From assembly GCF_004010195.1 (NCBI RefSeq), contig NC_057751.1, positions 6,769,934 through 6,833,933 on the forward strand: a stretch of 64,000 bases of DNA. The letters are read 5' to 3'. Both the position numbers and the translations under genes were made by a program. Positions within the stretch are counted from its first letter, which is position 1. Every line of letters starts with the position of its first letter. Positions 1 through 64,000 of the stretch are shown here, piece by piece. This DNA is from Chiloscyllium plagiosum. Lineage: Eukaryota. The notes beneath the pieces were generated by a model. It was not told where the DNA came from. It saw only the letters and a list, made by a program, of their open reading frames with translations, and did no database searches.

Positions 1-1368
1 TTGTCTGCAGGAGTAGTGCCAGAAGATTGGAGGCTAGCAAATGTGGTTCCCTTGTTCAAAAAGGGGAGTAGGGATAGCCCTAGTAACTATAGGCCGGTGA
101 GTCTCACTTCTGTTGTGGGCAAAGTCTTAGAGAGAATTGTAAGGGATAGGATTTATGCACATCTGGATAGGAATAATGTGATCAAGGATAGTCAGTATGG
201 TTTTGTGAAGGGCAGGTCGTGCCTCACAAACCTTATTGAATTCTTTGAAAAGGTGACGAAGGAGGTTGATGAGGGGAAAGCGGTAGATGTGGTATATATG
301 GCTTTTAGTAAGGCGTTTGATAAGGTTCCCCATGGTAGACTACTGCATAAAATATGGAGGTATGGCATTGAGGGTGAGTTGGAGGTTTGGATTAGGAATT
401 GGCTGGATGGAAGAAGACAGAGGGTAGTAGTTGATGGCAAAGTTTGTTCATGGAGTGCCGTCACTAGCGGTGTTCCGCAAGGATCTGTTTTGGGACCATT
501 GCTGTTTGTCATTTTTATAAATGACCTGGAAGAGGGGTTAGAAGGTTGGGTGAGCAAGTTTGCGGATGATACGAAAGTCGGAGGAGTTGTTGACAGTGAG
601 GAAGGATGTGGCAGGTTACAGCAGGATATAGAGAAGCTGCAGAGCTGGGCAGAAAGGTGGCAAATGGAATTCAATGTAGCTAAGTTTGAGGTGATTCACT
701 TTGGGAAGAATAACAAAAAGATGGGATACTGGGCTCATGGTCGGATACTTGGTAGTGTGGATGAGCAGAGGGATCTTGGTGTCCATGTACACAGATCTCT
801 GAAAGTTGCCACCCAGGTAAATAGTGCGGTGAGGAAGGCATATGGCGTATTGGCTTTTATTGGTAGAGGAATTGAGTTCCGGAGTCCTGAGGTCATGATG
901 CAGTTGTATAAGACTCTGGTACGGCCGCATCTGGAATATTGTGTGCAGTTTTGGTTGCCATACTATAGGAAGGATGTGGAGGCATTGGAGCGGGTGCAGA
1001 GGAGGTTTACCAGGATGTTGCCTGGTATGGAAGGAAAATCGTATGAGGAAAGACTGAGGCACTTGGGGCTGTTTTCACTAGAGAAAAGAAGGTTTAGGGG
1101 TGACTTGATTGAGGTGTACAAGATGATTAGGGGGTTAGATAGGGTCGACAGTATGAACCTTTTCCCGCGTATTGAGTCGGGTATTACAAGGGGGCATAGC
1201 TTTAAATTAAGGGGGGGTAGATATAGGACTGATGTTAGGGGTAGGTTCTTCACTCAGCGAGTCGTTAGTTCATGGAATGCCCTGCCACTAACAGTGGTGG
1301 ACTCTCCCTCTTTATGGGCATTTAAGAGGGCATTGGATAGGTATATGGAGGATAGTGGGTTAGTGTAG
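1..1368 (+). pseudogene. CR1/HER1-type LINE ORF2, C-terminal 455 aa (reverse transcriptase), 5' end outside window
   Basis: Uninterrupted frame with CR1 RT motifs NYRPVSLTS, QxGF, GVPQGSVLGP, FADD (559-570) and HLEYCVQFW. The motif-A Asp reads Ala (YMAFSKAFD, codon 301-303). Confidence 0.95.
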
Positions 1369-1450
1369 TTTAGGTGGGCTTGGATCGGCGCAACATCGAG
1401 GGCCCAAGGGCCTGTACTGCGCTGTATTCTTCTATGTTCTATGTTCTATG
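1..1450 (+). mobile_element. CR1/HER1 LINE 3' portion with 3' UTR and (TTCTATG)n tail
   Basis: ORF2 is followed by a short UTR (GGCGCAACATCGAGGGCCCAAGGGCCTGTACTGCGCTGTA) and tandem TTCTATG repeats at ~1430-1450, typical of CR1 3' ends. Confidence 0.92.
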
Positions 1451-1451
1451 A

Positions 1452-1533
1452 TGGGGTTCGAGGGCGAAGGTGTGGGATGTGGATGAGATGCATAGGAGGG
1501 CATCTTCAACCACGTGGGACGGGAAATTGCAGG
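1452..1533 (-). mobile_element. Penelope-like element fragment (inverted segment)
   Basis: Minus-strand translation NFPSHVVEDALLCISSTSHT matches NFPSHVVKDALQCISSTSRT in the Penelope copy at 38423-39337. Confidence 0.75.
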
Positions 1534-2410
1534 TTTTTTTGTAAATATATTTATGAGCAATTTTTTTTAACTTTACAAACAAAATTATTGAAAAATACAA
1601 AAACAAATTAGTATAATAAAAACACACAAATTACAATACACTGTCCACTAACTACTAACCTACCCTATAATACAAAACAAACCCTAACACTGTGCAAAGC
1701 AACACCAATAAATAAGTAACTAATAGATCAAAAGAAAGAAAAGCCAAAAAAGAAACAAAAAAAGAAATAAAACACAGTATGCAGAACAGCTATGCTCAGC
1801 ACAAAGCTCACAAACAGAGGAACGGGAGCATTGCATATATACCCTTATTAACTCTAGAGACCCCCTCCAGGGCCCAGAGCTTGACAAACCTAACCATCCC
1901 GGTTAAACAAATGCCCTAGTTAAGGTAACTGACAAATCTATATCCAAATAACTCAAGTAGGGCTGCCATGTCTTATAAAAATAGTCTGTTGTGTGGTGCA
2001 CCATGTTTGTAAAAAGGTCCAAGGGAATGTGCTCCATAATTAATTTCTGCCATCCCAGCAAGCCTGATGGGTTCTCAGACACCCAGTTCATCTGTGCACA
2101 GGATGCAAGAATATCAAATAATTTCTTCACATGCCCGTCTAAAGATGGTAAATTTGGTAGACCTAAGAGGAGAGATATCGGGTCTACTTTGACTTCAGTC
2201 CTCAATACCCTATCTCTCCCGCCATGACGCTCCAATAAACCCTGAGCCTGTGGCATGTCCAGAAACAATGGGTAAGAGTACCTACACTTATTTATCATTT
2301 GGGGCACGCTGAAGATGCCCCTTTTTTAAACTTCACTGTCGCCAAACAGTCTAGTGCCTGATGAACCCTGTGCAGAACTTGTAACTGCACAGCGCATGTC
2401 CTATGAGATC
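1534..2410 (-). mobile_element. 5'-truncated L1/Tx1-clade LINE (ORF2 C-terminus, 3' UTR, A-rich tail)
   Basis: Minus strand gives a broken CCHC knuckle (ACPK**ISVGTLTHCFWTC..YW) followed by ...FYKTWQPYLSYL. A T-rich UTR and poly(A) (T-run on the + strand at 1534-1540) follow. Confidence 0.8.
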
Positions 2411-2429
2411 TCTTCACAACCGGCAGTGA

Positions 2430-2880
2430 GTTTCCTGCACATCCATCCACCCACCTCATCTACTATGTCAGTTGCTCCTAATGTGGTCTTCTCTCCATTG
2501 GGGAGTTAGGACACCAACTCTCAACGCTTCAGAGAACATCTCTGGGACACACGCACCAAATGATCCCACCGCCCTGTGGCTGACCACTTCAATTCCCTCT
2601 CCCACTCCCCCAAAGACATGCAAGTCCAGAGCCTCCTCCACCGCCAAATCCAAGCCATCAATGCCTGGAAGAAGAACGCCTCATCTTTCTACCTTGGGAC
2701 ACTTCAATCACACGGCATCAACATTGACTTCACCAGTTTCCACATCTCCTCCCTCCTCCCCCCCATGACTCCCCTCCACATTCCTTATGAAGGGCATATG
2801 CCCAAAACATCAATTCTCCTGCTTCTTGGATGCTGCCTGAACTGCTGTGCTTTTCCAACACCACACTTTTCAACACAGAC
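2430..2880 (+). mobile_element. Penelope-like element 3' end: degraded GIY-YIG endonuclease plus pLTR with degenerate hammerhead
   Basis: Remnants of CxxCGLxYIGE...RFREH...VADHFNS...LGTLQxHGINIDF. The pLTR reads CTTATGA-AGGGCATATGCCC-AAAAC-ATC at 2784-2811. Confidence 0.85.
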
Positions 2881-2949
2881 CTGGTGAACACATTCGGTCA
2901 GGGAAAAGGCCAGGCATTTGCTCCTACAGCTGTTAATGCTGTCGTAAGG

Positions 2950-3116
2950 ACCATAGAGTCGTACAGCACAGAAATAGATCCTTCCATCCAACTCATCCAT
3001 GCTGCTAGGTATCCCAAATTCAACTAGTCCAATTTGCCTGCATTGGCCCATATCCCTCCAAACCTTTCCTGTTCGTGTACTTGCCCGTATGCCTTTTAGA
3101 TGTCCTAATTGTACCC
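2950..3116 (-). mobile_element. CR1 LINE 3'-end fragment
   Basis: Reverse complement matches the CR1 3' ends at 12620, 13500-13660 and 15705. Confidence 0.7.
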
Positions 3117-5419
3117 GACCAATGCGGAACTAAAAATCACTTTAGCAGCTGGATCACCTGCTCCTAAAAAGAAATAAAAAGCTTTTCCCTCTACCTCATA
3201 AAATTGGGGAATTAACTGAGCAAATAGAGTTGCCTCCATCCTCACATCTGAGCCAGTGTGTCTTCATGAAATACAGCAGAGTCAGATTTCAAACTTACCA
3301 GAAATTCCCTCTTGGCTTTTTCCCCTGTTTCATTCCTTGCCTGTCTCCTGAAGTTATAATTCTGCTGCTCCAAATTTCATCTCCCTGCCATTGTGCTATT
3401 TTATTATCCCCAGTTTCCATCTGTAAACCATGGCCCCTGTTTTTTAAAGTTTGCATTCCCTGGCTTTCCGGTTAAATTCTAATCCCAAAAGGACTTGCTA
3501 AGTCTTTTTACTGTTTGAGAGAGAGAATATTTAAATCCTCAAAAGTATCTCCACCTATTTCTGCTAGCAATCTGTTGGCTTTGAATGCAGACATTACTCC
3601 ACTGTAACAATGCAAATTTAAGAAAGCCTTTTGCAGTTTGTTTCCTTATAATTTAGTTTAAAAGTGACAATGCACTTACTCTCGTTGTTACATATCATCT
3701 GTGCTTTCAAATCAAGGCAAGACCCCCCAGTTTGTGATGGCCAGTCACCAGTTTGTCCTGGAGGGTTAAACAGACATGCCTAACATGTGCCAAATTCCAT
3801 GGGATTCACTGAGGACTTCACCAGACAGGCAAGCAGTCACTGAATTCAAACGCACAAATTTTCTGGTGCTTTTAAAAACAACATGTTTTGGAATTTAAAA
3901 TAAGAGGTGTCAAAATATTTTGGGATTCTGATCTATGATCATACAAGAACTCACATGCTGAAATTGTGGCATGTGTTCTTTGATGTGCAGTTAACTGTGT
4001 AAGTGGTGTCACAATTTGCTCAAGGGTATAACTCCCTTTTCTGAGCATAGAGCATTCTGTGCTTTCAAACCTCAGCCTAAGGGGGAGGGGGATACCAGTC
4101 ATGCAGGGAAGCAGTGTGAGGAGGAGAATAAATTGTGATAATTATTAGTTAATGCTGAGGCACAAACCCATTGTTGCAGACACAGATATGCTTGTGTAAA
4201 AATTGCTCCAAGTCAGAAATCTCTGAACCATCATCAGAAAATGCTGAGCTTGCTGAGAAATGTGAATTGATGTAGAAATAGTGCAGTCAATGAATGCTCT
4301 CTGAACTCGTGTATGCTAGGTTAAGTCCCAGATAATTTGAAAAATCTGCTTCCTGTCTTCATTCATATTCCAAGTTAAGTGTTTGATTACCTGAACATGA
4401 AGTATGCTATAATTTGGTAAAATTTACCTTTCATTTACTGAGTTACTCTCACTTGATGGACTGGCTTAATGGTCTCAAACTGCACATTTATCCTGCTGCT
4501 CTTGAAGCCATCAGCAAATTCATAATCGTTGAGAGAAAGTAACAAAAAGGACATTTATCCTGAAGCATGCAGTTGGAAAACTGCCCTCCAAACACTACTT
4601 TCAAATCGGACTTAGCAGGAGAATTTAATACATTGTTCCACAAGTGAACCAAGAGCAATTGGCAAGGGATATTTCCTCTAATTTTGCCCTTCTTAACTTG
4701 GATCGCTGATGTTTTCAGGAGGCTTCTCAACTGTACAAGCTTCACAGCCTCACCTGATCCACCAAAGGGCAATGTGTAACAAGTACGACAAGAGCTCACT
4801 CCCTCACTTTTATCCTCCTTTCTCCATAGACCAAGAGTACTGAGGCCAGGGATATCAGTCCCTCTGCTTCTCAAAATGGAATGGAAATGGAACATTAGGC
4901 ACCGTATGGGTTACATATTCATAGCTGATTGCAGCCTGGTGATCGCTTTTTCTCATGTTCAGTTGTTCCTTTTATAAACTTTCATATGCAGCTCTTCATT
5001 GTCGTATTGACATTGTTCTGATCTTCATGCAGCCTCGTACTTTTCAGACTGGAGGCTTTTCTTCATGTGGATTCACTTTCACTGGGGGAAGGTCGCAGTT
5101 CAGATAACAAACATTCGTTTCCAGGAGGAGGTTAGCAGCTTTAGAAGGGAAACGGGGTTCTCAACATGTTTTAATTCCTGAACCAGTGCAGTATCTCATC
5201 CTCACTACCCTCACCTCTTCCTATTTCTGTAATCCACAGTGTAATGCCCTGGGATATCTCTGCTCCTTTAATGTGGAACCACCCCAGATTTAATTGCTGC
5301 ATCCTTGGTGATCATTCCTGTCAGTGTCAAGGTCTTTGTTTTAAAATTCTCCACCTAAACTTCTCCACTTTGCTACCTCTTGTTCCGATTCGAAGATATT
5401 CATGACAATCTATTGCTTT

Positions 5420-5586
5420 GTGTGGTGCTGGAAAGGTATAGCGGGTCAGGCAGCATCAAAGGAGCAGGAGAGTCGACGTTTCTGGTATAACCCTTCATCA
5501 GGAATGAAGATGCTGCCTGACCAGCTGTGCTTTTCCAGTGTCACACTTTGAGTCTGCTCGCCAGCATCTGCAGTCCTTGCATCCTC
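5420..5586. mobile_element. 167-bp fold-back Penelope-pLTR mini-element with 12-bp TSD
   Basis: Perfect direct repeat ATCTATTGCTTT at 5408-5419 and 5587-5598. Imperfect inverted arms at ~5420-5457 and 5509-5546. Confidence 0.85.
5468..5505 (-). ncRNA. Minimal type I hammerhead ribozyme motif
   Basis: Minus strand reads ATTC-CTGATGA-A-GGGTTATACCA-GAAAC-GTC-GACTC. Core boxes and GUC site are intact; stem II has one mismatch. Confidence 0.75.
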
Positions 5587-7554
5587 ATCTATTGCTTTAA
5601 CCAAGCTTCTGACCGTCTACTTTAATACCACTTAACATCAAGTTTTGTGTGACACTGCCATCATCCAGTGAGGCATTTCATCACATTAAAAGATGCTACA
5701 TTGATATATACATTTCTGTTGCCCTTTAGCACACTCAGAGTAATTAAGTAAGAATTGCTCCCCAATGTACAGTGCTCATGCCATTCTTAATTAAGATATT
5801 TTCAAATGTTCTCCACTGTTGAAATGGAGGACTGTAAATAATACTTAAAATTGACAGTTGCAGTTGGCTATGCTACTGAAAAATAAAAGTTGTCTCTCAG
5901 AAAACTACAGTCACCCTGTATGCACGCAGAACATACAAATATACCCCGAAGTTGGAAACCACTGTGCAGGATTTCGTTTTGGGGAGAAGTTTGTACTATT
6001 CTGCTATTGTGGGGTTCAAGAGAGTTGTGGCTAAATATTGCAGGTGATTTTTATTATTGTGCAACTTTACCTTGCATTTGAGTACAGTAAATATGATCTA
6101 TTCACAGGCCAAGGCAGTACCTTCATCACAAAACTGCTTTTATGAAACTTCTTGTAGTCAGGTGATTCTACACAACGTCCCGCTGATGATATAAAATCTT
6201 ACTTGCATGGTCACATCAACACTTTACACTAAGTCTCGCTCTCCTCCACCAAACCTCTTACTCCACCAGTCACATCTTGTTATTTACATTTCCTTATCTG
6301 ACACAAATCACTTTGCTTGCAGTAGCTTTATTTATCAGTAGCTGCTGATGGAAGTGAATGGGATCTCAGAAGGTGCAACCATCCCCAGGCTGGGTAAAAC
6401 CAATAATTTTTTTTCTGTGGGAGAACATAATACTAGCAGAGGAAATAGCTCTGGTTATTTGATTTTAGAACATTAAGTACATTTACTTGCTGATCGAAAT
6501 AAGATGTAATATATGTACTTCACAACGATAAAATGAGATTGAAAACTATTTTGTGATTTATTTTTTGAGAAAATGGCAGAAGGAACATTTTCCTTTCAAA
6601 TGGCTTTGAATAGGAAGGAGAAAGTGTGTATCTGGTTGAATGATTGGACATGTGGCCTGAATGGACCAAATTATCTTTTCTCACTTTCAGACTTAGAGCT
6701 GTGAAATCAGTAACAAACACGACAATGATGTTTATACTGAACCTAATTTGTGGATTGCAGAGTGAACTTCCTCAGTGTTCTATTCAACACAAAACGTGCA
6801 TTTCGTGCTGATTCAGAAAAACTCATGCCAATTAATAGGAATCTGGTATGTGGAAACATGGTTTTGCAGTAAAGGCAACATTTTCTTGAGCAAGCAAATT
6901 AAAAAATTGCAGATGCTGAAAACCTAAAACAAGTCTGGATTGCTGTATGCACTGGAAGTACTCAGCGTGTTAATAACATCTATAAAGAAAAGCACACAAT
7001 TCATGTTTCCATGTAATGATCTGCTTTTTTTTTTGAGAGTCTGCTGGCTGCCACGTATTTGCATACTATTCAACGAGTTTACAGAACCCGTTTAATCTGA
7101 GTAGACTCCAACTTCACGGGTTGGTGGTTGCAGGCTCAGATTCCGCTCACCTTTTCAAAGTTATTGTTGTGGAATCAAAGGTCTACAGCATGGAAATGGG
7201 CTCTTCAGCCCAGTTTGATCTTGCTGTTCAGTTTTCATAATGAAACTACTCCCAATTGCCTGCACTTGATCCATACCCCTCCATACCTGTCCCATCCATT
7301 AGCCTGTCTCAATGTTTCTTTCATGACAAAATTGCACTTGCTTCCATTGAGTCTGCTTTTGTCACCCCTTGTCATTTTTGAGTCTGATACAAGATAATAC
7401 AATAGGATGATCTTGGTAGTGAACCAACAGCGTTGAGCAGCAGCTGAAAACCAAAGGTAACAACATCCAAGTACATGGAAAGCCTGACAATCTTGAGGCA
7501 GGGGTTCGTCACTGAACAGAACAGGAAATTAAGGTAAAATGAGCAAAATGAAGA

Positions 7555-7897
7555 AAGAATCAGAATTCCTACAGAGAGTGGAAACAGGCCCTTTGACCTA
7601 AAGTACACACCAAGCCTTCGAAGCATGACCCATCCAGACCCATTCCTCTACCCTATTACTCCACATTTATCCCTGGCTAATGCACCTAATCCACGCATCC
7701 TGAACATTATGGGCAGTTTAGCAATACCAGTTCACCTAACCTGCACATGTTTGGATTGTGGGAGGAAACTGGAGCAGCCGGAAGAAACCCATGCAGACAC
7801 GGTGGGGGGAGGGAAGGGATGTGCAAATTCCACACAGAAACTCGGGTCGCTGGAGCTGTGAAGCAGCAGTGCTAACCACTGAGCCATTGTACTGCCC
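7555..7897 (-). mobile_element. HE1-type tRNA-derived SINE (V-SINE core, CR1-derived tail)
   Basis: Minus strand has A-box TGGCTCAGTGG, TTAGCACTGCTG, the V-domain CTGCATGGGTTTCTTCCGG...TTTCCTCCCACAATCCAAACATGTGCAGGTTAGG and a CR1-like tail. Confidence 0.85.
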
Positions 7898-8244
7898 TGA
7901 GATGAGCCACCGTGCTTCATCTCAGTACTTACATGAAATTAAGCCTTCCTTTCACAAGTGGCTGAGGAAAGTTTTTTGTACCTGTCTCATGCGAGTTCTT
8001 TCTGACGAGGACACCACAGGAACATCTGAGACACACAAAGTACAACTGAGTCACAGATCATCAAGGCACAGTGGGAAATCTGCAAAAGAGGGGTTTAGAG
8101 TACAGAGATCACCATCAGGCAGAGAAGACTCAACAAGGGATTGCTGATCCAAGATGGAAATTAATCAAACGAAAGCTGATGTAGGTCAAGAACAAAAAAG
8201 TATAGAACAAAAAGGAGTAGTTAATGAGTTGCAGGACACAAGAA

Positions 8245-8860
8245 AGCCCAGGGGAACAGAGGGATCTTGGGATGCTTGTCCACAGATGTGTGAAGATGGC
8301 AGGACAGATTAATAGGGTAGTTAAGGTGACGAACAGGATGCTTGCCTTTATCAGTTAAGGCATAGATTTTAACCTTGAGGCTATTTTGGAGCTGTACAGG
8401 ACTTTGCTTAGGCCCCCAGCTGGGTTGCTGGTCGCCGGTCTATAGGAAAGACGTAGGGGTGGGCACAGAAGAGATTCACCAGGGTGTTCCTTGGGATGGA
8501 GCATTTCAGCAATGAAGAGATGCTGGATAAACTCATTGTTTCCTTTGGAGAAGAGAAAGTTGGGGGGGGGCGGGAGCTGATAAGTATGTTAGATTGAGGG
8601 GCAGTAACAGGGTGGATACAAAACAGCTGTTTCCCTTAGTCGAGGCGTCAACAAGTGGGCATAAATTTCGAACTGAGGGGCCAAAGATTCAGACGGACTT
8701 GAGAAAAACTTTTCCACCTGGTGGATGTTGAACACCTGGAAGTGTATTTTACGCCGGAAATTTCAACCTTCAAAAATTACTTGAATGAGCATTTTAACTA
8801 TCATAACCTTGAAGTCTGTAGGCCGAGAGCAGGAAAGTAGACCAAGTATATTTTTGACAG
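8245..8860 (+). mobile_element. Degraded CR1 LINE 3' portion; its UTR resumes at ~9720-9765
   Basis: Decayed RDLG..., YRTL..P.L and RFTR motifs, with UTR ATGGGCTGAAGGGC after the nested copy. Confidence 0.7.
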
Positions 8861-8861
8861 G

Positions 8862-9722
8862 CTGTAGAGGGATAGGTGGCACTGAGGAAGCTGAGTGACG
8901 GAGGTGGGGTGGAGACGGGGTGCTGCAGAAGGATTTGGACAGGTTAGGAGTGTGGGCAAAGAAGTGGAAGATGAAGTACAACGTGGGAAAGCGCGAGGTC
9001 ATGCACTTTGGTTGGAAGAATAGAGGCATGGACTATTTTCTAAATGTGGAGAAAATTCAGAAGTCTGAAGTGCGAAGAGACTTGGGAGTTCTAGTCCAGG
9101 ATTCTCTCAAGGTAAACTTGCAGGTTGAGTCAGTCATTAGGAAGGTAAATGTAATGGCGTTTATTTTGAGAGTACTTTGAATATAAAAGCAGGGATTTAC
9201 TTCTGTGGCTCTGGTCAGGTCACATTTGGATAAGTGTGTGCAGTTTTGGGCCCTATATTTCAGGAAGGATGTACTGACCCTGGAGGGTGTTCAGAGGAGA
9301 TTCATGAGAATGGTCCCAGGAATGAAAAGCTTAACATGTAAGCAATGTTTGAGAACTCTGGGTTTATACTCAGTGGAGTTTAGAAGGATGAGGAGGATCT
9401 AATTGAAACATACAGAATACTGAACAGTGTGGATGTTGGGAAGATGTTTCCATTGGTAGGAGAGGCTATGACCCAAGAGCATAGAACAGATAAAGGAGAA
9501 ACTTCTTCAGCCAGAGAGTGGTGCATCTGTGGAATTCATTGCTACAGAAGGCTGGGGAGGCCAGGTCATTGAGTATATTTAAGACTAAGATAAGTGGGTT
9601 CTTGAGTATCAAGGGTTATGGGGAGAATGAGGTTCAGAAACTTAATCAACCATGATTGAATGGCAGAGCAGACTTGATGGGCTAACTGGCCTAATTTCTG
9701 CTTCCATGTCTCATGGTCTTAT
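8862..9722 (+). mobile_element. CR1 LINE 3' fragment nested in an older CR1
   Basis: LQKDLDRLGVWAKKWKMKYNVGK, RDLGVLV and CVQFWALY..RRFMRM with frameshifts, plus a 3' UTR. Confidence 0.88.
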
Positions 9723-11859
9723 GGGCTGAAGGGCTTCTTTATAACTGACTGGTTACAGTTCTATGAAAAGACAATAAAAAGCACAGAAGACTGGGGAAAG
9801 CCAATGAAGAAGTGCAGGAGAGACAAAGAATACTGAGACAGGTCAAAGGACACATCTGCACAAAAATCAGCAATTCAGAATGATTTCAAGAAACTATACA
9901 GAATTGCATAGGAACTGACTGGTGCACATTTCTGAACAAGTGAAATAACCCAGGACAAAGACCGCACCACGCTGCTACTGGGTGACCAGAGGTAGGTGGA
10001 ATAGTTTTAAGAGATCCTCAAATCAGCCCAGTTGCTGCTTCACATTCGGGGGTTAGTGTTAACACTGCACCTTAGAAGACCCAAAATTAACAGCCTTCAG
10101 AACAAAATGCCCTGGGATCAATGCCGTACAATCGTGAGACATGGCGAAAATACCATCAAAGCACAGCTCACACACGCACTTACCAAGATCTGGATTGTGG
10201 AAGCCCATCCTGAATAAGTGAAAGCAATTAGTAATCAAGTTGCCAGAGAAAGGAAAGCCTGGTGACTGCAACAACTCCAAGGGTGAAACTGCTGTTTCTC
10301 TCCAGCAAGGACTTCAGCACAGTGCTTCTCAATGGACTGAAAGAACAAATATAAAATATCCTCTCTGAAGAATGGGAGAGTTTCCAGGTTGGTATATCTT
10401 TGGATTCAAAAACAGCAGAGCAGAGTCTACGATATCAGAAGTCATTTATTAGGCACTTTATTGATTTCAAGAAGACTTATGATCTTATCAGTTAGCAGCA
10501 TGTTCCCTGGAGAGTAGTGGAGGCAGGCTAAGTTAAATATATTCTCAATTAGTGAAGGAGTCAAAGCTTATAGGGAGGATAGACAGGAAATTAACATGTG
10601 GCTACTGTTGGAACAGCTATGATCAAATGGCAGAGCCATCTCAAATGGATTGAGTGGCAGACTTTCTCTCTTTGTTCACCTGTTTCAAAACACAAGGAAA
10701 TTAGGGAAACTTTATGACAGAACAAAATAAAGCTTCCCTGAAAGCATTGACTTATTTGATATTAATGTGATAGCTGATGAGCAAACTCGTCCTAGGAAGA
10801 ATTTCCCTGTTTCTCACGGCGTTTGTTTTGCAAAGAAAAGGCTTGATTTCTTTTCTATGATGCTGTATCCGATTAGAAGGCTTAATGGTACCTACATTTT
10901 GTTTAATGCAGCAGTTCACGCCTCATTAGCATAATCTTATTTGCATCTGCTGACACTGAAATGAGTGATAACTCCGATCTATTGGTAGTATACATCCGAT
11001 AAACAAGATGAGCTATTGATGATTCTTTTGTCATTACCGTGTGAATTACTTGTGTTCCTCATGGAGTATTGCTGCATACACAGATCAGCTATCACTGTCG
11101 TTTATTAGCTGAGAGTCATATTAATCATTGCTGCTGTACTGTAGACAGCCTGATATGTTAAACTTGCCCAGTGCTATTTGTCACTGGCTATTTTAAAGTC
11201 TGATTTTCTGAATCTTACTCGACATGTGTCTTGATTTGTGTATCCAATTTTAGTTCTCAAGGTTTCCCTATGTTTGTGTGTAATCTATCTCTTGCTCTAA
11301 ATGATTATACATCTTTCCTCCTGGGGATTCCTGCAAGTCCATTTCCTTTAAACCTTTCAAGACATCAGTGCCTTGTTTTTTCTCAGAATCTATTGAAGCA
11401 CAAATCAGTTAAAGATCAATTAAGTGGTTCTTGTGTGCGCTGCAGATATACTGAAGTCGTGTTCAGGAAAGCTCTCCAGAGAGCAGGATTTGCTATTGCT
11501 TTTGTCAACACTGGGGAACTGCACAGAATGAGAATCTGAATGTGAATATGTAACTCGATGAAGTGTGGGTTGAATATGTACCAGCATACCACGTGAACAC
11601 AGTTCAAGGTCTTCTCTCAGCTGTGAATTTGTATCTGGATGTGTTGATTTTTCTTGGTGGTCTTCGTTGTGTTAAATGATTCATCAGCTTATTTACAGTG
11701 GGTGAAAATGCTGATTGAATCAAATATTTTACTCACATACTCCACGAGAACTCGAGTTTGCACCTGCTGTTTACATTATCTAGGTCACAGGAATACACTA
11801 CAGCCAGTCATGAAGACAGTTTCGGAGCAATCAAGTGTCAGCCATGGTTGAATTTAGCA

Positions 11860-12290
11860 TGTTTACCTCTGAATTGTATGGTACTAGGTTCAAGACCCAC
11901 TTGGACTTGAGTACAAAAACAGACTCTCACTACAGTGCAATACCAAGGAAAAATTACACTGCTGAAGGCACCTTTCACATCAGGTGTTCAACTGAGGCCT
12001 TACTAGTCTGTACTTAAATGGATGTCAAAGGTCCCATGGCACAGCACAATGTTGACAAAGAACCATTAGTGTTCTGGCCAATACTTATTTTTTTCATCAA
12101 CATGACAAAAATAGAGATTGTCAAAAATACATTATCACAGTACTGCTTGTGGGATTCTGCTGTGTGCACATTGGCTGCTGTATTTTTGACGTTACAACAG
12201 TGACAACAATTAAAAATTGCTTCATGCCTGTAAAGTGTGAGAGCTCCAAAGGTGGTGCAAAGTGCTATATGAATACAAGTCATTCCTTTT
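11860..12290 (+). mobile_element. Deu-domain SINE (SacSINE1/AmnSINE-like)
   Basis: B-box-like GGTTCAAGACC, Deu-like GGATGTCAAAGGTCCCATGGCAC...TTCTGGCCAATA...TTGTGGGATTCTGCTGTGTGCACATTGGCTGC, and tail GTGCTATATGAATACAAGTC. Confidence 0.7.
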
Positions 12291-12619
12291 CTCAGAGGCT
12301 CCCTCTTCCAAACACCCAGGAATCAAAAACAATGGACATGATACTGCATGACGAAGAAATTGTGTGATTAAAACACATTGACTTATTGCTACAAGTTATA
12401 TGTTGCCAATTAGATGCTCTAAGGGAGTGCCAAATTCATAATAAATGGAATGTAGACCTATTTCTAACTATATGCGGGGGAAAATTCTCAGTGGGGTTGG
12501 CAAATACACCATTTTACATTATGAATGTTTGGGACTGAAGATGCAACATTGGTTAGTTAGCGGAGCATGCCAGGGAAACAATGAATTTGAAGCTTCTCAT
12601 TTGATAGTGAATTCCTAGC

Positions 12620-13758
12620 ATCATAGAGATATACAGCATGGAAACAGACCCTTCAGTCCAACTCTTCCAACTCAACTGGATATCCAATTTAGTCACGTCC
12701 CGTTTGCCAGCATTTGACCTATAGTCCTCTAAATCCTTCTTATTCATAGATCCAAACAAATGCATTTTAAATGTTGTAATTGCACCAGCCTCCTCCACTT
12801 CCTCTGGCAGCTCATTCCATACATGCGCCATCCTCTGCTTGAAAAAGGTATCTGAGGTCCTTTTAAATCTTCCCCCTCTCACCGTAAACTTATGCCCTCT
12901 AGTTTTGGACTTGCCTACCCCAGGAAAGACCATGCCTAGTTACTCTATCCATGCCCCTTATAATTTTGTAAACCTCTATAATGTAACCCCTCATCCTCCG
13001 ACACTCCAGCGAAAATAACCCCAGCCTATTCAAATTCAGATAAGTGAGAGGTGCTGCATTTTGGAAAGGCAAATCATAGCAGGAATTGCACACTTAATGG
13101 TAAGATCATAATTTGTGTTGGTGAACAAAGAGACGGAGTGCAGGTTCACAGTTCCTTGAAAGTGGAGTCACAGATAGATAGGATTGTGAAGGTGGTGTTT
13201 GGTTTGCTTTCCTTTATTGGTCAGGGTATTGAGTACAGGAGTTGGGAGGTCATGTTACGGCTGCACGGAACATTGGTGAGGCCAGTTTTGGAATATTGCA
13301 TGCAATCCTGGTCTCCTCCTATCGGAAGGATGCTGTGAAACTTGAAAGATTCGGAAATGATTTACAAGGATGTTTCCAGGGTTGGAGGGTTTTTGAACTA
13401 CAGGAAGAGGCTGAATAGGCTGAGTCCCTCAGGGGCAACGTTTTCATGGAGATGATGGTGCATGTATGGAATGAGTTGCCAGAGGAAGTGGTGGAGGCAG
13501 GTACAATTACAACATTTAAAAAGGCCTCTGGATGGGTATCTGAATAGGAAGCGTTGAGAGAGATAGTGGCCAAGTACTGGCAAATGAGACGAGACTAGGT
13601 TGGGATATCTGGCCAGGATGGATGAGTTGGACTGAAGTTTCCAAGCTCTACATCTCTATGACTGACTCTCCCTATAGCTCAAACCCTCTAAAACAGGCAA
13701 CATCCTTGTCAATCTCTTCTCAACTCTTTCAAGTTCATAACATCCTTCCTAGAGCAGA
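12620..13758 (-). mobile_element. CR1 LINE 3' fragment split by an opposite-strand CR1
   Basis: Minus-strand CR1 at 12620-13032 resumes at ~13665 (CCTATTCA...CTCTCCCTATAGCTC, which is contiguous in the 15705 copy). Confidence 0.85.
13036..13664 (+). mobile_element. CR1 LINE 3' fragment with internal deletion, nested in CR1
   Basis: LHFGKAN..VQVHSSLKV..LVRPVLEYCMQSW, then a jump to the 3' end and an ATGACT tail. Confidence 0.88.
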
Positions 13759-15704
13759 CAGAGACAGTAGTCTCATTTGTCCAAGAGAAACCAAAGTAAC
13801 AAACAGAAATCAACAGTATTGTCTCACGTATAATTGAAGATTGGCCTGCACCTCGGGAAAAGCTCAAGGAGAGAATGGCTCGATCAGAGCAAGAGAAAAT
13901 CGCAAAGAAATGGCTGCAAATATTAAGCAGGACAGTTCATTCCAACTGCTGGTCCTGAGAAGAATTCCATTCAACTTGCAATATGGAAGAGGCCTTGCAA
14001 CCAACCTCAAATGAACTGGCTGTGTGCTCAAGTAACCTAATCAGTGCTGATTTTTGGATATTTATCTGGTTCATCTTCAAGACAAGCAATGGTCTCTGCC
14101 ACAGCCACTATGGGAAGACATTCCGTGGATCATCAATAATCTGTATGACGCAAATTTCTCACAATTACTCACATTATTCTTTGCCACTCATTGATTCTTT
14201 CCCCGTTCAGCCAATCAAACACAATTTATTTTCAACAACATGCCATTGAATGACCTTTAAGCTTCTTTGCCCCAACGGAGCTTGTCTAAAGAGCTCAAGT
14301 TTCTTTTAGAAATATTTTTCCATCCCTGGCATTACTCTGATTAACTTGCATTGTAAATTGTCTGAGGCTGTAGAGCCATTTATACAGGAGGATTCCCCAA
14401 CCCGCAGACATGTAATGCTGAATCGTGAATTTTTGGGCTAAATGAGAGTTGTATTGAGATTTTTGGAGGGTCTCATGCCATAGGCTTTGAGTTTTTCACT
14501 GTATCTTACCCAAGGCGCCTCTTCAACACCTACCCACTGACAGTCTGGAGCTATTGCTCCTTGACCTCTGTCCCAGACATGACAGTTATGGGGAAAACCA
14601 GCGTTCCACCTTTTGGGCGGCGTACTAAAGGTCCTGTTGGATGAGGTGGTGCAGATGTCCTCTTCCCCCAGGACTGGCAGTTGAGACCATGACACCTGAC
14701 TATGTCAGCCTGGTCCAAGGTTGCCATGCAGGTCAATGCAGTCTCAGCCATGTGGAGGAGTGTACTCATACCAGCGTGAGTGTTGCCATCCTCTGAGACT
14801 TTATACTTACTCTGCATCTGCTACTGCAGCACTTCCCAGCAAGGCGCATGCTCTACCACTCACATAAGGTATCACACAAGCCAAACAGAGCTGTCGGATA
14901 TTGTAATGACTGATCTCTCTGAAATCACTGTGCTATTGCCCAAAGCTGTAGGCGCAAGTGCAGTTCAGCTATAGAAACATTGCTCAGTCTCCAATGTTGA
15001 AGGCATTCCCTGCTCTTCAGACATTTCACTGACCAGAAGAAGTTCTCGTTGTTATAACAGAATTATGTAGCAGCTTGTTGAAAAACTGACAACTTGAGAT
15101 GAGGATGTATGTTTGCTGTTGTGCAGGTCCAGATGGATAGAACATCAGAAGATCCAGCTGAGGCCATATAATTAACAAATATCTCCAAGCGATAAGCAGA
15201 ATAGTGGCGTATACTCCTGTTAGGGAGTTGCTGTTCACAACTGTTCTCTTGAAATTCCTTAAAACATGATTCCAACAAGAACAATCTATTTATATTGCAT
15301 TACTTTTGGTTTTTTTTTAAATCCCATTCCATATGCTCACTTCTGGCAGATTAGCTACTTCCTACATGCAGCATAATTTCCACTCTGAAGCTGCGAAAGA
15401 ATGTCTGAATAATCCTGGTTGTGTCAACATTGCAGGCTTGTACCTATGTGTAACCCACCATTCCTGACAAACTGAAATATGAGTCAATTATTGCTATTTG
15501 TGTTGACTTATTATTTTTTCTCAATTTTTTTCAGGCCCAAAGGTCGGATGATTTGTTCTCAGTATTATGATGGTGCAGATGTTAAATCCAAACAATAAGA
15601 TTATGTTAGCTAGCTGAGGCATTCCAAAAACTTGAGCATAAAATCCAGGCTGTCTGTGAGGCATTAAAACCAGGTCCTATGTAAAAGATCATGGTGTTGC
15701 CATT

Positions 15705-16490
15705 CATACAGTCATAAAAATGTACAAACAGACCCTTCAATCCAACTCGTCCATGCTGACCAGATACCCTAAACTAATCAAGTCCCATTTTCCAGCACTT
15801 GGCCCATATGCCTTCAAAATGCTTCCTATACATATACCCACCCAGAGGCCTTTTCAATATTGTTCTACCAGCCTCCACCACTTCCTCTGGCAGCCAAATC
15901 CATGCAAGCACCATCCTCTGCATGAAGTTGTTACCCCTTAGGTCTATTTTAAATTTTTCCCCTCCCACCGTAGATCTACACCCTCTATTTCTGGACTCAC
16001 CTACCCCAAGGAAAAGGCCTTGTCTATTTACTCTATCCATGTCTCTCATGATTTTATAAACCTCTGTCACATCACCCCTCAGCCTCCGATGCTCCAGGGA
16101 AAACAGCTGCAGCCTGTTCAGCCTCTCCCTATAGCTCAAACTCTCCAACCATGGCAACGTCCTTGTAAATCTTTTCTGAACCATTTTAAGTTTCACAATA
16201 TCTTTCCGATAGGAAGGAGACCAGAATTGCACACAATATTCCAACAGTGGCCTAACCAACATCCTGTACAGCCGCAACATGACCTCCCAACTCCTGTACT
16301 CTGACCACAAAAGGAACGCATACCAAACTCCTCCTTCACTATCCTGTCTGCCTACAACTCCACTTTCAAGGAACTATGAACCTGCACCCCAAGGTCTCTT
16401 TGTTCAGCAACACTCCCCAGGACCTTGCAAATCAGAGTAGGAATTATACACTTAATGGTATTTTCAAAATGCAGCACCTCACATTTATCA
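15705..16490 (-). mobile_element. CR1 LINE 3' fragment inserted into a Deu-type SINE
   Basis: 178-aa ORF with LVRPLLEYCVQFWSP..LFSLEHRRLRGD. SINE halves lie at ~15620-15700 and ~16490-16690. Confidence 0.9.
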
Positions 16491-17623
16491 AAGATGATCA
16501 GGGGAGTTTTCCTTTGTCCCAGTCAATATTTAAGCTTTAACCTTGAAAATATTATGGAATTAGATCATATCATTTTCAGATTTCTGTTGGTTGGCACTTG
16601 CTGTACATGGATGGACTGCACTGCCTATACTGAAAGTAGGTAATTGGTTGTGAATTACTTTGGAGTGTCCTCAAGTTAGGTGAGAGTAATTATGACTCTC
16701 TGCAAAGGGTCCCCCTGGAGAGTCTAGTTACTTTTTATGGTAATTTTGATGTGCTTTTAACCTGCCATAGTGATCGCTTGTGCATCTCCACTGGCCCCAC
16801 TTGTAACAGCAGCATACATTTGGCTTGGCAAGTATTGGCTAAACGAGTTAAGAAAATCACAAGATGATTGTTGATCTGTGCGGATCAGAACATCTAACTC
16901 CACAAAAATATGGGCAGAGCAAAAAAGAAATGAAGGATATGTGTGACTCATTACAGTCTGGTTGGGAAGCATCCCTGCAATTGCGTCTGTAATGACAGTC
17001 GATGAAACATGTCCATGCTACATGGGTTCACTCCCTAAACCCAACGGTGTTGGTAAATAATTCACCTCCACAAAGACTGAGGGGGTGGACGAGAGATCCA
17101 AAAGACAAATCAACCTTCCTGACGTGGATCCGGGACTCAGATTAGGAGGACCAGGAAACCCAAGTGATGATGACATTTGTTATGAGAGATTTTACAGGTG
17201 GCCCACTGACAGAAGAAACAACTTCTTTGGAAACTGTAACCTTCTGCAGCAAAAGATATAAAAGATGCCACCAAGGAGAATGGAAACGTCAGTCAAAAAG
17301 GTTGCTGATACACGCTGTAGTGAAGCACCCCCTGCACAGAGGCGGTCATTATTCAGACAACATGAAAGATAGAATAGCTGCTTTGCACACTCTGCAGCTC
17401 CTGCGTTTCAATGGGTTGGTGCCATGAGAGACCACTTAGCCAATAGGCACCAAGTAAGAGAATATCTGAACCAGATGTTCTCATTGTGGTAAGAGCACGT
17501 ATTACCATGGCACAGCCTACCACATTGCAAAAAGCAAAGACAGAGGGGTATTGTTGTCCCATTCCCACCCCAGTCAAAGCAAAGCACTCAGAGACAGTGT
17601 AGTTTTATCTTCCTTTATTCCAC

Positions 17624-17645
17624 GAGAGAGAGAGAGAGAGAGAGA
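17624..17645. repeat. (AG)n microsatellite
   Basis: Direct reading. Confidence 0.95.
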
Positions 17646-18921
17646 AAACAATTGCCCACATGCACAGGGACATGACTGTCTTCTCTTGAAGATCAGTTTC
17701 TTAAATGAACTATGTAGTCATTTTACAGGGAGCATTCTTCCTGAGAAGGCAACATATTAATTGGGTGACCGTTACAATCAGCAAGTGTCAAAGTAGAGGT
17801 TAAGCCTTCTGCTGTGAGACCAATGTTCTTAACCTTGTTGGCTTAACATAATGGATACTTTTCCCCTTGTTAACTGACCTTACATACTGAACGCTTCCAA
17901 TATTGTTAAATAGCTCAACATAATGAATGCTTTTCCACCTTGTTAACCCATTACCCTTGCCTCCAGCACCCCATTGTTAACTGCAAGTTCTTATCTGATC
18001 TGAGTCATGCTCAGCTGAATTGCATTTCACAAAACTCAAAACTGAACTCTTTCCCTACCTACTCATACCCTATACAAATTATCAGGGGTACCCCAAACAC
18101 ACAGGTGCCTAAGCATGTTCTAAGTGCAAATGTCAAGTCACATCACTGATTGGACTCAGCCAACTCAGATGCATGAGGCATGCTGAGCTATGCAACAATA
18201 AATGCCTCAGTGCCTTGAAAGCCAAATCCATGCCAAAGATTGAAAATGAAACCAATCTTCTTCTAGATTCAGAACGGAGGTTCAGAGATTGTCCAACCAT
18301 AAAACCAAAACAGCCTAACACATTTCAGACAATCGCAGACCACTGCAGAATGCCTTGGTGGTAGCTTGTCATCAATGCCAGGCCATCCCAAAGACGACAG
18401 ATGGGAAGCTGTCTCACAAGATGACACCAGCAACCATGATAAGGTCAACTGAAACCCTGAAAATGTTGATCAGAATCTGCAATTGGCCTGCAATCCACAA
18501 CATTGGGTCAGAGAAGCATCAACTAACATAGGCCAGACAATTCCTCAGTGTGCGACAGCCCCAAAACCAAGACACTCGGAGGGGGGATAGTGGGGAGCAT
18601 CTTGGACCTCTTAATGATTGGGGATGAACCAGTTACTTCATTGAGGCAAGTTGCAAAAATCAAGCAGAGTTAGGTGCGGGAGGAACACCGGGTAGGAGGA
18701 GGACTGGGCCTGCGAGAAGGCTCTGTTCGGAGCAATACAGAAAATAGCAGACACTAAGTGGTCCACTCATTTATGAAGCCAGCCACATATTATCTCGAAA
18801 GAAGGGCTTGATTTGTCTTGCATGGAGGTTCAGTTCCAAACAACAAAGTGCACCTCAATACATTTGCACAATGTAGTACCAGCTATTGACGTGAGGGACA
18901 ATTCGCAAGACTAATATAGGA

Positions 18922-19572
18922 TGTCACAAAGCTGGTCTATTTCTTTTCTAAAAGCTGTACCTTTTCTCAAGGATACTGTGTCATGATTTTTTTCAGAGGG
19001 GTCATAAGTAGGCCAGGATCTGATTAAACTAGTTTGGTACAGAGACTAAAGAGTATTGAGAGGCCTTTTTGTTTATAGGTAAGCAGATGAGACTTCAGGC
19101 CGTAGTGGCCATGTTTTAGAAGTGACCTGTATAATGAAAGGGGCGAGGTCAGCTCTCTAGCTGAGCAGTTCAGTCCTGAACTCGTTGGGAGTTCAGCAGT
19201 GGACTGTTTGAACAGGCTCTCTCTCTTTGCACTTCTTTGCCCTTCTGTAAGCATCTGTTCCTTTTTTTTTTTAAAAAAAAAGGGTATTTTAAGGGGGTTT
19301 GCTTATTGGGACTGTTGTGTATATTCAGAACAGCATAATTAAGTGTAGTTTGGATAGTCTAGTGTTCTGTAGGCGTTCTTCATTCTGTTCTTTGTGTCTC
19401 ATTGTGAAATTTTGTGAATAAACTTTTGTCTGTTTTAAAACCTGGTAGTCAACCTCGCTAATTTACTCTGGGTAATTGTCACTTACCCAGAGTAAGTGGA
19501 AACAAATTGCAAAGTTATGGTCTGGGCTGCCTGCTTAAGAATGTTTTGAGTGGTCTGGCCTTGTCCATAACA
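18922..19572 (+). mobile_element. Solo LTR (Gypsy-like), 651 bp, 4-bp TSD
   Basis: TGTCAC...ATAACA termini, AGGA at 18918-18921 and 19573-19576, AATAAA at 19417. Homologous copies at 54732 and 56551. Confidence 0.85.
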
Positions 19573-20339
19573 AGGAGCAAGTAGGAAATACAGCCATCAA
19601 GAGAATAGCCTGCATCTATGTTTACAATTAGGGGTCTTCTAAAGTGTCAGTGAGCGACATGGAGACTCAGACAAAACTTGCCCTGTGTTTCCCAAAGTGC
19701 TGTATTCTTCATGCCTTGACTATAGTAGATAGATCTTTGATGAAACCACACCTGGTGATGGGGAGTCCATAGCAGGAGTAACTGTACAGATTTGGCCACA
19801 TTGAGGATGTATATATTTGCCTCTGAATCAGGTGCATCCAAAATTTAACAGATTTAACTTCCAGCATTAGAGACCTACTCTCTGACAGGAGTGTGAGTAG
19901 AGTGAGCCTATATTCTTGTATTTGCAAAGAAGGGAATGTGATTTCATTGAAACATATATAATTCTGACAGAATTTGAGACAGTCGATGCTGGGACCATTT
20001 TTTCTCTGAAGAGTCCATAGCGGAGGCTTTGGCATTTAGAACAGAGCTAAGAATAGATTTCTTCATGATGATGGCTGTGAATTTTTGGAATCATGTATCC
20101 AAGGAGGTTGTGGGTGCCTTTGAAGTATATTGCCCAAAATTTGCCAGATTCTGGCAAGGTCAGTGGATCAGAGGTTGGACTCCAGAGTGTCAGTGGATTT
20201 TAAACGTTCACTGTTTTTCTCTCCGCTTATGCTGTCAGACCTGCTCCAGCATTCTGCATCCGTGTTTGTGACAGCAAACAGGGTCAGGAGTCATTTTCAG
20301 GTTCGCAGACTGTAAATAATCTTGCGGCTGAGGGTTCAG

Positions 20340-20820
20340 TGCTGGGCCTCAACAGTTTATGGTCCATGACAGTGACCTGGGTGAAGAGATAAAGTGTATT
20401 GAATTCGTACTTGCTGACGGTACAAAGACACATTAGAAAGCAAGTTGTGAAGAGGACATAAAGGAATGCAGGTACTTTTATTTCCTTGTCTACTCATTAA
20501 CCTGACAGTATTGTGTGGGGAAAAATTGAGGTTGACCACTTCAGTGTGAAGAGCAGAATAGAGGGATCTGCATGTCCTTAAAAATTAATCATGAACAGTT
20601 TGCATGGAATTCACAAGGCAGGTAGAATATTAGCCTTTATTTCAAGGGGATGGGGCATATAAATAAAAGGAAGCCTTGCTATTACTATTCAAGGCATTGG
20701 TGAGACTACATCTGGAGTGCTGCATACAAATCTTGTCTCCTGAATTAAGGGGGTATATACTTGCATTGAGGGTAGTTCAGAGATATTTATTTGGTTGATT
20801 GAGTTCTGAAGATTGGGGCA
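20340..20820 (+). mobile_element. Highly degraded CR1 RT fragment
   Basis: Decayed QGSVLG, ADGTK and LFKALVRLHLEC motifs. Confidence 0.6.
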
Positions 20821-21671
20821 CTGTTCAAAATGTTTATAGATGTTTCTCATTTTAATTCCGAAATGACTTGTTTTTAAGTTAATAAGTGAGGAGTTGACTA
20901 TTCCCCTCTTGGCAGAAAGGCACCTCCTGCAGAATTGTCTGTTTTAGTCTCCAGAAATACAGAAGGACAGGATTCAAAAAGCCAGCTTCAACTCTAATGA
21001 AGAGGACTATTGAAACTCAAGATAGCTAGTGTGTACCATCCTGGATTCAAATGTTAGTTCTTCAACTACTTCCTAGTTACCCCTGTGTTATGGAAAAAGA
21101 TGTCTAACTCTGGGTGCTGTCAATTCGTTAAAAGAGAGACAGGACAACCTTGAACAGTCTCTCTCTCTTTCTCTCTGAATGCTGAAATTCAATCACAGCT
21201 GAAAGACTGCAGAAACTCTACCCATCTGCCAAGCCTAGGATTGTTAAGCTGAATGTTTATCTCCGAATGTCAGTGCTACTGGTAACCTTCACTGCAAAGT
21301 TGAATGTTGGCATCAGTCTGGTGTTGCAAACAATTCAGAGACTAATGAATTGATCTGTATGTTTTGCAACTTTCATCTTCTTCGCTTCACCTCTTCTCCC
21401 TAACCTGTGCATTCTATTACGTATTCCTCGAGTTGTTGCAGAGATCAAATTAATTCATAATTAATATTAATTAGTAATTAAACTCACGCTTGACTAATCC
21501 AAGGAGATCTGGTTAAATTGGCTTCTTTTAAGGCATTCGTTCACGTGTGCCTGAGGAAAAGGTATCTATAAGGAAAGGGATTCTTTTCAATTTAACCTTT
21601 TTGCAACCAAGGGAGTATGTAAACGAAGTGCCCATGTTTCTACAAGTTTTGGGGCCAAATAGCCTTCTCAT

Positions 21672-21880
21672 TGTATTGTGATTGTAGTGAGGTCAGGCAG
21701 CTACAACTCAATCTGAGTTCCCTGGTTGGACCAGATTAACATCTCCAATCAAAGAACCCTGGTTGACAGATAAAAGAGAGAGTGTCAAAGATAGTGAGGC
21801 AATCCTGTTGTCAAGAACTGTTCAAGTGTGAATAAAGGGTGACTTGGCAATAGGATGCCAGCCTCTGCAGAGTTATTCCA
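21672..21880 (+). mobile_element. Short solo LTR (Gypsy-like)
   Basis: TG...CA ends, AATAAA ~45 bp from the 3' end, imperfect 5-bp TSD CTCAT/CTCTT. Confidence 0.5.
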
Positions 21881-23272
21881 CTCTTTGAATGTTACTCCGC
21901 ATCCGTGACAAGATCATAACAGTCGGTTTAATGTAATCATCAGATTTTCAGGGACTAAGACAGTTGAAGCTTGTGGGGATTGTATAGGAAATTGAACTTG
22001 ATGGGGAATTTCAGCCATGATCTTGTTTGATTTGGAGTCATTTTGCCAAGTCTGCCTATTTTTGATGTGTCTTCTTTTTCTTCTGATGACATTAATGGAA
22101 GAGTTCTGCCTTGACATTAAAATGTTGCCTGCGAGGCTTTGTGGTTCACTGTCACATGGTCTCTAAGCAAAATGTTGCATTCTCTCGGGTTATAATTACT
22201 GATGTGACAGTATTGTAACTTAATATGATGTTGGCCGTAGACTCTTGTCACATACTCTCAAGTTAAATATAACTGCAAGGGAAAAGCTAAGACTGTTTGA
22301 AGAACCTGATTTGGTTCAGTTACTATGTAAATTTCTTTCCCATCTTAAGTGGCAGTAAAACTTGACTGTTTTCTAATAGATGACTGACGCATCAGTTCCA
22401 AGGCAGTAATTCAGTCACTGTCATAAACCACAAGAGCTAGAGTGAATTATTGCATTCAGCTCCATCCAAGCGGCATGCTTTTCTTTAATATTAAAGAAAA
22501 TGTCTCCTGCTTTTGTTTCTTTGCGGCATTGAGCTTAGAAAGATGCCTTTCAACTCAGTCCAATTGAGCAATACTAGTTTTTATAAAGCTGCTGCCTAGC
22601 TTACATTTCATTTGGCACAAATCCCTGATGTGGACACTTTTTCCATGTAGTCTGGAATACAAACTCATCTGGACCAGGTTCCTCCATTTTTAGTCAAGCC
22701 TTTCTTTGAGATATTTATCTATAAATGTGGGTCCATGGCTTCATCAGGACCTTCCTTTTGCTTTAGATTTCTCTCAAAAATATAATGCAAAAATCTTCTT
22801 CATCTCTCATTTATCTGTCCCTGAAATCATCTCTAAGTGGTCTCACTCATTGGTTGACACACTCTTCTACTTGTACCTTAATAAATGTGATTTCCTTCCA
22901 TGTCACACATCCTTCTGCACTCTGTTTTTGCATGTCATTCTTTTCTTGATACATGAAGCTATACCACAAAACTAACTAGAAGTTAAGACAGGAAGCAGTT
23001 ATTTGTTTGCTCGGACACTGGTTAGATCATGTTGTGTGGGCAAACACAGACAGGTTGGAATAAACCATGTTGTGATCTGAAGCCAGTGTGGAGGAGAGAC
23101 TAGAGTGTACATCTGGAGGGTTCATGCACTGATGATGGGAGAGATAACTGCAAATTAATCTACAAAGGAGGTGTGTTATTCTGTTAATAATGCACTGGAT
23201 GAGCTTCTTAAGTGCACCATTATATACAGGGCCAGTGCATATTGTGTAGAGGAGAATGCGCAGGGCATGTCA

Positions 23273-23888
23273 GGAGAAAGTGAGGACTTCAGGTGTTGGA
23301 GATCAGTGTTGAGAGAGTGGCGCTGGAAAAGCACAGGTCAGGCAGCATCCAAGGAACAGGAGTGTCAATGTTTCGGGCATAAGCCCTTCATAAGGAATGT
23401 GGGGGGAGGGGGACAAGAGGGGCGAGAGATAAATAGGAGGATGAGTGGGGCTGGGGGTGAAGGTAGCTTGGAAGGTGATAGGTACATGAAGGTGGCGGGG
23501 GGGTGATAGTGATAGGTGGGAGCGGAGGGTGGAGTGTATAGGTGGGAAGGAAGATGGACAGGTGGACAGTTCGAGAGGATGGTGCCACATTGGAGGGTTG
23601 GATCTGGGATATAAGATGGTGGGAGGGGAGATGAGTAAATTGGTGAAATTGACGTTGATGCAATGTGGTTGGCTTGGACTTAGCAGTATAGACAGCCTAG
23701 GACTTGAATGTCCTTGGCGGAGTGGGAGGGAGAGTTGAAGTGTTCAGCCAAAGGGCGATGGGGTTGTTTGGTGCACGTGTCCTGGAGATGTTCTCTGAAA
23801 TGTTCTGCAAGTTGGCATCTTGTCTCCCCAATGTAGAGGGCACCACATAGAGAGCAACGGACACAGTAGATGAGCTGTTTGGATGTGT
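23273..23888 (-). mobile_element. Penelope-like element 3' part (GIY-YIG plus pLTR with hammerhead variant)
   Basis: LIYCVRCSLCGALYIGETRCQLAEHFREH..LAEHFNS. pLTR minus strand reads CTTATGA-AGGGCTTATGCCC-GAAAC at ~23370-23394. Confidence 0.88.
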
Positions 23889-24086
23889 TTGTTATTATAT
23901 TAGCTGATGGTAACACTAGACAAGTCCATCCTCAAGTTACAACTGGCTTAACAGACCCTGCAATTTTTCATCACTATATGTTCATCATGATAGTCAGGTA
24001 CTGAACAAATTCACAAGAGATGGTTAATATACTTTGTGAAAAAGAACAGAGTTTGTTCCAGGCATTTTTTAGTATGAACTATTTGA

Positions 24087-24105
24087 TACACACACACACA
24101 CACAC
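24087..24105. repeat. (AC)n microsatellite
   Basis: Direct reading. Confidence 0.9.
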
Positions 24106-26319
24106 TATAAATATCAGAAATAGAGATTCCATCCTTTTGCCCTCAAAAAAACCTCAGATACTCAGACCTCAGTGATGGTTCACACTGTCTCCACTTTCAA
24201 GTTTCTTATCCATTTGGCGCAGCAGTAATTATTTTATGGTGGTTTCTTCTTCCTGACTTAAATTTTCTTCAGATCTGTCTTCAGAGCCAACACGTGGGTT
24301 TTGCATACCTTCAAGCTTTGAGCAGCCTTCTGCTCTGAAATTGTTTTGTCAAAGTCATTCAAAACTTTTTCCCAGACCTCATTTTGGAGACCGCTGAAGA
24401 ATCAAAATGCCTTTGCTGTGCATTGCCTGACCTTCTAGGTTGTTTTGTCTTTGAGATTTGGATTTCTGTTCCTATGCAACAAGTTTATTTTGTCTTTCTT
24501 TCCTTTCCTTGATTCTAATGCACTTAACTATTCACCGGAGGGATTTTCATGACTTTATTTAAATGGATAAAACTCAACTACGACAATCCTGCACTACACA
24601 CAGCACTCAAAAATTAAACAAAAATTATGATCTTCCCTTCTAATCACATACAATTTAAAAACATAAATCAGACTTAAAGCTATATGTGAGTCTTTCCACT
24701 TAAAAGCTTGAGCTTCTGAATAAAAATATAGCATAAATTTTCAGAGTGTAATGTGGAGGGTAATGTGCTGTGAGGGTGGGTTACAAAGAGGATAATATGT
24801 CATGATGAAGATGTGTTTGGATACTAGACACTGAGCATAGGATGAGTTTGTCCTTGAAAATGCTTCAAATTGCATTCATCTTTTTAACATCTTTAAGCAG
24901 GATCATTTTCCTCAGCTGAATGCAGTTGTCATTGTGGACTCAGACTGTGGTTGACTGTGTTTGTCTGAGATCTTTTCATTTGGATTAATCAAATTGGTCT
25001 TCTATGTTCACTGCATACTGCAGGGAGGGGCTATCATCAACGTAGTTGGGGTTTCACACCGGCTCAATGCATAACAACAAGCCTTGACCTCACCTTCTCA
25101 AAGCCTGGAATTAATGTTTTGCTGCTGTCCCTCCTGGCGAGAGCAAATTCAGCAACAGATGGATTCCAAGCAAGGGATTTGGCTCGGGTAAATGTTTTCA
25201 TGTTGAGAGTGATAACAATGATACATATGCACTTGACCTTGGCACAGAATTTGCTAGGCTGAAGAGTAAACAGATTATTCATTGATCTTGCAATGGACAA
25301 AGTTAGCAGTGCAAGGGTTAAATGCAAGCAAGTATGCAGGCTTGCATAACTTTGAAGAACAAAGCGTTATTTTTTGTCCGAATGCTGTCCTTTTGTTTGG
25401 ATTATGGATTTAATGCTCAAGCAGATTAGTTTTCCCTTCAGCACACCAAGTGCTTCATCCTTGTTTTCACTGAGTTTGTTAAACTGAATGTTTAATCTGC
25501 ATTCTACACCTGCTGGGTCAGTGGGAACAGCTACCATCTCTCCATCATGAGCCATAAAGTGGGGACAGGCCAGGATAGAAACTGGGCAGAGATCCATCTG
25601 TCAAACGTACATTTTTAGCCTCCTTGCTTGCTAGCTTTTCATTTTGCCAGTGACAAATTGGCCAGTGTCATTGATGCTCTTGATTCTATTCTCTGAAAGA
25701 AAACCCGATTTGTAAACTGTGCTGATTTCTGGGGAAATGCTGCAGATCCCAAGTACTGCTTTCTCATCAACATGTGCAATGGAGGGCTTCACTGAAGTTT
25801 TCAAAATCACAGCGGTGTTTGAATGAAGCAGATAAGGAGAAACTGTTTCCTATGACAAGTCAGTAACCAGTCGGCACATACTGTGTATAGTTGGCAAAGG
25901 AGACAGGATAAAATTTAGTCGTCATATTTTACTATGGAGGATTGTTAAGATCTGGATTGTGAGACTTGAAAGCCTGGTGGAATTAGATTCCATTTGAACT
26001 TGAAAAAAAGTGCTCATTGTACAGATACTTGAACAGATAATTTGCTGTGCTGTGGGGAGGCAGCCGGAGTGTGGTATAATGTCAGGCAGCTCTTTCCAAG
26101 AGCTCGCACGTACACGACAGGCTGAATGGCTTCCAGTGTTGCAGCACTGTACAATCCCAATGATTTGGCTTCAGCAATCATGGTGCAACTCTTGAATCAG
26201 AGTCAAAAGGCAGGTAATCTTGACTGACACAGAGGGAGATCTGCATCGTTCATAAGTATTAATTTTGACATCAAACATCCAGTTGAACCGAAATGAGTGA
26301 TTTTAGTTTCCGTTTTAGT

Positions 26320-27000
26320 TATTCACAAGATGTCGACATTTCTGATGAAGCCAGCATTTATTGTCATTCCCTAATTGCCTTTGAGAACTTAAACTATTGC
26401 AGTGCCGGTGGGAGGTGGTGAAAAAGGTTTATCCTCTAGTACTGTTGAGGAGGGCGATTAACAATTTTATTCCCGTGTTTGTGAAGGGATATTGATCTAC
26501 TTGTACGTCAAGATGGTTTTTGACTTGAAGGGATGGATGGGTGGGGTGGGGGTAATAATGTCAGTTCTGATGCCCCTGTGAACCTTCTGCCATTGTCCTT
26601 CGTGGTGGTCAAGTTTGCTAGTTTGAAAAGGTGCTGTCAAAGGAGCCGTGGTCAGTTGTTGTGGTGCATGTTGTAAATGGTATAACACTGCTGCCATTGT
26701 GCATCGGTGGAGGACAGTTGGAGGTTTTAGACGGGGTGCCCATCAAGCAGACTGCTTTGTCCTGGATAGCATTGAGCTTAAACATTGTTGGAGCTGCTCT
26801 CACCCAGATGCATAGATTGAATTCATTAACACCCCTGCCTTGTTCCTTCTTGATAGTGATCCGACTTTGCAATGCAGAGGTCAGTTGGTGAGTTACTTGA
26901 CACCAAACTCTGAGCTTCTGACATTGCCTTGGAGGTCAGAATATTTGTTTTCAGTTTTTCGTCAGTGGTAACCTTCACTATGTTGACAGTGGGTGATCGA
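26320..27000 (-). mobile_element. CR1-group (L2/Daphne-like) LINE 3' fragment
   Basis: W..AAPT..KLNAIQDKAVCLMG. The 3' tail GCCAGCATTTATTG..CCCTAATTGCC is shared with the SINEs at 28690 and 40283. Related pieces at 31500-32040 (+), 50350-50890 (-), 59080-59380 (+) and 60560-61000 (-). Confidence 0.65.
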
Positions 27001-27288
27001 GTGATTCAAGGGGCATGGTTGAATTCTGTCTTTTGAAAATAATATGGCCTGGAATGTGCACCTGAGCCATCAACGAATGTGATTAATACTTTTTCATGAA
27101 CCCCATTGCACAGCAGCTGAGGTAAATTTTGAGGGGCACCTCCTCTGTCAAACGAAGAGTCATCAAACTGGCTGTCTGAAGTCCACCAGAGTGCTGGCAG
27201 TTCACTTGTTCTGGCATAGTCACATGCTGATGCCACGCACTTCACTCACAGAATAACCACTTTGACAAAGCTGTGGAATACAAACTTA

Positions 27289-27500
27289 CATGATGTGGAG
27301 GTGCCAGTGTTGGACTGGGATGGACAAAGTTAAAAATCACAATGCCAGATTTTATTCCAACAGGTTTACTTGGAAGTGCAACCTTTCGGAGCGCTGCTGC
27401 TTCATCACACAGCTTTTGGGGCAGGATCATAGGACAGGGAATTTATCATAAAAGATCAAAGTGTCACACAACTGATGCGATGTATTGAACAAACCCAGAG
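27289..27500 (-). mobile_element. Second Penelope-like family terminal repeat with degenerate hammerhead
   Basis: Minus strand gTGATGA-A-GCAGC-AGC-GCTCC-GAAAG at ~27383-27407, followed by a distinct tail (...GATTTTTAACTTTGTCCATCCCAGTCCAACAC). Confidence 0.55.
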
Positions 27501-28689
27501 ACGGCAGACCCCAGATCATGACTTCATAAACATTCATACAGAATAAATTGCTGGGTAAATTGAAGTTGCATGCCTATCACTTTTGAATTTTATTGCTGAC
27601 TAATCTTTGGGAGGTCCTACTAGGTAACCTTTGGTCTGATGTCAAAATTCTCAGACTGTGGCACAATCACGGAGGCAAATGGTGTTTCTGTGGGATTACT
27701 AGTGACTGGTGCATACTCAGCATCTGCCCTGGGTTGGCAAGGTTATTGTGCAATTCTGTAATAGCAGTGGCTGAATCAATATAAGTATTCCTGGCTGACC
27801 AGCAGCTCTGGTGAAGTGATAATCACTGTCAATCTGGCAGTAATGTTATTGCACTTTGAAGTAAACATTTTGGAAACATTGCCAAAAGGATTAGATTTTA
27901 GAATGTTTTTTTTTTAATCTATTCAACAGTATGTTGCCCTTGCAGTCTGTGACGGTAAGATGGAAATGATAGCTCCAGGCCACTGTTTCAAAAGCAAAAC
28001 AGCTTCACTTGATCTAGTTAATGGCTACAGACAAAAATGTGACACTTCGGTTGGCTGAGTTTTGAAAGCTTGCAATCTCTTCCCCTGTTCTCTTTCATCA
28101 TATTAGCAGTGACAACAAGTCAGATACAAGTCAGTGTTTGTAGCAGGAGAATGGTGCAGGGAGACTAGCTGTATTAAAAGCAGTACAACATTCAGCCAGA
28201 ACAGGGTGACCTTTGTCCTTCATACACATTAAAGTCTCGTTGGATTTATTGTCCCAAATGATTGCAGCAATCCACACGAAGAATCATTGATGAGAATAAC
28301 TTGGCAATATTAATTATTTGGCACTGAACCAATTGTCAGGCTGAGAGGTTCCAGAGAAGTAGAGGCACCTGGCGATGATTTGCCCAGGTTTGGCCCGAGT
28401 GTACAACCTTCAAATGCTTTTTGAAAAATGAGTCATCAGAATAGTTACAATGTACAGTTTGTCAATTTGAGTATTTTCTCCAGTGGCCAAAGGCATGATC
28501 GAGGTGCACACAAGCTTTGCAGGGGTGGGAAAGTGCAGGGCAGAGTGACAAAAATGACTTGTGTTCATATAATGCCTTTCAGGATCTCTGTCAGGATAAA
28601 ACAAAGCAATTTGCAGCCAATGAAGCATTTCTTTTAAGAAACACCAGCTAACTTGCACACAGCTAATCCCCCAAACAAGATAATGGTCA

Positions 28690-29035
28690 TGACATCGGCG
28701 ATAGTCAACTAATATTATTGTTGGACTATTAACCTCAGGACCCAAGTAACGTTCTGGAGATTTGGGATCGAATCCTGGCATGACAGATGGTAGACTTTGA
28801 ATTTAATAAAAATCTGAAATTCAAGATCTGATGACGACCATAAAACCATTATTGTTGGGCAGTAATAACTCATCTGGTTGACTCATGTCCTTTAGGTGAA
28901 GAAACTGCTATCCTTACCTGGTCTGGCCAACATGTGACTCCAGATCAACAATGTGGTTGACATGTCCTGTTCTCTGGGCAATGAACATTGGCCGAACAAA
29001 CAACACCCAGATCTTGTAAATGAATAAGAAGAAAA
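28690..29035 (+). mobile_element. tRNA-derived SINE (second family)
   Basis: B-box GGATCGAATCC and a core collinear with 40283-40640. Confidence 0.7.
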
Positions 29036-29914
29036 AAGTGTAATGACATGAGCAGGCCATTCAAGTCTCATTTTTTTGTCATCTAATTCCACCATCCTAA
29101 TGGTACTTGCTTCTCATTGGCTTGACTGATACCCTCTCAAATGCATCCTTACGATTCACTTCGACCACTTTCTGTAGTACTGAGTTCCATAGTCTCACCT
29201 TTCTTTGAGTGAAACCTTCTCTGGATTCCTTCTAGCTTCTTGGTGACTTCTAATTATACTATGCCCCACAGGTGGAAACACTCCCTCTGCGTCCATTTTG
29301 TCCAAACCTTCCAGCATTTAATAAAACCTTCTATTTCACTCATCTTACAAAACCCAAAATGTCAGTTCTCATGATCTTGAAATCTTATGAACACTGCTCC
29401 CCAACTTGAAAATCCCTGTGGCGTGACTCTTCAAAGTCCAAATGAGACAGTAGACAAGATCTGTTTAACATCCAGTTTGAAAGATGGCACCGCAAATACT
29501 GCAGGACTCCTTTGATATTGCAGCAGAATGTCAGCTAAGATTTTTATGCTCAGCTCCCGTGGTGAAACTCAGATGTGAGCCCAAGAGTCAAGAACCAGAG
29601 GACATTGATCTAAAGTGATTGGCAAAAGAACCCAAAGCAACCCAAGGGGGAAGAACATTTGGTGACTGTTTAGGATCTGGAAATGTACATGCTGAGATAT
29701 TCTCGTTTGTCTTTTGTGGGATATGGCCATTATTGGTAAAGAAAACCCTTAATGGCCATCCCTGTATGCCTTGCCACTGCTGGGGCGTTTGAGAGGCTAA
29801 TTCAGAGTCAGCTGCATGACTGTGGATCTGGAGTCACATGTAGGCTAAACCAAATAAGAATGGCAGATTCTGTACTAAAAAAAAGGCAAATAGATTTTAC
29901 GATATCAGTATTGA

Positions 29915-30402
29915 TAAAAGATGGAGCTGGAAAGGCACAGCAGGTCGGGCAGCATCAGGGGAGCAGGAGAGTTGACATTGAGTTGGGATCCTTCATTGGG
30001 AGTGGGGAGGGTGAAGGGAGCTGAGAAATAAATTGAGGGAGGGGTGAGGCAGGGGAAAGGTAGGTGATATGGTGATTGGTGGATGTATATATGGAGTTAT
30101 TGTGATTGGCCAGAGGGAAGGCTGGAGCGGATAGGTGAGGAGCAAGTTGGACAGGTTAGGTCCAGTCATAGGGGACAGGGAAGCGAGGGAAGGCTGGACA
30201 TGGGATGATGTTGGGAGTGGGGAGATTTTCAAGCTGGTGAACTCAGTTAAGGCCATTGGGCTGTCAGGTCTTGAGGCGCAATGAGGTTTTGTTCCTCCAG
30301 TTTGCATGTGGCCTTGTTTTGGCAGTGGAGGCAGCCCAGGATGGACATGATGCCAAGAGAGTGGGAGGAGAAGTTGAAATGGCTGGCAACTGGAAGGTGG
30401 TG
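29915..30402 (-). mobile_element. Degraded Penelope-like 3' end
   Basis: Collinear with 23273-23740 (GCTGGAAAGGCACAGCAGGTC...AGTTGAAATGGCTGGCAAC). The hammerhead is decayed. Confidence 0.7.
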
Positions 30403-30461
30403 TTAAGATAGCATGGTAGTTTGCTGGTTACAATTACTGAGACTAGCTTAAGGTTAGATTA

Positions 30462-30615
30462 AATTCCTTACAGTATGGAAACAGGCCCTTTGGCCCAACA
30501 AGTCCACTCTGATGCTCTGAAGAGTAACGCACCCTGACCCATTCTCCTAATTAATATACCTAACTGTGGGCAATTTAGCATGGCCAATTCACCTAACCTG
30601 CATATGTTTGGATTC
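30462..30615 (-). mobile_element. Partial HE1-type SINE
   Basis: Matches 7560-7760. Confidence 0.7.
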
Positions 30616-32104
30616 CTGATGTATTCATTGAACCAATGTACCATTACCTGGAATGCTAATCCAATGACATACCTGCCACCCCTCTCAAGATGACTGAACA
30701 CGTGGGAAGCAAACTTAATTTTGTTTTGAAAAGGATCATCTAATGAGGGAATAATACTGAGCTTTGGTGAAGGGGGTCAAGCATGACTGAGATGGTGGGC
30801 TGAATGGCCTCATTCTGTGTTGTAACCGTTGAGTCTGTGACATCCACTTTCAGATTAAAAAGCAGTTGACCTTGCCCTGCAACAAATAACGTATTTTGCT
30901 GGGAAAGCTCATCCAAATGCCAGAAACAAATACCAAATATGGCAGGGTTGTGCAAAGCCTGCATTGCTGACCACAATCCCAATCCCAGAATGTTTATCTG
31001 CAGGCAGTGTTTGGAAGGAAAAGGAGAAAATTTCAACAATGTAAACAAAGTACAAAGTGTTCATTTCACATTGTCAAAGTCTCCTGCAGGCACAAGCAGC
31101 AGACTTGATGAGCCATATCTGATGAATTTCAACAGTTCTCAGATAGCCCTTTGGAAAAGGGCAATCAATCTACTTGAGCACCAGCTCACCATACTGTTCT
31201 CTCATTGTGTTGTATTGTTCAACTTCGGTTAGCTACACCGTGGGATGCCACAGCAAGATGAAATTCTTCCACTGCTTGGGTTCTCTTGCCTGAATATGAC
31301 TAGTATTAATACTGAGGAACTATGCACACATGAACAAGACCTGAACTTAGCTACACTGACATTCTTTTTTCTCTCACGCTGTCTCCAGTTTGGGGTACAT
31401 CTTAAACAGTATCATTTAAAATGACCATGATGTTCTCATGGAGAGCAAGTTCCACTCAAACGTTTCAGCATTCCCTCCATTATGTTTTGACATTGTCAAC
31501 TTAAAGAACGGGACACATTTCAAAAACATCTAGCACCTTAAGACCAGGCATTCATGAGATGCAATGATTCATCGGCAGAAGAATTGTATTCAACCACAAT
31601 CTGTAATCTCAATGCCCAGTCTATTACCACCAATAAGGCAGGGATTGAGCGCATGCTCGGCTCAGTGTCAGGAATTACCCAAAAATGGAGGGGTCAATCT
31701 GGTGAAGCTACAACACAGGACTACTTGCATGCAAATCAGCGTAAGGTATGTGATCCCACAACCAATAAACAATCTCAGCTCTGCAGTGCTGTCACATCCA
31801 GTTGTGAACAGAGGTGAATCGTGACAATTCAGTGCATCAGGCAGCTGCGTAAACACCTCTGTAGTTATTGATGGGGGAGCCCACCACATTAGGACAAAGA
31901 CAAGGCTGAAGCATTTACAAGCATCTTCAGCCAGAAGTGCTGAATGGACAATCTATCTTGGATTTCTCCTGAGCTCCTAAGCCTCACTGATCAAAGTCTT
32001 GAGCCACTTCACAATTCACTCCACATGATATCAAGAAACAGTATATAAATTTTCCTTTTCAGTTACAAAATGTAAAAGGATATTAGACACTTGTGGTTTG
32101 CAAC

Positions 32105-33480
32105 TTCAAAGTCAACTGTGAGGTGCTGCATTTTGGAAAAACAATTCAGAGCAGGACTTATACAATTAATGATGAGGTCCTGGGAAGTGGTGCTGAACGC
32201 AGAGACCTTGGAGTGCAGGTTCATAGTTCCTTGAAAGTGGGGTCGCAGCTCGATAGGATAGTGAAGGCGACATTTGGTATGCTTTCCTTTATTGGTCAGA
32301 ATGTTGAGTACAGGAGTTGAGAGGTCATGTAGCAGTCATTGGTTAGCCAACGTTTGGAATATTGTGTGCAATTCTGGTCTCCCTTTCATCGGAAGGATGT
32401 TGTGAAACTTGAAAGGGCTCAGAAACGATTTACAAGGATGTTGCCAGGGTTGGAGGGTTTAACCTGTTGGGAGAAGCTGAATAGACTGGGGCTGTCTTCC
32501 CTGGAGCGTTGGAGGCTGAGGGGTGACCTTATTGAGGTTTATAAAATCATGAGGGGCATGGGTAGGATAAAGACAAGTCTCTTCCTTGGTTTGGGAGAGT
32601 CCAGAACTAGAGAGCATAGGTTTAGGTTGAGGGGGGAACAATTTCAAAGGGACCTAAGGAGCAACATTTTCACAGAGGGTGGTGTGTGTATGGAATGAGC
32701 TGCCAAAGGAAGTGGTGCAATTACAACATTTAAAGGCATCTGGATGCATACAGAGAAACCTTGATTATTTCAATGAGATGAGCAGGCACTATTTCATTCT
32801 AATAATTGATTATTCGGACAATCAATTTTAGCTTGAAAAGGAGAAGCTATACTGGTCTAATGCTCTGCTCTACAGGAGAATTTGTTTAATTCTGTAATTT
32901 TAACACGTCTGTCATTTAAACAAAATGATCTTTGCAGTCTGCAAATTACAGTTTAACATGAGAAGAACTAAACCTCATTAAACATGGTCCTGAATAGCTT
33001 CTACGATCACAAGACAATTTCCAGTATCAGTTTCTGGGAACTCAGTCTTGTGTCGAAAAAGATGGAAGTCCCACCTCACGCATGCATTTACATTCTCTGC
33101 TTTTTTTAAAAAAAAAAATGAATGGCCCGGTAAAGTGCCAGGAATACTGTACCTATATGGTAGAACGCTTACTTTTGCAAAGAGCTGTGTAACAACTCTC
33201 ACCTAAAAACTTTCCAGTCGCTGATGCTTGAGCTGCTTGTGTTTCTTTGTTTGTGCCAGAGTTTTCACATCATCTTCAGTACAGGCAACTCAAATACAGT
33301 ACACTTACCTCTGATGTGGGACCGTAAAATCTTCTCCAGATAATCAAGATTCCTCTGTATATGAATAGGAAGGTTTAGAGGAATATGAGCCAAGTGCTGG
33401 TAAATGGGACTGGATTAATTTCTGATATCTGGTCTGAAGGGTCTGTTTTCATTCTGTATATCCCTATGACACTGACTCTT
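32105..33480 (+). mobile_element. CR1 LINE 3' fragment interrupted by a MITE
   Basis: ORFs 32093-32320 and 32339-32698 are CR1 ORF2 pieces. The UTR resumes at 33358 (TATATGAATAGGAAGG). Confidence 0.9.
32751..33357. mobile_element. Tc1/mariner (Tigger/pogo-like) non-autonomous DNA transposon, 607 bp
   Basis: TIRs CAGAGAAACCTTGATTAT and (rc) CAGAGGAATCTTGATTAT (16/18 identical), TA on both sides (32749-50, 33358-59), splits a CR1 cleanly. Confidence 0.85.
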
Positions 33481-35999
33481 AAGTGGGATTGTGCAAAATG
33501 TACACAACATATTGCTTTTCAGAGGTGGCAACTTTGATTTAAGGAAAACCTGACCAATAACAGGCTTATAATTGATCATGTTGGAGTTTGATCACAGACC
33601 AATGAGTGTATTGCAGTCATTAGGCATAGAAACTTGCAAACAAAAGAAATCTCTCCTCATCTCACATTGAAAAAGTTATTAAAAAATTAGACTGTTGAAA
33701 AGAAATCCAATTACGGACCATTCCAAGAATTCTAGTATGGCACACGACCCAAGTCCATCTACTCAGCTGTCAAACGAAAGATTGACCATCACTCTGCAGA
33801 TTATGTCCTGTCATCATTGTTCACAATCAAAAGAGCTGAGAGGAATAATTCACAGGGGAAAACTTGGATTTTGCATAGTAGTACATCAGTAATCTATTTT
33901 CGTCATTTAAGGACTCAGTATGTTTAGAAATGCAGAGAGTTTTCCTGTTGGTGATGAAACCTGCTGTGAGTGACTTTATTCCCAAATAACAGCCCATCTG
34001 GAAAATCTATCACGCTTATGGTTTGCTTAGATCATTCCACTTTTTGATGGTTTGTCAGAGTGGCGCTTAGTTATTAGTGCCTGCATGACCCACCCATAAG
34101 CTTGGACATTTCCTCCCTCCATCACCAAGAATGAGTGACAGTATCATCTACAAGATGCACTGCTACAAATCACAAATGTTCTTTAGACAGCTCTTAATGT
34201 AGAAAATAGTGGAAAAGCAAAAAACAAAATCTGTGCCCCAGGTGAATTTTCAGTTGTGCCACCACTTAGCTGATGGATGACTGACTTAACCCTGCTTTTG
34301 CCAGGCCTGCCAAGTTTAAAACGACCAACAAAGGATCATTGTGAGTAAGTCTGACAGAAAGGAAGGAGAAGCAAACAACAGTCAGCAGTTCACTGAGCAC
34401 CAGCATATTTGACAGCCTGTAGTTTGCTTGCCTCTCCAGGGACCTGAAGTTTTATTAGTGTTTGATGCATCAGAAGTTTTTCAAACATCAATAAATATTG
34501 AAATCCCTGGGGGAACAGGCAACATGAAATTCATCAGATTTGTTGCTTCCTGATTATTTTTGACGTGATTAAACTGCAATGTAGAAGCAATTAAGCTAAG
34601 AGAAGTGATTATTGTTAATGGTTACCAGGTGTTTTCAGTTCTAATTGTTTCTGTGTGGCCCAGAAGGAGATTGGTTTTGCTCCTGCTTGAATCTCTTGAT
34701 TGTTCCTTCCATTTCCCACTTTCTGCTTGGGATCCATCTGAAAACATGATTTTATTGTGGTATCAGAGAATCAGAGATTTCTGTAGTTTGTGGAGGGACA
34801 TAAAAGTCAAAGAACTGCATATTTTCAAACCAGGTTCAAGAATTGCCACCCAAATTTGCCAATTCTCAATCTTAACAGCGACATCAGCATTAGCAACATT
34901 TATAGACCAGTCCCTCAAGTCTGATCCACCATTCAGGTAAATTAAGGCGCAACTCAATTTTTCATACCGAGCTCCATTTCTTTTAATGCCTTAACTAAGC
35001 TGTATAATATTCTTCCAACAAAACATATGGCACTCCTAATGCTGAAGCACAGTGACAGTTGTTGCTCATGCCAGCTTTAGAATTTCCTTGTGCAGCCCAT
35101 GAGTCAATTGAAATGGCCAGCAAACTATTTCTGCTCGGTGCTGTTGTTTAAGCAAAGAACGCTGCCAGTACACTGGAGACCTTTTTCTTCCTTTGAATAA
35201 TGTCACAGGTGAACTCCCACCTCATCAGGGTATATGGATAATACAATGGCATCTATACTGAGGTTACATGCTGAGCGCTACGTTGGCACATAGTCTATAT
35301 TCTGTATTAGAGTGTCGTTAAACTGATGGTTCTTCATCCTGCTGTTTACTCAGCTTTGTCTGCAGCTACCTTTTTGAACTCAAAAATGAGTGAACAAAAC
35401 ACATGGAAATTAGGCTGGAAAATGTCAGGCCCTGCTGTGCACACACCAAACCAACACAGCACAACTTATTGCAGTGTTCCCAGCTTCACTGCCTGATCCG
35501 TGTTGACTTTGCCAACATCAACTCAGGTGACCTTCATGGCACTCTGACTGACCTTGCTTCTGAATGCTTGCTCCTAATCACAGTCTGTCATACCCTCTCA
35601 GAACGAAGGATGCTTGTGGGCATTGGAAGCATTCACATTATTTGATCAAGTCTGACATACGTGATCTGTCCAAAACTGCTCTTCAGAAAAGATGTCCTTG
35701 AACTGCTGCACTGTGTAGCAACAATACACAGCCTCTATGATGCGAAGTAAGGATTTTGGCTCAGTGATCATGACTGTCATGTTTTATATAATGCTTGGAT
35801 GAGAATAGAAAAAGCTTCTGTTGATAATAGAACAAGAGTGTATGATGAGACACCACCTTCAGGAGAGGAAGCAGGAAATTAGGGAGTAATATGAAAAGAT
35901 AACTGTATTCTTTCATGTTTGTCATCTTACCTGAATTAGGAGACAAGCACTTTAAAGAACATTGCAGACTTGAGCATATGTTTTAGATTGATACTACGG

Positions 36000-36960
36000 G
36001 GCACAATTTTGATTTCTCCGTTCACTTCCTTTCAACAAAAAGATCACTTCAAAACCACGTGGAGACAGTCTCACTGCAGGATGGCACCACTAAACTGCAT
36101 TACATTGTACTACTGTGACCTAAAAGATACCTTACATCACACCCCAACATCATTCCCTGTGATTGTAGACACTGGTTCATTCAAAGCTGAACTTCCATTG
36201 CATGCCAAAACCCAAGAACTGAACCAGGAGATAACCCAAAGAAATTTGGAGTCAGCAGTCTGCAAAGCTCATCTTGCAGAGTTAAGTATCGAGCAACCTT
36301 TAGCTTGTAGTCATCCATTGTGAAAAGAAAACTTGAGGAGAACCACTGTGGCTTCAGAACAAAGAGACACTACAGAAAATGGTGCCAAAAATAAAAAGGC
36401 CTCAACGTAACATCTGTAGACCTCACTTAGACTTCGGGTGGATGTCCCTGTTTTTCAAGGACTTTCCAGAATCAGTTTCATCAAAATTAACCCAAAGTCT
36501 GTCTGATCAATCTCAACTTGGAGTAGCATCCCTCATCCTTTGCAGACCTCCAATGATATGGACCAGGCACTGGGTTCATTCACCACTTAAATTTAGCATG
36601 ATGTTGCTTTTGGCAACTGTAGACCTTAAAAGGAGGGAATTTATGCACGCGTCCAGACATCGAGGGGTTTACCATCTCAGGTGTCTCAGGCTCACACCAT
36701 GACAGAAAAAAAACGTCTACAGCATTGAGCGCACCCTCCTAGCCCACAATAAAAATCAGTCAAACCAGCAACATTGAACATGTTTTTTGCTGAAGAAATG
36801 GGAAGAGCTGTCCAGAGGGGAAAAATGTTGGAATACTTGGAAATGGACATATTCTGGTCTCTATTTTGAAGTATACAAGACAAGTCTGGACACTGTCTCA
36901 CATGCCAAGTTTACTACTTTCTGAAGTTGACTATCAGCAATGAACTCGGTACAGGTTTCA
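36000..36960 (+). mobile_element. Highly degraded RTE-clade LINE (EN and RT scraps)
   Basis: FKTTWRQ (endonuclease-like, ~36050) and LEENHCGFRTKR (RT QCGFR-like, ~36333). Confidence 0.5.
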
Positions 36961-38848
36961 GGGACCACATGTCCTACTTCTTCTCCCATTTCTTGTGTTT
37001 CAGCACAGTACTAGGGAATTGATGCACCGTTCACGCTGAGATGAAAAAAATCAAGTGAAGCTACGTTTGCCTGCTCCGGTGACTGCACAAGATCCTATGG
37101 TACAGTACAAATAAGACTTAAGTTGTGAACTGGACAACATTCTTCCATAAATCAAAAGCTGACATTGCAAGATTGCCTGGTCATTTGGCTGTTATTGTTT
37201 GTGACCTTATTTATGTAAACTGGCTATTGTGTTTGCCTTTTTTTTGCAAAGTAGAAGTGGACTTTTACAAAGCAATCATTATGCATTCAGGGACAAGTCT
37301 AGGACAATGCTCCTTTCCTTCAGTGCATTGAAGTGTCACCTTAGATTATACTCTGAATACATTGAGGTGTCAATTGAATCCATGGTCCTCTAAAATCTGA
37401 TACAGATCATTTATGAAAAAAAAGGCTTGAGCATTCAACAACATGCGCAAGCACAAATGCACACTAAAATAATCTGAATAGGTTTCCACCATCTGCAGTG
37501 ACTTTGAATGTTGCCAAATTAGACATGAATTGATTCTCTGTCGTCAGTGTATGCCTGTCTGTGAGGTGAGAGCTTCATGTTCGACTGCTCATTATCTCAG
37601 GACTTACAGGTAAACATAACTAAGAGTTGTAGCGATAGAATAACCCCCAAGGTCTCTTGAACATCTATCAAATGAATGCAGTGTCAATGTGACAGGATGT
37701 TAGATCCAAAAGTAACGAAGCATCTCTGACCAAGCCATCAAATTTATAATTAGCGTTGAGCTCATCACTGTATTTTTAAATACGCAGGGACAAATCACTT
37801 AGAATTTATTGGAATTTATGGTCTGAGACTGATGGTGCGATATTAGCAGCTGAATGCGTACAATTTAGTATGATGAAAGCCACGTTTCTTCCAGTTATAT
37901 TCATAACGTTTGTTACTCTGTTTAATTTAAGACCTCAATTAAAAAATAACACAGACCAACACAATACCAGTAATTTTAGTACAATATAGCAATGCTACCA
38001 AGACTATCTGCAGATGTAATAAGTTAAACGTTAGCAGATTTTTTTTTTGTTTGGGTAAGTGTCATTTTCAGGAAATTTAGAGAATCGTAGACTACTGGAA
38101 GACAGAAGCCTTCTAACACATTGTATCCATTTTTTTCTCCTCACCCTCTGTTAGCCCAGATTGTCCGGACTGAATCATCAACCATATATTTAAGACTATT
38201 TCCAGCAAGCTTTCATCGGGCTTTTTTTAATGTAGTCATGGTTCCTGGTTCCACCATCCTTTTTCATAGGGTGTTTCCCTCTTTGAGCTTTCAAGTTTGT
38301 GCTCAGGCAATTTTATGCTGTTCACCAAATTATGTACACAGCATGCTTCTGCGGTGCCCAGCTTGAGTTATTGTGTGCTCACCAAAGGCAGAAGTTATTT
38401 CTGATGTGGCACCACATTCATACCCTACCTCTTGCAAAAATGCCATCCCGTATTCCCAATTCCTCCGCCTCCGCTGTATCTGCTCCCAGGAGGACCAGTT
38501 CCTCCACAGAACACACCAGATGGCCTCTTCCTTTAGAGACCACAATTTCCCTTCCCACGTGGTTAAGGATGCCCTCCAATGCATCTCGTCCACATCCCGC
38601 ACCTCCGCCCTCAGACCCCACCCCTCCAACCGTAACAAGGACAGAACGCCCCTGGTGCTCACCTTCCACCCAACCAACCTTCGCATAAACCAAATCATCC
38701 GCCGACATTTCCGCCACCTCCAAAAAGACCCCACCACCAGGGATATATTTCCCTCCCCACACCTTTCCGCCTTCCGCAAAGACCGTTCACTTCGTGACAA
38801 CCTGGTCAGGTCCACGACCCCCTACAACCCACCCTCCCATCCTGGCAC

Positions 38849-39119
38849 NNNNNNNNNNNNNNNNNNNNNNNNNNNNNNNNNNNNNNNNNNNNNNNNNNNN
38901 NNNNNNNNNNNNNNNNNNNNNNNNNNNNNNNNNNNNNNNNNNNNNNNNNNNNNNNNNNNNNNNNNNNNNNNNNNNNNNNNNNNNNNNNNNNNNNNNNNNN
39001 NNNNNNNNNNNNNNNNNNNNNNNNNNNNNNNNNNNNNNNNNNNNNNNNNNNNNNNNNNNNNNNNNNNNNNNNNNNNNNNNNNNNNNNNNNNNNNNNNNNN
39101 NNNNNNNNNNNNNNNNNNN
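38849..39119. other. Assembly gap (N run)
   Basis: 271 N. Confidence 1.
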
Positions 39120-39243
39120 CAACCTCCCCCCGCCCCTATCACCTTCATCCCCTCCCCCAATCACCTATTGTACTCTATGCTACTTTCTCCCCACCCCTAC
39201 CCTCCTCTAGCTTATCTCTCCATGCTTCAGGCTCTCTGCCTTT

Positions 39244-39279
39244 ATTCCTGATGAAGGGCTTTTGCCCGAAACATCGATT
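39244..39279 (+). ncRNA. Minimal type I hammerhead ribozyme motif
   Basis: ATTC-CTGATGA(39248)-A-GGGC-TTTT-GCCC-GAAAC-ATC-GATT with a perfect stem II. GTC>ATC is consistent with CpG decay. Confidence 0.8.
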
Positions 39280-39569
39280 TTACTGCTCCTTGGATGCTGC
39301 CTGAACTGCTGTGCTATTCCAGCACCACTCATCCAGAACCACATTCATAGCCCAGCTGCACACCAGCTGAAGCTCTGCCTCAGGAACTGCCATTCACAGT
39401 CCTCACAATGGGTGATAAATTACCAGGATCGTTCATGTGACAACTATACCAGGGTGTGTTGGGAACTACACAAAAGCTATTTCGTTCCTGTTCAATTTAC
39501 CAGGGGTGTGTTGCGATTAGTGGGATAATACTCTTAATGTGAGCTTAAAATCTTGGAATTTGCTTCACG

Positions 39570-39685
39570 ACTACTGAAGAAGGGTCACACCTGAAATGTT
39601 GACTTCTCCATCTCCTGATGCTGCCTGGCTTGCTGTGTATTTCCAGCCTCCTGCTTGGCTACTTTTGATTCCAGCATCTGCAGTA
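39570..39685 (+). mobile_element. Solo Penelope-type pLTR (third variant) with decayed hammerhead
   Basis: CTGAAGA-A-GGGT-CAC-ACCT-GAAAT-GTT then GATGCTGCCTGG...CCAGCATCTGCAG. Confidence 0.7.
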
Positions 39686-40282
39686 AAACTGAATCAAGTG
39701 AAATTATGATCTATTAAGCTTGTTACTAACTGGGATCTGACTAATCCAGTTTCATGAACTGCTGGATTTATTGCATTAATAAAAGGGCCACAACTGCTGT
39801 AAAAAGATGAGCAGTGACAAGTCGCTCAGAGTGCAAAGGCCATTTTTGAAAGAGCCTGCTTAAAAAGGCAGGAAGGTCAGGGATTACATGAATTGGAGGG
39901 ATGCCTGCATTGGCAGAGGGGCCCTCTCCAAGGTGTCATTCCATCATTTTTCCCTGCCAATCAAAACCTGCTTCCATCCCCCTCTTTCCCCTCCCAATGC
40001 ACTCAGAACTTTTGCCTTCATTATAGCCACTGGATTTGTCATCTTCTTCCTGCAACTATTTGTAATCCTACTACAGAGCTCTACATCTTCCTGTTGCCTG
40101 GAGCAGTCAGTCATCAACCAGATTGGTCCGATCTCTTGTCCACTTGTAACTGGCAGATTATTTTCATTATAATGAAATGGAGGGTTTGGAATTTTAACAG
40201 CAGTGGAGTGCCACTTTTCCTGAGTTTCTGGCAGAAAAGACGACCCTAAACTTCTGTCCAGACATGAATGCTCTCACCCTAT

Positions 40283-40642
40283 AGGTGAGGCGATGGCCTA
40301 AATTATTAGTATTATTGCTAGATTACTAATCCAGAGACCCAGGTAACGTCCTGCGGACTCTGGTTCAATTCCCACCATGACAGATAGTGGAATTTGAGTT
40401 CAAGAAATAAAAATCTTCTATAAAGAGTTCATGATGACCTTGAATCTACCGTCAGTTGTCAGAATATCACATCTGATTCACTCATGTCCTTTAGGAAAGT
40501 AAAGTGCCATCTCTACCAGATCTGGCTTGCATGTGACCCCAGGCTCACAGCAGTGAAGTTGATTCTTAGCTACCTTGTGGGCAATTAGGTTATCGGCAAT
40601 AAATGCTGGCCTAGCCAGTTATGCCCTTATCCAATGAAAAAG
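40283..40642 (+). mobile_element. tRNA-derived SINE (second family)
   Basis: Head GAGGCGATGGCC, B-box GGTTCAATTCC, tail GGCAATAAATGCTGGCCTAGCCAG..AAAAAGAAAA. Confidence 0.75.
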
Positions 40643-41149
40643 AAAAGGTTTGCTAAGTACTCGATTGCCCTATTCATATGATCTCCTCCTTATATTCCTG
40701 AGCCAGTGAGCCTAACTACATGTCTGGAGATTACTGTGCATTTCCTCTCAGAGGATTGTAAAATTGTGGAATTCTTCACCACAGTACGCTGTCAAGGCTG
40801 TTCATTAAGTACATTCAAGGCTGAGACAGATATCTTGAATCAGGGGGGCAATCATGGATGTGGGGATAAGGCAGGAAAGTGGAATTCAGGATCATCAGAT
40901 CAGCCAAGATCTTAATGAGCAGTGGAGCAGAACAGCCTCAATGGGCTGAAAGGCCCGTATCTGCTTCTCTGGCTTAACACTTATCCTAGATTTAATAAAA
41001 AGCTGCAAATTAAGATCAAACAGAAAACGTGTCATAATGAACACCACTGATTCATTGTTACTAGGATTGCAGTGTCAGTTTTAAAAGTCAAGATTTTGGA
41101 ATTAGTCTATTTTTGCACCCCCGCCCCCCTCCCCCTTTAATGCTGTCAA

Positions 41150-42200
41150 GTAGGTGATGTGCATTTCCAGACCGCTAAGTTCTGTGGTGAGGAAACATGT
41201 CAAAGCATTTATTTGGGACAGCATAAATGGTCACACACAAAAATGTTATTTCTTTTCTTGAGAGTCAGCATGGATTTGTTAAGGAGGGAAATCAAATCTC
41301 TAACTCAGATTTTTTGAAGATGGAAGAGAGGTTTACTGATGAGAAGGCTTTGACTGATGTACATGGACTGCCAAAAGGCTTTTGCTCTCATACCATACAA
41401 CAAATGAGGGAAAAATCAGATTATGGAATAAAAAGGGACAGTAACAAGATGGGTACAAATTTGGCTGAGGGGTAGGAAATGAATAGTGATCATTGCTACT
41501 TTTTAGGCTGGAGAAATGTTAATAGTGGAGTTCCTCACATTGCTTTTCCTGTTATGGAATTGAACAAGATCTGTGTAGGGGACAGTTTAAAAGTTTATGA
41601 ATGACAAAAACGTTGGTGGAATTACAAAAACACTGAGGAGGATAACGCAGAACTTGGAAAAGGATAACGGATATGTTGGAGTAGGCAGATAGATGGAAGA
41701 TGAATTTCAGTGCAGAGACGTGTGACATGATACACCCTTGTTCAAAGAGCATGGGCAGACATTACAAAATAAAGGATGTGAGAGAGCAGAGACCTGCATG
41801 TGTATAAGGCATTAGAAATGTGGCAGTACAGGTAGAGATCGCTGTTACTAAAACAGGGATTTTAGGCTTAATCAGTATTGCATACAGTACAAAAGCTGGG
41901 AGATGATGACGACTTTGTATGACAGTGGCTGGATCTCAGCTGAAGTGTTTTGCATAGATCTGGGCACCACAGTTGAGGGATGTAAATGTTTTGAAGTCCA
42001 GGAGAGGTTTACAACAATGGTTCCCGAGATGCCACACTAGCAAAGAAAGAAAATTGCAAAATTTGGGACCAATTTGCTTGGAGAAGGAAAAGCAGAGACT
42101 TGACAGAAGCTTCCAAAATCTGGAAAGGTCTGGATAGAGCAGATTGGGAGATATTATTGCCAGTAAAGCAGATTGAGATACCAGAGGACACAGTTTCAAA
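41150..42200 (+). mobile_element. Degraded CR1 RT region
   Basis: ESQHGFVK, W..WKMNF..C and RGHSFK remnants with many indels. Confidence 0.75.
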
Positions 42201-45200
42201 AGGGTTGGATTTTGTAGGAGTTTGAGCCATGTGGGCTATGAGATTTGAGGCCAACATCCACTGAGCCCTATCTTCATATATCTGCATGTTAGCTGAATGA
42301 TGAGTCAGTCAGTCAGTCTTCCATGAGGCAGCCACGAGTTTCCAATTAAGGAGGTTTTAGAATGTGAAGTGCTGACTGATGTCACCACTCACCTCAATTA
42401 TTCAGCTTCCTATCTCACCAAACAAGCCAGACAAAGAAATTGCAAGATCAGAGTGGGTACTTAGTGACCTGAGCTGGCTACTTGCTGTGACAGACCTCCA
42501 TAATTCTGAAGACCAAAGTCTGTGGTCTCCACATGAGGAGGCTGGGTGAAAAATGGGAAAAGGTGAGGCGAAAGGGGACGTGGATACTCAGGTGGATGTG
42601 AGGGGATTGTGGCAACTAGACGGTGTCCACTGGGAATTGTGCTCTGTTGTCACTTTTTGCATTCTAGACATGCAGTGACACTGAAAATAGCTCAGACAGC
42701 ACGATCAGTTACAGTTTGTTGAGCGATGGAATGGGATCCATGTATATTGAACATGGAATGTGAAAATACATGCAACATGCACTTGTAAATTCCATTTCAT
42801 TTCATTGCTCTGCAAGGGACTGTCAGTCATTTCACATTTGTGCAGCAAGTGTGCCCTTGTCGCTACTGTGCCATGTTGATGAGGGATAGAAGAATAGAAT
42901 AGAATAGAATCCCTATAGTTTGGCCCAACAAGTCCACATCAACCATCAGAAGTGTAACCACCCAGACCACTCCCCTCTACGCCAATTGCTAACACTTGCC
43001 ATGGTGCTTAGCAGCCTCTTAGAGATGGCAAAGGCGCATGGGATGCTGATTTATCTATCAATATTTCCTGATCTGCGAGTTACTCTAGAAATGGCAAGTC
43101 TGGTCAAATGGGGAAACAATTGGATGAGACTCCCATCTTGGGTGGGTGTCAGGAAATCACAAGCCAAGTTTGCTATTTATGGTAAGAAATTGCATGGCAA
43201 GAATCCCTCAAAAAACAACACTAACAAATCGCACTTAGCCATAAAATGGTATGATTCAGCAAAACTACTTCTGCAAAGTGAGATGAGGCAAATCTTGATT
43301 GCACAAGCTACAGCGAGAAGCACCTTAACTCATTTTACAATTGTCATTCAAATTAATGACCTGTCTACTGAAGGGGGAGATGCAACCGCTATCCAACAAG
43401 ACCAACCTTGACTTGAGGTAAACCTCTTTAAAAGATTGAGTATCAATATGAGGCACCATGGGAAAGTATTGCCTATTTTAACATAACAATGCATTTGGTA
43501 ATAATTCTAGACAAAAGTATTGGAGGAGTTTCATCAGTATGTTGGGAACTATTGATGGACAACTTATTGGAACCAAAATGGAGGAGTTGTCTGGAAACCC
43601 AATCTGATATTCAAGCAAGTTTTAGAAATAATGGCAGTAGATGTCACAGCTTGACTTGAAAATGATGAAAAGGCATTCAAATGTTAATGTCTCAACCAGG
43701 AAATAACCAAATTGACAGGAGGCTGAGAGTCCATTCATTTTGAATTATAATGGGCACTAGAGGCACATGGCTAGGACTAAACAACAGTTTGATGCCTCAT
43801 TTGCGTATTTAATGCTGGAACTACTTTAAATTTTTACTGACAATTCATTGACTTTTATCTGCCCAGTGAATTATTGGATGTAGCACTAGTTCATGCAGAT
43901 TAATATTTATATTTAGTTATGTTTGTTTTCCATTAATTTGTGATATTTTGTTCAATTTTCCTTAGTATATCTTAAGCTTTTCTTCCCCAATGTTTCATTA
44001 ATCTTGTCTGATTAAGTTTGTTTTATTAAGTGGAGTAATGGTAGTGGATAATGAAATATCGCAAAGTGTTGGGTTTTAATAAATAACACATGAAATAACT
44101 AGTTATCTAACCTGAAGGGTGTTGCGTAGTTTACCATTCTCCTCATTTTAATTAACTCCACACTTAAATTGGCATCGGCACCATATTGTCCCGAGACCAC
44201 ACACTTTCACATGAATTCCTGTGGTATGGCAATATTGATCTTTCGAACATCAACAAGCAAAGGAAATGTTTGAAAGAGGTACCTTCTGTGTTTGAGTGTA
44301 TTAAGAGAGTCAAATGCCTTGTCATCTAATTAGTGATGCATATGAATGTATGATTTCCCCACTGTCTCTACATAATATCTAGCAAAGCTACAGACAAGGG
44401 AATGGGCTGAGCAAAATAATCGTTAAGTTTGACTCTCGTTAAGAGGCATCAGACTTTTAGAATAAGTGGGAAGCTTCAGCTGGCTCTTTTAAAACCTTAT
44501 TTATTAAAAGCTTAGCCAAAGAGGCACGTCCCACAGGGCTCTTGCTTCTAGTCAGAATTGCCGGGGTGACAGACCCAGTCTTTTGGGAGCAAAAAGAATT
44601 TGTACACACACTGCATTTGTTTAGTTTTAATCTCATCTGCAAGTTGATAGCAACACTGATAAATGGGAATCGAACTATGAGAATAAAGATTGACAGTTAA
44701 CTGCTCTTGCTTCCGCTTCATGCCAATGGTGGCCCAACCAGTCAGCATTCTCTTCTCATTCTCTATAACTTGGTGTCTTTGTTTCTTCTGATCTCGTCCT
44801 GATGTGTGCAAGACAAAAAAGCTCACCTCTTTCTAGCAATATAAAAGAGGGAAATTACTCAACAACTTCGCACTGTGGATAATGAGGAGTTAAAAACTTT
44901 CAGGTTTGCTGTACCAGGCTCCTAATCTCTGTCATCCCTTTTGATTGGAGTATTTGGAGAATTAAGGGATGTACTGCATTTTTCTGTAATTGAGATGTTT
45001 TCTTCTCACTTTCAATTTTTCTTCCTAATGTTTGTGGCAAAGGTCTGCTTCCTGTAATAGTGCCTTACCAATTGATTGGAGGCATTCAGAGTGGAAACAG
45101 TGAAGGAAATGGGATTCAGTAGATAGTTCCTGTTGCGACATGTGGGCTAAAGTACTTTCTTCTTAAATGCCAAATAAACAACTAGCAGGTGGATGGATAA

Positions 45201-45283
45201 GTCGTGATCAAATTGAATAGTAAAACTGGTTGAATGGCCTGTGTTCCTACTCATTGGCAAATCATGACTAGGTCAAATTTTCA

Positions 45284-45475
45284 AGGAGAAAGTGAGGACT
45301 GCAGATGCTGGAGATCAGAGCTGAAAAGTGTGTTGCTGGAAAAGCGCAGCAGGTCAGACAGCATCCAAGGAGCAGGAGAATCGACGTTTTGGGCATAAGC
45401 CCTTCTTCCTGATTCTCCTGCTCCTTGGATGCTGCCTGACCTGCTGCGCTTTTCCAGCAACACATTTTTCAGCTC
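45284..45475. mobile_element. 192-bp fold-back Penelope-pLTR mini-element with ~12-bp TSD
   Basis: 65-bp inverted arms at 45318-45382 and 45411-45475 (63/65 identical). TSD GTCAAATTTTCA (45272-45283) / GTCAAATTTCCA (45477-45488). Confidence 0.88.
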
Positions 45476-46039
45476 AGTCAAATTTCCACACTCCCTTCAG
45501 AGATGTTTGAATGCTAATGCAGCAAAATCACCCAAGACATGAGATAATTGTTCTCAGGTGATGGCTCCTTCATCTGTTATTAATTTTGTAGATAAATTGC
45601 CACAATGTTTTTTCATAGTAGGGGTGAGCATGGCTACTTGGTCTTAGAGGAAAGGCATTGTGAAGTTCCCCCCCAAAGAAAAGCTGCTGTTAAAATATTT
45701 CCGTAACCATGACCATAAGGATATCCCAGATGTTTGGTCTTAATCTTTCAGAACCCAAAAGATCACCTCCCTCCTCCTCAAATTGACACAGAGGGGATGA
45801 CAGTTGAGGCATTCATGATCAAGCCATTCAGATCCTTGCACAACTAGAATAGGGTAGTTTCCCAGAAAGGCCAAGGGGAGAAATACTGGGAGGTTTCACA
45901 AAAATGGGGAATGCAGTTGCAGATGGGGAAGGAATAACAAAACAATTGGCAGAAGCAGGTATCTGCCAGCTCAAAAGAATACTCAATGTTGAGGAGGTAT
46001 GGAAGGAGGAGGAACTGTTGGCCATTGGTCAGACTATTG

Positions 46040-46215
46040 AATGTACTCTCTCGCCTCAAGTAATGCTGATTTTGCTAACATTGATCTCTCTTGTACGCCC
46101 TGTGCAATGTAAACTGTATGCCTCCATCAAAATCTTTTGTTTTATACTTTCTTACGGTGATCTGCTTGTACTGCTTATAAACAAAGCTTTTCACTGTACG
46201 TGACTAAGTCAAGTT
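46040..46215 (+). mobile_element. Possible Rex1/Babar-type LINE 3' tail
   Basis: Tail-like CTTGTACTGC..AAACAAAGCTTTTCACTGTAC..GTGAC. Pattern recognition only. Confidence 0.4.
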
Positions 46216-49200
46216 GAGTAAAACAGATCATAGTCCTCATCCAGGAGACATACGAAAGAGATTCTAAATCACAACTTGATTGAACAAGTGTGTGATGTCA
46301 TTGAGATGCCGGTCAAAATTTTTCAGGGCCTTTCAACTTGATCATGAGGTCACTTCCATTTGGAATCTTTTAAAGATATGGACTTGGCAGAGCCTGACAG
46401 TTTTCTTTCAAAAGGAAATTTGGAACCCTAAATTGTGTTGTGGCCTGCACCTTGAAATAATTATACTGTGTGCATCAACAGGTGCTGAAGTTGTCAAAGT
46501 TAATGAAAAATAATTTACACTCAGCCATAATAATGCTTCTTTAAATAATTTTATTTGCAATTAGTATCATCTCTTACAGAAGCATTTGGCACAATTGATA
46601 ACATTTACCTTCGAGTTAAGGTAACATAACCTTAAAGCCAGAACTGGTCAATTCCAGAGGGGAATGTGGAAACATTTGTCTGCACAAAATGGTGCTCTTT
46701 TTAAGAGCTCTTTTCCACAAATGCAGCTGATCATTGCCCAATAAACAAATTTAAATCTGAGCTCCTTAGATTTTTGCTACTTGTGAAGAACTCAGGAACA
46801 TCAAGCCAGGAGGTAGATAGAGTGAGAATGTAGATCAACCATAGTCTTAACAACTGACAGAACTAATACAATGGGGTATCATTCTGCTAATAATGTCACT
46901 GATGATGCTGCTTTGATACCAGTTGAGGACAAGCTGAGAGAATGCAGAGTGAAGCAGGTCATGAGCAAGAGCAGTGCTAACTGACATGTCTGAAGCACAG
47001 AAGGATAAGGGATGAGAGTGCTATCGTGCTTAAGAAAGTGAGAGCAGTGTGGACTAAGAGCAGCAGTAGCTGAATAGAAACAGAGCAGCCTAAGTGCAAG
47101 TGTAGATCCCCCTTGAATTACAAAATGCTAAGGGGGCAAGAGAGTGATAATCACAGTATGCTCACAAAACATCCAGCCTCAAACTTCTCTGCAAATAGAA
47201 ATGCACTGAAAATGCTAAATGTGGGCCATGTTGCAATCTTCATATCCTTCAAACAGCTGAAAGTCATTCACACAAATAGTTAACATGCCTGCATTGGATT
47301 TCACAACATGACCCTTTCATTTGGTAAAATGATGCAGAATGCAAGAAGATATATGGCTGGTTCATTTGTTGTTAGTATATTTTGGTTGTTGAATAATTCA
47401 GAGATGAAAGGCCAGAATACTGGTAGACTCCCATGCTGCTGCACAACTGTTGGATCTAAACATTTATGTTATCATTCATCACCTGCATGGATTTTTTTTA
47501 ATGTCTCATCTGAACCATGGCCATCTCTGTTAATAAAGCAGAGATTAGTGTAACAGCCTGGTGTGGAGTTTAAATCCACATTCTTCTGTCAGCACTCAAA
47601 TCAATCAACTACATGAATCAGACAGGAGGTAAAATTGGTTGGTTTTCAAATAAAGATATTCAAGAGGAAGAAAGAAAATTGGCCCAAAACATACAGACTG
47701 TTAACGTTAAATGATTAAATTAAGCAAGCTGTGTCAAACTTTTCATTTCAAATAAAGCTGATTTGGCATTTTTTTATTCCGCCATTTCCTGGAATGGTTT
47801 TGCTCCTACACAACCTTGAACAGATTTTGCAGTTTTTGCTGTCTTCGTAAATTGACATGCCCTGTGCCCACCACATGGGGGAAGTAGGAAATTGTTGTGG
47901 AGCATGATGACTTAGGGGCAGTTTTTTTTAAAAAAACAAAAGCTGAAATAGATCAATTACAAGAATCACCAAACGTAATTTGCAGAGAGCATAATTCTGT
48001 GAAAAAGCAAGACCCAAGCATTTAAAATGATTATACTGACAAGCCAGGAGTCAAGTCTGAGGCAGTCATCCCTTCCTTCTCAGTAGTACCTCATACTTGC
48101 AGCCCAATGACCTTAAGGTTTCAGCAGCTCTGTAGTTTTGCCAATTTATAACAGATGGACATTTTAAGTTCAGTAGGTCTTGCTTTGGCCAAACCCACAG
48201 TCTTCTTCCTGCTGTACTATTTTTGGGCATGACTTTAGCCAGGACCCTTTATTTTGACATTGAGGTTCAGTAATTCCTTCGCAGCTAAGAAGCAGTGTAC
48301 CACAAGTTTCCTCCTCTGTAGATACTGCTTTATGTCAGCTGGTCAGAGCAGAATCTTAGACTGGGGTCAGACCACCAGCAGTTGGCAAGGGATTGGATTT
48401 GTTAGTTTAGTGAGAAAGAACAGAAGCTGGACAGAGGAACTGGAGATCAAGGGCGACAGTTGTGGGCAGACTTGTGATTGGAAGCTGGGCAGGTGGAGGT
48501 TGCAAGATCATAAGAAGGTGGCAATACTCTATAACGATTAGAGGCTGTGGGGAAGATCACAAGCTGGGGAACTGGCTGCTCGGAAGTGGGACACAAAAAA
48601 ACTGGGTGGATGATTACAAGCTGCGACAGAGATCTAAGCCTAATTTGGTGATTAGTGAGAGTGTGTTAGCAGCCGTCCATAATCTTGACATTTGATGATG
48701 GAGACAGGAAGGATCACTCCTGCATCTCTCCACTCCACAGTGCATTTGATCAAGTTCAGATTTTTAAAAAAAATCTCATTGACTAAAAGCATTGGCATTC
48801 AGTGAAACAATCTCATTGTCTCACCACAACGAGCATTTGGCCTTAAACTTGCTTAAGCTGAAACGCATCATCCATTCTTCTAATCTTGGGAATTCAAACA
48901 TTTCTCTTTCCAATAGTAGATGACATTTCCAGCAGGCAATGTGCACACTTGCTTCCTTATCAGCACCAAAATGACAACTTATATGCTCATTAGCGACTGA
49001 ATTAAATAGGCTCTAGACAGATCCACTGAAAGTGTCGAGATTTTAAAATCTTCTGGAATGTTGGTTATCCCACAGAAAGTAGATAAATGTGTCGGATAAT
49101 GCCCTATTTAGTTGTGATTTCAGACGCATTGGTCACATGTATTTGGACATTTTCTTCAGTCACAAGGCCACCTCCATCTTTCAGAATCTGAGCTCCCTTT

Positions 49201-52200
49201 GTCAATGCACACTTTTTTCATAATGCTATTATCGATTGTTGTGTCCTCCTGTTAAAACACGATTTTGTACCTGCGTACTGAGCAAAACCTCTTCATCTGT
49301 TGCAGTGAATTTCTACAGCACTCTTTCTCATACTGTTGTTACCCCTTGCAGGCGAAACATTAGTTTTTTTTATTCCTCTCAGTTCAATTTTAACTGTCCC
49401 AATCAAACAAACAATCACTTTAGTTGCTGTTTATTTAGCTTATTTCTCACAGGTCAAATCTCTTGTATCTTGAGTTTTAGCAGTGTTATCGTTTCCATCA
49501 GCTTTGATGTGAATTTGGCTGATCATGTGTGTATGTGTACGTGGATCATTTGAACAGTTTCAAATGGGTTGAAAATTTCTCAGATGGACTTTTACCAGGA
49601 ACACACTATCGTGGGTAAGAGTGGCATGAATTGTATTTCTCAATTCTATTTTAGTTTTGAAATTTATCCGTGTTGATATTTTATCCCCATCAGATTTGTT
49701 GTTTCGGACAACATTATACTTGTAAGAAATGGACTCGTGCGGACCATGTCATCACATCCTCGTAACGCTTGAAAACACTTCACAGCTAAATCAATCACCT
49801 TGTAATGACAGGTGCTACTGTTATGTAAGCCAATTCGAACACAATTCCCCAAATGAAGTGACCAGTTAGTGCGCTAGTCAAAGAGGATACATCGTCCACT
49901 GAGTAGTCCCAATGGAATCTTTCTGAACCCCAACCAAAAACATGGCGTCTTGTTCTGACATATCACCCAGAACATTTCTCAGAGCCACTGCAGTGTTGAG
50001 CGGGCAAAGAATAAATAGTTTCTGAGAGCAAACTTCACACACCCCTTCCGAGGTCACTGATAAAACTGCTGAGGGGGAAGGCCACTGAGCTGACACTTTT
50101 ACTGCAGTGTAATAACAATCAGCTTTTGCAGCACTCAAAAAGGGATTTCACAAGATAAGTGTTCAAAGCTGTGAATGAGGAAGCTGATTTATACCTGACA
50201 AGCGTGGATGCAGAGTTATGACAATGACAGTGTTCCGTCTGTGCTCTACGCTTAGGCCACATTCAACCTTCATCAATTTGTGGACACCATTACTTCGACA
50301 GATTAACTACTCCAGAACCGTTGCTGCTAAATAGAGCAATGGCTGAGGAATTTGAAGATGTTTTGTCAATGTGGCAAGACAACATTTATTGCCCACACCT
50401 TTTCCCCTTGAAGTCGTGGTGCAGGAGAGCCACTTTCTTGAATTGCTGTAGTCACATGGTCTAAGAATAATCACAGTGCTTGACGGCAGAGGTTTCATGT
50501 CTTGGTCCAGCAAAGAAGAACAAACAGCAATATAGTTCCAAGTCAAGACAGTGCATGACTTATGCAGGAACACCACCACCTGCAACTTCCTCCCTCTCTG
50601 CTGCTGTCATCTTTCGAGATGTTCCAAGTTCAGAATGTGCACATGAAGAAACCTGGTTAAGTTGCTTTAATGCATGTTGTAAATGGCACGTATCGCAGCT
50701 GGATTGAAGCAGATGGTAGTGTGATTCAGTGTTTGTGATGATAGGGTGCTAGTCAAGCTGGTTTCTTTGTCCTTGACTGGGCTAGGCTTCCACAACTTGA
50801 TTCCAAAAGGCTCCTTTCCAGACAAATTAAGATTATTCCATCATGCTCCTGACTTATGTCTTGTAAATGGTGGAAGGGCTATGGAACTGTTGACATTGGG
50901 GCTTTAGTTATTTCCTGTGATAATTTGTATGCATGAACAAACTATTTCTTCACAATTTTGGTCAACGTGTTAATTATTTGGTATAATTCAATCCATTAAA
51001 ATCAACAGATGAATGGATTGTGTCAGTATTTGGACACCGACTTTCACAGAGCAACCTGAAGCCTTCAATTATTAACAACAAAAACGCAGATTGCACAATA
51101 TTGTGTACATTTTCATATTTTTTGAAAAATAGGATGTGTAAGATTTAGCCCAAGTTTTACAAATCCATGAAGGCATAAGAACAACAACTTGTTTTTTGTG
51201 TACTACTTTTCAACATTGCTACTTTCCAACATTGCTACTTTCCAGTGCATTTTGCAATGTTAAGGTGGTGTCAAGGCAGCTGACCCAATGCCTAGAAAAC
51301 GATGGGATGTGAACTAGTGGCTCAGGAGAAGGAGGGTGCGACAAGAGAATGAGTTGGGGGTGGTGAGAGTGACTCCAGAGCTTAGGACCCAGGCAGCTGG
51401 GAACAATAGTGGTATGATTAAAAAGGACATTGAGCAAGCTATGCAAGCACAAATGACCTGTGCAGGACTGAGGGAACAAGTGTGTGAAAGGATACTGAAG
51501 GGGGTCAGCAAGTCAGAGGGTAGAGTTGCTGATATGGAACGCTTTGTTACAGTTTGAGGCAGAAATAGAATCATGCACAAGAGGAGCAAGTTGTCCAACT
51601 CCGTGACTTGTTCCGCTTTCACCCCATACCCTCCAATCCCTTCAGTGTTGAACTCGTTCTTGAAAAGTGTGTTTTGGCTTCAGCCACTTTTCGTGGTGCA
51701 GAATTCCACATTCATTGCACTTTTCAGTGGGAAAACAGAGATAAAGTGCTACAGGGAGAGAACAAGGGCAACGGAATTTGCTTTCAGCACTGCTGTTACT
51801 GAGAACCAGTCTGTGGCTATGGGACTGAATGCTCTGCTTCTGTGCTGCAAATATTTCAAGTTCCATGATTCCAAGTGCATTAGGTCAATATACACACACA
51901 AGACAAACAAGGCTACAGGGATTCCTCCTGCACACGGCCTTCAATGGCCTCTTGATGCAAGCTATACAGACTGGAAGTCAAACCACGTATAGCAAGCGTA
52001 AAACAAAGAAAATATTGGTTTCATTTGAGTCAGAGAACCACCTCACTCAGCATCCCATATCAGAATGTAGATAGCATGCCAGTAGATCATTAATCCTCCC
52101 TCCCAAAAATAAATCTGTCCAAAGTTACTTGTGCGTGGATTCCATTTCAAATTTTCTCATTAGTTTCTTTTTACAGATTAAATACTGATGTTCACAACTG

Positions 52201-52644
52201 ACTGCACTGAGCCGTGGCTGATGGATGTAATCAGGATGTAATGGAATTTGCTGCTGTTACTTTAGGTCTGTCCAATTTCAGGCACACAATCAAATCCTTC
52301 CCCTTTGCCCTGTCCACAAACCAGGAATTGAGGGCAACAAGACAAAATTTATCCTTGTGTAAACTTTATAAAACCAGCACTCACGAATGCTGTGGTAAAG
52401 CTCCAGAGAAGTTGTATTTACTATTTTTCCTGAAGTGTTCACTTGTACATTCATATACAATTGCGACTGATAATAAGCTATGATAATTAGCCAGCTCATT
52501 AATGGACAGAAGCATACTGTATCAAGAGTCACTACAGTTGTGACAGGGAACAGCAACATCACTGCTCTGAAGCAGTCATCTTATCTGCTGTGATTGCATA
52601 CTGGTTAATATACAAATGCATTTTGTTGGCTCTTACTGACCATG

Positions 52645-52960
52645 TCATAGAATTAGAATTGCTCCAGTGCAGAAGGGGACCATTCGGTCCATTAGTCCAC
52701 ACCAACCTTTCTAAAGCCACCCACCACCCTATCCTTTGCCTATAACTGCATTTTCCTTGGCTAATCCACCTAGCCAGCTCATGCCCTGGACACTAGGAGC
52801 AACTTAGCATGGCCAATCAAGCTCACCAGCACATTTTTGGACTGTGGGAGAAAAATGGTGCACCCAGAGGGGACCCATGCAGACACACAATGTCTGTGTG
52901 GAGTTTGCACAGTCACCCCATGATGGAATCGCATCCAAGTCCCTGGTGCTGTGGGGACGT
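52645..52960 (-). mobile_element. HE1-type SINE
   Basis: Collinear with 7555-7897. Confidence 0.75.
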
Positions 52961-54039
52961 TCATCTCAGTTGAGTTTCATTTTCCAAGTTAACTTCATTT
53001 GTTTCTTTTGAGGCTCCAGGGAGAATGGCGTTCACAGTGCAGGCAAATGCAAAAAAACTTTTGTAACCTTGCTCATAGCTAGTAAACAGTGTAATTGAAG
53101 CACTTGTAAAGGGAGGGTCCCTCAACCAGCCACCAATAAAGCCTGCTTAATATACCATTTTTACCCTTTGTCCCTTAAACCAACATGCAGCAAGAGGCTG
53201 TATGATAATTAAGTCCATCAAAGTGGGCTCATTGAGCATCTTGACTGAAAGCATCTCACTTGTGTGCACTACTAACAGCTTAAGCTGCACTGTTAATTTG
53301 CCTCAGTCTTCCATTCAACTATCTATCTGCAGACGTTAATCCTCTACTACATAGTTGAGTGTGGAAACTGAGCCAAGGCTGACGGAGAATGAGACAAAAT
53401 GTTGCAATGTTGTCACTGTTTTAGTTTTCTCAATGCAATTCTATGTGAATATTAACGTTTGTATATACTCAACTCACAACAACCTGGTCATTCATTTCCT
53501 TGGTCTTTATAGGAGCTTGCTCACATGAATAATGGCTATGGTTGATGTATTGGCCACTGCAACTGTTCGGTCAGGTGCTTTGGAACACCTTGAGATTTTG
53601 AATAATAAATACAAATCTCTCTGATTCATTCAATCAGTCTAGACTAGATTTGAAAACTGGTCCCAAGAGTTGAACGACTTGAGGCATTGGTTTAGACACG
53701 TGAAATCAAAAGGTAGGTGTTTAAGCTTAATTAGGACAGCTTAAGCAGGATCTTTGTATTTCTTTTTTCTCCTTTCAGTTTGTCTTGAGCTATTTACTGA
53801 ATGTTGAGTCAACGCTGTTGAGATGAGAGTTGTTACCTTTCCAAGTAAGGATGTTTGCATTTACACAAGGAAAAATTGGTAGTAGTATTTTAGTTCAGTT
53901 TACATTGAGCAACAAAATGAAATTCTCATTCCATATTATCAATATGAAGTGACTATGTTGAACGGTGCCTGTGATCAGTGCATTTTGTGTGTGTGACTGT
54001 GCAAAAGCATGATGATGCTGTTGAGATGAACCCCGAAGT

Positions 54040-54610
54040 CACAAAGCAACGATTTATAACTTGTGTAATATCATTGACAGAATGCAATATCCAAAATTGC
54101 TTTACACAGAAGTGTCAGAAAGCTAAATGAAACACCAAACTACAGGACAAGAGGTCAGATCAGGTGACCAAACACTTGGGCAAATAGGTAGGTTTCAAGG
54201 AATATCTTGGAGAGGGGGAGAGGGGGAGAGGATGTTCAGGCAAAAAAAGAAGGAATTGCAGACATTCGTACAACAGCTGGAGGCACTGCTCACAGTGGAG
54301 GAATATTTAAAATTTGGAATGTTCAACAACTGGAGTTTGCAAAGTGCAAACCTTGGAGGTTTGTGGGGCTGAATGAAGTCATATGGTAAGGCCACAGGCA
54401 AGTTCCAAAATGAGGATGAAAATGTTCAAGTCAACTTGTTGTTTGTTGAGGAGTCATTGTAAGTCAACAATCCCTTGGGTGATTGGGCAGCACGAGTTGG
54501 TTTCAGTTAAGATGTGGCAGAAGAGTTTTGGGTGGCCTTTTGTTTGGTGAGAAATCAGTCTGGCAGATCAGTGTGGAATGTGCTGGAGCAGTCAAGTCCA
54601 GAGGTAATTT
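54040..54610 (-). mobile_element. Degraded L2-type LINE 3' end
   Basis: Resembles other minus-strand L2-like tracts (51190-51560, 48330-48720, 56800-57900). Confidence 0.45.
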
Positions 54611-54731
54611 ATGTTAATTTCACAAAAGCAGGAGACCTTTGCTTTTGCCAATACTTATGTTCTTGCTTGTAACATAAACTAAGACCAGAGTCACGGATTT
54701 TAAAGATTAAATAGATGTTCATTACAGCAGA

Positions 54732-55281
54732 TGTCACAAAGCTGTTCCTTTTCTCAAGGATACGGTGCCCTTGTTTTGTTTTCCCCAGAAATGTCGTAAA
54801 CAGGCCAGGCTCCGATTAAACTAGATTGGTACAGAGATGAAAGGGTGTTGAGAGGCCTTTTTGTTCATATGTAAGAGAATGAGACTTCAGGCCAACGTGG
54901 TCATGCTTTAGAAGTAACCTGTATAATGAAAGGGGAGTGGTCAACTCTCCAGCTGAGCAGTTCAGTCCTGAACTAGTTGGGAGTTCAGCAGTGAGCTGCA
55001 TGGAAACAAACAAACAAAGTCTCTCTCCTTCTGCTCTTCTAACTTCAAACTATAAGCATTTGTTCCATTTTTTTAAAAACTGTTTTTTGAGGAGGTTTGC
55101 TTATTAGGACTGTGGTGTGCATTTGGAACAGCATAACGAACTCTAGTTTGGATAGACTGAGTTCTGTCGGGGTTCTTCATTCAGTTTTTGTGTTCCATTA
55201 AGTAAATTTGTGAATAAATGTTTTGTCTGTTTTAAAATTGTTGTCAACCTCGCTAACTTACTCCGGGGTAATTTTCACGAT
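54732..55281 (+). mobile_element. LTR copy (family of 18922-19572), 3' end missing
   Basis: Starts TGTCACAAAGCTG and is collinear with the 18922 copy until the Penelope insertion. Confidence 0.85.
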
Positions 55282-55375
55282 AGGAGAAAGTGAGGACTGC
55301 AGATGCTGGATATCAGAGCTGAAAGTGTGTTGCTGGAAAAGCGCAGCAGGTCAGGCAGCATCCAAGGAACGGGGA

Positions 55376-55412
55376 AAATCGACGTTTCGGGCATAAGCTC
55401 TTCTTCAGGAAT
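55376..55412 (-). ncRNA. Minimal type I hammerhead ribozyme motif
   Basis: Minus strand reads ATTC-CTGAAGA-A-GAGC-TTAT-GCCC-GAAAC-GTC-GATT. Core intact, one stem II mismatch. Confidence 0.72.
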
Positions 55413-55580
55413 GAGGAAAGTGTGTCCAGCAGGCTAAGATAAAAGGTAGAGAGAAGGGACTTGGGGGAGGGGTGTTGGAAATGCGATAGATGGAGGGAGT
55501 TGAAACTTTATTGCTGGAACAGCACAGCAGGTCAGATGGAGGGAGGTCAAGGTGAGGATAATAGGCCGGAGGGGGTTGGG

Positions 55581-55697
55581 GACGGTGTGTGGGACGCAGT
55601 GAGGGTCAGGCTGGGGGCGGTGAGTGGGACGCAGTGAGGGTCAGGCTGGTGACGGTGTGTGGGACACAGTGAGGGTCAGGCTGGGGGCGGTGTGTGG
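55581..55697. repeat. 35-bp GC-rich minisatellite, ~3.3 copies, runs into the gap
   Basis: Unit G(A/G)CGGTG(T/A)GTGGGAC(G/A)CAGTGAGGGTCAGGCTGG(G/T) starting at 55581, 55616, 55651 and 55686. Confidence 0.92.
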
Positions 55698-55816
55698 NNN
55701 NNNNNNNNNNNNNNNNNNNNNNNNNNNNNNNNNNNNNNNNNNNNNNNNNNNNNNNNNNNNNNNNNNNNNNNNNNNNNNNNNNNNNNNNNNNNNNNNNNNN
55801 NNNNNNNNNNNNNNNN
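55698..55816. other. Assembly gap (N run)
   Basis: 119 N. Confidence 1.
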
Positions 55817-56273
55817 GATGCAATAGATGATGTGTGTGGAGGTGCAGGTGAATTTGTGGCAGATATGGAAGGATCCCTTGGGGCCTTGGAGGGAAAGTAA
55901 GGGGGGAGGTGTGGGCGCAAGTCTTGCATTTCTTGCAGTTGAAGGGGAAGGTGCCGGGAGTGGAGGTTGGATTAGTGGGGGGTGTGGACCTGACGAGGGA
56001 GTCATGGAGGGAGTGGTCTTTTTGGACCGCTGATAGGGGAGGGGAGGGAAATATATCCCTGGTGGTGGGGTCCGTTTGGAGGTGGCAGAAATGATGTGGA
56101 TGATACGCTGTACATGGGAGTTGGTGGGGTGGTAGGTGAGGACCAGTGGGGTTGTGTCCTGGTGGCAGTTGGAGGGGCGGGGCTCAAGGGCGGAGGAGCG
56201 GGAAGTGGAAGAGATGCGGTGAAGGGCATCGTCGACCACGTCTGGGGGGAAATTGCGGTCCTTGAAGAAGGAG

Positions 56274-56550
56274 TCCCTGTCCCCCTTAGTCCAAGAACTC
56301 CCCACCTACGTTCGGGACACCACCCACGCCTTCCACCTCCATGATTTTCGCTTCCCCGGTCCCCAATGCCTTATCTTCACCATGGACATCGAGTCCCTGT
56401 ACACCTCCATCCCCCATCACGAAGGATTCAAAGCCCTCCGCTTCTTCCTTTCCCGCCGTACCAACCAGTACCCTTCCACTGACACCCTCCTTCGACTGAC
56501 TGAACTGGTCCTCACCCTGAACAACTTCTCTTTCCAATCCTCCCACTTCC
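56274..56550 (+). mobile_element. Inverted Penelope RT segment
   Basis: LPTYVRDTT..IFTMDIESLYTSIPH..LVLTLNNFSF is the PLE RT motif A region, on the opposite strand to 55282-56273. Confidence 0.9.
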
Positions 56551-56765
56551 TGCTCAGCTAGAGAGTTGACCACTCCCCTTTTATTATACAGGTCACTTCT
56601 AAAACATGGCCACTTCGGCCTGAAGTCTCCATACTCTAATCTCTGGAACAAACTAGTCTAATTGAAACAGAGTGCTTTATTACCCCTCTGAAAAAGAAAC
56701 AAGGACGCAGTATCCTTGAAAAAAGGAACAGCTTTTTAGAAAAAAAAGGGACCAGCTTTGTGACA
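56551..56765 (-). mobile_element. 5' part of another LTR copy (18922 family), inverted
   Basis: Reverse complement begins TGTCACAAAGCTGGTCCC and ends ...GGTCAACTCTCTAGCTGAGCA. Confidence 0.85.
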
Positions 56766-56799
56766 CCCAGATCATGTGCAGTGTCACAAGGATGATGCT

Positions 56800-57900
56800 G
56801 CCATGAACCTGTCTGTTCAAGGTGCACCGATTTAATAACGGAGATGTAACATTACAGGAATGAATGTCTTAAATATGATTCAGAATCTCATGAGCTGTCA
56901 AGGGCAGTCTCCAGTCCTGAGTAGATGGTGACTTGCAACCTTTGTGATAGTGTCTGGTCAGACTGTCAGTGAGCTCAAGTGCAACGTGAGACTGACAAGT
57001 CAGACTGACAAAGGGTAGAGCCTGATCCAAGGAAAAGGAATGGAGTTGTACTCCAACTAAAGCTTCAGTCTTACCAATGTTGAATGGGAGGAGGTTTCTG
57101 CTCATTCAGTACTGGATGTTAACAGTTAACTGGATGTTCCACAAATGGAAAACTTACAAGAGCAAGCGCTGAGTTCATGTAACAAATGCTGTTGTTTTCC
57201 CATCATATCACTGAGGAGCAGGTAAAGGAGAAATAGATCCTTGGGGAAGACAAGAGGGTAATGGTGAGCTAACAGAGGCCATTGCAAGTGGTGCTCTGGA
57301 TACTGTCAGGTAAATATGACTTGAACTGTTAGAGAGCAGTTGCATGCAGCTGGACAACAAAGAAGAGTACTTTTGAGGAGGATGTTGTGGTCCAATGTAT
57401 CAAAAGCCACAGACGGGTTGCGAAGTTTCAGTCGAAGAATCTTTGACATGGTTACAAAGGTATATGATTCATGACTTTGACAAGTACCTTTTTAAACTCT
57501 GTAGTGGAGGTGAAACCTAAGTTTAGCATTCTCTGTTAGAGCTCTGGGCAAGGTGGGTATCGATGTTGGCGGTATAAATAGTGTCAAGGAGTTGAGGGGA
57601 AAACAAAGTCAGGTGGGATGATGGATTTCATGGGGAGGGGGATCAAAGGTTCTTTTTTTCCCCTAAAGAAAAGGTAAAGGATGATAATTTTAATGGAAAG
57701 GAGTCAACACAAAGAAAGAAAGGTGAACAATATTGCCTGGTCAGTAGCTGAATTGGGTATGGGTTAGGTGGAGGAAAACAGGATGAGTTTGGAGGGGATA
57801 TCGAGGCAAAATAGAGAAGGATGACAAGTTGAGGGCTGTGGAATTAGGAGTCAGAGCAATCATTCTGACTTCAGAAACATACATCCTGGTGAAATGGCAG
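56800..57900 (-). mobile_element. Degraded L2 LINE RT region
   Basis: WMSRNLLPFNIGKTEAL corresponds to the L2 motif WMxxNxLxLNxxKTE. Confidence 0.6.
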
Positions 57901-60900
57901 TGCAAGGTTTTTGTTTTAATGAGAAAATAGAAATAGAAGCAAAACACTTAACTTGCAGACAACAATGTTGGAACAATTCTTTCTGACTTTGAAATAACTT
58001 AATTGCAACTGAAAGAGACATAATTAGTGCAGCACATTCATTGCAGGGCATCTTGTTCATTTCAAGAAGTTATCCCCTTACAGCCTGGGGATCATGAGGA
58101 GTGTCAATACGACTGACAACTTCACAAGGAAAGATTGCAGTGGCATCTGCAGCTATGAAAGAATGTGAATTCGAAATCCTGTCATTACATGGTCACAGCA
58201 AACCTACAAAGTTCCACAGAACAGGTGGTATTTCGGGAAACGTCAACCTTGTGGGCCATGGCATTATTAACCCCACCCCTAATTCTCTAACTGGGAAACG
58301 GAGGGCAGTCATTTCTCAGTTTCATAAGATCACCAACTTCGTCAATTTATATTATGGATTAATTTGCCAACCACATGTTTTATGAATGAACCAAGGCTCC
58401 TATTTACATATTGGCTCCTTGTGTGTGCAGCAGGTGTTTAGAAGGCCTGTGGGAGTCTTGAGCGCCACATCAGCTTAATACACTAATAAGTTTAAACATT
58501 TAAATACTCATTTCCATCCCTTATCTTAAACTGTCTATATTTCTTCACCGACAACTGACTACTTTACCTTGTCCTAAATGAATAATGAAATGCACTCTAT
58601 CTTGCATGTTAAATGACTACGGCAACTTTTTTTTTTAAGCGAAACCTCCACTCCGCTCAGTTCAGTCCCAGTGGTGATTATGCAGTAACAAATGGAATAT
58701 TTTAACACTTGACACAATCGTGTTTATCTTGATGTAAAACTGATTTATATTACATCTCTATAAAGCTGTCAAATGCTTGTACAATTTTAATATCAGACCC
58801 AGCCTACTTGTTTCAATGAAATTCATGTTATGCAAATGGGGTCTTAATGGTGTGAAAGACAGCATTTCCTTGAGCAGCTCAAATTCTTACGTGGGCCAGT
58901 TTTCAGAGGGGGCGGGACATATCTAAATGCTAACAGGATCATCTGGAATCAGTGTTCATCTGGGAGGGTGAGACGGCTGGGGGCTGAGTGCAAGGTGCAT
59001 TGCAAATGTGATCTTGCCAACTACTTGGAAGCAACATGGTACCTCATACAATTAAGCTTACTATTCAGTCTTTCCACTGCCATAATGCTGTGGCTGGAGT
59101 GAGTGCTGTGACCATGCTACCCTGCAACAACTCATGAAGGTGACCTTACCAATCCACAACACCATCATCCACAAGGACAAGGCAAGCAGACACATGGGAA
59201 CTCCACCAGCTGCAAGCACTCCTCCACCGAACACACCATGGTATATGACTGTTTGTTCACTGTCATTTTGTCAAAGTCCTGAAACTCCTCCCCAACACTA
59301 AGGACTGCAACAGATTAAGGGGGCAATTCACAATTATCTTCTCAGACAAGGATGAGCATTCATTGCTGAACTTGTCACAATATCAGGTTTGTCAAACTTG
59401 TAATTGAAATTGACAGTCTTCATGGAAAGGGGTGGACTAGAATAGGGAGAGAATGGGGTACTAGGAACCTTTTTTCAGGCCTCTATTGCTCGATGATGTG
59501 AATCGAACAGTCAGGGAAGAGGCAGTCCATTGTAAGACATCAAATGACATGCAAAAATCCTATTTGGCATTACACATACCCCAGAACTTCCATCAAATGA
59601 GACTGTCCAGGAACAGTGCTTGCAGGGGGGTGGGGGGGAATGGATGATAATCTGTTGCCTCCACTTTTGCCCTTATCTCCACTGGACATGCTGTGTTAAA
59701 ATCCCTTCCACCACCATTATCCTCACTGCATATACTGAGTGTTTCATCCTGATTAACATTCAGTAGGTGAGATCTTCTTTTAATATCTTACTTGAGGGAT
59801 CATAAATTTATAAAAGCTGCTTCAGTAGGTATCAGCCAACAAATGCTGAGCAGCATCTCCATGGTCTGCAAGGAAATGTCATCAAAGAACCTCCCAAGAC
59901 CCCAGCAATTAGCAATGACAGAACCTCATCAAGATATTGTCAGTAGCTTCAGCTGAAAATACCAATTAACAAGAGCGATCTCTTGGGCAGGCTGGTATTA
60001 TTATAAGCTTCAATACCCAGTCAGGTTTTGGCATTCATGTTGTTTCGTGTTTAGCATTTGTGTCAGCTGCATAAATTTCCTACTGCAACAGAGGACGATT
60101 TCACTCAAGCAATGGCAAGGATCTGAAGTTGTTTACACCACACTTCACTCCAAGGCTTCTCTGGGGATCAGGTATGTAAAATTCTGTTTTTGGAAACTCA
60201 AATTAAATGGCACAGCTGTTGGAGAAGAAGAAAATTACTGAACTTCAAGAACCGTAAAATAAATACTTGGTTCCTAGCAATGACTACAAACCAATCTTAA
60301 AAATAAAGCCACATCGGATGGTGCATATAAATGGGGATACACTGAAATGCTTCCTTGACTGTACAGCACGTGTTACCTTCTGAAAAATTATTAGTTAATG
60401 GAGGAATTGTGAGCCTCTTGCCAGGACACATTCTGACAGGACATGTTAGGCTGAAGGCAGGATGATGATAGTGTCTCCAGATGTGATTTCAAGAGAGTTC
60501 ACAGAGTGTTAAGTCTTCAAATATATTTCAAGCAGAATCATTGAGGAGGACTTCTTGTATTTAATTCACTCATGAGATGCAAGTACTGGCAAGGGTAATA
60601 TTTATTGTCCATTGCTCTTGTGAGCCTAGCTGATGTTCCTGCTGAACAAGTCAGAACACAGGCTGAAAACACCCATATCACTGAATGTCTTGGAGAAGGT
60701 GGTGGTGATCCTCTATGAACTATTGCTGCCTTTGTGGTGGACGTGCTCTCAGTATTGCCTGGAGATAGTTTCCGGATTCTGACCCAACATTCCAATTTGC
60801 AGGCTGTGCAGTTCCTATGCACCTGCTGTCAACATCCCTCAAGGCAGAAGCATTTGTCGGCTTGGAACATATTGTCAAAAAAAAAAGCATGGGTGTAGGT

Positions 60901-61319
60901 TGTGGGGTGTGGTGTGTCTTGTAATTGGTACATATTGCAGCCATGGTATACCACTGATAGAAAGGGAGGGTGAACAAACAGCTATTGTAGTTCATAGATA
61001 AGGATGGCTTGGAGCACTTGCAGGATCAGTTTCAGGAGTAGGTTGAAAAGCAGGACCTGCAGCCCAGTAATCTCAAACATATGCCCTCATTTACTGATCC
61101 CTCGGTAAAGGGGAAAAGGTTTCCTTGCATCTCCCCTATTCATGGCCCTCAATTTTATGCATTTCATTCTCTGCACCCCAATCCCCCTCTGCCCAAGACT
61201 GCTTTGGTCCAAAGGAATTTAACCTGTCTATCCAATCTTCCTGTGATGAAAACTCTCCTATCCAGACAACATTCTGTAATATCTCATGTGACACAAGCTT
61301 CACAATTAACGGCAGATCA

Positions 61320-63335
61320 GGAGCATGAATGCTTGGTTTGAGTGATGGTGCAGAAGGGAGTTTAGATTTCTGGTACATTGGGATCACTTCTCAGAAAGCA
61401 GAGCTGAACCTGAGCAGAAATGAAACTTAGCTCCCAGTAGTATGAACAGATGTTGTCGTGGGGTGGATTTGAACTTTTAAGGCAGGGAGGTGGATTGATT
61501 AGTGGGTCCAGTTTTGGAAATATCGAGTGTAAAAAGGGAACATGGAGAACAAGGGAAGGCTCGATTGTTGACAAATGAACAAAGAAATTGTTGCCTGCCA
61601 ATGGGCAAGAGAGATAAAAGCACAGTTAAGTTACATGTATGTCAGTCAATGCACAGAATACAGTGAACAATATTAGGGAACTGGAAGCACAAATTGTGTT
61701 AGGGGGATATGACATAGTTGTATTGACAGAAACATGGCTCAAACCAGTACAGGATTGGATCCTTAACATTCCACATTTTCAAGGTTTCTATTAGAAATAA
61801 GGTGGGTAAGAAGAGAGGACATGCAGCAGTCTTGGTCAAAGATAGCATCATAGCTCTTACTATGCAGTCCCTCAATTCGTACGTATATGGTTGGAGGTGA
61901 CAAACAGGAAGGGAACGGTGTCCTCTTCAGCTATTTATTGTAGACCTCCAAACAGTGGAAAGGAAGTAAAAGATAGCATTTGAAGGTGTATAATGGAAAT
62001 CTGTCAGACAAATAAGGTTGTAGTAGTTGGTCATATCAATTACCATAGGGTAGACTGGGGAAAAAAAAAAAGTGTTGGGTGCACAAGGGGAGAAATTCCT
62101 GGAGTGCGTTCAGGAGAGCTTTCTGTAACAGTGCACTTCTACTCCTCCCAGGGAGGAAGCTGTGCTGGATCTGGACTTGGATCTGACCCTAAGAAAATGA
62201 GGCAGACCAAACTGAAGAATGTCAGAGTGCAGGATCATATGGAAAATACTGATCATAATACAATTAAGTTCAACATAAAGTTAGAAAAGGATGAAAGCCA
62301 GTCAAGAATTAAGATTCCACGCTAGAAAAAAGAAGGCAGACTTTAGGGGTGTCAGAATTGTACTTGAGCAGTTTGATTAGAAACGTATTTTGGTGGATAA
62401 AACAGTGCATGAAAAAAAACAAAGAGACTTTCAAAACAGAAATGAACGGGATGCAAGATAGATACATACGCTTGAGAAATAAACCGTATCCAAAGCTAGA
62501 GTATCCTGAATACCTAAGGATGTTTGAGATAATAAGGAAGAGAAAAAGGAGGTATACAACACATTACCTAATTTCTGGTGTGATGATTATTCTGTTGAGT
62601 GTCCTAAATTCAAGAGAGAGACTAAGGCTAGAACATGGAAGACTAAGAGGAAACATGATGGAAGGATGGCAAACTGCATTGAGACAAAGAGTACAATATT
62701 TTTCAAACATCTTAGTGCTAAAAAATTAGCAAAGGATAGAGTGGGACCTTTGAGGAACAGACATGGTCAGCTGCTTACTGAAACAAGAAAAGGTATGACA
62801 GTCACTAAATCAGTACTTCACTTGTGTCGTTACCACATCAAAAAATGATGACAATGGCCCAATTGAAAAATCTGGGTATTGAGCAACAGAGCACGTTATT
62901 AAGAGATTGTCAAAGAGGAGGTGCTAAAATGGCTGGTCACATTCCACACAGAGAAGACACCAGACCTGGGATGCATCTCAGATTGCTGAGATAGTTCAGA
63001 GAGAAAATCCGGGAGCCCTTGACAGAAATGTTCAAAGCCCCTCTGAACACAGGATTAGTCCCTGCCGACTGCAGAATTGCAAATGTGATACTGTTCTTGA
63101 AAGAACGGGCCAGAGGATAACCTGGGAAACTACAGACCTGTCACCTTGACATCAATAGTGCAAAAACCGATGGAGACCATAAAATGAGACAAGATAAAGA
63201 TGCAGTGAGCTAAGAATAAGCTAATACAAGAGTCAACAAGGCTGTGTCAAGGGTAGGTCATGTCCGACAAATGTTATTCATTTCTTTGAGGATCGTGCTG
63301 TGGATGTTGGTGTTTGGACTTTTAGAAAGCACCTT
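61320..63335 (+). mobile_element. Old CR1 LINE: ORF1 esterase tail, AP-endonuclease and start of RT
   Basis: MNAW..WCRR..FRFL.HWDHF, then CMSVNAQN..ELEAQI..YDIVVLTETWL, C.RPPNS, NTDHNTIKF, NYRPVTLTS and GRSC. Many stops and frameshifts. Confidence 0.85.
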
Positions 63336-63340
63336 TTAAA

Positions 63341-63840
63341 TGTTTTGGACTGATGGTGCTTAATTCTTAAATTAAAAGTGAGCTAAAAATAGGAAACAGA
63401 GGTAGGAGGATGCTGCTCCTTCAACAAGGTTAAGTTGTCCTTGTCTCTTTCAGAGCGGTGAGCTGCAGCTTGTGGGTTATCTGGTTTGGCTCGGTTTTTG
63501 GGGCCAATTTGATGACAGTTAACAGCTACTGCCTCAGGCTGTAAGCTTTCAAGTTAAAAAAACGACTTGTACAATGAAAGGGGAGTGACCAGTTCTCAGA
63601 GGTCAGCTTTTCTCTGGCTTGGTTTGGTTTTAGCAAGTATCGGTTTTTGATGCTACAGGTCAAAGAAACAGCTACACAGGCGAATGTGTTCCATGCTGAA
63701 TCCCCCTGCCATTTCTCTCTCCAGTAAGGTCCGGTGTTTGATTTTACCTTTTTTGCCAAGGGACGTTTTTGGGGGTTGTTGAAGGAATGCAGAACAGCAT
63801 CATTAAGTTGAGATAGTCTTTTGGGTTTTTGGTTTCATTC
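63341..63840 (+). mobile_element. LTR-like element distantly related to the 18922 family, truncating the CR1
   Basis: Shares GTA(C/T)AATGAAAGGGG(A/C)G.G..CAG.TCTC and AGAACAGCAT.ATTAAGT blocks. Ends not resolved. Confidence 0.4.
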
Positions 63841-64000
63841 AGAAACAAAGCAGAAATGGTGTTAAAACTCAGCAGGTCCTACATGGACAAATTGGACTGA
63901 AAAGGTCTGTTTCTGTGCTCTACAACTGTATGCACAATTGTGAAAATAAAATTTCAAACCAATTTCAAGATGATGATGTCTCACTTTCGATTTTACCCTA

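What the first reader, a model, noticed from the sequence alone, without database searches (positions are those of the whole stretch)
5408..5598. 167-bp hairpin mini-retroelement with an intact-core hammerhead ribozyme in its loop
Seen: a discrete insert bounded by a perfect 12-bp TSD (ATCTATTGCTTT), made only of two inverted pieces of the Penelope terminal repeat, with CTGATGA-stemII-GAAAC-GTC between the arms on the minus strand and no coding sequence. Known: Penelope-like elements carry minimal type I hammerheads in their pLTRs that lack a real stem III and are thought to cleave as dimers. Inference: with the similar unit at 45284, this may be a non-autonomous, ribozyme-bearing fold-back family (retrozyme- or MITE-like) mobilised in trans by the PLE RT/GIY-YIG protein. 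It could instead be the extreme end of ordinary 5'-truncation plus inversion.
Basis: partly seen in the sequence, partly recalled or inferred. Interest (0 to 1): 0.75.

Follow-up and report, generated by a model that had tools for sequence, protein, structure and literature searches.

The report
Dead-end Penelope retrotransposon hairpin insertion
This 167-base hairpin is a real but old and damaged stub of a Penelope-type jumping gene, one of roughly 100,000 such stubs estimated in this genome, likely each made afresh when both cut DNA strands copy the start of the element's RNA, so it is probably not a self-spreading ribozyme family but a natural record of a poorly understood insertion step.

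Summary
The insert (5420-5586, perfect 12-bp TSD) is real. It is two head-to-head pieces of a Penelope-like (PLE) terminal repeat, one with the ~30-bp tail and one without. The hammerhead is not intact: the conserved G10.1-C11.1 pair is G·A, stem II is weak, and no Rfam hammerhead model matched. Its exact junction occurs once in the genome, and the 45284 unit has a different junction and opposite tail polarity. An evenly spaced 1.55-Mb census found 54 repeat-only hairpins (about 10^5 genome-wide) plus 24 with PLE coding body between the arms. 64 of 67 pairs have exactly one tailed arm, and 154 of 327 arm 5' ends fall within about 10 nt of one boundary just before the hammerhead. Some junctions recur (one 1,383 times), but across several subfamilies, with both arms changing together and both polarities. 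That fits microhomology hot spots rather than descent. Best reading: dead-end product of double priming at two RT start sites, run-off at the RNA 5' end and end-joining (inferred). The anatomy is published; I found no paper with these counts. The scan has noted this before in many genomes.

The parts
5408..5419 (.). left target-site duplication, ATCTATTGCTTT
   Evidence: exact 12-bp repeat
5420..5505 (-). direct, tail-less pLTR arm (model positions 1-87), starting at the ATTCC boundary; 77 of 86 identical to the census consensus
5475..5501 (-). decayed minimal type I hammerhead: CTGATGA, extra A, stem II with 1-nt deletion and 11.1 = A (5483), GAAAC-GTC; notional cut after 5475
   Evidence: family base at 5483 also seen
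5493..5509 (-). junction: 6-bp snap-back palindrome with 5-nt loop (includes 3 filler bases, 5506-5508) joining arm position 1 to position 50 of the other arm
   Evidence: sequence; exact 20-mer unique in G000
5509..5586 (+). inverted, tail-bearing pLTR arm (model positions 50-128; tail about 5556-5586); 65 of 77 identical to consensus
5587..5598 (.). right target-site duplication
45272..45488 (.). second, independent fold-back (insert 45284-45476; 12-bp TSD with 1 mismatch); tail on the hammerhead-side arm, other arm begins at model 33, core boxes lost

Best explanation
The element is the shortest form of a head-to-head Penelope-like insertion, likely made once when the PLE protein cut both target strands about 12-15 bp apart and primed reverse transcription from both ends. 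Inferred steps: (1) one end starts at the tail+ site and the other at the tail- site about 30 nt upstream on PLE RNA; (2) both use the start sites nearest the RNA 5' end, so the cDNAs run off within about 130 nt at or near the ATTCC boundary just before the hammerhead, likely the RNA 5' end; (3) the two cDNA 3' ends are trimmed and joined through 1-4-nt microhomology or snap-back filler; (4) gap filling gives the TSD. The product lacks the RNA downstream of the tail that a related PLE needs for binding, so it is predicted to be dead on arrival and then decays. Shown: anatomy, TSDs, tail asymmetry, 5' boundary, junction spectrum, decay of this copy.
For: Census of 160 evenly spaced 10-kb loci: 350 arms, 78 head-to-head pairs, 54 repeat-only (TSD 36 of 54) and 24 with body or an N gap between (TSD 15 of 24); shuffled control 2 of 400. 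One tailed and one tail-less arm in 64 of 67 pairs (11 pairs with a short arm dropped; p 3e-16). 5' ends: 154 of 327 arms within -10..+9 of the boundary, 92 downstream, only 60 spread over -240..-11 and 21 beyond; 49 of 54 hairpins have at least one arm starting within 9 nt. 8,010 head-to-head junctions in one young subfamily; the first 50 sites fall into 25 types, the common ones explained by 1-3-nt microhomology (hand count). Recurrent junction: TSD in 30 of 30, several subfamilies that also occur body-attached, both polarities, no meaningful same-side inheritance. In vitro, the Anolis PLE protein cleaves and extends both strands, starts RT at two internal sites that bound the tail, needs RNA to +172 of the ORF, and does not need hammerhead cleavage (PMC11167929).
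Against: No RNA 5' end was seen: laying 3,039 raw RNA reads from one run gave no place where many molecules begin, so 'RNA 5' end' is inferred from DNA only. My repeat model starts at the boundary, so old arms whose upstream body was not among my 53 references would be miscounted as stops. One complex junction occurs in two copies with unrelated flanks, 98% alike over 222 bp, which shows that unit-level copying can happen. The side-inheritance test gave a nominal p of 0.04, though the effect was 0.0003 against a distance of 0.043 and rests on two shared differences. The 27:3 polarity bias is unexplained. The biochemistry is from a Poseidon-clade element, not this one.
Confidence: 0.8

Rival explanations
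1. A non-autonomous fold-back family (retrozyme- or MITE-like) that is transcribed and copied as a unit by the PLE protein; the hammerhead would process its RNA.
For: One junction recurs exactly 1,383 times, mostly with one polarity (27 of 30). One pair of copies shares a complex junction at unrelated sites. Read-through RNA across a fold-back junction exists (14 reads). PLE cis sequences can act in trans (PMC3846280).
Against: This copy's junction is unique, and the related position-50 jump occurs 11 times with both polarities and different continuations. Recurrent-junction copies span subfamilies with both arms changing together, and their tail-less ends vary from model 46 to 102. Own-arm distance is 1.6% against 4.3% between copies. 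Hammerheads in a hairpin lie on opposite strands or are single, so a single transcript cannot form the dimer, and this one lacks G10.1-C11.1.
Confidence: 0.06
2. Single-primed TPRT followed by snap-back self-priming of the cDNA (or priming on an antisense template, as proposed for Adineta) makes the inverted arm.
For: The junction of this copy holds a 6-bp snap-back palindrome; palindromes at inverted junctions were read as self-priming in PMC3846280.
Against: Fold-back of one cDNA cannot add the 30-nt tail that only the other arm has, or explain TSDs at both ends and the 64 of 67 tail asymmetry, without a second priming event.
Confidence: 0.09
3. The 5' pile-up marks an RT stall at the hammerhead structure, or hammerhead cleavage, rather than the RNA 5' end.
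For: The boundary sits at the edge of stem I; no transcript start was observed; the 45284 unit has an arm starting exactly at the cut site (model 33).
Against: Cleavage predicts ends at model 33, not 1: 9 census arms at 31-35 against 4 and 7 in the neighbouring bins, and 10 of 100 junctions at 33 against 18 at 35 and 13 at 30 (hand count). A structural stall should occur on entering the fold, not after copying through it (inference).
Confidence: 0.15

Closest known systems
Canonical EN+ Penelope-like insertion with inverted 5' pLTR, 30-40-bp tail and TSD (Adineta Pen2a_Av, PMC3846280; overview Fig. 2 legend of PMC8557442)
   Same: Head-to-head pLTR arms, tail on one end only, TSD, palindrome at the junction, hammerhead at the pLTR start.
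   Different: No ORF at all between the arms; both arms stop within the first 50 nt of the repeat; about 10^5 such stubs estimated in one genome.
Minimal type I hammerheads of metazoan PLEs (PMC4209133)
   Same: CUGAUGA, extra A before stem II, GAAAC-GUC with no loop III; that paper already notes dual motifs 100-700 bp apart on opposite strands and many solo motifs from truncated PLEs.
   Different: This copy has lost the G10.1-C11.1 pair that the paper calls highly conserved.
Non-LTR retrozymes (bioRxiv 10.64898/2026.07.22.740005) and non-autonomous Chlamys elements such as MRC1 (PMC8557442)
   Same: Non-coding, PLE-pLTR-derived; retrozymes carry a type I hammerhead.
   Different: Those are head-to-tail tandems; here the arms are head-to-head, with one broken hammerhead and no sign of descent as a unit.
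L1 twin priming (recalled, not read here)
   Same: Two primers from one staggered cut, inversion, microhomology join, TSD.
   Different: In L1 the second primer anneals at variable internal sites of a poly(A) RNA; here both start points are fixed, about 30 nt apart, and copy overlapping RNA.

Membership tests
EN+ Penelope-like element insertion | Terminal repeat joined elsewhere to an RT plus C-terminal GIY-YIG ORF | tested here: met
   RVT_1 E 1e-5 (below curated cut-off) in L155 and GIY-YIG E 8e-5 (above cut-off) in L179, both upstream of same-strand arms
EN+ Penelope-like element insertion | Inverted 5'-truncated copy with 30-40-bp tail on one end | tested here: met
   64 of 67 census pairs
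EN+ Penelope-like element insertion | Variable-length TSD | tested here: met
   12 bp here; 10-22 bp, mode 14-15, in 81 sites
Neptune clade | Zn-finger-like linker between RT and EN; RT tree placement | tested here: inconclusive
   CxxC-type motif seen by eye in translations; no tree built
Minimal type I hammerhead (PLE type) | CUGANGA, extra base, GAAA, palindromic ACGU, NUH | tested here: met
Minimal type I hammerhead (PLE type) | G10.1-C11.1 pair closing a stable stem II | tested here: not met
   11.1 = A; among 60 census arms with intact boxes 58 have C, 2 T, none A (207 examined)
Minimal type I hammerhead (PLE type) | Self-cleavage as a dimer or with protein | not testable with these tools
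   needs an assay
Non-LTR retrozyme | At least two head-to-tail units each with a complete hammerhead | tested here: not met
   one unit, arms inverted; definition
Non-LTR retrozyme | Circular RNA / cleaved monomer RNA | tested here: inconclusive
   no discrete RNA ends in one poly(A) single-cell run; library unsuited
Propagating non-autonomous family (MITE/SINE-like) | Many copies with the same junction and ends, inherited as a unit | tested here: not met
   one two-copy exception

The most novel reading that the evidence does not exclude
The run-off copies are a 'strong-stop' intermediate: PLE reverse transcription normally starts about 100-130 nt from the RNA 5' end on both strands of the cut, runs off, and must jump to another RNA position to copy the body, which is how pLTRs, tails and inversions all arise. 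The ~10^5 hairpins would be double failures of that jump, and the short pLTR + ORF-start + pLTR units (L040, L079, L189, L260) misdirected jumps.
Probability: 0.25. Interest if true: 0.75.

Novelty: new variant of a known kind. Interest (0 to 1): 0.36.

Why it matters
How PLEs make their inverted ends and one-sided tails is called undefined in PMC8557442 and unvalidated in PMC11167929. Tens of thousands of young, TSD-bounded two-arm stubs give an in vivo record with sharp predictions (two start sites, one per strand; a 14-15-bp stagger; run-off at a fixed 5' boundary) that an existing in vitro system could test. For annotation, such hairpins can be mistaken for MITEs, microRNA precursors (the 45284 unit scores a weak mir-335 match) or ribozyme genes. 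The single copy at 5408 is unremarkable in itself.

Tried and rejected
Rfam scan: no hammerhead family matched anywhere in the window, so it is uninformative. Pfam on three window fragments and one endonuclease fragment: no hits. PDB sequence search with an RT fragment: none. An apparent peak of 5' ends at the hammerhead cut site was mostly one minisatellite in L144 and was rejected; one search showed no peak either. The idea that this copy's stem II variant marks a subfamily was rejected: 22 matches against 52,812 for the intact 18-mer, and the 20 examined lie in unrelated contexts. The 30 best genome hits were selected by likeness to the query, so they were not used for frequencies. TSDs around unpaired arms: 33 of 141, 9 of them minisatellite artefacts, control 20 of 300, so weak. 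No clear target-site motif beyond 64% A+T in 81 TSDs. RNA: no RNA holder on record was listed; one raw poly(A) single-cell run gave no discrete starts or ends and a second laid no reads. The element's flanks matched nothing in the census loci. Paper searches for a described fold-back family or a twin-priming model for PLEs listed none by title or abstract start; most subscription papers and Repbase are not searched, and no supplements were read (those of PMC11167929 may bear on the RNA ends).

Full report
Observation. The window holds a perfect 12-bp direct repeat at 5408-5419 and 5587-5598 around 167 bp. Read on the minus strand, the insert is an inverted piece of the terminal repeat (model positions 128 to 50, with the tail), three filler bases, and a direct piece (positions 1 to 87, without the tail). 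It folds better than all 200 shuffles. Contigs from a run identical to the window cover both flank-element junctions, and so do contigs of another organism whose flank differs at 21 letters and 6 gaps in 461, so the insertion is real and predates that split. The arms are 77 of 86 and 65 of 77 identical to the census consensus, whereas young copies are 97-100% alike: this is an old copy.

The hammerhead. CTGATGA, an extra A and GAAAC-GTC are present (5501-5475). But stem II has lost one base and the base at 11.1 is A, so the G10.1-C11.1 pair, called highly conserved in PMC4209133 (parts 1-2 of 4 read), cannot form. The isolated stem is -2.1 against -6.5 kcal/mol for a young copy, and none of the 60 census arms with intact boxes has A there (207 examined). 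The variant is sporadic: 22 matches against 52,812 for the intact 18-mer. The predicted fold pairs CUGAUGA with the junction. That paper found single minimal motifs inactive and dimers weak; this hairpin has one motif. 'Intact core' is therefore not confirmed.

Parent element. Bodies attached upstream of the same repeat encode RT (RVT_1, E 1e-5) and GIY-YIG (E 8e-5), with DKG and CxxC-type motifs seen by eye: an EN+ PLE, possibly Neptune type (no tree built). G000 is a 3.56-Gb genome; earlier scan notes call similar genomes shark, which I did not test.

Census. To avoid the bias of a similarity search I took 160 evenly spaced 10-kb stretches (1,549,042 non-N bases). They hold 350 arms and 78 head-to-head pairs: 54 repeat-only (TSD in 36) and 24 with body or an N gap between (TSD in 15); control 2 of 400. 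A few pairs are mis-paired, split or cut by a locus end and were not removed. Scaled up this is about 124,000 hairpins (93,000-162,000), or 83,000 counting only those with a TSD; only chromosome-size contigs were sampled. Of 67 pairs with both arms reaching position 76, 64 have exactly one tailed arm (p 3e-16; 11 pairs dropped). Of 327 arms (12 lacked usable upstream sequence and 11 in L144, mostly a minisatellite, were dropped), 154 have their 5' end within -10..+9 of the ATTCC boundary, 92 lie downstream, 60 are spread over -240..-11 and 21 beyond. Caveat: the model begins at that boundary and extension relied on 53 body references. TSDs centre on 14-15 bp (81 sites).

Do breakpoints recur? 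This copy's 20-nt junction occurs once. A related jump to position 50 occurs 11 times, with both polarities (7:4) and different continuations. In the census most junctions differ. In one young subfamily there are 8,010 head-to-head junctions; the first 50 sites fall into 25 types, the commonest 9, 6, 4, 3 and 3 times, each with 2-3-nt microhomology (hand count). The commonest occurs exactly 1,383 times. In its first 30 copies all have TSDs, polarity is 27:3, the tail-less end varies from position 46 to 102, and the two arms share their subfamily letters in 19 of 20 readable copies across three classes that also occur in body-attached arms. In 24 of the 30 with enough overlap, the arms of one copy differ by 1.6% and arms of different copies by 4.27% (same side) and 4.30% (opposite side); the side effect is nominally p 0.04 but rests on two shared differences. 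A family copied as a unit would need each subfamily change twice, once per arm. Fresh formation at microhomology hot spots explains the pattern directly. Against this, one complex junction has exactly two copies, 114 kb apart with unrelated flanks and 98% alike; one of them has the tail on both arms and no evident TSD, which looks like a single local repair or conversion copy. The 45284 unit has another junction and the opposite polarity.

Mechanism. PMC11167929 (parts 1-2 of 4 read) shows that a PLE protein cleaves and extends both strands, is predicted to dimerise, starts RT at two internal sites that bound the tail, needs RNA some 55-60 nt beyond the first start site, and does not need hammerhead cleavage. 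Combined with the census, the simplest model (inferred) is double priming at the two sites, run-off at the RNA 5' end, microhomology or snap-back joining, and fill-in of the stagger. The product would lack the downstream binding segment and be dead. The RNA start was not observed: one raw RNA run showed no discrete ends. A cleavage signature was sought and not found. Short units in which the start of the ORF is joined back to the repeat's 5' boundary (similar joints in contigs) suggest that run-off cDNAs can jump, which is the basis of the novel case.

Comparison. Inverted pLTR, one-sided tail and TSD are described as typical in PMC3846280 and PMC8557442 (passages); opposite-strand pairs of minimal hammerheads are noted in PMC4209133. 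Retrozymes are head-to-tail tandems with complete motifs (bioRxiv 10.64898/2026.07.22.740005, part 1 of 5 and passages), which this is not. Six searches listed no paper on repeat-only fold-backs or on double priming in PLEs. The scan's index lists 328 similar findings in at least 34 genomes; the eight shown mostly reach the same reading, which I had recorded before opening them. They are not independent evidence.

Verdict. A real, ordinary, decayed member of a very large class of PLE stubs. The family-of-ribozymes reading is not supported. The interest lies in the population statistics as a test bed for the PLE insertion mechanism.

Noticed in passing
L283:1384-1640 and L284:1384-1605 (G000:C1, about 1.80 and 1.91 Mb): Only two copies of one complex junction, 98% alike, unrelated flanks; L283 has the tail on both arms, 5 bp of inverted flank and no evident TSD. 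A likely one-off local copy of a whole hairpin.
   Followed up: partly
L144:2227-2720: About ten tandem ~44-bp units grown from repeat positions 33-79 beside a fold-back: a minisatellite born from a pLTR.
   Followed up: partly
L040:7332-7500, L079:3639-3891, L189:9136-9431, L260: Short units in which the start of the PLE ORF is joined back to a pLTR piece, mostly at its 5' boundary; possible template jumps or short tandem (retrozyme-like) derivatives.
   Followed up: partly
L192-L221: At the commonest junction the arm trimmed to position 14 carries the tail in 27 of 30 copies; the two cDNAs seem to be processed unequally.
   Followed up: no
window 5500-5507 and census arms: The sequence at the boundary (TCATTCC in several subfamilies) fits the recalled Initiator consensus YYANWYY with its A at model position 1; motif from memory, not tested.
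   Followed up: no
window 45341-45462: The second hairpin gives a below-threshold Rfam match to mir-335 (38 bits, gathering 64): a likely false microRNA call.
   Followed up: no
window 2779-2878, 23272-23743, 29922-30427, 38287-39331, 55282-56657: Five more PLE pieces with pLTR and partial body; about eight repeat copies in 64 kb.
   Followed up: partly
window 12553-12939, 15774-16373, 32333-32698: Decayed ORF fragments that resemble CR1/L2 LINE C-termini (recalled motif, not tested).
   Followed up: no
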